From assembly GCA_965603825.1 (NCBI GenBank), contig CBFDEM010000062.1:124001-188000 (forward strand): a stretch of 64,000 nucleotides of DNA, given 5' to 3'. The position numbers and the translations under genes were made by a program. The stretch is from Blepharisma stoltei ATCC 30299 (taxonomy: Eukaryota > Protista > Ciliophora). The notes below the pieces were generated by a model. It saw nothing but the letters and a program-made list of their open reading frames with translations, was not told the DNA's origin and ran no database searches. Positions 1 to 64,000 of this stretch are shown piece after piece. How positions within the stretch are numbered: the first letter of the stretch is position 1; the number at the start of each line of letters is the position of its first letter.

Positions 1-776
1 GTGATTGCGTTGTTCCCCAGCCTATTCAAGTATTTTTTGGCTAAAATCCTTGCTAAATATTTTTTATGTGCAAATTGTAACTGCTCTTTTCTCGTTCTTG
101 CCTGGACTTTTCTTCTTTCTGCTTCGTCCCTTCTTCTAAGCTCTTCTGCTTCTAATCTTTGCACCTCTATAAGTTTCGCATTCCTTTTCTGCTCAAACTC
201 CCTCTGATGCTTTCTCATAGCTTCCAGTTCTTCTTCTTCAAGTACTTCCATTCTACCCTGCTCTAGCGATTTTCCTATCAAGACTTCTAATATGGGCGCC
301 ACTTCTAAGTCAAAATCAAATAACTCGCCATCTTCTACCTGCGTAATCACATCTTCACCGATTTTTTTCGGCATGAATAAAGGTGTAGGCGGGCGGTCCA
401 TAAGGTAATCAGTCTGGGTTTCAATTTCGAATTCTTTTGGCTTGTCAGAGAGCTCTTCTGGCATATTTTCAGTTTGGGCCTCTTCGTGCTTTCGCCCTTC
501 TACAGGCTCTGGGGTATGGATTTCACGGTCTTTTTCTTCTGTGGCTTGTTTTTGTAAGCCGTCAGATTTTGTGAACTTTTTTTGAGTTTTTTCGAGTTCT
601 TGAGGTGCATTGGAAGGGACGATCATTGCAGCATAGGTGTTGCCTCTGACGACGCGCTTATCTCACATGATATTGACTGAGGCCTGACCTTCTTCAGGCT
701 CTCGGTATTTGGTGTTGCGGGCTTTTACAGCGCGAGGCTCTGATGAGAATTGGTAATCTCCTGTTAGTGCTGCCAT
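1..776 (-). CDS. RSP3: Radial spoke protein 3 (3' end runs off the window)
   Basis: ATG at 776; MAALTGDYQFSSEPRAV...VNIM[TGA 663-665]DKRVVRGNTYA...TQTDYLMDRPPTPLFMP...ELFDFDLEVAPILEVLIGKSLEQGRMEVLEEEEL matches the RSP3 signature. Absent from the ORF track. Confidence 0.9.
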
Positions 777-860
777 GGTTTTATTATAACTGTCTTATGA
801 ATGAAATTTGGATTTAAGATGGAAGAAAATAAAGACTTAGGAAAATATGTTACAGATTAG

Positions 861-1580
861 CTAATTTGAGTCAGAGTTATATCTGCTATTGTGGATTTGT
901 TCAATTTTATATCTGGCCATCAAAATAATTTCGTCGCATTTGTCCATGAGTCTGTCTAGAAGAAGCCGTTCATCTTTAATCATTTGGATTCTTAAGCAGA
1001 GCATGCATTTTTTATTAATAGAGTCGTCAGTGATTAAATCAAACCACCCTTCTTTTAGCAGCTGGTCATCTAAATTGTCTAATTTCAAGGTATAATTCCC
1101 TAATAGCTCGTCTTCCCTCATATTTCTTTTTAGCAGAACTTTAAAATCAATGCTTTCAAATGATCACATGGTGTTTCTAAACTGAATAAATCGATATCAA
1201 TAAGGCTTATAACTGTCAGACTCGTGGGTCTCGACAATTGGGCCATTAGGCTCTAAAGATATTTTAACATATGGCTTACTTTGAGAAAAACAATTATTGT
1301 TTTTGTATAAATTATGTCCTTTTTGTATTTCAATATTTAGTTCTGGCACAGCTTGGGACCCTTGAATTATGTTTTCTTTTTTATATTGGCATCCTTTTTT
1401 CATTTTGATAAGAAAATTAATTTTTTGTTCGAGATTCGTTACATTCGTTTCTTCAGCAATTTCTTTGCTGAAAAAATCGATCCTGGGGATATATCGGAAA
1501 TATGAATCATTTTTTGGGTTTGACTGGAGCAAATGCTCTTCAATTTCTGATTCATTAGGACGACTAGCACAATCACCCAT
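861..1580 (-). CDS. C2-domain protein, 239 aa, probable N-myristoylation/palmitoylation (MGDC)
   Basis: Two track ORFs join in frame through two TGA (720 nt); C2-like LNIEIQKGHNL...KPYVKISL...PYW...DELLG...L..L.DQ...EGWF; ends TAG. Confidence 0.7.
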
Positions 1581-1767
1581 TTTTATATTAATCCATTTTA
1601 AAGATGGTGACTCAGAGATATTCTATAAAATGAGCAGCTTGATTTCTCTAAGTAATTCTCAAAGGAATCCAGCAATAATATTTAAAAAATAATAATGCAT
1701 GTACATTCTAAAATAAAAGAATAATAAAATAAAGAATAGACTTAGCTTTTAGAATTAAATTGATCCC

Positions 1768-3794
1768 TTAAAGCAGCCCATTGCGAAACAAAATAATCTT
1801 AATATCTCTAATAGAGATGAAGCGAAGTGAATTTTCTTCTCCTAAAAGTATCGAATGAAAATCTAATAAAATTTCCAAATAGCCACACTTAACAGATGAA
1901 ATCGTCGCTGGAAACGACCATATCTTTTTATTTTCCATAAATTTGCGATTTGGAGTCTTCAGCCATTTTCCCTTTTTTACGAGAAGACTATGTATTGCTA
2001 TTTTATCACCTAGATGATAGGACTTGTTCATTGATGTGAGGGTATCTTCACGTCTTTCTTTACGTTTTCAATTACTTTTTCATTCAACTCATTAGAGTTA
2101 GAAAAAAAGATATCACTGGGTATAATGCTGGTTATAGTATGTTTCCGACAGTGTTGTAATGAAATAGAATTGAAAAAATGCTATATTTATATTATAGTGT
2201 TATATAAATTAGCTCTTTCTTGCATATAATTGCAGTAAGCTATAATTTTACTTCATCTTGATGCATTATTTTCGCTTAAGTAGCTTTTATGCAGCTGCTT
2301 ATGAAGATGCAGTAAAATGATAAAATATTTTTGTAAACTTCATAAAGTGCAATATAATTTTTTTTTAAATCTAATCTAATAATCAATTATAATTGTCCAT
2401 TTCTTTATTGCAGAATTCCTTACCGTTGTCTGTTTGTAGAATCTCTGGAAGTCTAGGTACAGATTCTAATGACAGTTGAAAGTTCTTTACAACTTCGCCA
2501 GATGTTTTGGTATATAATGGATAAGCTCACAAATACTTAGAGAAATGATCAACTATCGACAAAATGTAAGTTAAATTTATTACATTTGTTAGTATCTTGA
2601 ACGATAAAAAAATACTTATTCATCATATATGTTATAAACGAACTTGGAAACATTTGCAAGGGCAGGGCACAAGTCTATTTGAAACCTTTCTGATGGTTTT
2701 GTCGAGACAGTTTGTAATTTTATAGGAGGTTTCATTTGCTTCCCAAGTTCAACTGTGCAGATTATGCGATTTCTGATCAATAAATTTTGTTTTTTAAAAT
2801 TCATTCTTCCATTTCTCTGGGTGGTATGTGATTGCACTTATTCTGCACATGTGCTAATTGAAGATTTTTTGGAATTTCCCATATAAATGGGGTTATTAAA
2901 TTTCTGATTTTTCAAATTAATCTAGATTCAGTGTAATCATTAATATCTTCGGTCTGGGGCAAAAGTTTATAGTTAGTATGTACTCTCCTTTTATAATTTT
3001 GAAATTTCTTCTTTTCTCATAAGGTAGGTCATATAATTTGGCTGGAAAATGAAGTCTTTCTTCTTCTTTCTCTTCTGACAATAAAAAATGATATATATCA
3101 TCTAAATTCTTTTTCCCATGTGAAAGAGGAAATAGTCCAGACTTATTTTCTTCGTTTTTTAATTGGTTTAAAAGTTCTTTGTGGATACTAGCTGTTTGTG
3201 AATAAATAGAATTGTCTAATTTATGTTGTGATTTAATATTTAGAGTTGGTTTTTGAATAGAAAATCCTTTATCAATCAGCACATTATAATGAGAATTGTG
3301 CAAAAACAATAAATTTAGAGTGATCTCGTTAGGACTATCATTTTTAATAACCCATGATTGGGTCAGAATGTCTGAGTAAATGGTTATTGTAATACCAAAC
3401 AGTTCAGATGCTGCTCCAAGTTCTATTTCTCCACCCCAAAAGCCATTTGTCTTTAATTTTGTGACATATTCATAGAAATTACATTTATTTTTTAATTTGA
3501 ATGTGATTTCCAAGCAGTTCACGATACCTATCCTCATTGCTAGCAATATAATCAGCTATCATAGTCCTGATAGCAGAGTGACCTTCCTGAGTTGTGCTAT
3601 AATAAAAGAAATGGCTCGATACAAACAGTTTCCATCACCTTTGATAGGAACTAATGTAAATTCTTATAGGAGCTGTTGGATATGCTCTTATAATTGTCAA
3701 CATCTTGCTTAGTTACTTCAGAGTTAGAAATTTCTGGAATTTCAACTTGAAAAGGATTAGAAAAAGGTTCTTTCTGATCATAATCTAAAAGCAT
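1768..3794 (-). mobile_element. Decayed OTU cysteine protease + H2C2 + rve/DDE integrase element (Ginger/GIN1-like), pseudogenised
   Basis: Across frameshifts: IKGDGNCLYRAIS, H..IR..IADYI, WGGEIEL, HNSHY (OTU); LAH..NH..IY[TGA] (H2C2); ERFQIDL, YILSIVDHFSKYL[TGA]AYPL, PEILQTDNGKEFCN, YN..KH...IIP..IFF (integrase core); YHLGDKIAI...WSFPATI (C-terminal module). Boundaries are those of the remnant ORF; no termini found. Confidence 0.8.
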
Positions 3795-4033
3795 TCTGAT
3801 AAGAATTAATAGAGATAATGTCTTATCTCAAAAGACATTAAAATTCCTAATTAATAAGAATAGCATTTCAAAGATTTTTATTTTTTTAATAAGGGCCTAG
3901 ACTTTCTTTTAAAATAATAGGTACTCTTATAAATGCCTTTAGACAGGCTGAAATTTAAAATTTACTTCTGCTAGAGTAATAATAAATAGCTTCGCTCATT
4001 ATAAATTATACTTTAATTAGCATAAATCCAGTC

Positions 4034-4104
4034 GTCGGTGTAGTTTAGTGGTAGAATCTTACGTTGTGGCCGTAAGTACCTGGGCTCGATTCCCAGCACC
4101 GACA
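4034..4104 (+). tRNA. tRNA-His (GUG)
   Basis: Acceptor GTCGGTG/CACCGAC + discriminator A; anticodon arm TTACG-TTGTGGC-CGTAA; T arm CTGGG-CTCGATT-CCCAG; no encoded G-1 or CCA, as in eukaryotes. Confidence 0.95.
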
Positions 4105-4106
4105 TC

Positions 4107-4112
4107 TTTTTT
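4107..4112 (+). terminator. Pol III oligo-T terminator of tRNA-His
   Basis: T6 two nt after the discriminator base. Confidence 0.75.
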
Positions 4113-4514
4113 GCTTGAGTGTTTAATAAGCAAGTTTCAATTTATGATTATCTTTATTAAAAGCATAATGTTGAGTCTGGGATAAAATGCTAATATATTA
4201 TTTGACTTAAATGAGGGATTTGCTAATTTATTTGCTGCATTTAAAGAATTAAGCTTCAATTATCTATTAAATTATTATTATTATTTTTAAAAGAAGATAA
4301 TATACCATCTTCAAGCTAAAAATTTTTTAATTACATATTATAAAAATTGATAAAATAACTAAAAATTGTATATTACAAGTTAATTTATAACTCAAAAGAG
4401 ATATCAATAATTCTAATAAAATTAAAAATAAATGCTCTAATAACAGCAATTAGTAAAAAACTCCCTTTTATCGAGCTATCGCGATTAAATTTTAATTAAA
4501 TAATCCTTTGAAAT

Positions 4515-5186
4515 CTACGGGTCTTGAACAAAAGTATCCACAGACATATCATTTTTTATACTCGACGTATTCATTCTCATCTTTTCCACTAAATTTACCG
4601 ATTTATTAGTAATATTGCTTGAAAAACTTCTCAGCAGTTTTGACGGAGAATCAGGAGTTATATTACTCATTAGGTCAGGAATTTGCTGCTGTGGCCGAAT
4701 CTCAGTTTCATTTTTGATTTCATTGAGTTTTAGCATAACTTTTCTCTTTCGTGCAAGCTCAGACAAACTTACTTGTATATGTAAAGGTTCTTTTACGCTT
4801 GAAGCAGTTGGAGATCTGTCACTTCTTCTTGATTTATTCAACTTTTGACCAGAACTTTGGCTTGCAGGCATAGTCATAGTCCGCTTATGCTTTGGAGAGC
4901 ATAGCGTTTTAAGAAAAACCATATAGTCATCTATTACCTGCTCATTATTTTCCACTGATGCTTTTGGCTCCACAAATGGAGATACTTTAATTAATTTTAT
5001 GGGAGATTGGTCTTGGCCAGTTATGATTTTTTTATCTTCAATAAAATTTGATTCTTGCTGCTGCTTTTTCTCTTCCAATTCATTTCTAAAGCTTCCCCAC
5101 GTTTCTTTAAAAGCTTCTTCAGTTACTATCATATTTTTTCCACAATCTCCACAAAAAGAAATTGATTTACTTGAATTTTCTCCCAT
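4515..5186 (-). CDS. Hypothetical Ser/Lys-rich protein, 223 aa
   Basis: Open frame ATG to TAG; no domain recognised. Confidence 0.6.
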   Translation of the reverse strand: MGENSSKSISFCGDCGKNMIVTEEAFKETWGSFRNELEEKKQQQESNFIEDKKIITGQDQSPIKLIKVSPFVEPKASVENNEQVIDDYMVFLKTLCSPKHKRTMTMPASQSSGQKLNKSRRSDRSPTASSVKEPLHIQVSLSELARKRKVMLKLNEIKNETEIRPQQQIPDLMSNITPDSPSKLLRSFSSNITNKSVNLVEKMRMNTSSIKNDMSVDTFVQDP

Positions 5187-5207
5187 TTATATATATGTTT
5201 TTAAAAA

Positions 5208-7544
5208 TTAATAATTTCTGATTAAATCTTCAATATAATCCAGACTTCTCATAATCCCAATCTGCTGGTTTTCTATTTCCAAAATCGAATCCTGTATGAT
5301 TTTTTGGTCTTCATTAATTTTTTTTGTAGAGTGATTTAATTTAATCAAAATTTCGCTATCAGCCGTATTTTCATCCCTAGGAGTCAATTCAAACCCCAAG
5401 AGCTCTGAAAGTGTGCTTTCATCATAAATCCAGTTATCTGACGCTGAAATTTTGGTCGCCTGTGTTCTATTAGTCGCAGGGATTTTTAACTCCCTCTGAC
5501 TAACTGGCTCAAAGCTCTTCATTTCTGTGAAATTTAAAGATAGAGGTAAATGTATTGGCGAAATTGACCTAAAATCAAGCGTTGCGCTTCTGTGTCTCAT
5601 TCCTTCTTCATTGCCGTTGATTTTTGGAACTGATGTTAAAATTGATTTTTTGCGTCTTCTCATCATTTTGATGCCTTCGTCGTCATCTTCAGCGTAGACT
5701 GTAGATGACCGCCGAGGTCCTCGACGATTATTGCTAGAAAGCACATGTGACCATAAGCTTAAGTTTTTAAATTTATCAGCTGAAAACTGCATACTGGCTA
5801 CCATAATCCCAGTGTCAGCTCTGAATAAGCGATGGACGCTTTCTTCATCTTTTTCAGATACTGAAATCAAGCTGTTTTCTGAATAATTCAGATCAGGCAG
5901 CTTTGTGTTTGGGATTAAGTTTAAAGAATGCGCCAGAGATGCAGAAAATTTTGAAGCTCGGGCTTTATCGATTTCTTTGATTTCTTCATAAACGTCTGGA
6001 AATTCGTTCATAATGATAATAAAATCCCTTTTTGAGAGGACAAGGAAGCTTGATATTACAGAAATTTCAATAGAAAACAGACGAGGAGAATTAATAATAA
6101 GTTCATGCTCTCCAAAATATGACCCATCTGCCATTGTTCTGAAAGCGACCCCATTTGAAGCTCTAAATAAGACTCTTCCTTTTTTTAAAAAATACATTTC
6201 GTCAGCTATTTCTCCTTCTCGGTATACATATTCTGACCGGTTTCCAGTCATGCTTTTCAGCTTTGGGACGATAGCTGACAGAAATGAAGGGTTTCTTAGG
6301 TTGAAAAAATATATGTTATCGATTACTTTTCTATATAAATAAAGAGTGACTTCTGCTTTTAGAGATGAAGGAAGCTCGCTAAGCATAGTAGCTTCATCTA
6401 TATCTTCTGATAAATTTTCTTTGAAATTTTCAATAATTGTATGTTTGGCTTTTATTTTGACCTCATCTGGCAAATTTATGTCTTTTGATAATTCATTAAG
6501 ACTTTTTAGTCTTGTATCAATCAGCGACCTCCTTTTATCAATTGTTTTTAATTTTGACATCCAGGTGCTGATTGTATAAGAATAAAAAGTGCTCCCAAAA
6601 GCCATCAAGGATATGGCGAACACTTTTTCAACTTTCGTCCTTGCTACTATATCTCCGTAGCCAACAGTAGTAAGTGTGGTAAATACAAAATAAATAGAAG
6701 TTATATACTGTGAAAAAATCGAATCGTCCGTCATTGCATACCGGTTCATCCATGACTCATAATTCGATATCTGCAGCCTTCCTATTATATGTCAAAAACA
6801 TCCAATTATATGTACAACTATAAAATAAGTGACCAGAATTTTAAAAATTCTGAAAATCGTCATAATTTTTTGATTTTTTTTGTTTTTGTTTTCGCTTATC
6901 CACCGAGATAGGAAATTTGTGTTTTGTAAAATTCCGGAATATCGGTACAATAAGAAAAGGCGAAGTAATTTAAGGAATTTTAATAAGTCACATAATGATC
7001 CGTCAGGATCATTAATAGTTCACTTTCAGAATTCCATTGGAATCATGGCAGCTACATCAATAATAAATCAGCTTTTAATGTACATAATAACAATATCTTT
7101 TCTAGATGTCACAATTTTGTAATTGCTTTTGACATATATGGAATTTACGATAAACAGCATATTTAAAAAGATCAGACAGTCAATAGTAGTTTCTAGCTGC
7201 CATGGGTGCTTAGTTTGAAAACTCACAGTAAAAGGAAAACCTATAGCAGTTCAAATTAAAAAAGGCCAAAGAATGCAAACCCAAACCTGACTAAAAAACG
7301 AGTCAGGTCTGAAAAGATGGTCATCCTTTGGTCTTTGTTTGGTTTCTTGAACCATTGTTCAATAATGTGGCTGGGTTCCAAAAAGTTGAATGTCTTTCTT
7401 TAATCCTGATAGCCGAATAGCAGTATTTAAGGCACCTCTAAGACGCATTCATAAGAGGTCGACTCTGTGTTGTAGCTGAATTTCTCCTTTGGTCTGAGTT
7501 TCAACAGTTGAAGCGTAAAAGCCTTCAGTAGTCCCAACATTCAT
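5208..7544 (-). CDS. Cyclic-nucleotide-binding-domain K+ channel (KCNH/EAG-like), 778 aa
   Basis: TTVGYGD filter, C-linker, CNBD (YVYREGE...GSYFGE); frame extends 265 codons upstream of the track ORF through 7 TGA (e.g. YIKS-W-FIID, IGCF-W-H) to ATG 7544. Confidence 0.9.
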
Positions 7545-7721
7545 ATAATATATTGTAAATTAAAGATAATTATCATAGTTTAGATAATTTGGTATGACCA
7601 AAATATAGGAATTTTGGGAAATCTTAACGATTTGAGATTTATGAAAGAAATTTAAATTGTGCTGACGAATTAAGATGAATTTAATAAACGTCATACTTAT
7701 TTAGTAAAAATATGAATTTAA

Positions 7722-9476
7722 TTAGGCACCGAACCTTATATCAGTAGCTAAATTCCTCAATGCTCTATCGGATATCTGCAAAATTGGACCCCATTCAGCT
7801 AATAATTCAGGCTTTTCAGAAATTCCTTCTCTTGAGGAAACTGAAAATTGTGTCATTCTATTCAATAAATCCTTTTTATCACGAATATTCCCTGATTTAA
7901 ACTCTTCAACGCATCTTTTCAAATTTTCTAAATTTTCTAACAAATTATTTATTTTGTGTGTTTCTTTTTGTTCTTTAAGCTCATTGAAACTATTTATTTG
8001 TGTTCCTTCCAAAGCTTTGCATAAGCAAACAGGATACGCAAACTCTTTTCCATTAGCAACCAATTCTCCGTTTTCGCAGACAATTTTCATATCAATATTC
8101 CCAGGCAAATCTTCAATATGTCTTCCAGGGCAAAAAGAATCTGGTGGATTTTTTGTAAAAATTGGGTTAATTTCAGTGTCTCTTGCTTGCCAACTTCTCC
8201 CCAGCATCCCTGTAGGAATTAATTTAACTTGTGCAATGCTATTGTCTTGAATACAAAAATTATCCCCAATTTTAATTTTTTTTTCTATAAATGGCAGCTC
8301 TTTGTGCCCAGTGCCTGTGTTATATAAAACAGTGTTAACTTTTCCTTCTTTTACAATAATTTTGTACCGTAAAGGGACTCCTTTTGCGTCATTTTCAAAA
8401 TTCGTATAATCAGATCAGCTTTGTTCAGGTAAAATATATACAACTTCTATGGGGATTTCTTCAGATGTGTCTTCTACATGGACATGTAATAAATTTATTA
8501 CATGAGGTGACAATTCTGAGGTAAAAATTTCTATGACTGATTCATAGACAAACCCGCAGTCTTCACTTATCAAAACTTGGTTAAATTTCACAGTGCCGTC
8601 TTTGCCATCTACTTTTATTATTTTGTCTTTGTTAAAAATAATTGAGTAGTCTGAAAGCGGTAAGCCTTGAGGAGAAATTTCGATAGGGCAGCAGCTTTGT
8701 TCGTCGTCAAATTCAATAATCTGATATACAACAGTAATTATGTTTTCGTCTAAAGAGTCCATAAAGGCTTTACTGTCTTCTTCTGAAAGAGCGATAACTC
8801 CTTTTAGGTCATTTAAAGATATTTCTATATTTCTAGGTCTCAATAGTGCAATTCCATTTTTATCAGCATATTTTATCATCTTAAAATAAAAATCATTTTC
8901 TTCTCTGACGATTTCAAGCAATTGATAAGCACGCTCAGTATCTTTTTCTAATAAAATAGTTTTTCCGAACCCAGTCTGGAGCTTTTCTATTAATTCGAAT
9001 ATATGGGAATCAATTCGGTTTCTCATTGCTTGGTATGTTTCTCTAATAATGATTTTTTTAGCTTTATATTCTTCTTTAAGTTTTTTTATTCGTGATTTTA
9101 TTTCAGCGTTCATGATTGATTTTTGTTCTATTAAAGGGTTTATCCTATCAAATAATTTGCTGATTTCAGAATTTTGTGCAGAATTTTTAAAATTTCTTTT
9201 TGGCTTTTCTTCTAGATGTCTAAGTGTATCTGTTCGCTTTAGAGTTTCAGGAAATTGAATATGAATTGCATTTCCGATTAATCTTGTGAAAAATTTTAAA
9301 GATTCCACTGAAACCATTTGAGGTTTCGTCAGATTTGGTTGAACTTTATTCAGCATAACTGCCAAAGCTGGCAATAATGATTTTTTTCCTAATTCTCCTT
9401 CTAGTTTTTCTATATATGCGTTTTTCTGCTCCAATTCTTTTTCTAGTTCCTCAATCCTTCTTTGCAACTCTTCCAT
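7722..9476 (-). CDS. Hypothetical protein, 584 aa, N-terminal coiled coil
   Basis: Two track ORFs join in frame via TGA 8415-8417 and 69 stop-free codons. Confidence 0.7.
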
Positions 9477-9522
9477 TTAATTGCTGTAACTTAATTTATC
9501 TACCTATTTTTTTTAAATGTCT

Positions 9523-10428
9523 TTAGCTATCATCATTAAAAGAAAATTCTCGTTTTAATACAAAGATTGGATTCCCAGACTGTCGTATTGGCGTTGAAGG
9601 CATCGTAGATTTTTCATCATAATTTGTAGTAGGGGAAATCTTTTTCACAACAATTGATTTTTTTGATTTATAAATAGGAGACTGATTAGGTGAACCGGCA
9701 ATAAACCGAAATGCTCGAGTTCTATCTACTGAAATATTTTTTGTTCTTAAGCGTTTTTTATATGGGGATTCTGAGCCTAAATTTAGAGTAGAAGTACACA
9801 TAGGAGTGCTTGATTTTGACTTTTTCGTCCGAGTCCGAATCGGGACTTCATCTAACCCTAGATTTTGGATATCGTCTAAAAAGCTTAAAATCCCTGTATG
9901 GGGACTGATTTTTTCTTTATTTATAGTGTCTCCAAAACAGTTGTGAATGATAAGTGGAACATGAGGGATAGCAATTTTATGAGATTTACGATTTGGCTGA
10001 TCAGGAGTCATACTTCTGGGCATTTTAGCTTCATTATGATTTTTATGAGGAGCAGATATTAGTCTTGAATCGGCTTCAAAGGTGAAATTATTTATCTGTT
10101 TCTCTTTATGTTTTGCCTCAATTTTTTGGGGCTGAGCAGGCAAGGTGTTTGTGTATCCACAAATTTCAGCCTTAACCCTTGGGATTTTATGAAGCTTCTC
10201 ATCTACAGGATTTATTTTCTTTGTAATATTTGTTTCTGATGAAGAAGAGTTTAAATCGCTGTCTTTATTGATTCGTTTTAAAAAGTGGGACTTATCGTCG
10301 TTTTTCACAATTTTTTGTGGATTTAATTGATGGTTTTCCTCATCCAAAGAGAAAACTTTTGCTAAGTTATTTCCTGTTAATATATTGGTTTTGGTACGTC
10401 TGGGTTTCAATACAGTACTTACATCCAT
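9523..10428 (-). CDS. Hypothetical basic, likely disordered protein, 301 aa
   Basis: Open frame; S/T-P rich; no domain recognised. Confidence 0.6.
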   Translation of the reverse strand: MDVSTVLKPRRTKTNILTGNNLAKVFSLDEENHQLNPQKIVKNDDKSHFLKRINKDSDLNSSSSETNITKKINPVDEKLHKIPRVKAEICGYTNTLPAQPQKIEAKHKEKQINNFTFEADSRLISAPHKNHNEAKMPRSMTPDQPNRKSHKIAIPHVPLIIHNCFGDTINKEKISPHTGILSFLDDIQNLGLDEVPIRTRTKKSKSSTPMCTSTLNLGSESPYKKRLRTKNISVDRTRAFRFIAGSPNQSPIYKSKKSIVVKKISPTTNYDEKSTMPSTPIRQSGNPIFVLKREFSFNDDS

Positions 10429-11111
10429 TTGAATCGTAATTTCTAATAAAAATCTATGCCATTCTTCATCTATAAGATAGAAAATATAATACAGCTCATT
10501 ATTTCGGCATTAGAATGATCATTATCGATCATATAATTGAAGATCCAGATACATTTTTGGAATTTACAGTAAAACTGAATTTTTGATAATACATATAAAG
10601 CAATTAAATTTAAATTAAATATTGTAAAAGAGGAATCGAGAATAAAAGAACTAACAAGCAAGTAAAGTAATGGTGAAACTAATTTTATTTGTAAAAGTAT
10701 TTATTAAATATATTTTACTAAGCTAAGAGGCAAATTAAGTCTTTGATAATCTAAATAGCTTATTAATCTAGCATTTACACTATAGAAAGTTAATTTTAAA
10801 TAAAATTGCTGCTTTAAATGGGCTTGTAAACTAAAAAGGCATTTATATTGAATCTTTATTCCTTTAATATAATTTTATAGAAAGACCATGCTAATTCAGC
10901 TTGATCTTTGTTTAATTAAACACTTATATTGCTAAAATTATTAATAAAACACAATATCTATATAATTAGATTGAGAAAATTGAAGCCTCAATCCTTAAAT
11001 TTTCTATAATGTTTCAATATCTTGTCTAGAAAAATAATTCTATGGTTATTCAATTAAAAATGTCTTTTGGCAATATGATCTGTCAAATGCCCTCAAATAT
11101 TTATAAAATAA

Positions 11112-12407
11112 ATGATCATTAAATCATTGCGTAGATTCAAATCATTTATAGGGGATCTTCCTCCAGACCATCATTTTCCTTTAGAAAACTTGCCGTTTGG
11201 CGTTGGCAAGCGAATAGGAGCTAAAGGCGGCGTAAAATGTGTAAGTAGAATCGGAGACTACGCAATAAATCTCGCAGAATTAGAATCCCAAGGATTTTTC
11301 AAAGAAATTCTCCCTCAAAGCACTTTTTCTTCAAAATTCCTCAACAAATTCATGTCTCAAGAGCGCACTCAATGAAAAAAAGTCCGTGAAATCCTTCAAG
11401 ACTTATTTGATGCCAATAATCCCAAAATCCGTGATAACGCTGAGCTTAGAAATGAAGTTTTAATCCCAATAGAAAATTTCAGACAAGAAATGCCTGCAAA
11501 AATAGGAGACTTCACTGATTTTTACTCCTGCAAAAATCACAGAGACAATTGTGGGAAAAAGTATCCTTTAGCAATTAAGCCAAATTATGAATGGATTCCA
11601 ATTGCTTATCATGGAAGAAGCTCAAGTGTCAAACTCAGCGGAACACCTTTACGCAAGCCTTATGGGCAGGTTATGCACCCAGGCAGCGATAAGCCAGTTT
11701 ATGAGCAATCTCAATGGCTTGATTTTGAAGTCGAAATGGGCTATTTCATAGGTGGAAAAACTAATAAATTAGGAGAAAACATCCCTATAGAGAAAGCAGC
11801 TGATAATATTTTTGGGTTCGTTATTTTAAATGATTGGACTGCTAGAGATATCCAGTTGTGGGAGTTTACACCACTTGGACCATTTAATTCGAAAAATATG
11901 CTTACTTCTATAAGCCCTTGGATTGTTACCTTAGAAGCGCTTGAACCTTTTAAAGCTCCAATGGACCCTCAAGTCCCAGAGCCATTAGATTACCTTAAAG
12001 ATCCTCATAGGTTTAATTATAATGTAGGCCTTGATGTATTTTTTAAAAAAGGTGGGGTAAAAGATTCAGATTTTGTAAAAATTTCTTCGACTAATTTGGC
12101 TCATTTGTACTGGAGTGTCGCACAGCAGGTCGCTCATCATACAGAAACAGGGTGCAATTTAAAGCCTGGAGATTTAATTGGAACTGGAACTTTATCAGGG
12201 ACTACTCCAGATACTGTTGGATCGCTACTTGAAATGGATTGTTTAGGACTTAAAGGAATCCCTTATAAAGAAGGAAGCAGGGCAAAGTTTTTAAGTGGAG
12301 GGGATTCCGTGAAAATTGTTGGGCAGTCTAAAAAAGGAAACTTGACAATTGGGTTTGGAGAATGTGTAGGAAAAGTTCTCAGAGCCAGGACAATGAAAAA
12401 GGAATAG
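11112..12407 (+). CDS. FAH: Fumarylacetoacetase, 431 aa
   Basis: HFPLENLPFG, IGDFTDFYS..NH, LDFEVEMG, LNDWTARDIQ, PLGPF.SKN; TGA 11373-11375 at the conserved Trp (TQ-W-KKVR). Confidence 0.93.
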
Positions 12408-12774
12408 CTGGAAAGCAAAATTTAAATAAAAAATAGTCGTTAAAGTATGATAAGAATAGTATATAATTTTAGAAATAAATTAATTATAGTAAATAATTTA
12501 TATAAAAATAAGTTAAAGTCTAAAGAATTTTCATATAATATAAATCAAAATTTTATTAATCCATTTTTCATAAATTCACTGGAAATATTACCTGAAGATT
12601 GCAAAATGGATATAAGCATTATTGAAAGTACAAAATCCCTTAAATAATTTTCATATATAATTAAAAACTTATTTTTCCTCTCTGCTTTACAAATAAACAG
12701 CATGAAAAATTTAGCTCAACATGTCGTCGAAATCTTTGGTAATTATTAAATCACCATAAAGAAGTAGATTATAA

Positions 12775-14358
12775 ATGTCACTGGACGTGGGCATAGAGAG
12801 CATCTTTTGTTTAATACTCATCACTCTTTCTATGATACTATCAGTCTATCTCCCAAAATACAAGGTAAACCAAATTTAGATTCATTATTTTCATGAATCT
12901 GGCGTTATAATTTTGATAGGTATCGGATTAGGAGCATTTATGGATGGAATTAGACACCCGCTTTCAAGATTTAGCTCAGATATATTTTTTGACTTTATGC
13001 TGCCCTTCCTCATTTTAGCTGCAGGCTTCAACATGAAAAGGCGACGATTTTTCCGAAATATTGGCCCAATCTTTTTATTAGGCATCATAGGAACTTTAAT
13101 ATGTTTTGTTCTAATAGCAGCTATGGCCTACGCCTTCAGTGAATGAGGATTCATCAACCATGATGGCACAAAGTACCTAAGCCCTAGTGAAGTTATGGCT
13201 TTAGGTGCCGTTTTATCATCTTCAGATGTCGTTTGTGCTTTAGCCCTTGTAGAAGAATCCAAAACCCCTAAACTCCACTCAATTTTATTTGGGGAGTCCG
13301 TCATAAACGACGCTGTTGGCATTTTGCTTGTAAATGTCGTAAAAACAGTGAGTATTTCTAATATAAACGCAACTGAAGTATTTACCTTTATTGGCACATT
13401 TTTGTATGTAAGTATTACAAGTATTTTGATGGGAGCTGTTTTTGGTCTAATTGCGAGTTTTATGACAAAAGTTTTGTATGATTTACGAGACGAGCCAAGC
13501 AAGTCTATTGCGTTACAGTTTTATATATCAATTTTAGGGTATATGATAGCAAAAGCAATTGACTTGTCAGCGGTTATTGTACTTTTAGTGTGCGGAATTA
13601 TATCAGGACATTATGCATGGTATAATTTGTCTAGAACTTCAAGGACTGCTGTGACTAATTCTTTTCAGTTTATTGGGGATGCTTCAGAAGCACTTGTTTT
13701 TGCTTATTTAGGAATTTCTGCTTTTACTTATAAAGAAGAGGGAATTGAATGGAATTATATTATTGCTGTTTCTGGGGCTACGATAGTGTCAAGATTAATT
13801 GCAGTATTTGGATTGATATGGATTGTACAGTTGCTATCTGGTGGGAAATTTAAAATGAGTGTTGGAGCTATTTCGGTTATTTGGATGGGCGGGATTATTA
13901 GAGGAGCAGTCTCCTTTGCATTGTCTCTTGATTTGGATTTTTCCCACAAAGATGTCCTCCGTATCACTGTTTTAGGAGTTGTGATTGGGACAACTCTAGT
14001 TTTTGGAACGGTTTTGCCTTTGTGGGTCAGGTGGATTAAGCCTGATGAAGGAAATGACGACCGTGGAATGGAAATAAAAGATGATGATTTAAGCAGGTCA
14101 ATAACAGGAAGAAAAAGCGTCTTTTTAGCACAGGATGAGACAAAAACGTATAAAAATTGGGTCCATAAAATGTGGAGGACTATTGATGATAAATATATAA
14201 AACCGTGACTAATTCACAAAGATGCTTTGGAAGAGGTCAAAAAAGCAAAGGCAAATCTTGCAGCTAAGAATTTGGTTCTTAAAGATGATAATGATACTAT
14301 ACCAGAAGTATCGGAGTATTCGCTCCATTCGAATGGATCATATAGAGAAATGCAGTAA
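12775..14358 (+). CDS. Na+/H+ exchanger (CPA1/NHE-NHX), 522 aa; intron 12865-12879
   Basis: FHESG, FFDFMLP..I..AGF, ILFGESVINDAVGI, IWMGGIIRGAVSFAL; TGA at 13144 and 14206; TAA at 14356-14358. Confidence 0.9.
12865..12879 (+). other. 15-nt spliceosomal intron
   Basis: GTAAACCAAATTTAG, phase 0; retention gives an in-frame TAG. Confidence 0.88.
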
Positions 14359-14963
14359 TATTTAATTATTTATTTTCTTAAAATTCGTAATAAATGATTT
14401 TTTGAATATTAAAATATTTATACTAATTTTCGATTAATTTTAATTTTGCAATCTTGAATTACTTAACGATAGCTAGCAAGTTTGCCTAAAAACTAGGATT
14501 TTATAATAAAATTAATCAGATTAATTTTAAATAAAGTCTGAATATAATAATCAAAATTCCTACAAAATTTAAAGAATTTAATTATTTTTTATTTTACTAA
14601 TAATCAGCCAATTCTGTAATAAATTTCTCAAGATTATTGTTTATTTTACAAATCCAATAATTCTCTCATCAATCAGGATTTTACCTATATATTTCTATTA
14701 TTGACAATAAATGAGCTTTTAGACAGCAAGTGCTTCAGTAATCCAGTCAAAAAGCTGTACGAAAATTTGAATATCGAAAACTATATAGAAAAAAGACCTT
14801 AAAAAGAGCTATTAACCTAGGGATTCAATTAGAAGGATTTTTATTAAGCAAAGCAATAAGTGAGCTTTAATAAAAAAAAACAATCCATATTTATCATAAA
14901 TCTTGCATAAATAAGGTAGCTAATTTCTTTAAAATATAAACATAAATATAATTATAGCCACTC

Positions 14964-16598
14964 ATGGGAGTCTGCTGTCATAAAGAATATTCAATTAAAA
15001 GGCCTCTCGCTTCATGTTCTGCTACAAAAACGACAATTGCAAGAGCATTAAATGCTGACACCATTTCAAAGCATTATACACTTCTCAGAACTATTGGATA
15101 TGGAGCATTTGGAACTGTAAGAGAAGCAACTTTGATTAATCCTGGTGAAGCTCCTATCCTAGAACCTTCTGAGAGGCATTATGCAATTAAATCAATCAAC
15201 AAAAACAAGGTAAAAAAATATTTAAAATCGTTGGATAGTGAATTGAGCATACTTCATATGCTGGATCACCCAAACATATGTAAATTATATGAAATCTATG
15301 AAGATCAGATGTACATTCATTTGGTAACTGAATATTGCCAAGGAGGAGATCTCTTAGAAAATTGGTCAGTTCATAAAATCTCAACAGAAGCTGAGCTTGT
15401 CAGAATTATACAAAAAGTTCTATTAGCAGTAAATCACCTACACAACATGCATATTTGCCATAGAGACATTAAGCCAGAAAATATTCTATTTTCAAGTGAC
15501 AGACCGGACTCCGAAATAAAACTAATAGACTTCGGGTTTTCCACCAAATTTTTGGACAAAGAAATGGACTCATTTGTAGGATCTCCAAGATATATGGCTC
15601 CAGAAATCATTAAAGGAAGCTATGGGAAGGAATGCGATATTTGGTCGATTGGGGTGATGACTTATTTTTTGCTAATTGGAAAATTTCCATTCCCAGGTAG
15701 ATCATTGCATGACCAATTCAAAAATATTTTAAAAGGAGAGTTTTGTACCAATAGTCCTAGCTGGGCTTCTATATCTCCAGAAGCCCAGGATTTTATTTCA
15801 AAAATGTTAGTTTTAAATCCTGATAATCGCATTACAGCAACTCAGGCTTTAAACCATGATTGATTTAAATCAATAAATACAAAATCGCATACAATTGATA
15901 AAAAAATTTTCCATTCAATCAAAAAATATAAAGATAAAGGAAAGCTCTGAAATATTGCAATGAAAGTCTTAGTTAGAAATCTTTCCCAAGACCAAATAGA
16001 TGACTTAAAAACAGCTTTCCACGAACTCGATAGACAAAGAACAGGATTTATCACTGCTGAAGACATTCAGGCCTGCATGGAAAAGAGCAATCTTCAGCTC
16101 GCCAAAGAAGAGTTCAATAGTTTATTAGAAAAAATCGAATTTATTGGAAAAGGTAAATTAAACTATACCCAGTTTCTTATAGCAGCTGCAGATAGAAAAA
16201 AAATTATTGATGAAGAAAACACATGGATGACTTTTAGATATTTTGACATTGACGCTGACGGGAAAATCAATATGAGTGATTTAAAAAGTGCTATAGAAAA
16301 AGCAGGATGCTATATATCAGAAACTGAATATCGAGATTTATTGCAAGAATTTGAGCTTAAATTTGACGAAGATTTAAGCTATGAGGATTTTGCAGATATT
16401 TTGAACTGTAAGTGCTATTTAGGCTTCACAGATATTTCAAGCTCATTTTGCACAGAAAATGATGAATCATTGAGAACGCCGATAAGAAAATTAAGTACAA
16501 GAAGATTAACTAATAGACGCTGCTCTATGGTAGAAGCGATAAAAAGAGCAAGAAGGAGCACAATTGACCCATGCATCTCTTCTACTCAAATTATTTAA
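14964..16598 (+). CDS. Calcium-dependent protein kinase (kinase + EF hands), about 540 aa, MGxCC acylation motif
   Basis: IGYGAFG, AIK, HRDIKPEN, DFG, APE; HD[TGA]F equals the usual HPW; calmodulin-like domain follows in frame via two TGA. Confidence 0.92.
16408..16422 (+). other. Candidate stop-less 15-nt intron in the CDPK tail
   Basis: GTAAGTGCTATTTAG fits the full local consensus but is not required for the reading frame. Confidence 0.55.
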
Positions 16599-16745
16599 CG
16601 ATTTTCATAACATTATTTAAGATAAAATGGCTATCATTTTGATTTTTATTATAAACGAAAGTGTTTTAAATATTCTATATCAAATAATCGAGCATATACT
16701 TATTTTTCTATAATAAAATTTAAAAATGCTTTAGAAATGCTTGCA

Positions 16746-19253
16746 TTAGTTAGCGAAATATAGAAGAATTTCATTATATGTGGGACTTGGAGAAAATTCT
16801 TCTGTTATCTCGACAGATTCAGCCATGGAGCAAAGAAAGTTTGAAATGGCTGGTTTTGTTTCACATAAATCGTCAGAGGCATCTTCAAGTTCTTGTTTAA
16901 TGAAAGTTCCATCAAAGCGCCAATAATTTGTTATAAAATGCTCAATTAAAGTTGCAAGAGTGTTGATATAAATAGTTTCCTGAGCTATCTGAATTTCTTT
17001 TATCATCGCTGACAATAAAAATGTTGAGTTTAATGACTCTTTGCTATCATAAATGATTTTTTTAATTATCAAAGCTTCTGGAGTATCAAAAAGCCTATAA
17101 AAATGCAATACGTCTTTGATTAGTTCTGAATCTTCACTATTTTCTATTATAAAACATGCAAAAATTATGTTCTCTACCGATAAATTATAAAGCTCTTCAT
17201 TAGAAGCACATAAAAGTTTACTATAAAAATAGCATGGCTCTAGCTCAGCACTTAAGCTTCCATTTTCTTTTGCTTCTATTAAATTCCACGCAACTTCTCT
17301 ATCTTTACATTTTTCAACTAAATTTGTATAGCAAATAAGCCTCGCTGATCCAAAATCATAATAATCTTCTATCCGATCTAATTTATATTCATCCCAAAAA
17401 GGTCTATATATCCGGGTAAAAAATTGAGACAGTTTATGTGAGATTTGTTTTAAATATTTATTCTCCCATAAAAGTTTAGTTACTTCACTGGTATATTTGA
17501 TAATAATATATTCATATTCTGGAATCATAGAAACAATTAAATCTGCTAAGCAAGCAAATCTAGATTTAGTTGACGTATAAACCTGAATGCAATCACTCAA
17601 AAGTCCATATCTATCTTCAGCACTTAAGAGTTTTATTGATTTTATTATTTCATCAAATATTTCGTCAGAGTAAATTGACCGATAGAAACCCATGGTTTTG
17701 AAATTTAGCTTTATCCATTTACTTGGCTTTTCTAATTTAATATTTGCAGACTTATCTTTGAATAGCACATAGTGAACACTCAGGTCGTCTGTAATAAACT
17801 TAATAGGAACATGCCACAAAAGAGGACTATTTTGGGCTAAAGAAGAATATTGAGTTAATTTATACTCTAAATCATCAATTTTTTTTACTGTAATCAGAGG
17901 AAACCCTGCTTGTCTCGTCCAGCATTGCATTATTTCTCCGAGTTCTGGAAAAGAAAATTCAGCTAAAACATCCCAAAGCATGTCTGTTGTCGTATTTTTC
18001 CATTTATACACATTTAAATACTTCCTAATCCCATTTAAAAATTGTTCTTCTCCTATAAAATCTTCTAGCATCCTTAGTACAGAAGCTCCTTTTGCATAGC
18101 TAATTGCATCAAAGATTTCTTCAATTCTATTCGGATCATCGCACTCCACTTCAATTGAGTGGGTATTTTTCTGTACGTCCTTAAGCATAGCAATATTCCA
18201 TACATCTATAAGAAATTTCAGTCAAATTTTAAATTTTGGCTTCAAACTATTCAGACATTTATATTCAATAAATCTCGCAAACCCTTCATTTAACCACAAA
18301 TGTGTCCATCATTCCATAGTAACGAGGTTCCCAAATCACATGTGGGATATTTCATGACAAAGAGTACGGCAGTTTCTTGGGAAAAGCTGAAGGTCTTCAT
18401 TTGGGAGTCTTTCTATACAATAATCTGCAAATGTTATAGATCCCCAGTTTTCCATAGCTCGATATTTTAGTTCTATATTAAAATTACTGAAAACTGAAAT
18501 AAGGTCAAGTTTCTGTAGCGGGTATGAAATCCCAAAATAATTATTGTAAAAATCAAGGGAAGATTTGGCAAGCTCAAGAAAATCGTGCGAAAAATCAATG
18601 TTTTCGGCATATAAACTAATTTTTACCCCACAGTCAGCAACAATAGATATTTGGTTGTGCTTGCATATAGTCCAATGCAAGAGGTAGCAAGACATCAATG
18701 GTGTTTCTTCGAATTTATAAGCTGTTTTGCTACCTAAAGCATTTTTTTCTGTATAGTTCATATTAGAAATTACAAAAAAATCATCATCTGCTGTGACGTT
18801 TAATTGAAATCTGGCTTTCATTATTGGCTCATCAAAGCATGGAAAAGCTTTTCTGGCATAGATAGGCTCGAAATGAGTAGTAGCCATAAGAGTTCTATTT
18901 GTGCTTGAGCATACGTAGCTTCCTTTTATCACGAAATCCATCTTGACTTCAAAATCAATTTTAATTTTAATTTCACCTTCAATCTCTGTAGGGAGTTCAA
19001 TGCACATTTTATCATTATTTGTTGGGAAATACGATAAACCAGACTTCATTGGATAGACTATAGCAATATCTGTAATAACTAAAGGGCTGTCTGAATGCAT
19101 GCAAAATATTTTTGATGGAGCTTCTATAAGAATGGTGACTGTTTCTGTTCCAGTATAGTATTGCTCTCTCATAAAGCTAGTTAAAAAGTACTAGTCTAAT
19201 GAGATAGCATAATAAGTAGGCTTGATGTGCTGAGGAAGTCTTGTATCTGACAT
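16746..19253 (-). CDS. M1 zinc aminopeptidase copy A, 825 aa; introns 19177-19191 and 18473-18487
   Basis: RLP..IKP..Y, THFEPIYARKAFPCFDEP, RAMENWG, HEISHM[TGA]FGNLVT...WLNEGFA, FDAISYAKG. Confidence 0.9.
18473..18487 (-). other. 15-nt intron (in frame, no stop)
   Basis: GTAATTTTAATATAG; removal restores canonical LDLI-x8-AMEN spacing; the paralogous intron is 16 nt and must be spliced. Confidence 0.85.
19177..19191 (-). other. 15-nt intron
   Basis: GTACTTTTTAACTAG; retention gives TAG. Confidence 0.88.
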
Positions 19254-19271
19254 TTTATTAATTATAGATTG

Positions 19272-19469
19272 TTAATTAGGTATCATAATAGTAACCTTTT
19301 TGTCCATAGTCTATCTCTTCCTTTGTCTTTATCTTTATTTGATTTTTCTTCTTCTGTTTCTTCGTTCTCTTTCATTTGTTTTTAGCTCAGTTTTTGAATT
19401 TCTTTGTTTTTCTTCAATTCTTTTTTCATTTTTCTAGCTTGCATCCAGCTGTCGACTTTGCTTTTGATT
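19272..19469 (-). pseudogene. Orphan duplicated 3' end of the PKD2-like gene
   Basis: Matches 22121-22319 with small deletions and substitutions; no 5' part. Confidence 0.85.
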
Positions 19470-19593
19470 GCAGGCGATACCCAACTAATATCCTAGCTCA
19501 TTTAATATTTGATGCATAAATTTAAAGCTATTTTTAAATCAATTATGCTTATTTTTCTATATAAAATTTAAAAATGCTTTAGAAATGCTTGCA

Positions 19594-22102
19594 TTAGTTA
19601 GCGAAATATAGAAGAATTTCATTATATGCTGCATTTGAAGAAAATTTTGCTGTTATCTCGACAGATTCAGCCATGGAATAAAGAAAGTTTGAAATGACTG
19701 GCTTTGTTTCACATAAATCGTCAGAGGCATCTTCAAGTTCTTGTTTAATGAAAATTCCATCAAAGCGCCAATAATTTGTTATAAAATGTTTAATTGAACT
19801 TGCAAGAGTGTTGATATAAAATGTTTCCTGAGCTATCTGAATTTCTTTTATCATCGCTGACAATAAAAATGTTGAGTTTAATGACTCTTTGCTATCATAA
19901 AGGATTTCTTTAATCTTCAAAGCTTCTGGAGTATCAAAAAGCCTATAAAAATGCAATACGTATTTGATTAGTTCTGAATCTTCACTATTTTTCATTATAA
20001 AACACGCAAAATTTATGTTCTCTAAAGATAAATTATAAAGCTCTTCATTAGAAGCACATAAGAGTTTACTATAAAAATAGCATGGCTCTAGCTCAGTACT
20101 TAAGCTTCCATTATCTTTTGCTTCTATTAAATTCCACGCAACTTCTCTGTCTTTGCATTTTTCAACTAAATTTTTATAGCAAATAAGCCTCGCTGATCCA
20201 AAATCATAATAATCATCTACCTTATCTAATTTATATTCATCCCAAAACGGCCTATATATCCGAGTAAAAAATTCAGACAATTTATGTGAGATTTGCTTTA
20301 AATATTCATTCTCCCATAAAAGTGTAGTTACTTCACTGGTATATTTGACAATAATATATTCATATTCTGGAATCATAGAAACAATTAAATCTGCTAAGCA
20401 AGCAAATCTAGATTTAGTTGACATATAAAACTGAATGCAATCATCTAAAAGCCCATATCTATCTTCAGCACTTAAAAGTTTTATTGATTTTATTATTTCA
20501 TAAAATACATCGTCAGAGTAAATTGACCGATAGAAACCCATGGTTTTGAAATTTAGCTTTATCCATTTACTTGGCTTTTCTAATTTAATATTTGCAGACT
20601 TATCTTTGAATAGCACATAGTGAACACTCAGGTCGTCTGCAATAAACTTAATAGGAACATGCCACAAAAGAGGACTGTTTTGAGCTAAAGAAGAATATTG
20701 AGTTAATTTATACTCTAAATCATCAATTTTTTTTACTGTAATCAGAGGAAACCCTGCTTGTCTCGTCCAGCATTGCATTATTTCTCCGAGTTCTGGAAAA
20801 GAAAATTCAGCTAAAACTTCCCAAAGCATGTCTGTTGTCGTATTTTTCCATTTATACACATTTAAATACTTCCTAATCCCATTTAAAAATTGTTCTTCTC
20901 CTATAAAATCTTCTAGCATCCTTAGTACAGAAGCTCCTTTTGCATAGCTAATTGCATCAAAGATTTCTTCAATTCTATTCGGATCATCGCACTCCACTTC
21001 AATTGAGTGGGTATTTTTCTGTACGTCATAAACCATAGCAAAATTCCATACATCTATAAGGAATTTCAGCCAAATTTTAAATCTTGGCTTCAAAATATTA
21101 AGACATTTATATTCAATAAACCTCGCAAACCCTTCATTTAGCCACAAATGGGTCCATCATTCCATAGTAACTAAGTTTCCAAATCACATGTGGGATATTT
21201 CATGACAAAGAGTACGGCAGTTTCTTGGGAAAAGCTGAAGGTCTTCATTTGGGAGTCTTTCTATACAATAATCTGCAAATGTTATAGATCCCCAGTTTTC
21301 CATAGCTCGAGATTTTAATTCTATATTAAAAATTACTGAAAACTGAAATAAGGTCAAGTTTCTGAAGCGGGTATGGAATCCCAAAATAATTATTGTAAAA
21401 ATCAAGGGAAGATTTGGCAAGCTCAAGAAAATCGTGCGAAAAATCAGTGTTTTCAGCATATAAACTAATTTTTACCCCACAGTCAGCAACAATAGATATT
21501 TGGTTGTGCTTGCATACAGTCCAGTGCAAGAGGTAGCAAGGCATCAATGGTGTTTCTTCGAATTTATAAGCTGTTTTGCTGCCTAAAGTCTTTTTTTCTG
21601 TATAGTTCATATTAGAAATTACAAAAAAATCATCATCTGCTGTGACGTTTAATTGAAATCTGGCTTTCATTATTGGCTCATCAAAGCATGGAAAAGCTTT
21701 TCTGGCATAAATAGGCTCGAAATGAGTAGTAGCCATAAGAGTTCTATTTGTGCTTGAGCATACGTAGCTTCCTTTTACCATAAAATCCATCTTGACTTCA
21801 AAATCAATTTTAATTTTAATTTCACCTTCAATCTCTGTAGGGAGTTCAATGCACATTTTATCATTATTTGTTGGGAAATACGATAAACCAGACTTCATTG
21901 GATAGACTATAGCAATATCTGTAATAACTAAAGGGCTGTCTGAATGCATGTAAATTATTTTTGATGGCGTTTCTATAAGAATGGTGACTGTTTCTGTTCC
22001 AGTATAGTATTGTTCTCTCATAAAACTAGTTAAAGAGTACTATTCTAAAGAAATAGCATAATAAGTAGGCTTGACGTGCTGAGGAAGTCTTATATCTGAC
22101 AT
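19594..22102 (-). CDS. M1 zinc aminopeptidase copy B, 825 aa; introns 22026-22040 and 21321-21336
   Basis: Same motifs as copy A; after splicing both copies are exactly 2478 nt. Confidence 0.9.
21321..21336 (-). other. 16-nt intron
   Basis: GTAATTTTTAATATAG; explains the apparent frameshift between track ORFs 21326..22021 and 21184..21459. Confidence 0.88.
22026..22040 (-). other. 15-nt intron
   Basis: GTACTCTTTAACTAG; same position as in copy A. Confidence 0.88.
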
Positions 22103-22120
22103 TTTATTAATTATAAATTG

Positions 22121-24769
22121 TTAATTAGGTATCATAATAGTAACCTTTTTGTCCATAAGTCTATCTCTTCCTTCGTCTTTATCTTTATTTGATTTTTCTT
22201 CTTCTGTTTCTTCGTTCTCTTTCATTTGTTTTTTGCTGAGTTTTTGGATTTCTTTATTTTTCTTCAATTCTTTTTTCATTTTTCTAGCTTGCATCCAGCT
22301 GTCGACTTTGCTTTTGATTTTTGTCTTAGGGAAACATCCTAAAAACCATACAATATAATCGGCAACGCCCCATACTTTTACGTCGTCTCGGTACCCTTCT
22401 CTTATTCTGACTTGTCGATATGCGTCCATATAGATTCCTATAAAGGATGAAGTGACGAAAAACATCACAAAAAATAAATAGCAAATATAAAAAAATAACG
22501 TCCAAAATGCATTAATCCTGATAAGAGTTTGGGTATTTCCTATCCCAATTGAAAACAATACGTTATACAATAGAGCATAACCAAAATTACGATAATAAAT
22601 AAAGTAGCTTCCCCACACAGAAAGCGCTAAAAAGCAAAATCCGATTATCAGAGGAGAAATTAAAATCACATACGCCGCCAAGTCTTTTATAGCCTAAATA
22701 TCTTTTACAATTGATATATTTTTGGTAAGCAAATAGAGGCGTTTGCTTATAGTTAGAACGTGCACCATTCTAAACATAACACAAAATAACGACCAAGCAT
22801 TAATAATTGTGGCTGTTCTATAAGCAAACCCAACTGTGCTAAAATCATGAAAATAATTGTCTTTTAAAATTTTTTTTTCGTCTGCGTTAATTTTTGCTGC
22901 AAACGCAAGCGTTGTGATAAAGAGCGCCATCATAAATCAGTCAATAAAAGAATAAACTGACACAAATTTCCTCCAATTTCTTTTTCCGTATTGGTCTCTT
23001 TGTAAAGCTTTGATAGTTCCATAGGCTATGAAATAAATACAAAAAATGATCCTGAACGCCATCATTACAAGTGCAGGCCGATAGTCTTCATATGTAAGAT
23101 CCCCATGAAAAATGTAGGGTCTTATAGGATTAGCTTTAATTTGACCAGTTACAGAGATTTCTATAATCTAAATAAAGCTTACAATATCGTCTCATATCCA
23201 GTAATCAGAGTTTGGGAGGTAAAAACTTAGAGAAATAATAACTGCTCTTACGCTGTTATCAATCCACCCTTTCTCAAAAATAGCATTCATTTGGTCTGTA
23301 AACTCTTCTAAGGTCAACGAATAGGTAAAATCTTTGACATATCCGCTTCCGTCATAATTAGAAAACTCTCCTATCAGTATTGAGCTGATATTAGTGTAGC
23401 TTGTAGACCTATAAATTTCGTAATCCTGGGTATTTCCTGAATTTAGGTTAAGCTTTTCTGTATATTTAGTATCATCATCATATTCACTATGATAACAAGT
23501 TGCATTTTCTATTTCAAGGCCATCATTATGGAAGCAGCTTTTTTCCTGGGTCCTTAAAGTCCTTATTCTAAGCGGCCCTACAGGTATAAAATATTCACTC
23601 GTCAAAGGAGGGTCAGAAGAATCGTAACTTGATGCATAAACCATTCGGGCAAGCACACTTGTAATAAAAGATTTTACAGACAGAATACTCGTCATTGATG
23701 ACAAATACTCTTCTGTGGTTGCAATTTGTTGTGAAAGCCAAAAATCGACCTCATAAGAAATCCAATAAGTTTTTTCTAAATCTATTAGCGCGATATGAAT
23801 ACCTAAAGTTAGCGCCAAAATAATAGTAATCACAACCAGTGTAGGACTGCTTAAACTTCATATGCTTAGCCTTTCCTTTTCCCAGTCTTCATTTACTTGT
23901 GCTTCATCTGGAAGATGGGTTTGCATGCCTTCATAAGTAAGCAGAAATTTATTATAATTGATTTTTCTACCTTCGTCGTTAAGGGCTCTTTTTTGTCTTC
24001 TATTCCCTTGTTTAGAAAACTGGTTTTTATAGTTTTCTTCTATAAAATAGTCATCAGGATCCGTAAAAGATTTAGTGGCGCTGTTGTCTTTTTGGATTAT
24101 TCAGAACTCAGGTTTCATGCGCTGCTCACATACAATTTTGACGACGTTATCTTTAAAATGATCGATAAATGAGTAATTTGGGGCTCTTAAGGCAAATAAA
24201 TTTTCATCTAAATTCCAATGTTTACAAGCTATAAGTTTTAATTGTTGAAAAGTTGTAGAGGAATTTAAGCGGACACTAAGCTCAACTGCATTGGACCGAT
24301 CAAGCTTTCGGAAATCGCCATCTTTCAAATTTTTAGTATAAAGGATTTTTGCGGTATGCACAAGTGGGACATTTTCTGTTTTTTCACGGAGATCGTGGAT
24401 TGATCGAGTTTTTGTAGGCAAAATTGGCAGTTTGGCCTTAGCTAATTCTTCTAATTTTTCTTGGAGTTTTTTTCCGACTTCTTTAAATTCTTTATCATCA
24501 ACGCGCTTTGAGATGTCAGGCTTGTCTTTGTTTTGCATATCTTTTAAGTTCTGGATACGGATAATTTCTTGGTTTACTTCAGCGATTGTTCTTTGTAAAT
24601 CATTTAAACTATGCTCAGATCCTTTCAGCTGGGTACTTTTAGCAGAACAGCTACCTTCAAGTCTTGCTTTGTCCATTTGAATTTTTTGGATTTTGTCTTC
24701 TAACGATTTAAGCTCTTCTTCTTTTTTGGCAAGTTCTTGCTTTAGTTTACGTTTTTCAAGAACAGACAT
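22121..24769 (-). CDS. Polycystin-2/TRPP-like cation channel, 872 aa; introns 23168-23182 and 22694-22708
   Basis: TOP-domain motifs GPLRIRTLR...C, G.FSNYDGSGY, GWIDNSVRAVIISLSFY.PN; six TM; FIGIYMDAY; four TGA and two introns give one frame. Confidence 0.85.
22694..22708 (-). other. 15-nt intron
   Basis: GTAAAAGATATTTAG, phase 0. Confidence 0.87.
23168..23182 (-). other. 15-nt intron
   Basis: GTAAGCTTTATTTAG, phase 0. Confidence 0.87.
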
Positions 24770-25084
24770 TTAATATTGCAAATTAAAACGTATAATATGT
24801 ATGATTTTAATTTATGATGAGTAGTTTGTTTGGCTTCTGATTTTCAGAATAATTGTGCAATAGGAAATTTATATAATGTTTTGGCATGTAATCTTATAAC
24901 GTTCCAAGTGCCAAGATTAGATCGGCACATTGGAGCTTGAGTAATAAGGCTTGTGCATGAAAATATTTTTGAAAATGTGGATTATTATAAGAAATTATGC
25001 TAATTCTTAATAAAATAAAAGATAATACCAACAAATGCAATGTTTATTCAATTTTTTGATTTTATTTGACAAAATTCAAATAAA

Positions 25085-26608
25085 ATGTCTGAAGATAATT
25101 ACTCTGAAGATTTTGAACCTGACCAAATAGCAGAAGAAGAGCATCAGCTGAGACTTTCATTCGAGCTGCACTCAGTAAAAGATTTGCCTGAGTCAGCATT
25201 TCTTTATGTCAAATTTAATTACCCACTTCTAGGAAATGGGCGCACTCAAGCAGCAAATATTCGAAAAAACACAGAATGCAGGGTAGAAAACGCCTTTCAA
25301 GCCCATGAATTTGCTATGACAAAAAACCAGCTTTTGCCTACATTAAGCAGCTCTCCTTTTGTTTTAGAAGTCTGGCATGCTGATAAATTCACAAAAGACA
25401 AGCAGCTTGGAACAGTCTCAATTAAAATGGAAGATCTGCTGCGAGCGCCGCTTAAAAAGACAGCTGAAAGTGTCCTCAGAGTTCTAGACTCCTGGCTTTC
25501 AATAGAAAATGACTCTGGAAAATACGGCCAAATCCGAGTTTTACTATATCTAGAAGATCTAGGTTTAAAAAAACCAGGCGCAGCTTTAGCCCAAGCCACC
25601 CACCCAACTGACTACCAAACTGCTTTTGAGCTAGAAGTATGGAAAAAATCAGAAGAAGCCAAATGAAAAGCCACATTAAAAGAAAAAGAACAGCAGCACA
25701 TTGCCTTAGCCTCTGTAGAGTGGCAAGAGCGTGAAAACCAGCGCGAAAGGCAATTCCAAAAAATCACAACTGAGCTTACCCAGCTAGAAAACAAAGTCAG
25801 AGCTAAAGCATTAGAGCTTCAAAAAAGGGAACAAAAAATAATCAGCCTTGAAGACGAATTAAGGCAAAAAATCAACGACACAGGCAGACAGTTAGCTATA
25901 AAAGAAGAAGAAATCCAAAGCTTGAAAAACCGGTTTAACGACTCTAGAAATGCAGTTTCTAAAGAAAATAAAGCCCTGCAAGCTAAACTTGACCAGCTCA
26001 GAGAAGAGCTTAAAAAAACAGAAGAAGAGCTATATAGGGTAAGACGGGAACAAGACTCCACAACAGTCCAAAATTTAAGGACTGAGCTTAATAATAAACA
26101 GCTAGAAAATATCGAAATGAAAAGGCAGCTCGACCAGATGGCAGCTATGAAAGAAAGCTACAGGCAGCAGTTCGAAAAAATAAAAAGTGAGCTTGTCAGA
26201 GCTTTAAGAAGCCACGAAGACGAAAAAAAAGAATGGCAAAAGCGAGAAATAGCTGAAATTGCCCAGCTTAAGCTGACTTTAGAATCGAAAAAAATCCAAG
26301 AAGAAGAATCCAAAGAGCTTAAACAAGTCAAAGAAGACCTCATAACCCTCCAAAAAACCTTCAAAGAAAATCAGCCAGACAACCTCAAGCCAAACCTGTC
26401 AAAAACTGAAAAAGTCTTCGAAAACCGCATCAATCTTCCAATTCCCCATACCTCGGAATTTTATTCCGCCAAAGAAGAACCTTCTTCAGTAGATGAGCTT
26501 ACACGACTAAAAACAGAAAAAGCTGAACTTATTGCTTCAGGGATGTATACTGAAGAAGACGCCTTAATTATCGAGCTGGATCGCCAAATCGCATTTTTAA
26601 GCATTTAA
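25085..26608 (+). CDS. CEP120: CEP120-like centriolar protein (one C2 + coiled coil), 507 aa
   Basis: C2 domain, DYQTAFELEVWK, C-terminal GMYTEEDALIIELDRQI; one TGA at 25664. Confidence 0.8.
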
Positions 26609-26626
26609 ATTTAATTATAATTTTAA

Positions 26627-29065
26627 ATGAAAACTCTGTTTTCCAGCTTCTTTAGGGATAAAAAGAGACTGTCAAAAGATGAATTTAAAGAGCAAACCCA
26701 GCTTACGAATTTGCCTCAAGAACAGCCAGAAAGGGTGATTCATAACAGGCCTTTAGAACTAATGGATCCGCCAGAATTGAATATGAGGGATCCAAGGATT
26801 TATAGAGGCTTTCCATACACAGAAAGGCTCGGGACATCTTGTATTGGCTGTGCCAGATTTTGAGGGAGAGAAAGCAAAAATCATTTTTCACGAGGAAATA
26901 CTGCAGATGTAATGAAACAAGATGCGGTGTCAATTGATGAAAAAACATATGCAGTGAGGGAGCATTATAAAGGGAAATCGTTATATTTGAAAATACATGA
27001 CACGAATGGCCTGAAATTAGACCCAAACGTAATACATCCCTTTGTCAGGATACACATTATGGATATTACAAAAAATTCTTATTTAACTAAAAGTTACCCA
27101 CATAGCGTGATAAACTACTATGAAGGAATGGGGCAGCTAAATACAAGCCACGAGTACAGCTCAGGAGATTGCAGCTATATTTATCCTTTTTCAACACCTC
27201 CTTGTGATATGAGAATTACAGGCGAAAATGACCCACATTGGGATGAAGAATTTATACTAGATGAAGACGCAGCCTATGTCCTTAACCCTAACAATGTGAT
27301 TTTATTCGAAATTCTTGACTTTAATTTTAGACTCATCAAGCAGAACTCCAATCTTCTGAGGCAAGACAAAATGTACCCGGTTGCATGGGCATTTCTTCGT
27401 CCAATTGGCAGCACAAAAATGCATCTTGGGATTTCTAAGCTGCAGCTTTACAATTTTAAATTTAAACCTCAAAAAGGCTTTGGAGAGCTCAGGAGGCCTG
27501 AAGTTTACTATAATTTTAACTGGTATAACAAGGAGCTTTATCCTTCTTTTTTAAGAGTTGAGCTGAGAGTAATAGAGCAGCCAGAAAGGAAATTTGTAAG
27601 GTATATGCCAATATCTCCTTTTGAAAGAGAAGAAGGCGAAAAAACCTATGAAGAGCTAGAAATGGAAGCAGCAGAGCCAAGAAAACTAAAACTTGGTGGA
27701 AAAGAAGAAATTGATGCAGAAGCACTAGAAAGAGCAAAAAGACTGACAAAATGGAGAAGACTGTATCAAGAAGACTGCATGATTCCTAATAAGCTTGCAT
27801 TTAAGTTGCAAGCTAGCAAGCTAGGGTGTTGGAGGTTATCTTTTTCTCATAATGGGAAATATTTGGCTGCTGGGTGTACTGATGAAACAACGGTCATTAA
27901 AATTTATCAAGTCGAGGATGGAGAACTGACACTGACTTTAAGAGGACATGCAGACTTAGTCCATGATTTAGCGTGGAGTGAAGATGATATGTACTTAATT
28001 AGCAGCTCTTCAGATGGGACGACCAAAATATGAGACTTCACAGGGATCTTCAGAGGTGGAGGCGAGGCTACTGGGTTTACACAGTCTGCCTTTAACCCTG
28101 GGACTGCTGAATTTTTAAAAGTCAGCTTGCAGCATCCTTCTTATGTGTACTCTGGGCAGTTCCACCCTGACCAAACCCATTCTGGCTACTTTATAATCGC
28201 AACTGCTTGTTTTGATGGAAATGTACGGTTTTGGTTTTCCAACCCAGAATCGACTACCATGAATTCTGAGCTCCCCATTATCCCTCAGCAGCAGCTAGAC
28301 TACCAATATCTTAAAGAAGAACGTCTAAAAAACCCAACTGATGCTGAACTATTAGAGCACCGGCATCCTAATACAATAGTTTTTGATAACCAAGAAATAA
28401 TGTACGTAGGAGACTCTTTAGGCATGATCCATTTATTTAGTGTCCAAATCAGGGATAATATGCTGCAGACTGCATTAATTCATCAAGTCAGCCTTGATGA
28501 GCTATTAGGAGACCCTATTAATACTATATTATTACAGCCTCCTGAAAAAAGATTTTTACTAGTGCTTACACGTGATAACGTAATCAGAAGAATTGAGCCT
28601 GCAAGAGCCGCCCAAGCTGATACCCACGATTTAATAGATACAAGGTTTTTTGGGGCAAAAATCGCGAAATTCGCTGTGAGAAATTGCATAAGTCCTGATG
28701 GGCGGTATTTGTTGTCAGGGTCTGAAGATGGGAAAATTTATTTGTGGGATGTGGCGACAGGGTATAGAGAAGATATTTCACATTTAGAAGTAGGGGTGAA
28801 GGATTTGATTAGTGATGTGGCATGGAATTCGACTTATAATATGATCGCTGTGGCTGGATTTGGGTCTGAGCTGCCGATTTTGATATACTGCTATGAAAAA
28901 ACACAAGAAGATGCAGAAAATGCCCTTATGGAGCTAAATAATCGAGTGCCTGAGGAAGGAAAAGACTATTTAGCGCCACAAAAAGAAGTTATCAGCAATT
29001 TGGCTTATGAAGTAGGAGCCACACGAGAGCTTCCTTCACGGCAGTCAAATTTCCCACGGTATTAA
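26627..29065 (+). CDS. AHI1: Jouberin/AHI1-like WD40 transition-zone protein, 812 aa
   Basis: IHPFVRIHIMD, ILFEILDF, VAWAFL, SSSDGTTKI[TGA]D, HPSYVY..QFHP; three track ORFs in one frame. Confidence 0.82.
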
Positions 29066-29108
29066 TGGCAATAACTAAAAATTTAATTATCATTTTCCAT
29101 ATAATAAA

Positions 29109-29501
29109 ATGCAGGGTGAAATGGACCTTTCTAAAGATGAAAAACAGCTGATTTTTGACTATTTTTTCTATCACATACAAAGTCCTCTTAATACAAACGC
29201 TGAAGACTATCGCAAATTTAACACTTATACCTTTAGAGCCATTAAATTGAATTTTTTGTACACATTAGCATTTGGAATGGCATCTTATAATTTATTCTTT
29301 CAAAAAGATTGGGGAATATTAAGAGGAGTTGTGAAGCCTGGTCTAGTAGCTTTTGGGCTTTTTGGCTACAGCTGCATTATGTTTGCGAGGAGATTTAATA
29401 ACGCTATATATAATGAAGAAGCCTTAGAATGCGCTAAAAAATATGAAAAAGATGTTGAACGATACAATGACCATTACAGAAGAATTTATGGAAATAAATA
29501 A
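29109..29501 (+). CDS. Small hypothetical membrane protein, 130 aa
   Basis: Open frame, two hydrophobic segments. Confidence 0.65.
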   Translation: MQGEMDLSKDEKQLIFDYFFYHIQSPLNTNAEDYRKFNTYTFRAIKLNFLYTLAFGMASYNLFFQKDWGILRGVVKPGLVAFGLFGYSCIMFARRFNNAIYNEEALECAKKYEKDVERYNDHYRRIYGNK

Positions 29502-29523
29502 TTCACTAGATTTATTAATAAGT

Positions 29524-30771
29524 TTAAGCTTTAGCCTGAGTTGCCTTCTCAAATAGTGAATCGACTACCAAATTCAGTGTATCTAAAAATTTCAAAGAAG
29601 TGTCATAGAGTTTTGAAGCTGGAGGGTCGTCGTATACAATTAAACATCCGATGCCTTGATCGAGGGTCCCTTCGAATTTCTTATCTAAAATCATCTGAGA
29701 AAGCTTTTCAGTCACTGCGTCTTCAGGCAGTCCAATTAGCTCTGCAATGTGGCTCAGCTCGACTTTGCTGAATGGCTCGATGATTCTTATTAGATGCTGC
29801 TCAAGCATGGTGTCGTATAAAGCTTGAATGTGTCTGTTTACTACGCTATCCCCTTCTAGCTCTTCTCTGAAATTTTGTAAAACTGATTGAAACTCGTGAA
29901 GAGAACGAATTTCATGGGCATGAGCTACAGCTTTCATAGAATCAATTTCTCTCCCTGTATACTTAATCCCTCCTTTTGTGTTTATAAGCGCATATGCATC
30001 TTCCGGCTTATTACACATAATCTTGGATACCAGCATATACTTTAACGCTTGTAGCGCTCTCGGATCATCTACACTATTAAACCCTTCATGTGCCTCATAA
30101 AAATAGCTGAACCCAGTCCTATAGTCTTTTTCCTCACAATTTAAAATTCCTGACATTAAGTCAATTTCAGCTTGTAAAATAGGTGGACAGTATATAGAAT
30201 TTGCACAGGATCTTGACGATGTTAAAGCAGCCTTAGCTCTTGGGACGTTTTCTAATTTATGGTAAACTTTGCTTTCAATTAGCTGAATTTCGACGAGCTG
30301 CAGTTTATCATCAAGTTTTTTGACTTCTTTTAGAAGGGCGCCTAAGGAATCTAAAGCTTCTTTGTATCTGTTACTCTCTAAATAAAGCTGAGCTAGCTTA
30401 GTTTCTAGCCTCTGTCTCAGAAAAGCACGCTTTTCTTCATTACACCAGGCTATTGAGTCTTCACAAAGCTTAATTTGTAAAGAAAGAGAATTGGGGATTA
30501 AGGAAGAAAAATCAATAAGCGATCTGACAATTTTGGCTGTTTTTGCTTTAGGGAAGGCGTTGAATAAGGGACGGATTTCTTCGACGAGGTAGGCTAGGTC
30601 ACTTGATCGGTGCTGCTTTGCCAGGAGCTCGCCTAATGTGAGAACTGCGCCTTCTTTGACGCGGGCGTTGTCTTCTTCGGGGAGTTCAGCATGGATGAGG
30701 GCTCTTAGGACAGAAATTGAGGATTCGGGATCAGTTTTGAGAAGTTCTTTAGCTCTTTTGAGTTCTTCCAT
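29524..30771 (-). CDS. RPN6: 26S proteasome lid subunit Rpn6/PSMD11
   Basis: KAKTAKIVR, EKRAFLRQRLE, LKEVKKLDDK, ANSIYCPP, PCI domain LSQMILDKKF.G.LDQG. Confidence 0.97.
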   Translation of the reverse strand: MEELKRAKELLKTDPESSISVLRALIHAELPEEDNARVKEGAVLTLGELLAKQHRSSDLAYLVEEIRPLFNAFPKAKTAKIVRSLIDFSSLIPNSLSLQIKLCEDSIAWCNEEKRAFLRQRLETKLAQLYLESNRYKEALDSLGALLKEVKKLDDKLQLVEIQLIESKVYHKLENVPRAKAALTSSRSCANSIYCPPILQAEIDLMSGILNCEEKDYRTGFSYFYEAHEGFNSVDDPRALQALKYMLVSKIMCNKPEDAYALINTKGGIKYTGREIDSMKAVAHAHEIRSLHEFQSVLQNFREELEGDSVVNRHIQALYDTMLEQHLIRIIEPFSKVELSHIAELIGLPEDAVTEKLSQMILDKKFEGTLDQGIGCLIVYDDPPASKLYDTSLKFLDTLNLVVDSLFEKATQAKA

Positions 30772-31322
30772 ATTATTACTTGAGTAGATAAATAGAAAAT
30801 GAATGTTGATATAAATGAAATTAATAGATGCTAGGAAAAAGGCAGTTATTTGATTAAATAAAAGTTTTAGGGAAATTAGTTTTTGATTTGCAGATTTTAT
30901 ATGCCAAATTTATTAGGATAATAAAATTTTTAAAGAAATTAAATAAATTTTGTAATCAGATAGCATTTGCTTAAAGAGCTGCTACTATTTGTCTTGCATT
31001 GAGTATAATTATATAGACGCAAAAATCGAAAAAATCTAATTTAAAGTTTTTTTAGAATATTTGAAAATCTAATGCCAATGCCACTTATGCATTATACGCT
31101 TAATATGAATCATCTTAAAAATAATTATGCTTATAATCCTAAAACCGTTAAAATTATATTAGCATTGATTTAATGCAAAAAAATAAATCCAGTAGTCATT
31201 AAATGCATTTATAAATCAATAATAATTTTTTTATCTAATAATATCTTTAATCTTTACATCTGAATTTATTAAAAAGCCTCCTTAAATAATTCCCAAAACT
31301 CTTAAATTACTCTGGATGAAAA

Positions 31323-32327
31323 ATGCAAAATTTTGAAGCTCTTAAAAAGCCATGCAAACCTGGCGAAGTTTTCAGCCCCCCGCGCTCACCAAAGCCAGAA
31401 AACACCTCATTAATCCTCACCCCTGAATTTTCTCAGCCTTCCCCATCTGCTTATGCATCTCACAGACGAGCTTACAGTAGAGAATCTCCACAAGGCCAAA
31501 AGGGCTTAATAGAACACTTTGCAAAAGAAAACAAAAGACTAGCCCAGCGCATTATGCAGCTTGAACAAATCCAAGAAGATATATTAACTGAGCATCAGAA
31601 ACTGTTACATCAATATAACGACGAACTAAAACAAAAAATTATTAAATGAGAAGGCACAATCAAAGAAAAAGATAAATATATCAAAGAATTAGAACGTGAA
31701 ATAGAAAACTTGCATAGAGAAAATGACTCTTTAAAAGGCTCTCCTTCGAAATACAAAATTTACAAAGCTGATAGAATTTTGGAATGCGAGCAGGTCCTTG
31801 TTAGAAATTTAGAGAATTTATCAAGAATTACAGAAGATAATGCAGAAATTGATGGGTTTATAGCGGATGAACTTTTTGCATTAGAGCAAGAAGAATATGC
31901 TGGACAAGGGGAAGAAGGATATGAAGTAAGTGCAATACAAGAAGAAGGAAGAGTAATGTCTTTAGGACAAACTGAAGTAGAACCTGCTTGTATGCTGGAG
32001 AGCTTTGAAAACACAATTGAGTTTAAAAATAGCAAGTTTATGTCTTCACTTACCAGTGTTCAGCTTGAAGATATTGATATCCCTTATATTGGCTATCCAA
32101 TGTCTCCACAAAGTGCAGAAATTATGCTACTGCATAAAATAAGGGATAAAGATGAAGAAATTGCGAGGCATAAAGAATTTATAAAGAAATTGAAAAACTC
32201 TTTAGAAAGCATGCTACAAGAACACACTAAGTCAAGGATAGAAATGGTAAAAAACAAGCAAGAAATACAAGAACTTAGAGAAAAGTTAGGTTTAACTATG
32301 CCTAGAGAAAATAATTGTAAAGATTAA
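31323..32327 (+). CDS. Coiled-coil hypothetical protein, 334 aa
   Basis: Two track ORFs joined via TGA 31647-31649. Confidence 0.7.
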
Positions 32328-32348
32328 CGATTTTCGGTAAAAATAAAT

Positions 32349-32735
32349 ATGAAAATTGTGTTATTTTGTCTTATTGCGATTGCGCTTGCAGCAAGATATG
32401 ATATTGAAGAAACAGATGAAGCATTTATTAACCCAGGAGGTATAACTTATTTGGAAGCAAAATCTGAGCCAAAGTCAGGGTATATCTGGTATATGATTTC
32501 TACAACTTCTGAAAAGATAAAAATTGAGAGCCCAGCTGGTGAATATTTCCCACCTACAGATGAATCAGAAGCTTTTGGGAAGCTTGTTTTTACGATAAAA
32601 TGTAGCAATGCATGCAGAGAAGGCGAAAAATTCAAAGTGATCGGCGCGCTACAATATTCATGGCAAGCAGCTCCATTTGAAGTAAAAGAAATTGAAGTTA
32701 CAGTGACTAATCAAGATCTAACCAGAAGGCTGTAA
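32349..32735 (+). CDS. Secreted chagasin-like (I42) cysteine protease inhibitor, 128 aa
   Basis: Signal peptide; L..KSEPKSGYIW resembles L.xNPTTGYxW; beta-rich body; QYSWQ resembles YxRPW. Confidence 0.55.
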   Translation: MKIVLFCLIAIALAARYDIEETDEAFINPGGITYLEAKSEPKSGYIWYMISTTSEKIKIESPAGEYFPPTDESEAFGKLVFTIKCSNACREGEKFKVIGALQYSWQAAPFEVKEIEVTVTNQDLTRRL

Positions 32736-32830
32736 TTATTTTATTAAGCAAGCGTTAGATTTATATATCTTTATTAAAAATTATTAAAAATAAGAATTAG
32801 GTGACTAGCTTTATAAGTATTATTAAATCT

Positions 32831-33197
32831 TTAGTTATTTTTTTGCTCCTCCTGAGCTACTCTTGCAGTCAGCACCGCCCCACTCTGTATTTGAGGATAG
32901 TCTGAAAGTGACAGTGGGCCTAAGAGTTTGCGCCCTTCAAAAAACAGTTCCTAAATAATTTTTACAATTGCTTCGAATTGATAATCAGTCTGACTTGAAA
33001 TTTTATATATTACCCATTCAACATTAACGCCGCCTTTGAACTAAATTTAAAATTACATCATCTTCAATTCTTCTACCATCTGGTAATGCGATTATAAGCC
33101 TAATTGTATCTCCTGCAATGGCTTCGCTTTCTTCATGCGAAGTTTTTACTTCTTCAGATACTCTTCCGTCTCTGTGGAGATTCAGTGGAGATGCCAT
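32831..33197 (-). CDS. Small ubiquitin-fold protein, 111 aa; introns 33041-33056 (16 nt) and 32951-32965 (15 nt)
   Basis: Exons of 141, 75 and 120 nt give ...IRLIIALPDGRRIEDDFKGGVNVEWV...IELFFEGRKLLGPLSLSDYPQIQSGAVLTARV...; not in the ORF track. Confidence 0.8.
32951..32965 (-). other. 15-nt intron
   Basis: GTAAAAATTATTTAG, phase 0. Confidence 0.85.
33041..33056 (-). other. 16-nt intron
   Basis: GTAATTTTAAATTTAG, phase 0. Confidence 0.85.
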
Positions 33198-33250
33198 TTA
33201 TTATTGATTATAAGTTTTTGATATTTTTGGGATAGTAAAACAGATAAAGT

Positions 33251-33523
33251 ATGAGCCTAACAGTATATGTTGAAAGCCATGAGCAAGGATTCCCGTTTAT
33301 ATTGCCAGTAATTAGGTCGAAAAAGCAAAGTGAGGTGCTTAGGTCGAAATCTGTTTTTGTGCCCAGGGTGCATTTTCCAGATATTTTAGGGAAAAAGAGT
33401 GGGAAAGGGAAAAAGAAGGGGAAACGGGCTGGGAAGAAATCAAGGAGAGGTTTAAGTCCTGTGGCAGAAAGAAATTTGAGAAGGATTTCAATCAGTCCTA
33501 TTAGTGTATCAATAATTCCTTAA
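33251..33523 (+). CDS. Small very basic protein, 90 aa
   Basis: GC-richer than flanks; K/G/R tract and SP sites; head-to-head with the ubiquitin-fold gene. Confidence 0.55.
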   Translation: MSLTVYVESHEQGFPFILPVIRSKKQSEVLRSKSVFVPRVHFPDILGKKSGKGKKKGKRAGKKSRRGLSPVAERNLRRISISPISVSIIP

Positions 33524-33881
33524 TAATTCCATTTTAAATCTTAATGAAATACTTAAGCCTAGAGAGTTTTAAAATATCTTTATTATTTTCTCTTAATTTA
33601 ATCAAAAAAAAGCAAAAGTTTATAATAAATAAACAATTTTTTTAAAAATATTCAGTTTAATATATATTGACTATTAATAATCAATTATTTTTATTAAACA
33701 CCTTAAAACAAGCATCAATAATCTTTAAATTAACATAAAATAATACAAATAACTTAGCCTCAACCCTAGATTAACCATTTTGTCTCCTATCTTTTTATAT
33801 AATTTTTTCTTTTTTATCAAAAGCTCTTTCTTGATAATTAAGATATCTTTTCATTAATTTAAAATAATCTTTTCTATATCC

Positions 33882-34262
33882 TTATCTCGTAGTAGGGCTC
33901 GGTGATCTCTGATAAGAACTCTTTTTTACGATAGAGTAGCTTTTATGTGTTGGAGGCCTTAATGATCTTGGAGCTGAATTCGTCCTAGAAAACGACCTTT
34001 GAAAATTAGAATTTTCTAAACTTTCCTGCCTAGACGATGATGTTAAAAACATTCTTTGACGTGAAGGGCTTCTATTAGAGCACTGCGACCTTGTCAAAGG
34101 TCCATCAGCCCTTGAATGCGGCACAATCTTCGGAGCTTTAATAGTTTTCGTGAACTGCGAGGCATATTTCCCAAACGGATTTGTTATATACGGAGTCTGC
34201 AAATTTTCTCTCAGCACAAATCTCGTTTTTTGTGTCTGAGTAGAGCCGTAATTTCTTGACAT
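33882..34262 (-). CDS. Basic Ser/Arg-rich hypothetical protein, 126 aa
   Basis: Open frame with coding-like GC; ATG preceded by TAATAA. Confidence 0.6.
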   Translation of the reverse strand: MSRNYGSTQTQKTRFVLRENLQTPYITNPFGKYASQFTKTIKAPKIVPHSRADGPLTRSQCSNRSPSRQRMFLTSSSRQESLENSNFQRSFSRTNSAPRSLRPPTHKSYSIVKKSSYQRSPSPTTR

Positions 34263-34287
34263 TTATTAAGACAACCTAAGCTTTTAG

Positions 34288-35712
34288 TTAAAATAAGAAA
34301 ACTCCTCCAGACTCTTGTTTTTCTTTGTAAAATGCTTCGAAATACTGATAAATAATAGTCACTGCGAGAAGAATTCCAGTCCCTGAACCAATCGCTCCTA
34401 GTAAATCAGCCACAATTGTAAGAGCACCAATGCACATTCCTCCGAATGCTGCAGCGTTAGGGATATATCTGTTAAGCGTCTTCACCATACTTTCATATCT
34501 GTGGCCTTCTAAGAACATCTGTTGGTCTCTTAGCTGTTTTGCGACGTCTCTTGCTGAGCTTCCGCTTACTTCAATCCACGTTTTTGAGAAAAGGGCACAT
34601 GAAGACAGCACAAAGACTACATATACAATTGCGTGGATAGGGTCAGTCACAATGTCTCCAAATTCTCTAGGTGGAGAAATATAATAAGCCAGCCCACCAA
34701 CAGGAATTGAGTAGCCTTGGTCTAAATCTTGCCACTGTCCAAGAAGCCATACAAGTGTAAATGTCCTGTATCTTTTATAGAGGATTTGAGAAAAGAAATA
34801 GAGATTGGACACTAGGGCAGTTTGTAAAATAATTGGGATATTGGAGGTATAGAACAGCTTGATTGGATATGTCCCTTGATGGCCTCTTACCTTGCTTGAT
34901 CTAATGCTTAAGTCAACTTTAAAGCCTTGGAAATAAATGACAATCAAGAAAATAAACACAGTCGCCAATAAACTCATAATATTTGGGGCATTTGACCTGT
35001 AAAAAGCTTCTTTAAGGGCTTGAATCTTATTAGTCCTCGTAATAAGCAGATGGAAAAGCGCTATAATGGCTCCCTCAAATTCCATCCCTCTCGACGTCGT
35101 AATTGTGGTAGGACTAAAAGCCCTCCATACAATATTTTCACAAATATTTGTAGCTATAAATAAAGAAATCCCAGACCCTAATCCGTAGCCTTTCTGTAAA
35201 AATTCATCAAGAATAATCACAATGACTCCAGCTAAAAAGAGCTGAATAATAATCATAATAGCGGTGACTGCGCCAATGTCAGAGATATTCCCATACATCC
35301 CACTGACGACGTAAGCGACTGCTTCTCCAATTGTAATGAGCATGCCGAATAGTTTTTGGGCGCCTTGAAAGAGTGCTCGGTCTTCTTTTAAGCTTTGGTC
35401 GACGTCAATTATTTTTGAGCCAGCTAAAAGTTGCATGATCATGCTAGAAGTGACGATTGGGGAAATGCCGAGCTCCATTAGTGTGCCACGGTTGCTGGCC
35501 ATAATTACTCTGACCCAGTAGAGAGGATCTGCGTTGCTGGATGTGGAAATCCCAAAGAGAGGGATTTGACAGCAGACGAGGTAGATAAATAAGGTAATTG
35601 CGGTCCAAACTAGCTTGTCTCGGAATTGAACACGACGCATTGGGTTTGATACTTCAGGAAGGACACACATGAGTGGTCTGATCAGAGTAAGAAATCGGAC
35701 TTTCTCGCTCAT
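34288..35712 (-). CDS. SEC61A: Protein translocon Sec61 alpha
   Basis: [76 protein letters not shown]. Confidence 0.99.
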
Positions 35713-35919
35713 TTTTATGGTGAAAAGAAGAAATTAAAAAGCTTTTGAAGATTTGCAGGATTTTTGGTTTCCTTAAAAATCAAGTAATTATTGAGGAAAA
35801 AAGTGCTAAAAAATAAGATTTTTTAAAAATCTATTATAAGAATCAAAAAAAATGAGAAATTTATTATAAAAACATCTTAAATTACCCAAACTTCTTTTTG
35901 GACTATTATTAATGTCCTT

Positions 35920-38163
35920 ATGATCAATTTCTCAGAATTTAAATCTCAAGTTAAAATGGCAAAGAAAAGTGTAATTCAAGAACTCTACCCTCACCTTTTT
36001 GAAGAAAAAGAGCAGGCTCAATCTATCATCAATTCTATGCTAAAAATCGAAGACGAAGCCTCGTCAATCAAAGAACGAGCCACTGGCAAAAAACAAAATT
36101 GAACCCCAAGTGACGACTATAAAGAAAATGACGACGATTTTGCTATTGCTTACCGCGTCATGGAATCCTACAAAAAAGAACAAAAAGACAAAGAAAAGCT
36201 TGACAAAGCTAGATCAAATTCAAAAAAAGTATATCGGGAGTTCGATCCTAGGCCAGCTATGGAAGAAAGACATCAAAAAGTATTAAAACAGCGACAACAG
36301 AGGCTAGAAAACCAAAATTTAATAAGTGTAGGCTCCAAACTAGAAATGCTCAGAGAAGAACGAAGAAAATTCCAAGAAGAAATTTCTCCTGATGAGCTTG
36401 AAGCTATGAAACAATTAGTAAAAAAAGAAGCTGAAGAAATAAGGCAGCAAGATTTAATCAGAAAAAAACATGAGCGTGCTGCAGAGGAAAGAGAAAGAAT
36501 GGCTGTACAAAAGCAAAATTTGGCTAAAGAAAAAGAAAGAATTGAAAAGAATTTTTTGGAATTCAAAGTAAAACAAATTTATACAAAAATCCTGAACACA
36601 ATAAACTCAGATGAGAGGAAAAATGTGAATTGGGCTTTTAAGCAGATTTTAAGCTATACAATAGAGCTAAAATCAAAAATGATAAAAATTGCAAGGAAAT
36701 ATAGGTTTAAAAGAATCAATAAATATATGGCGAGATGGAGAAAATATGTAAAAGATTTTGAAATTCAAAAAGAGCTGGAAAGGCAGAGGATTGAGCAGGA
36801 AAAAATGCAGTTTTTAAATGATACTGCAGATAATCAATATGAAAGCTGGCTATTAAGGAGAGGATTGATAAGCTGATGCAAGTTTATGAACCAGTTGAGG
36901 ATTGAAAGAGAACAAGAAGAAGAGGAAATTAAGAGAAAAGAAAAAGTTGAAAGGCTGATGGAATTTGTAAGACAAAGAGCTGAAGAAGAAAAGGAATTAA
37001 GGATACAACAAGAAAGGAAAAAACAAATTGAAATTGAATGGAGAAAACAACAGCAACTGATTGAGATGATTGAAAAGAGAAAAATAATGGAATATGAAGA
37101 ATCCCAAAAGAGAAACCAGGGTGTTAGTCAGCCAAAAATTGATGCCGCAATAGATACACCAGTTATTTTTGAAGAAGCGGCAGTTCAAGCTTCTTTTGAT
37201 GAAAATCGAGAATTTGTGATTCTGCAACAAGAAAATCAGCAAAGGACTGAGCCAGAGAAAATTGTTATTGAAGAAGAAATATCATACCAACAATCAGAGT
37301 CGCCGACACAAAATAAAAAACCTCAAAAAGTACCTAAAGAGCTTGCAAAAATGAAACAAAGAGAAGAAGAACGTAAAAAAAAGCGCGAAGCACTTGAACA
37401 AAAGTATAAAGAAAAAAGGATTAAAGAGGAACAAGAAAAAAAAGAAAAAGAGCTAATAGCACTTGCAGAAGAAAAGAAGAAGAAAAAAGAGATTATTGAA
37501 AAAAAGAAAGCTGAAGAAAGGCAGAAAAAAGAAGCAGAAGAAAAAAAGAAACAAGCTTTGATGGAACTAAAAGAAAAATGTGAAAAATCTGATAAATTTT
37601 ACTATTTCAGCTTGGTGGCCAAAATGATTAAATTCTGGAAAATGTATTGCAGCAATGTGAAAGAAGCAAAAATAAAAGCTGAGGTATTTGGAGAAAGAGC
37701 TATAAAGAAGCTTATTTTAAGATATTTCATTGAAGGAATCGCGGTTTCAAGGCAGGAAACTCAAGAAATTGATCGAAGAAGGATGGATTTTGCATATGAG
37801 CACTATTTGATGAGACTTAAAAGCTGCGTTTTTCTAAATTTTATACGAAATCGAGACGATCATATGGAAAGGGAGCTCGAAATGGCCCAACATCATGATA
37901 AATACCTTTTAAGAATTTCTATTCAGGCATGGGCAGAAGCTAAAGAGGTCCTCAAAGAAGAAAGGATTATTCAAGAAAATAAAGATAATCAAATAGCTTT
38001 GAGATTTAGATTGAAAAAGTTAGGACCAAAAGTAATTAAAACTTGGAAAGAAGCTGTTGAAGAAGAAATTGAAAAGAAACTGAAAGACCAGCATACACAA
38101 GCAATGTGGGATAAAGTGCAGGGGTGGCTGAAGCAGCCTACAACGCAGTATGAAGATGATTAA
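35920..38163 (+). CDS. CCDC191-like coiled-coil protein, about 747 aa
   Basis: Three track ORFs in one frame via two TGA; DPRPAMEERHQKV motif, periodic Trp helices, E/K-rich tract. Start codon uncertain. Confidence 0.65.
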
Positions 38164-38300
38164 TGCCTAGTATTTTCCATTGTTTTCATATATCAGAACC
38201 ATTTTAAATTTTAACAATAAGATCTTGTTTTTAAAAACTAGCCTTAATTAAGTTAATTTTTGTTTAAAAAAAATCATGCATAATTTATAAGATTTGATAT

Positions 38301-40019
38301 ATGGAAAAAGTAAAAGCTTACTTGATTACCAGTCTAGGAATCGACTTATTATTCCTTGTTCTAGTATTAATCAGCCTCCATCTATCATTTTTCGCACTAG
38401 GGGTAATACCAAATTAGGATTACGACATCTCGCTTACAGAAATCTCCACGAAATTTGAAATTAACCTTGGCAGAGCATACTGTTCAGTTACATTTGAAGA
38501 ATTTCAACAATCATCATGCCGACTAATAGATTACCCGATTGATATTATATGTGACCTCAAAAATAATTTAGAAGGAGCAGGCATCGTTTATATTATCTTT
38601 TCGCTTTTATCTATTATATCATTACTTTTCAGTGTACTACATTTTATACTAATTTTGATTGTAAAAATCAAGCCGTTCCCTTTCTTAAGTTATAGCCACA
38701 TCACGTCAGCTCCTGCTTATATATTAGGTGCAATTTTTTATATATTAATCAGTACTTATTACTCGATTTCAGATACTAAAATCGGCCCAGGAATTCTTTT
38801 AGTATATATAATCACTGCTATAGCTCTACTTCAAATATCGCTTTACTTTTATATAAAACTTTTTAAGGACTGAAACTCAGCTGACATTATGAAATATGCT
38901 GTAATTGATGAGCAAGTTAAAGCCGAAGATGGAACTGAGATGAATTTCACACATAGTGAAATTTTTAGGTCAAAATTTAATGAATTATCACCGAGGTATG
39001 AAGAATTACAACAGAAATATGAAGAAGAAACAAAGCTAACATCGTCACTTAAACAAGAAAAAATGCAGGAGTTTCGAAGATCAAAGCTAATTGAAGAAAG
39101 AAAAGAACAGGAAATGGTGCAAATGAAGGGTGAGTTGTTGAGGATTGAGAGAGATAGAAACGAAGCAAGGGAAAGAATAAAAATAAATGAAGAATCTATT
39201 ATGAAATTGAAAAAAATAATTTTTGACTTGGAAAGTGAGAAAAGAATAGCGGAAACTAACCAGATTGATGGAAACAATATATATGGAACCCAAAAAAATA
39301 GCCAATATGAAGAAGCTGAGATCTCTAGTACAAAAATGCTTATCCAAAAAATAAAAGAATTGGAAAAAGAAATAGATTTAAAGGATAAAGAGATTTTGAA
39401 ATTAAATTCAAGCGCAAATGAGGTATCTTTTGAGAAAGAAAGTGCTCAATTATTTGATTCTGAAAGCAGCAATATTAAATCTTATCAAAACTTAGAGCCA
39501 GAAACTAATGATTTGGTTCTAAAATATAAATCAGAAAGTGAATATTTGCAGCAAACATTAAATCAATTGTCAGACGAAAGAAAAATGGTGATAAAAGAAA
39601 ATTTAACTCTTTTAGAAAATGTATTAAAAGCGCAGAAAACTATAGATGAAACAGATCTAAAGCTAGGATTATTAAATTCAGAAATTGCAAGCTTGAAAAA
39701 TCAAATTTATGATTTAAATTTGCAAAATAGTAAAAATGAAGAAAAAATAGTTTTATATGCAGAAATTATTAAAAATCAAGAAAATCAAATTTTGATGAAA
39801 AATCAAGAAGCAGCTTCAATGAGAGAATTGGTGGAAAGTAAAGAAACAGAATTAGTAAATATTTTGAAGGAAGCCGAAGATTATAAGAATAAAGTGGCTA
39901 AATTAGTTGAAGAGTTGAGCAAAGCAGAAATAGAGAAAAATGAAATAATGAATACTTTGACTGATTTGAGACTAGAAAATCAAGGCTTGATGGAAGAAAG
40001 TGAGAAGCGACAAGGCTAA
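38301..40019 (+). CDS. Four-TM (claudin-like topology) protein with long C-terminal coiled coil, 567 aa; intron 38403-38417
   Basis: ATG 38301, TM1, intron, Cys-containing loop, three more TMs, TGA 38871, then coiled coil. Confidence 0.72.
38403..38417 (+). other. 15-nt intron
   Basis: GTAATACCAAATTAG, phase 0. Confidence 0.83.
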
Positions 40020-40113
40020 ATATTTTCATTTTTATAGTTTGAATGATCTGTAACTCATTAGTAATTTATAGCTGTTTAAGTAATTCATTATTAATTATTT
40101 TATTTTTAGAGTA

Positions 40114-40752
40114 TTAAAAGATAAATTGATCTCTGCTTTCTATATATGAAATTAATTCAGGAGATGAATCCAAAAACCTATAAGTCCATTCCATAAGTGT
40201 TGGCGCGCACTGCTCCACCATAAGTCTATAAATTTCAGCTTTCCCAGGCTTTAAAAAATAATCCCACATGAATTGAAAAACAATAAAATCAGCAACAGTT
40301 AATCTTTTCCCTACAAAGCAATCTTTTCCTTCATTATTTTTTGAAAGTCTGGCTTCAAATCTTCTAAGTCATTTCGGCACAATTTCATGAATAATCCTTT
40401 CTTTATTTTCAAGGTCATTTTTTATTGCTAATTTTGTAAAATTTTTGTTAACCCCAATAATAAATTCACATATAGAGTCTACAAGATATTTTTCCATTCA
40501 ATCATCAGGCATTATTCCGATTTCATTTGCTAAATATCCAAGAATAGAATAGCATTCTGAATAGTTTTCGTTATCTATTTCCAAGACTGGTAATTTTCCT
40601 ATCCTAACAAAACTATTATGCTTTAGATGACTCCAATCTTGAAAGCTTATTTGGTTATCTCGAAAAGGAATATTAAAATAATGAAATATCATTCTTATAG
40701 GCTCAGCTGTACCATAAATATTGAAATAGTGAAGAGTAATTTCACCTTCCAT
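40114..40752 (-). CDS. Glutathione S-transferase (sigma-like), 212 aa
   Basis: LHYFNIYG.AEPIRM, GKLPVLEID, FVG..LTVADF; two TGA; TAA at 40114-40116. Confidence 0.88.
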
Positions 40753-40921
40753 GGGAATTATAATCTGATATATCAGATAAAAATGGAATTTATGGAGGAC
40801 TAATAATACTTTATTATAAATAGATTAAATAATAATTTTCATAATTTATCATTATCGCCTTTAGATTTCATTTCAAGATAATCCTCTTTTCACTATCAAA
40901 TTTAATATGGAAATTTTTAAA

Positions 40922-42118
40922 TTAGGGGCAAGCACTTTTTAAAGCATTTGCGAATTTTTCAACTTCAGCTTTTAGGTCTATATGATTTTTAAGCATCCTG
41001 AGAATATCATTATTTGGCAGATCAAGAATCATTGTAGTTATTTTAGCTGCTGTATCAGAAGGTGCTAGCGCCAAGACCAACGGATATAAATGTTCTCCCA
41101 ATATTTGCTTATGACTATTATTCGGATATTTTGATAAATCTGGAATTATTAAAGACACAGAACTCACCATAAAAGCCAGATTTTCCAAATTATTATTCGA
41201 GTCAAGATTTTCTGCCTTTTTGAGCCACACAAAGTCTGATTTATCAATTTCTTTTCTCCTTATTGCTTCTTCATAATTAATTTTCACGCTGCAAGCAATA
41301 ATATTAAAATTTTTTACAGTTGGGATTTCTTGGAAAAAATTCTCTTCCAATTCTCATGAAATTTGTTCAGCAGTGCTTGCAGAGTCAAATTTTTGTATAT
41401 CTTCATTGACCTTTTTCAGCTCTTTATTGCATCTATTCACTGTTGTATTCAAATTTTCCCCAATTTTCTTTATTTCTTGGACTTCTTTTAAGCTTTTTAT
41501 TGCGGTTATGCATTTTTCAGTCCCTTCTTTAATTTCGTTTATCAATGAGGTTTCTGCGGCTTTAAAAGCTTGTATATGTTCATCCACAACTTTTTCGATA
41601 TGTAATAAATATGGTCCTAAATTATTTAAGGAATTCTGATATTTATCCCTAATATTGATAATCTTATCATGGAATTCAAATAATTTTTTTTTAGATTTTT
41701 CTGCCTTTAGCCTTGATCTGTTGTCATTGAGTGAATAAAAATCATGGCTTAAGTGTTTAAATACACAATCGACACATAATAATGCAGAATCATTTTGGCA
41801 ATATGCGATAACTTCTTGGTTGTGGATTTCACACATTGAAATTAAAGAGCCTTCTTCTACTATATCTAATAATGCATAATTCACCCTAAGTTTTGATAAG
41901 TAGCCAAGATTTGTGCTTGTTTTATCAAATGGACACTGTATAGATCGGCCTTTTATTAAGGATTCTGCGCACATAAGACAGATAGTGTGGCCACAGTCCA
42001 AAAGTTTAGGAAGCCGAGAATAAGTGTCATATGGATATGCGCAAATTTGGCATGCTGGAAAGTCGTTAATTTGTTTGCGGTATATTGCTTTTGAAGGTTT
42101 TTTGTTGTCGACACTCAT
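40922..42118 (-). CDS. RING + B-box + coiled coil (TRIM-like) E3 ligase with C-terminal MLLE/PABC domain, 398 aa
   Basis: CQIC...CGHTICLMC...CPFD; CEIH...YCQND..LCVDC..KHLSH; one TGA at 41354 joins to KQILGEHLYPLV...AAKITTMILDL. Confidence 0.82.
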
Positions 42119-42805
42119 TTACAATTAATTAAAAATGTCATCAGAATTCTCAATAATGTGCTGGATTTGGCACAAGTAAAAATCTATTATTATAATCTGA
42201 CTAATTTAATGAAAAGTATGAGCTTTCCAGGAAAAAATGTGTTTATTAGTAATTCCGCGATCAGTAAATTATCTTAAAGAAAACCATTTAAATGTTGAAT
42301 TTCGAATTAAATCTACCAAGAAAAATTTATTTTACTTTTTGATAAGTAAGCTTGTAAAATTTCAGATTTTTTGGACTGCTTTTTTATTGATAATAAAATA
42401 GAAGGCTAGATGAAATGGCTTTTAAGTGATAAAATTAGCTGAGGATTTGAATTTTCTTAATAACTCTATCCACATGATTTTTTAATTTCTTCCACGTAAA
42501 TTAACACTTTTTTAATTTTTCGAATTTACATTAGATTTGATTCTAAGTTTTGCTATACAATAGTTTTAAATTCTGATGTAAAATTTTACCAAAAATAAGG
42601 AAGCTTTAAATAGGAAAAAAATCCAGCAAAATGGCGTTTTTTAACCTATCACTTGCTTTATTACTGAATTGCTCTGATTAAAACTTAGCTTCAGCTGAAA
42701 TAGATGCCCTTAATCATTCATAAAGAAAGCCCAAAAACATTATATAAATCCCAAAAATTTTAAAAAAAAATAATTTAATGATATTATCAAGTATTTGCTC
42801 ATAAT

Positions 42806-43384
42806 CTAATTGAAATCTTCTCTCCTACCCTGTGAATCATAAATTAGCGCTTCCATAGACATTCTCTCAATGCATGGTCCACTAAATAACCCGAAATCTG
42901 ATTTATATGTATCAATGAAAAACTCTTCTTCGTTGATAACCATCTCATTTACTGTTTCATCCTCAACACAGCAGGCAATTCTCGGCGAATTTTCTGCTGT
43001 CGAATTTTTGCCAAAATCAGACAAATAATTCTTATCATATGCATCCAAATTTTCCGCTGCATTTAATTCAGTATTTTCCCCTTCAGTATCTAATCCTACG
43101 CTTGTGTTAATTTTCATATTTGTGTGTCTCCTTACTTTTCGCCTTTGTTTTTTTGGTTTCCCATGTTTGCTGACATTCTTTTTTGGTAATTCTTCTTTCT
43201 TAATTAGACTATCCCAAATAATTTGGGAATAGCCTAAAATACAGGACTGGATAACTAAAAATAGTTGATTCAGTTTTGCTTTGTGGTGATGGTCCAATAA
43301 ACAGTATACAATCAATCCAAAAAATAAAAAGATAATTGTAAACATTTCAAGCTCCGACGTGTACATTTTATATTGCGAGTTCAT
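42806..43384 (-). CDS. Hypothetical membrane-anchored protein, about 192 aa
   Basis: First ATG at 43384; N-terminal TM, basic then acidic tracts. Confidence 0.6.
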   Translation of the reverse strand: MNSQYKMYTSELEMFTIIFLFFGLIVYCLLDHHHKAKLNQLFLVIQSCILGYSQIIWDSLIKKEELPKKNVSKHGKPKKQRRKVRRHTNMKINTSVGLDTEGENTELNAAENLDAYDKNYLSDFGKNSTAENSPRIACCVEDETVNEMVINEEEFFIDTYKSDFGLFSGPCIERMSMEALIYDSQGRREDFN

Positions 43385-43659
43385 TTTTATAATTTCTCCA
43401 ACAAAAATAATTTCAATTAGTTTTTTATTAATAATTTCTGTAAAATATAAAGAAATTATGATCAATTTGATTAAATCTTGGTTTTTTGAGCTTGCTTTTA
43501 TTTTATATAATTTATATAAGTTTTATAAATCTATTTCAGCATAGTTGGAAGCCTCAATATTGGTTATAGAAAAATGCTAATAGAAATTAATTATAACAGC
43601 TGAGCCTTGAAATTAAAAAAATACAATTGTTCATAAAGGACTTTTATGCAATAATTAAA

Positions 43660-44751
43660 ATGGCACAAAGCCTTATTCAAGATGCAACTAAAAAGCTAAA
43701 CAAAGAGATGGAATCAAAGTATAAAAAACTTCATGAAGACGCTTTAACAGTGTGGCAGAATAAAGAAATAAAATTTGACGTCCAAGTTATGCATCTTGGC
43801 TTACGAAAAGGAGAAGTTATGGTCGATGCAATTAATGGGGTAGAAGACACTAAAGGAAATAACGGCGAAAGAGGCTATCTTATCATTACAAATCTTAGAC
43901 TTATTTGGTTTGCTGAAAGAACACCAAAAACAAATCTGAGTGTCGGGTATGATTGTATAACAAATATTGAAATCAAGCAAACAAAATCAAAATTAAGAGG
44001 AAACGTCCAAGCTTTATATTTGAGGACAAGATTTAGAGACACCAGATATGAATTTATATATACCTCACTAATTGAGAATTCTCCCAGACTTTTTACGTCT
44101 TTTCAAAGCACATTAAGAAGTTATGACTCTACTAAGCTTTTCCGTGACTTCAAAATCAGAGGTGCCATAATCCAAGACAAAGAGCTAATCCTATTGCCAT
44201 CAGAGCAGGTTTATCATAAATATTCAGGAGTTTGGAACATCACAACAGAACAAGGCAATTTAGGCACAATGTATATTTCCAATATCCGTGTTGTATGGTT
44301 TGCTAATTTAGCTGAAAGCTTCAACGTTTCTTTGCCTCATATCCAGATCAAAGGGATCAAGAAAAAAGACTCTCAAGTCGGCCAAGCTTTAATTTTAGAA
44401 GCCACCAAAATTAGTGGAAACCATATTTTAGGCTTCAGAACTGAAAGAATTGACGAAATTTTTTCTGAAATAAACAGAATATGAAGAGTCGCAATAGAAG
44501 CCCCAATTTTAGGCATTGAAATTGCCCACCAAGAAGTCCAAGCCCCAGCTGAACAAGTGAGACAGCCACGAGTGCTTGATGATATTGAAATTGTGGAGCC
44601 TGAGTACGCAGGTCAGCAGCACGCAAGTGCAGCGTATTTTGTGAGCTCAGCATCTGCCTCACAAGAAGTGATTTTTTCACCAGAATTAGGCTTAGCGATT
44701 GAAAAGCCTCCAAATGGGATCTCTTTTGAGCAGCTGTGGAGGATTATTTAG
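43660..44751 (+). CDS. BBS5: BBSome subunit 5, 363 aa
   Basis: WQNKEIKFD, VEDTKGNNGERG..ITNLRLIW, GVWN...QGNLGT, ELGLAIEK...LW; one TGA at 44482. Confidence 0.96.
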
Positions 44752-44799
44752 CAGTAAATAAAATTTGATGTATTGAAGAATAATAAATTGAATTTAAAT

Positions 44800-46416
44800 A
44801 TGGTCCTTTCTCCTCTGGAAAACCAACTCAAAGAAGCTACAGAATGGTCTCTTAAAAGCTATCTGGTTTCAAATGCAGTTTTTTTAAGTGAAAGACTGTC
44901 TTCAGAGCCGTCTTCTACAACTGAAGATGAAGAGCTTAAACTTCATTTACTAGCAAAATGCTATTTGGCGGAAAGTTCTCCTTACAAGGTGGTTTTGATA
45001 TTAAAAAATTGTTCATCTGTGGAGAATTTGTATTTATACGCACTTGCGTGCTTTCAGACTACTAAGCTGGAGGAGGCTGAAAAGGCATTATTAAAATGCT
45101 CCTTACACACTTCAGCAGAAGTTAACTATCTATTAGGCCAAATTTGTGAGCGGCAGTCCAGAATCCAAGATGCAATTTCTTATTACTCCAAAGCCCTTAA
45201 CCTAAACTCCAACCTTTGGACTGCTTTTGAAAAACTATGTGAGCTGGGCTATTTCATTGATACCTCTATTTCTTTCAAGACAGACGAAAAATCAGAGCAC
45301 CTTTTCCCAGGGGAAAGCCCTTCAAACTTCCACCCTCTTACAGCTTCAAATTTTGGAAATTGGAGCCCTCCTCCTAAGCTAAACTCCCCTGCCCACAAAA
45401 CGCCCGCCAAAACAAGCAAAGATCTCAAACAGCTACTTGCAGAATTAGGGAAGGCTTATCAAGCTTTAAGCCAATATAACACAAATGAAGCTATGAATTT
45501 ATTAAAAGCGCTGCCAGACTCTCAAAAAAATTCAGGCTGGGCTTTGTGCCAAATGGGAAGATGCTGCTTTGAAAAGTACGACTTCGCTGGGGCTGTTGAA
45601 TATTTCCAAAGAGCTTTCCAAAAAGAGCCTCAGAGGACTGAGGACACCGATTATTATTCTTCAGCTTTATGGTACGAAAAAAAGAACTCAGAGCTCTGTT
45701 ACACTTTACATAATGCATTAAAAAATGCTTATTACGCTCCTCAGACCTGAGTGATAGCAGGAAATTTCTATTCTTTGCAAAAAGAAAGAGAAACTGCTAT
45801 TAAGTGTTTTACTAGGGCGATTCAGCTGAATCCTTATTATTCGTACGCGTATGCGCTGTGTGGGCATGAACATCTGGCTAATGAAGATTTTGACCAAGCC
45901 AGGTATCATTATGAGTCAGCTAATAATATAGACTCAAGACAATATACAGCTTTGTGGGGCTTAGGAAGCTTGTATTTTAAGCAGGAAAAATACACTCAAA
46001 GCTTACAGTGCTATAAAGCAGCAAGGTCAATTAACCCCAATTCCAGCATCATTCTTACATATTTAGGAGTGAATTATAAAGCAACTGGGCATTATGAAGA
46101 AGCCATCAATTGTTTTGAGTCTGCAATAAGAATTGATAAGAAAAATCCTCTCCCTAAATTCCAGCTTGGAATTCTGCTGTCTCAGCTTGACAGAGACCAA
46201 GAAGCACTTTCCCACCTAGAAACCCTCTGCCAAGAAAACTCCAGAGAGTCTCACCTATATATCCAAATAGGGAAAATCTATGCCAAGCTAGGACAGCCTG
46301 AAAAAGCGTTAAGGCACTATAATGACGCTCAAGAATTAAACCCGAAAAACCATAGCGAAATAAAGAATTTAATTGAGCAGCTCCATGGAAGCTCAAGTTT
46401 GCATATGATGCCGTAG
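44800..46416 (+). CDS. CDC27: Anaphase-promoting complex subunit 3 (TPR), 538 aa
   Basis: NAVFLSERL, LWTAFEKLCELG, PQT[TGA]VIAGNFYSLQKE, YAYALCGHE. Confidence 0.92.
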
Positions 46417-46445
46417 ATATAAGATAACAATTTAGATAATAATCC

Positions 46446-46865
46446 TTATTTAAATCCTCTAGGCTTCTTGTCTTGTTTGTCTTTTTTTTCTTGGTTTTCT
46501 TTATTTTCCTTCATCCAATAGTTGTAAGTTGAAGAAACAAACTTGTCGAGGCCTGTCAGTCGTTTCTTCTTAGCCATTTCTTCTCTGTTCTTGAGGATTA
46601 ATTCGTCTTGTCTTTCTAAAGCCTTTGATATTTTTTCAATTCTTATTGCTTTGTTTCTATATCTGGCAGGGATCTTTGGAGCTCTGTCATAGGGGTGACG
46701 GCCTGGAGCTTTAACTGGGTCATATTCCCATGGGACTCCAGCTTTGAGGAATTCTTTTCTAAGCACATTGCGATATCTTGCTGAAAGAGCGGCACGCATC
46801 CATTTCCCATTGACGAGGTTACCATAAAAAGCTTCAGGACTCAAGTATGCGAGCTTTGTCCACAT
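46446..46865 (-). CDS. Mitoribosomal large-subunit protein mL59-like
   Basis: GKW...LSAR.R..LRK...AG, then K..R...R...I..AL. Confidence 0.6.
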   Translation of the reverse strand: MWTKLAYLSPEAFYGNLVNGKWMRAALSARYRNVLRKEFLKAGVPWEYDPVKAPGRHPYDRAPKIPARYRNKAIRIEKISKALERQDELILKNREEMAKKKRLTGLDKFVSSTYNYWMKENKENQEKKDKQDKKPRGFK

Positions 46866-46885
46866 TTATATTTGATTAAAGAATA

Positions 46886-47131
46886 TTAAAAATCACTTAC
46901 TCTTCCTTTAATTTCCCAATCTCCATAGCGGGTAGGCTCAGGACCTTTTACCCTATAGCCAAATTCTCCAAACTCGCTTCCAGTATCCACTTCAGCTTCA
47001 GCTAGATCTTGTTCATATTGAGGAAGCTCTTTTTCTAATTCTTTTGTAAATCTGTTTATGACTTGGATTTGTTCTTCAGTAGTTCTCTGCACAACTTTAT
47101 CAGCGAATCTTCGAATAAGTCTTGATATCAT
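46886..47131 (-). CDS. SDHAF4: Succinate dehydrogenase assembly factor 4 (Sdh8)
   Basis: C-terminal GPEPTRYGDWEIKGRVSDF; presequence MISRLIRRF. Confidence 0.93.
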   Translation of the reverse strand: MISRLIRRFADKVVQRTTEEQIQVINRFTKELEKELPQYEQDLAEAEVDTGSEFGEFGYRVKGPEPTRYGDWEIKGRVSDF

Positions 47132-47343
47132 TTTGTATATATCAATAGATTATTAGCGATAATTACTCAAACATTTTTAGCATTTTATGAACTCACCACA
47201 TTAAGAATTCTAGTATAAATGACATTCGCATCATTATAATACTTCTAGGTTTCTGCATAACTATGATTATTTTAATTAGGATTTACTCATAACAGCTAAA
47301 AAAAGTATCATTGATTTTGGTAATTTTAATCAATAAATTCAAT

Positions 47344-50300
47344 ATGTATGTGTCTCATTTTACTCTGGAGGATTTTAATAGAAACAACCATGCGCCTTTT
47401 ATAAAGGCACGCCCAAACACAAATGTTCTCAACCACCTATGCCAAGACATAGTGCCAAAAGTCGAAATCACAAGGCATATTGTCGCATCTGTACGAAGGC
47501 GAGACAGAGCGTACTTGCCGACGCATTTCCATGTTCAATGAGCAATGGAGTGTATAGGCTTTGCTTTTTCACTTCCTATAGAGTATCATTCAATAATTTC
47601 TACAGCGATTGAAATATATAAAGACTGGCTTAATATTGGAGATGGAGAACGGCCAGTCTGTATAGAAGAAGATGAAGGGTTTTACCAAAGAGAAATCATA
47701 GGGCATTTATCCTTGTTATTTGTGGAAAGACCAGGAGACACACATAAACATGTTGAATTGTGTGTGGAAGTTTTAATTTTGCTTAGAGATTTCATAAGAT
47801 TGAAAACTCTTGAAGAGGACACCTGGAAATGTCTGTTAAAAATAATGCTGCTTATGTCTCATCCTTTACTAAAAAGTATTAGTGCACTAGCACAAGATTT
47901 ATGCCCATTGTTACTGAAAACTCTGTTTGAAATTTGGCTTAGGTCGAATACCAGAGACAAAGAGCTATGAAAAGAGCTCCAAACCTGCTCCAGCGCATGA
48001 CTGCACCACATCTGGCTTATTTACCAATGAAAAGCTGTAGCCCACGGTCTCACACAGCGTATCAATGCTATGCTCTATGGTGAAGAGCCACCTACCTTGC
48101 AGCTGCATTTCTTACGTATCTCAAAACCCCATGATGAGCCTCCAGAAACCCTTCTGCTTCATTTTTCACTAGAACAAAGTCTGTATTTTTGGTACCGATT
48201 TTTAAATCTCATGCTTCTCAATACCCGTGATAAAATTCCTACAGATCCAGACGTCCACAAAGAACTTGTAAGGTCAGTTGCCACAATAACTGACTCCTTT
48301 TTGGAGATTGCTGAAAAGAGAACTGTCGCCAAAGGGCTTGTAATGCCAAATATTGTGACTGCAAGCGGCCCTCAAGCTTTAGCTGAATTAACAAGAAAAT
48401 TCCAAGACACCCATTTCCATTATTTATGGGGACTTAGCAGGTTGCCCATTCCCAGCGCTGATGGCTTGCTAAATATGTTTGGAGGCTGGCTGTTTTTCCA
48501 CGCAAATGCTGAAGGTAGCTATAATGAGTTTGGAAGGGCAGAAGCAATAGGAGCGCTTTGTAGGATTATGTGCAAGGCTGGAGGGCCTAATAGAGACGAA
48601 TTTTTAGGAAAATTTTATAGGACCATTTTTAAATGTATGGAAAGCTCGTCAAGCTCACTGGTGGTCATGTATATTCTTAAGCATTCTCCAAATCTGTTGA
48701 CGCTAGATCATAGAGGGGTCAGAATTTTGCTTCATAAAGAAGCGCTTTCTAAAGCAATCATGAATAACTTGACTGACAGCAATATTTCTCCCGCAGTAAA
48801 AAGACCATGCTATTATATTTTAGGGACCTTCGTAGCTGTTGCTCAGTATTTTAACCAGCCAGCACCCATTATACAGGTAACTACAATTTTGCAAAAAGCG
48901 CTTGACCATGAAACTGATAGTGAAAATTTCCACAGACTGGTATGGACTATGTGTATTTTTGCAGGAAGTATTCATTCTGATTCTGAGCTTTTAACTAATA
49001 TTGTGATTCAGCTAGTAAATAGGTTGGAAACTATTGATTATATTCAAGAAAAAAAGATCTATCAAGATTTGCTTGAAACTATTGCGACTCTTCCTTTTTT
49101 AATCTGCTATAAACCAATTACCAGTGAAAATTTAGTTATTTGTATAGTGGACAAACTCTGCTCATATATTTCAAAAAAATTTGGAAAAAATTCAAATGAG
49201 ACTATTATAAGCAGCCTTTTATTTGCCCTGCTGCATTGGCTTGCATGCTTTCCGAATGTTTTTATGGAGCCGACTATCAGACAGAACGCCTTATCAGTCG
49301 CTATAAGTGCTCAAGCATTGGATAGGGTTAAAGAAGTGGCTCTTTATGTTGAGGATTTTTTAATGAACAATTTAGGAAGAGGTCTCCCACCAATTGCATA
49401 TACAAGTCTAGACGCACTTGAAATATCAAGTGGCTTGTTAACGTATAGTGAAGTTAAGCTTCCTAAGCGGCATTTCCTTTATAATGGCCAAGTTTTATTG
49501 ACTTTATATGATTCTTCTCAAGAAAACCCGACTAATGAAGAAGTTTTAGTGGTTATGAGAAACTCAGTAGGCAGATATATATGAAAAACTAAGCTAATAT
49601 ATAGAATTGATGATGGAAATGTAGGGAATACCGCTTGGAAAATGGACTTATGCCAAGATAGGACGCCTCCGATTGCTCCTGCTCATGATGATGAGGTGTC
49701 AGATCATTTATTTGAAGATTTAAGCGACCAAGAAAAAGCTTTATTTAGAAGTTTTCAAGGGATTATTAAAAAACAAGAAGAAATTAATAAAAATTATGAG
49801 TCAGGAATACATACAGAATATGAAACCCAAAACGTAGTTATGAGTCCGAAGCCTACTGAAGATGTACCTAAATCATATAGACTATTATTAGCGCAGCTTG
49901 GCCTTTTACAAACTGAGCACATTACAAGTTTATTAGCACTATCTGGGGACGAGGTAGAAAAAGTTATATCAGATATTGACAAAATTCCTGAAAAAGAGTT
50001 AATTATTGCCCCAATTTTGTACTTGAAAACTCCAGAATCTAAAGAAACTGACGTATTAAGCAATGTTGATTACTATTCTCAAAGTTTCCAAGACTTTTTG
50101 CCTCAAATGGGTGTCTTATTGAAATCAACTCATACCCAGTTTGAGGTCTTTAAACAAGTCTCAAAATATTTAACCAAATATGGTGCAGCTTTATATACGT
50201 CTGGGTATTATTATGAGCTTGTAAGCGTAGTACCTGCCGTTATTCCAGACGCAAGCTCTTTAACACTGCAAGACCTTATTTCTTATGGGCAAGTTGTAGT

Positions 50301-50679
50301 CTTGTGGAACCAGAGAGCAAATGATCCGTATACAGCAAAAATCCCGAATTTGCTTGAATCTCATGGGATGAAAAGAAAAACTGTGATAATTCTAACACCA
50401 TTGAAAAATAGACTTATTAAAGTTAATATATCTCCAAATGAAATACAACAAGGGCCGCTGCTAAATGATATGCTTGTACCTGAATACATGATGGGTACAC
50501 TTTTAATAAGGACTATTATAAATATGCATGGAACTTCTATGGCAAGAGTATCTTCCAGAATCAGAAGAATAGAGCAATTAGAAGTACTTAGTGAGATAGG
50601 GAGAAAAGCTGAGGCTACAAAGAATGGAAAACTCAGCTCAATTCTATCGCATGCTTTTCAAATCACTAAGTGGGATTAA
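47344..50679 (+). CDS. RalGAP beta-like protein with C-terminal RapGAP-type domain, 1111 aa
   Basis: HVQ-W-AMECIG, IYKDWL, L-W-KEL...A-W-LH...Q-W-...LTQR, LLNMFGGWLF, GRAEAIGALCRI, GPLLNDMLV; five TGA at Trp-consensus sites. Confidence 0.78.
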
Positions 50680-50728
50680 TGACTCATTTTAATTAAACTA
50701 ATAATTTAACTTAATTTCTTCTTTATAA

Positions 50729-53011
50729 ATGTCAGCTCAGGACAGTTCTTGCGATCTTAAAGCTCTTAGCACACAGAGAACAGTCCAAATATCAGATGAT
50801 GATTTCATCTACATTCTGGTCTTCCCCAACCTCTTTTCAAGAGATCCAAACCTCAAAGAACAATTGCAGAACCGAAAATTTTCCAAAGCAAAATGCGCCG
50901 AAATTTTCAAATCTGCCTTCAAGATTTCTGAAGATGAAAACAACGACTTAAGGAACGATCTAAATAAAGACTTTAATGCCTTTTTAAAAGACAGCCAAGA
51001 AGAAATCGAATATCATCGATTTTTGCTTTTAATTTTAATGTGCTTATTCAAGATCTTTGAGACAAAACTTATGCTACGTATTAAATTATTTTTTTCTAGA
51101 GACAAGGATGAGATTTTTTGCAAAATTGGAGTGAGTGATTATAACTCAAAGGTCCAGGCTTGTCTTTCTGATTATTTGGTGCAATTAGATAGAAAAGATG
51201 AGGAAAAATGTGGATACTCATTTATTTCGCCTTATGCTATTTTTGAGATGGATATTGAGGATAGCCAGGATGATAGTGAAAATTTGGAGAAGCTGTATAA
51301 AGCTTATAAATATGATGAGAAAAAAGCGAAAATGATTGAAGAAAGATTTACTATGTTTAGGTATAAAGATAAAGTAAGGCTTCTGTTTGAAATGATTACT
51401 TCGGTGGTTGATATACCTGATTTGATTGATAATAAAATCATAACTGCAGGGTATTGCGTCCATAATATGGAGCAGTTGACATATCTTAGAAAAAATTGGG
51501 GATCATTCTGGGCAATTTATAAGCCTCAAAATTTCAAAGAAATCCGGAAATATTTCGGTGAGAAAATCGCTATATATTTTGCATGGCTTGACTATTATGT
51601 TAAATGGCTTATTTTACCAGCAATACTCGGTTCTGCACTTTTTTGGACTGAATTTCATTATCAGGATATGAATGACAAATCAAAAGAGATGACAAAATCA
51701 GAAGTGGGGTTGCTCATTTTTTCTGTATTTCTTGCTTTGGGATCAGCACTTTTAGACAAACTTTGAATACGCAGGCAGAATGAGCTATCTTGAATGTGGG
51801 GAACTGTAGACTTAAATGTTGTTGAACTGCAACGTCCCGGATTTAAAGGAGTATATAGAAAAGACCCAATTTCAGGAAGACAAAAGAAATTCTCCAATAA
51901 AATAGTTACAGAAGGCGCAAAAAGAATTATTGGGATAAATATCGCTATTTTATTCGCAAGCGTTGTTTTCATAACAGTAGGAGGCATCTTTTTCTATCGA
52001 TCTACCCGCACTGCCTCTGACTTAGGAGGACAATGGCATCGTATTTGCGCCTTAATGAACGCCGTTCAAATCCAAGTAATGAATTTTGTTTACAGAAAAG
52101 TTGCAAAAGTCTTAACAGACTGGGAAAACTACGAATATGACTCCCAATATTTCGATTCCTTGATATTTAAGCTCTATCTCTTCCAGTTCGTAAACTCCTA
52201 TATTTCATTATTTTACATTGCCTTTGTGAAATATTACATTGAAGGTTGCGGTTTGGAAGAAGATTGCATGAGTGAGCTGAGGACACAGCTAGGTGTTATT
52301 TTTATTATCAAAATGCTTTTAAACTTTATTGAGCTAGGAAAGCCAATCATTATGAGAAAAATCAAGCTTTGGAAAGAAAGAAAAGAAATTGAAAAAAGTA
52401 AACAAAGAGGTGAGCAGGTAAGAGAAGAAATGACGCTTATTGAAGCACAAAATAAGCTTGAAGACTATGAGACACCGCTTGATGATTATATGGAAATTGT
52501 GATTGATTATGGATATGTCGTAATGTTTTCAGCAGCTTTACCTCTAGTCCCTCTACTTGCATTAGGTATGAATATTCTTGAAATTCGTGTAGACTCATAT
52601 AAGCTTTGCTGACTGACAAAAAGACCTTTTCCGATGCTAGCCAACTCAATAGGATATTGGCAAGTGATTCTGAGGTCAATTTCTACTATGGGTGCTCTCA
52701 CAAATACAGGAATTATGATTTTTACAATTGATATATTCGATTTAGACCACCTTACAGAAAAATGGCTTTATTTTATGATTATTGAGCATTTAATTTTATT
52801 ATTCAAGTACACATTATATGTACAGTTTAATGATACCCCTCAAAGAGTAACGAAAGGACTGGTGTGGGGAAATAGAATCGCAGCTGAAAGAATGTATGGG
52901 CGAGCACATGATGAGAGTCAAAAAGACTTAAGAGGCCTTTATTTTAAGGATCTTCAAGGAAGAAATGATGTAGTTTTAGATCCTTATAAGATATCTAAAG
53001 AAAATAATTAA
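50729..53011 (+). CDS. Anoctamin/TMEM16, 760 aa
   Basis: IRKYFGEKIAIYFAWL, LTDWENY, KLYLFQFVNSY.SLFYIAF, DDYMEIVI.YGY, NILEIRVDSYKL; three TGA. Confidence 0.93.
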
Positions 53012-53069
53012 GTTAAAGAACTTTAATTTATAAATTACTATGAAATCCAAAAATTCTCTTTTCTTCTGT

Positions 53070-53759
53070 TTATCTTTTATTTTCTCCTCTTGATACTTTT
53101 TCTATTATTTTCCTAACTTCTCTAATGTTTTCACTTTTTATCAAATTATAAATTTCCTCATAAGTATAGCCTGCATCAAGCATTGCTTTTACTTTTCTTT
53201 CAAACTTATCTCCTAAGTGTTCTCTAATCCCTAATTCTTCATCAAACTTTTTCTTTTCCTCTTCTGAAAGTGTTTTTCCAAATCATCTCACAAAATCATT
53301 CCTAAGAAGCAGCTCATCTCTTCCTGTGAGCTCATTATAAGAGTCTCTTACTACATGTTGGCAGTTATGCTGAATAGCATCATATTGTGTCTTTTTAGAA
53401 TGCTTGCCAAATTTTGCAGTCACATCTCTAACTAGGTAGCCTGGGATAGCTCGGTTTTGTCTGAATATATTTTTTTCAGAATTATCGTAATAGTTATAAG
53501 TGATTTTTGGTTCAATGCTGTCAGCGAAATAGTCGTATCTTATTTTTTTGCCAGTGTATGTTACAGCGACTAAATATGAATGTTTAATCCCTGGTATCCC
53601 AATAGGCTGATTAAGATTTTCACATCCTTCTTGGATAAATAAAATATCTTCAACGTCCATTGGAAGCTCTGTTGTGTAGTATTTGTTATAAACCTGCTCT
53701 GCACTTCATAGTAAAGGAGAAACAGCAGATACACCTGCATAGTATTTCAAGTTTCCCAT
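53070..53759 (-). CDS. Permuted NlpC/P60 (PPPDE/LRAT-like) thiol hydrolase, 229 aa
   Basis: HSYLV...YDY...YDAIQHNCQHVV (His before NC); ATG 53759 (MGN), two TGA, TAA at 53070. Confidence 0.65.
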
Positions 53760-53848
53760 TTTGAAGTTATTAATTTAGAATTTTTAATTGTAAAAGGTTT
53801 TGTGGACTGCAAAGATAAAGACAGAAGATTTAAATTATATTAAAAAAG

Positions 53849-56800
53849 TTATGATTTGATCTGTGCCATCACATCCTTAATTTTCTTTGACAATTTATCT
53901 ACAGCTGCTTGGTTTGGGAATGGAATCAAAAATGAGACTTTCTTTTTATGTTTCTTATGTTTACTTGGTAAAGTATATAAGACGAGTCCTTTTCTTTCAA
54001 TGACTTCTAAATTCTCAATTGTCGAAGTATTAACTTCCCAAAGTATTTTTTTGGTTCTTATATCTGCAAGAATAAGAATTCCGAAAAATAAAATCGCTAA
54101 AAGTTTTTGGCCTCTTATATCTTTGCTTACAGACTGAGCAATAAATCTTTCCCTAGAATAAATTCCTTTTTGTAGCTGATTGATAAAAAATAATGATTGA
54201 GCGTCATATTCATTATAAGGCTTGATTAGAAAACTGTTGCCATAAAATGGTCTTGGAGCTCTTGCTCTATTATAGACACTGACTTTTTCAAAAGCATTTG
54301 CGGTATTTTTGACTCCTTCAGCTGTTTTGCTAGCTGCATCAAGCATTCCTGCGACAGGTTTAACTACAAGTCCTGTTAATCCTCTGACTCCTCCTTTGAT
54401 CATTCCTTTTACCTTATTTTTCTTATAGCCTTTATAAGGCTCAGAAACAACTCCAGTAATCCCTTTTCCTAAATTTCTGAAAAATGATTTAAATCCAAGC
54501 CCAACACCATCAACAAGGTTTCTAGGCTTATTCTTAATTTTATCACGCTGTCTTTCTAAGAAATATTCTCTGCTTTGGGTTAATGAAGAAATCCCAGTGG
54601 CCAAACTGCTTGCAAGCTTCGAAACTGTCCCAAATGTCCCCTGAACAGTATTTTTCACTAGTGACCCTGCCCCTTTGATAAAGCCTTTTCCCGCACTCAT
54701 TGGCCCATTAATAAGTCCTTGAGCTGGCTCATAAAAGAAATCCACAAACCCTGTCCCTAAATTATTAAGCAGCCCAATAGGATTTCCAAGCACTTCTGCA
54801 TGTCCAATTAACGAAAAAATTTCACTTGCAAGCTGTCCTTTATAATGCATAAGCAGCCCTGACACAATCTGCATTTGAGTGCCAAAAAGATCATTCATTT
54901 CCACAGAGTACAGCTTTATAGGCGCTGATTCTATTGCAGTAATTGCCATCCCCAATGCTTTTGTAATAGTTGCAAAGGCATCATTTGCAGTTTCTTCAGT
55001 CTCTTTAAGCGGTACAAAAGTCAAAATTAATTTTATAGGGCACAGTTTTAGCTTGGCAAAATAAAATCTTTTGTCTTGTGTAATAGGCTCTTTTACTGAC
55101 CAAGTTGGGCTAAAATAAGCTTCATATATTTTTTGTGACTCATAAACAGGGGATTCCTGCATGGTTAGTCTTCCGATATACTCCATAAGTTTCCTTATAA
55201 TTGCGCTTTCAAGATTAATAGTAAGTGGCTGGATAAGCAGCTCAAAGGTCTCGAAATGGTCACAGTTAGGATTTTCATCAATATATGCACAGATTGATAA
55301 ATGGACTATTCGGTTTTCATTGTACTCGTTAGGGAAGATTAGGACAGGGAAAATAGCGCTTGGATTATATTGGTTGTCAATTTGAAGGGTTTCGATCAGC
55401 ATTTCTACTTTTCACTGCCGCTTTGTGGTCTGCATAAGGAGAGTTATGTTATTAGCAGAAAAATATAAAACTTCGGCTGCTTTGTCGTGGTAGTGCTCTA
55501 TAAAAGAAATTCCAAACCGAGGGATGTTTATGTTAAACTGGGTCAAAATCATTTCATTTTCAGAAGTAATTTTTCCTAATGGGACATCAGCAAATCTCAA
55601 GACTTTGGTGGCAGATTCACTTATAGTGATGCCAAATATAACATAGCCTAATTCTTGTGTCATAAGAATAGGAACTCTATATGTCAAATTTATTTTGTCA
55701 AAAGAAAACCTATATTTACAATTAGTCTGCACAGGAAAATCTTCTAGAGATCCTATAAAGAACTCAACAACCAGTTCATGGTCAAGCAAAGGTTTACTAA
55801 AAGCAAAAGGCGTCATAGACATTACATCAATATACCTCATTTCGTCTTTACAGCCTTGCTGATAAACCATCATAGAAATATTTTTTGAAAAATTTTCAAT
55901 TCTATAAGAGCAAAACCTTTCATTTTCTTCTTCAAAAACAATATAAGCTGTACTTGTTTGGAGCTTTATTTCGACCTTTATGAGCACAAAGACACCAGGG
56001 TCTTTTAGATTTCGGCACTGGACTGTAAAAGTTCCAACACTTGAAATGCTGAAAGCTCCAGACCAGCCCCAGTGGTCTTCTAAGACCTTTATATTCATAA
56101 GTTCATTAGACATGCAGTCTGGCCAGTGGAAAGGCTCTCTGCTTTCAGGTTTCAATATTACGTCTTTTGATGGGCTTTTAAATTGTTTTATAATCAAATC
56201 TTGTTTCATATTATTAACAAGCAAAAATCTGGGGGATACAATAACCATTCTGGTAAATATCAGCTCATTTGGAACGGATTGGACAAGCTGAACTTCATAT
56301 ATAAACTGATATTTCGTCTTTAAGCCTTCTTCGTCTGGCTCTCCTTCAATTTCAATCATAGTTTGTGCTCCAATTGTATTAATTTTAAAATACTCTGACT
56401 TGCTTTTTCCCATACCAATAGCTATTTTTTTAGTAAAAAAACAAGGAACAAGAGGATCAATATTATTTTGCCCTGCCACAATTTTGCTATGGCCTTTCTT
56501 TTTACTATAAAAAGTGACAGGCAAAGATGTATTATTGACTAACACAACAGCTGAATAAAGAGTAATCATATGAGAGCCTTCTTTACGATAATCAATCAAA
56601 ACAGTTATAGCATCTCCATTATTGTCTATAAATGTTATAGTTGTAGCTGGCTTATCGCCTCTACGAGAAATAATGCACTGGCGATTGCTATAAGAAAAAT
56701 TTCTAAATGTAATTGCAGCGTGAAGGTCTTTGGTTGAGCTTATTGCATATTCTTCATAGGTTTGTCCTGCTAAAATAAAAATTTCTGTATACTCATGCTT

Positions 56801-59800
56801 ATTTTGATAATAAAGTCTCATTGAAAGATCACATGGTAAGTGGTTTCTAATTATCGTGGGCGGCTTAATAGCAATGGTTTTCTTTTGAGGGTTTGCAAGG
56901 TCTCGAATTAAATACAGCTCGACGTGGGAATTTCCGATTTTTATTTCTGCAGAGTGGCCATGATTTTGGCTGGAAAATTCTTGCAGTCTTATCATTGTCC
57001 ATTCAAATATATCTGAGTCAACTGGCATGAAGCCTAATAAATGGTTAACAAAATCAATAGGGACTGAGCATTCTTGCTTAGCAGGGCAGATTTTTTCTTC
57101 AGATTCTAAAAATTTGCTGAAAAGCAGCTTAATGTCAAACGTCGTCTCATTTAAAATTACAATCGAACTTCTCACTGTCAGAATTTTTCTGGTCTCAATC
57201 AGCCCTATTTCTAATATAATTGGAAATTGCTGCCCATAGCAATCCACATCTACAGTTAAACATTGAACTTTATTGATAGGTATATTATTAATCGGCGGAA
57301 AAGGCATTTCAGGCTTAAAAAGAGACACTGTTAAAAATTCCTGAGAAATTTCAATAGTCCTCATATCATTTGCGTTTATTTCATAATCCACCGACTTCCC
57401 AGCCGGCACTTCAATTATGATTTTTGGGCTGGTGTCCATAATATTAGTCTTCCACGCTTGCATATTGCACCCTGTTTTGTTAATAACACACAAAGGAGAA
57501 ACCACCTCTTTTCCTTCTACCCTTTGTTCTGAAGTGCTTCATGAGCTTAAAATCTTCAATGTGTGCTTAATCATAATTTCTGTCAAATTTATATTAAATG
57601 GCAATGATGGGTTAAAAAGCAGCATAACTTGCTTTTGTGGGTTTAAGTTTGGAGAGTCAAAAACCTCGACATTTAGAATGAACATTTCTATAAAAGGCTC
57701 CCACATGTCAATAAAAGGGTTATAATAACTGGAACGGATGTCTAGCTCTGCTTTTATGTTGTATTCGTCACCGTTTTGGTCTTGCTTTAGTTTAAACTGG
57801 CTTATAGTAAAATCTATAACTGGAGAATAAGCTCCAGAGCCATCATTAATAATAAGCACATTGATGCCGCCAAAGTAATAGTTAGTTTTGCTTGAGATTT
57901 TTAAGTTTTGGAGACTTATAGGAGCAGGATTTACTGGAAGAGTTTCTCTTTCACAGTCAGTTCTTCCTCTCATTCTTGACTTATTGACAGGGGCTTTCGG
58001 GAGTTCTATTTTTTGAGTATTTCTTTTAGGAGCAATTTCAAGCTCTTTTATAAGTTTTGCTTCTCTTTCCAGCATTTCGTTTTGAAATTTCATAACAGAT
58101 GCAATTAAATTGATATCTTGATGAGATATTATTAGCGTTAAATTTTCTATTTGTCAATCAGTATCATAATTCATACGATCCTCAACTCTTTGCTCTACAC
58201 TGGCAAAAATCAATTGAAGAGGCTCCTGGATTCTCCTTTTCTTAACATTTTCAAATGATTTTTTAGATACTAATTCGTCTGGCTTGCAGGTGTAAAGCTC
58301 TAATTCGTGGGCTACAAACTTTTTAATTGCAGATGGGACTTCTCCAGAGATTGCTTTAGCTTCGTTTTCTCTCATCATCATATAGTTGAAATCAGTCTGG
58401 GCCACTAAAACTCTATTAGTGTCTAAACAAGGCAAAATTACTATTGGTTTCTTTATACAGACATTTATCATTAATTTTGGAGCTAGCCATTGTAAGAGCA
58501 CTTCTTTTGAAATTTGGCTTGGGGAAGGCCTGTATTTGTGCATATAGTCAAATGGGGTATCATTTTCGTCTGTATAGTCAGGCATTCCATAATAAAAAAA
58601 ATTTTGAATTTCCATTATTATTGCATAATGAAAATTAATTCTGACTTGGATAAGTTCTATTATAATGTCTTTAGAGCCATCAAAGCTGCTTTTTAAATCA
58701 AGCCGGAAAGTAGACTCTCTTTCTATAGGAGATAATTCATTATCTTCCTCTAATGGCCCAAATAGTACATGAGACAGACGATTTCCTTCAAGAATGCTCT
58801 GGCAATGTGAAGGGATTGTAAAAATTTCTTGAGAAAGTCTTGTCTCATTATTCGTCTCACTGGAAACTTTAATTTTATCTATTAATCCTAGCAAACCTTT
58901 ACAAGTAAATCCCATATCCATAGAATAATCATTATATTTGATCATCTTAATATTCGTCCTTGTCCCTACAATTTCAGCGATTTCTTGGTCTTTATGATTT
59001 AACAATAGAGCAAATAGTCCAATATCAATATTTAAATTAATAAAAACACCTCCATGGTCAGGCAAGTTATCGATTTTCAGAGGTGGAACACATTCAGGAT
59101 TAATATACTCTTCCATTTGGTCATCATAAGAAAGATTTAAATCCACTAGTTTCAGGATAGTTTTATAATCATTTTGAGAAAAAGTCAATTTTACTTCATG
59201 CGATTCTCCTCTTATAATGAAACTTTTATCAATACTTCTGTTTAATTGCTGCAAATTAGTCAAAACTGGTCTTTCAAAGGTAAGCAGAAAGTCAAGTTTA
59301 TCAGCGATATCTTGAGTTTTGCTGCTTATATTGACGTTTTTCATAAAAATCGTATAAATGTCAAGCCATACTTCGTCTCCTCGATTTGTGCTGATTCCAT
59401 GCTTGTTGGTAATATTAATGTCACCTAAGTCAACTATGAGGTAATCAGGGTAGTCAGGACGAGGAGTAAGGGTAATGTGAGGGTTTTTAATGTTTATTGT
59501 CATAGATGTGAAACTTCTTGTATCTTGGAAGAGGCCTGATTCTTCTTGAAGTGATTGAATTGTGGATAAATTTAGAAGATAAGATAAGCGGTAAAGAGGA
59601 GACCAATGGTTAATGTCTCTTGCTCTCGCATTTACATCAAAAACCCCTAATATTTTATATGAAAAATAATCAATGATCCTCAAGAATGGCTGTTGAATAT
59701 AAACCATATTTATTGAGTTCATCTCAATATTAACAATAGTCGACGTGTCTAGCGGCTTATCAGGATTATCTTCAGAATACATGCAAATTTTAAACTTCAA

Positions 59801-62800
59801 AAGAAACTGAGAACTATCTCTAACCGACAATAGCGTGAAAGGATATAAATACCTATGATTTGATACCGCTGTTTTCGGATAATTCGTCAAATCATCCACA
59901 AGAAGATTCCCCAAAAATCCAGAAAATTCTGAGCCTCCATTTCTAATCAAAATCGCTGTATCTGTATTTTGTATCGACACAAGTGCAATACACAGTTCTT
60001 TTTGGACATTATTTAGATATAAATCAAGTTTTTCTATTTTCAAACTTAAATTAAAAAGGACATGGTCTGACTGAAGTTTTCCTAATGTCTGCTGATGTGT
60101 AAGTGCGCTAACTACTGAAGATGGGTCTGAATACCTTGCAAAAGCAAAAAAATTTAAGATGATTCCTATAATGTCAGGATTCCAATTTATTTGTAAAGTC
60201 CCAAAACTTGCCATAGAAACCACATCTGTATCATTATAATCTAAAGATGCCCTTGAAATGTATTGGAATTTGAAGTCCATTAAGCCTTTATCTTCATTTA
60301 AAGTCCTTACGAAATAGTTAAAATGAATAGAAGGACTATTTCGCTGCAGATCTTTAATGTTTAAAGACTCAAGAGTTGCGTGGACTCCTAAGTCAAAAGT
60401 GTTTAGCAATCCTTTCATTGAAAGCTCGTTCAGCTCAAACTCAGCAAGCTCAGCTCCTTCTTCATTGCTCAGCTTTAGTGAAATTTCGGGGTATGAAAAA
60501 TCAATTACACACCATAGCTTATTTGCCTTTGGAGTTGGGTCTTTTGCTGCTGCACTTGTATATGTCATTAATTCAGTGATTTGGTCATTTAATTTTTCCA
60601 TCCATTTTTTCATTTCTGATGGCTTGTCAAAAGCTATTACACATTCGCCAAACCTGTTTAATAGTTTTAGGGTGTTAGGAATCCCAATTTGATCTGATAT
60701 ATCGACAACACTGCAATCTTTAATATAATAATAATTCGCTGCAAGTGTTTCTTTTTCGTTATTGAAGAAATAGATATACCCAGCAGAAAGGACTGCAAAA
60801 TAGTGGTGCCAGGACTGAATACTTGCATTTTTTTTCTTTAATTTTGAGATTGTGACTGCTTTTCTCATGATAATCCTTTTTTCCAAAATAATGGTACTCC
60901 ATACCTCGTCATCTAACTTAAATATTTCACCCAGCCTTAAAATTTGATTATAAATAGAAGGCGAAAGGATCACTCTCAATACAGGAATTGACCCTGACAT
61001 AACTAAATCAGCTACCTCAATGAATTGCCTTTCGTTTTTTTCCCATTTTCGTTTTTTATATCTTGATTTCAGTACATCTAAAGAGGTATTTATCTCAAAA
61101 GATGGGACAACTGGGGTAAAATTAATAAAATCCAGCGAATGCAGAAAACTTATATTGGAAATGTGAATATAAAATTCTTCATATAGCCCTTCTGCTTCAG
61201 AAATTTCATTATAAATTTCAGCTTCTCCTAGATTAAGTATAAACTTGCCTTGACCAGTTGGAGACGGAAGCGTTATTCGTGGGCCACAAGCGTGGATTTT
61301 TAAAATGTATTTGGTTTCCCCATATAGCAAATCAGTCAAAGTCTCTTGTGTTGAGTCTTGAAATTCTTGTAAAGTATCTCATGCAGCTGCTTTGGTGGCA
61401 TCCGCAACGTTTGGGACTATAAAAAAAGAGCAAAACATACATAAAGCATCTGGATTAAAATTCACCTCAAAAGGCTGTGACTGAAATTCTACAGATGCAG
61501 CGACATCTTCAGATTCAGGCTTTAACGAGATTGCAAGTAAGGCTAAAGGTAAGGTATTTTCTTGCAATTTTTGGCAAACAATTTTTTCGCCTTCAGAAGT
61601 TACTGATATTATAGATATACTTTGGGCAGAAATACACAAATCTCCACCAGGCGTTCTTAAAGCGATTTTAAATAGGAATCTTTCATGTCTGAATTCTAAG
61701 CTTTCTAATTCTTCCCCACTTCCTTTTTTATATTTACAAAGCTCAAGGGAGCCTTTTTGTAGTCGAAACTCGAATTCAAGCCACACATAACTTTTTGAGA
61801 CTTCAGAAGGCTGCCATTCTTGTATGCTTTCACCAAAAATCTGTTCATAAGCTTCATCATCTTTTTCTTTGGTTGTTTCTGGCCCGCCTCATATATAAGA
61901 CATCCATCCTCTTTTCTTCGAATTTTCTACTTTTTCTTTTTCTTCTTTATCTAATACAGAAAGAACTTGGTCAGTTCATTTTCGAAGCTCTTCTAAAGGG
62001 GTAATAAAAATAATTCTATTATATAAAGCAGTCTTTTCTGGGCTTAATGATCCTTCTTTTTTTAATTTTAGATGAAGAAGCTTGTAATTCGATTCATAAA
62101 AATCTTTTAGGTCTTTAGGTATTTTAAACAAATCAACTGCACGATTTTTTCTTTGTTTAACTGTTTTTAATACACATTCAATTCCAAATTTAAGAAGTGA
62201 CCGAGGGGTTCTTTCTATAGGGCTAAGTGCGACGAATTTCTTTTTATTTTCTCTAATTGGAAGTTACGCTTTAAGTATGAATTTATTATACTCAGCTAAA
62301 TAGTCACAGACTTTTACAATGTCATGAAACTGTTTTTGATGGAATTTTGTATAGATTTCAGGCATAGCTACATCAATTGCATATCTTGGTTTGTCCAGCT
62401 GTGTTAAGTCTCCATTGTGGATAATTTGTGTTGTGGCGTTAACTATTTATATCTTACTTGGCAATATTAAATAATCATTAATTTGACACTCATATGTTCT
62501 CTTTTTTAAAGCTTCAATAATTTCATTTTCTGAGCTTAATTGGCTCAATATTTTGTCGTCATCATTTTTCCAATAAATCCCAAGTCCGACAATATTCAGC
62601 AATTTATATATCGATTTCCCAGCACTGCCTTCTTGCTGTCTATCAGTATATTCTTTATTCCAATATTGATTTGTAGTGTAACATTCAACTTTTTCTAAAG
62701 TAAGCCCACTTGAAAACCGTCTTCCGTCCATATTGTGTTCAAACCTAAAATGTATATCTTCAATCGTGACTTTTAAATTATCAATTATTCTTGAAGCAAG

Positions 62801-63226
62801 TTTTTCAAGATAACTTTTTTGCTTTAATTCTTCTTCCGCCGATAGAGTTTTTTGTTCTTGTAATTGCTTCCACCTTAGCTCATTTGCTGCTATATGTTCT
62901 TTTCTTCGCAAAATTTCTCCATCCTCGCTGTAATTTCATGTGTTCTTCTGTTGAGGGGTAACTATTGCAAATACCCCTTGGAGATTAATTTCAACAGGAC
63001 TGCTTCCAAGCTGTAGCCATGGAATTCTTATTTCAAGTCTAGATACACGAGAATAGTGAAGAATTAAAGGAAGTTGAAGCATTAATAAAGTTTCGGTCTT
63101 AAGATGAACATTTTCTAGAATTATGTCTCCACTTCACACAGCAATTTTTAAATTTTCCCTATCAAGCCCTTCGATATATTTTCCAAGTTTTGCGAGAAGA
63201 ATTCTTTCAAGTAAGGCTTCAAACAT
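53849..63226 (-). CDS. VPS13: VPS13 lipid-transfer protein, about 3115 aa; introns 62443-62457 and 62253-62267
   Basis: Chorein-N MFEALL...LGKYIE...IAV[TGA]SGDIILEN, IIDNLKVTIEDIHFRFE, WEPFIE, VAB repeats, LQIDNQ, LGNPIGLL, ATG2_C-like helices; eight TGA. Confidence 0.95.
62253..62267 (-). other. 15-nt intron
   Basis: GTAACTTCCAATTAG; retention gives TAA. Confidence 0.86.
62443..62457 (-). other. 15-nt intron
   Basis: GTAAGATATAAATAG; retention gives TAA. Confidence 0.86.
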
Positions 63227-63458
63227 TTTTTCACTATTTATTGCGAAAAGTGGCTTGGCACATAAAATGAGCCAAAAAGCATTCTGTGAAAAATGGAGTG
63301 TTTTATAATGCTGGGTTAATTAAGAATATAGAGACTAATAGGCGCTGAAGACTGGAACTTTTAATTAATATCGTAATAATTTAGTATTTCAACAATTGAA
63401 AGTGTGGTGAATTTAACATAAATTATAAAACAAATCTCTTAACAATTTTACAAGTTAT

Positions 63459-64000
63459 TTATAGATTATCATGAATAATCATACTCTTTGACTCATCCAC
63501 AGTTGACATTGATGGCCTTGCTCGAATTTCTTCTGAATTAATTGACTCTTTTCTACTGCTGCAGCTTCCTTGAGATAAAATTCTCTGTGAAGGCTGACTA
63601 TTTGTATCGTAATAGCTTTTTGGTAGGATAGAATTTAAATATACCAAGCGTTCTACTTCATGGTGAACCTTGCTAAGCTCTTTACTAAGATTTCTTATTT
63701 CTTTATCCCTTTGGCTCATATGGGATTTTATTTCTTGCATAGACTCTTCTACATTTTCTAATTCTGATATAATTTTTTCTTTATCGATTTTATATTTAAT
63801 TATCTGGTCTTCAAGAAAAATTTTTCTTTTTAAATCAGCTCGCTCATCTCATTGCTTTACTGATTCTTTATTGGAGTTTTTATTCCACTTTTTATCTTTT
63901 GATGCATCACAAATTTGTTGTATCAGGCTTTTCTTTTCTTCTTTTAAGTCTGCGACTTTATTGTCAAGATTTTTGCTTTCGTTATTGATAATTTTTACTT
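63459..64000 (-). CDS. Coiled-coil protein, 3' part (5' end outside the window)
   Basis: Frame continues upstream through TGA 63849-63851 to the window edge. Confidence 0.7.

Follow-up and report, generated by a model that had tools for sequence, protein, structure and literature searches.

The periodic IESs of Blepharisma fall into published length classes of 64-66, 70-74, 80-84 bp and so on (PMC9942856 Table S1), and the same work discusses both the presence of transposon sequences in the Blepharisma MAC and the view of excision as a continuum. In Paramecium, loss of IESs by conversion to MAC-destined sequence and an excess of weak IESs outside genes have been described or proposed (PMC8354472), and recruitment of IESs into exons, deletions in pseudogenes and a higher IES density in weakly expressed genes have also been reported (PMC3464196). 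While the birth of IESs has been well studied, their death by conversion to somatic sequence has mostly been inferred. A pseudogene with known protein homologues allows dead and live IESs to be compared side by side, and the transposase relic described here, which loses eight true IESs and retains three AT-rich segments that may be fossil ones, offers such a comparison.

The relic lies in a window of 64,000 nucleotides of Blepharisma stoltei ATCC 30299 DNA (GCA_965603825.1, contig CBFDEM010000062.1, positions 124,001 to 188,000), for which the best-fitting genetic code reads UGA as Trp and retains TAA and TAG as stops. Window and contig agree base for base over 21 kb. A second assembly, GCA_914767885.1 (CAJZBQ010000062.1), contains DNA identical to the window together with extra inserts; on the basis of these inserts and the description in PMC9942856, the former is taken as the somatic MAC and the latter as the MAC+IES version of one strain. 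Comparison of the two extends over the 34.1 kb covered by both, and, as the MAC+IES assembly was scaffolded on the MAC, it shows which segments were called germline-limited rather than providing an independent check of the MAC bases. In the database and HMM searches the pieces of the relic were queried separately, and scripts translated short junction windows to list the possible boundaries.

Domain by domain, the relic can be followed on the minus strand from an OTU protease domain to a C-terminal domain (Table 1), colinear with a germline-only relative, L004 (see below), at a protein identity of ~25-54%. One piece of the integrase core matches Pfam rve and one scores 79.8 bits against a family HMM, whereas the C-terminal pieces of both the relic and L004 match no Pfam profile, the YPYY and GPY/F arrangements being similarities recognized by eye. 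A search for TIRs near the window copy recovered no terminal repeat remnant. Besides the three retained segments there are five or six frame changes, at ~3.7 (the least certain), 3.6, 3.5, 3.0, 2.76 and 2.06 kb, together with the loss of a zinc-finger Cys and of the catalytic Glu. The relic is a pseudogene regardless of the fate of the three segments; indeed, given the other frameshifts and the lost catalytic Glu, their removal could not revive the transposase. A divergently oriented tRNA-His(GTG) gene is found at 4034..4104 (+), ~270 bp upstream of the relic, and elsewhere in the window (16749-22039, minus strand) are tandem duplicate M1 aminopeptidase genes.

Table 1. Features of the transposase relic, its excised IESs and its retained segments (coordinates of the window)
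Feature	Position	Strand	Remarks
Decayed OTU-integrase transposase pseudogene (Ginger-like relic)	1790..3770, ends approximate	-	colinear with L004 from OTU to C-terminal domain
OTU protease domain	3270..3663	-	spread over three reading frames; Pfam OTU/Peptidase_C65 matches on separate pieces
YPYY-like stretch and H2C2 zinc-finger region	2739..3096	-	frameshift and deletion removing one Cys; YPYY likeness by eye
Integrase core	2389..2690	-	first Asp 2673-2675; second Asp (QTDNG) 2413-2436; split by segment 1
C-terminal domain, GPY/F-like arrangement	1801..2064	-	36% identity to L004 C-terminal piece, E 7e-14
Excised true IES junction	1866..1868		80 bp, ATA repeat
Excised true IES junction	2129..2133		71 bp, TGGTT repeat
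Excised true IES junction	2249..2250		196 bp, TA
Excised true IES junction	2537..2539		808 bp, TTA, C-rich Bogo-like ends
Excised true IES junction	2836		120 bp
Excised true IES junction	3081..3083		71 bp, ATA
Excised true IES junction	3185..3187		130 bp, ATA
Excised true IES junction	3524..3526		80 bp, ATA
Retained AT-rich segment 1	2567..2636		59 bp (TA 2567/TA 2626, in line with the spacing in homologues) or 68 bp (TA 2567/TA 2635, TAA repeat)
Retained AT-rich segment 2	2307..2391		77 bp between TA 2313 and TA 2390; at site of ~24 missing codons including catalytic Glu
Retained AT-rich segment 3	2165..2226		best fit 60 bp (TA 2165/TA 2225, ATA repeat); alternatives 48 and 70 bp

Over the 34.1 kb compared, the MAC+IES assembly differs from the MAC by 40 insertions, eight of which fall in the 1.97-kb relic (p=0.002), with the share rising to seven of 21 when only IESs shorter than 200 bp are counted (p=1e-4); the resulting density, 4.1 per kb in the relic against 1.0 per kb in the rest, also exceeds the estimated intergenic rate (p=0.004), these p-values being optimistic in that IESs cluster elsewhere too (at most 5 per 2 kb), though the region was picked before the IES positions were known. 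All eight are absent from the window, and by eye the homology to the paralogue continues across their junctions. That eight IESs are excised from within the relic indicates that it is MAC-destined DNA undergoing normal IES excision and not leftover germline DNA. The short ones among them, of 71, 71, 80 and 80 bp, all sit within the published length peaks, and the shortest true IES in the entire comparison measures 69 bp. Off-peak length alone was discarded as a sufficient cause of retention, as true IESs of 69 and 75 bp are excised nearby, and none of the eight shows the transposase similarity expected of a carrier of the missing coding DNA. Two more true IESs, at window positions 1276 (75 bp) and 1649 (687 bp), prolong the IES-dense stretch just past the 3' end of the relic. 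The comparison further revealed that the IESs at 2537 and 11323 (~800-880 bp) are 84% identical over ~810 bp, contain internal repeats, have C-rich ends and constitute a longer Bogo-related family. Seven other true IESs (window 7850, 8209, 8926, 38165, 39456, 49955 and 52276) have direct repeats of 8-16 bp and an AT content of only 46-64%, two of them with short tandem tails; in appearance they are closer to insertions flanked by long target duplications than to IESs of the TA type.

Segments 1-3 behave differently from these eight. They are present in both the MAC and the MAC+IES assemblies and none of the three is among the 40 germline-only inserts; consequently, they lack the conventional attribute of an IES, namely presence in the germline and absence from the MAC consensus. 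In composition they do resemble IESs, being unique, non-coding and 81-87% AT. The individual values of 82%, 87% and 81%, which agree with the figure of about 80% in an earlier reading made from the sequence alone, may be set against 66-68% in the adjoining coding DNA, and 70-nt windows reaching 81% AT are limited to 11 of 6324 in host CDS and 0 of 204 in the element's coding sequence. True short IESs have AT fractions of 0.74-0.90 and are roughly of the same size. Searches of the segments for integrase or transposase homology found none, and their matches to other IESs do not go beyond homopolymers. Spliceosomal introns, which in Blepharisma are 15-16 nt long (10.1101/2021.12.14.471607), were rejected, there being no GT-AG pair that accounts for any of the three, just as the earlier reading had observed. 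Its further statement that the host genes are without such inserts is correct for the window, where host ORFs are uninterrupted; however, they appear IES-free only because this is a MAC assembly, and in the germline version host genes carry ordinary IESs.

The boundaries of the segments can be evaluated against the spacing of conserved residues in related integrases; as the nearest uninterrupted paralogue is only ~25-54% identical at the protein level, they rest on this spacing rather than on a DNA alignment. The sequence-only reading had placed the TA dinucleotides at 2567 and 2635 around segment 1 and at 2313 and 2390 around segment 2, and all four are present. Removing the 68 bp between the first pair does join SKFV to YILSIVDHFSKY in frame, but this boundary is not unique and the cut is three codons too long by comparison with the homologues: 15 residues separate the first catalytic Asp from the Tyr of Y-I-L in 26 of 27 relatives, whereas the 68-bp cut leaves 12. 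The segment has 59 excess bases, and a 59-bp TA-bounded cut (2567/2626) yields exactly 15. At segment 2, removal of the proposed 77 bp forms the predicted DNY-C-I junction, whose Y-C matches YC in 53 of 77 relatives; however, the homologous frame is then lost, with a stop after ~10 codons, and ~24 codons including that for the catalytic Glu are absent. Segment 3 had been thought to lack a clean TA pair, but one exists at 2165/2225, enclosing 60 bp with an ATA direct repeat and lying in frame. Measured against the relatives this segment has exactly 60 excess bases, and the 60-bp in-frame cut matches the 17 residues that separate the Trp-equivalent from the H-S/T His in 61 of 62 of them. A precise cut restores the interrupted sequence at segments 1 and 3 but not at segment 2, where the 24 codons are missing. 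Because the relic copy has suffered further deletions, the estimates of 59 and 60 bp could be wrong by a few codons.

The caution that TA boundaries may match by chance proved well founded. TA pairs can be drawn for all three segments, and in simulations a frame-equivalent pair arose in 17%, 45% and 67% of random AT-rich inserts at 3, 6 and 9 nt of slack, respectively; being so frequent by chance, TA ends carry little weight. The best-fit lengths of 59, 77 and 60 (or 68) bp are off-peak or sub-minimal, though 64-bp and 70-bp alternatives also exist. With respect to the sub-terminal consensus TAT rrn ttt, each segment has one TAT end, and the segments score from 1.1 to -5.9 as compared with a median of 2.8 for true IESs, on a PWM built from only 15 IESs. 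These scores, which are low and lie toward the bottom of the range of true IESs, span the 24th-88th percentile of AT-rich background and overlap both true IESs and background. Hence, no positive IES signature of the segments rises above chance, 45% being expected for TA pairs at 6 nt of slack and the end scores lying within background.

The reading to which we lean, with some reserve and on the strength of sequence comparisons, is that segments 1-3 are fossil IESs, which became non-excisable by decay in a pseudogene free of selection. It preserves the core of the earlier proposal that IESs were retained in, or decayed within, a MAC-resident transposon: IES origin followed by decay is plausible and the best available reading, although the segments are not annotated IESs. 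Forming a continuum with it is the rather unlikely alternative that the segments are weak but live, or cryptic, IESs whose excision affects only the smaller part of the MAC copies and therefore does not show in the consensus. In its favor, 10,048 cryptic deletions, bounded by TA and TTA/TAA and with a median retention of ~95%, have been reported; at lengths of 68 and 77 bp segments 1 and 2 are readable with TAA/TTA repeats, the nearby excision of the 69- and 75-bp IESs implies that off-peak lengths are allowed, and in Paramecium weak IESs have an extragenic bias. The poor end motifs of the segments, along with a homologue spacing that favors sub-minimal lengths, count against such residual activity. 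A comparably improbable origin is as AT-rich filler unrelated to IESs, i.e., break-repair filler, a decayed MITE or some other insertion in a dead gene. The chance-level TA ends and the want of TIRs or a clear end motif are in line with this, as is the replacement in segment 2 of coding DNA of like length (82 versus 72 nt), as repair filler might do. However, filler would have to account for three inserts of IES-like size and composition that alternate with three true IESs within 480 bp, in a stretch denser in IESs than any other examined, and for the D-N-Y-C-I junction of segment 2 agreeing with YC in most relatives.

Two further explanations that the sequence-only reading had offered are highly improbable even when taken jointly. 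Selective, programmed non-excision that keeps the transposase inactive would agree with the breaking of the integrase frame by segments 1 and 3; yet five or six other frameshifts, the zinc-finger deletion and the loss of the catalytic Glu have inactivated the gene already, and eight IESs of the very same gene are excised normally, making such a device very hard to credit. The idea that the element in its entirety is germline DNA that escaped full elimination, considered here together with contamination of the assembly by MIC DNA, draws on the germline limitation of the full-length relative L004, but it is refuted for incomplete elimination by the eight real IESs inside the element that are excised in the window. 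Further, the element lies in the MAC scaffold of both assemblies and has no TIR left to delimit it as one unit, which together render this the least probable of the explanations considered.

A scenario built on the fossil-IES reading can be outlined as follows. A copy of a Ginger-like OTU-integrase transposon lost its terminal repeats, became MAC-destined and decayed to a pseudogene, as the homology, lesions and MAC status of the relic show. Weak selection on the relic may then have permitted IESs to build up to about four times the density of the surroundings, the density being observed and its cause being what we propose. Eight of these IESs are still removed by the normal excision machinery, while three further probable IESs would have decayed past excisability and now pass to the soma. 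Among the latter, segments 1 and 3 have apparently shrunk to ~59-60 bp, below the shortest class of 64-66 bp, and segment 2 probably suffered a deletion that affected one of its ends, or the DNA beside it, and also removed ~24 codons with the catalytic Glu. A single event taking an IES end together with the adjoining codons would account for both the retention of segment 2 and the missing Glu; its conserved Y-C junction is, however, better fitted by a precise 77-bp insert and a deletion beginning a few bases away. Retention of the segments would be a neutral outcome of pseudogenization rather than a device for silencing the transposase.

The closest relative of the relic was recovered in a phmmer search with its OTU-linker piece, which returned a single close match, P0002, encoded solely in the MAC+IES assembly. 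This protein belongs to L004 (CAJZBQ010000005.1, 5397-9471), a complete 4.1-kb germline-only element with perfect 33-bp TIRs, TG..CA termini and a 6-bp CATGTC TSD in place of TA. Its content is one transposase ORF region, coding in order for an N-terminal OTU domain, a zinc finger, a DD35E core and a C-terminal domain; the integrase scores 60.9 bits against Pfam rve, above the cut-off, with D-35-E spacing and both the H..H and CxxC present, and relatives match Integrase_H2C2. A few frameshifts in L004, mostly at homopolymers, may stem from errors in the IES consensus, which derives from uncorrected reads. The element resides within a CLAMP-domain gene, the annotated span of which exceeds the product by 4,081 bp, and deleting it with one repeat copy restores the end of that gene. 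BLASTN of L004 against the window is essentially blank. Additionally, L004 carries a 9-bp C-rich minisatellite running inward from the left TIR (5411-5725), like the BstTc1 microsatellite, and a Bogo-type MITE nested in its 3' part (9007-9346).

The same OTU-first layout recurs in an AT-rich metagenome contig, L054 (3-1902), and the architecture is thus not a one-off. More widely, the proteins P0023-P0142 and the contigs L054 and L007 represent a large related integrase family, mostly on short metagenome contigs; both contigs that were checked have 22-24% GC and the standard code, one of them being OTU-first, and the hosts are possibly protists. A homologue search with P0002 returned only P0002 itself and one with short integrase pieces gave no candidates, whereas in a wider search the 120 best matches listed included a single Blepharisma paralogue, P0053, with the rest coming from metagenome or sequencing-run assemblies. 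Viral and metagenome scans produced distant integrases only, and cluster look-ups of the neighboring genes brought up no second strain near the relic. A contig of a related species, L055 (SRR24908292), shows 68-78% nucleotide identity and partial synteny with the window at 17.9-35 kb and ends well short of the relic. The L004 element is apparently undescribed: the words integrase and OTU are absent from the Blepharisma germline paper and its supplement (PMC9942856), where rve is not among the domains surveyed (Table S4), and a literature search of incomplete coverage turned up no Ginger-type element described from ciliates.

As for their significance, the retained segments themselves have no likely function, and they are most likely a case of neutral IES decay within a pseudogene, which varies a process already known. 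Of more use are two other outcomes: the IES-dense relic, a test case that yields a testable statement on the minimum length for the excisase, and the germline transposon. The latter extends the germline inventory of Blepharisma by a DNA transposon of the integrase (rve) type, and since it is removed precisely at a 6-bp repeat other than TA, one may ask which enzyme cuts it. A bolder generalization, which we advance only tentatively and hold to be doubtful as a whole, is that transposase pseudogenes of the soma act as IES sinks that record IES death, wherein shrinkage below ~64 bp or end loss makes an IES non-excisable and thereby marks the smallest size that the Blepharisma excisase can handle, and that the parent of the relic is a new, OTU-first Ginger-like family with a 6-bp TSD, the full-length copy of which leaves a host gene precisely, as a 4-kb IES that lacks TA ends.

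When placed beside the known systems, the segments are like the periodic IESs of Blepharisma (Seah et al. 2023, PMC9942856) in being short, AT-rich, unique, non-coding, open to delineation by TA repeats and interleaved with true IESs; they differ in not being absent from the MAC, in their weak end motif and in their lengths, with 59-60 bp lying below the first peak at 64-66 and 68 and 77 bp lying between peaks. The conversion of IESs to MAC sequence and the weak IESs of Paramecium (PMC8354472, PMC3464196) provide a parallel for IESs becoming MAC-destined under relaxed selection, whereas the Blepharisma case concerns a transposase pseudogene of a heterotrich with a ~4-fold IES density and apparently involves shrinkage or a flanking deletion rather than mutation of the TA. 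Retrotransposons of the Blepharisma MAC that contain an internal IES (PMC9942856) are likewise transposon-derived MAC sequences bearing IESs; however, excision from them removes coding DNA and disables the gene, while the IESs of the relic are non-coding and their excision restores continuity.

On the transposon side, an LTR retrotransposon was excluded for L004, the terminal repeats of which are inverted and not direct and in which no RT ORF was called or seen. With Ginger1 (Bao et al. 2010, PMC2836005) it shares the organization of a cut-and-paste TIR element having a Gypsy-type DD35E integrase, an OTU protease domain and TG..CA ends, and the combination of an H2C2 finger and a Gypsy-type DDE core typical of Ginger1 is found in it. 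However, the OTU or Ulp1 domain of Ginger1 is C-terminal (PMC2836005), as opposed to the N-terminal OTU of L004, the relic and L054, and the 4-bp CCGG/CCGT TSD, 40-270 bp TIRs and TGTNR ends of Ginger1 (PMC2836005) contrast with the 6-bp CATGTC TSD, 33-bp TIRs and TGGTC ends of L004, which, unlike Ginger1, resides in a ciliate germline and behaves there as an IES. Ginger2/Tdd, GingerRoot and Polinton/Maverick/Tlr resemble L004 in combining an integrase-type transposase with TIRs, although an OTU fusion was not found in the descriptions of these groups that were consulted (PMC6839031 for GingerRoot). GingerRoot (PMC6839031) has the 6-bp TSD of L004 but differs from it by TA..TA ends and 100-150 bp TIRs, and Polintons also have a 6-bp TSD, whereas the AG..TC ends, large size and DNA polymerase and viral-type genes of the Polinton/Maverick/Tlr elements have no counterpart in the 4.1-kb L004. 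Judged by these features, L004 is probably best viewed as a Ginger-like element that is set apart from Ginger1 by OTU position, TSD and ends, and from GingerRoot and Polinton by ends and content.
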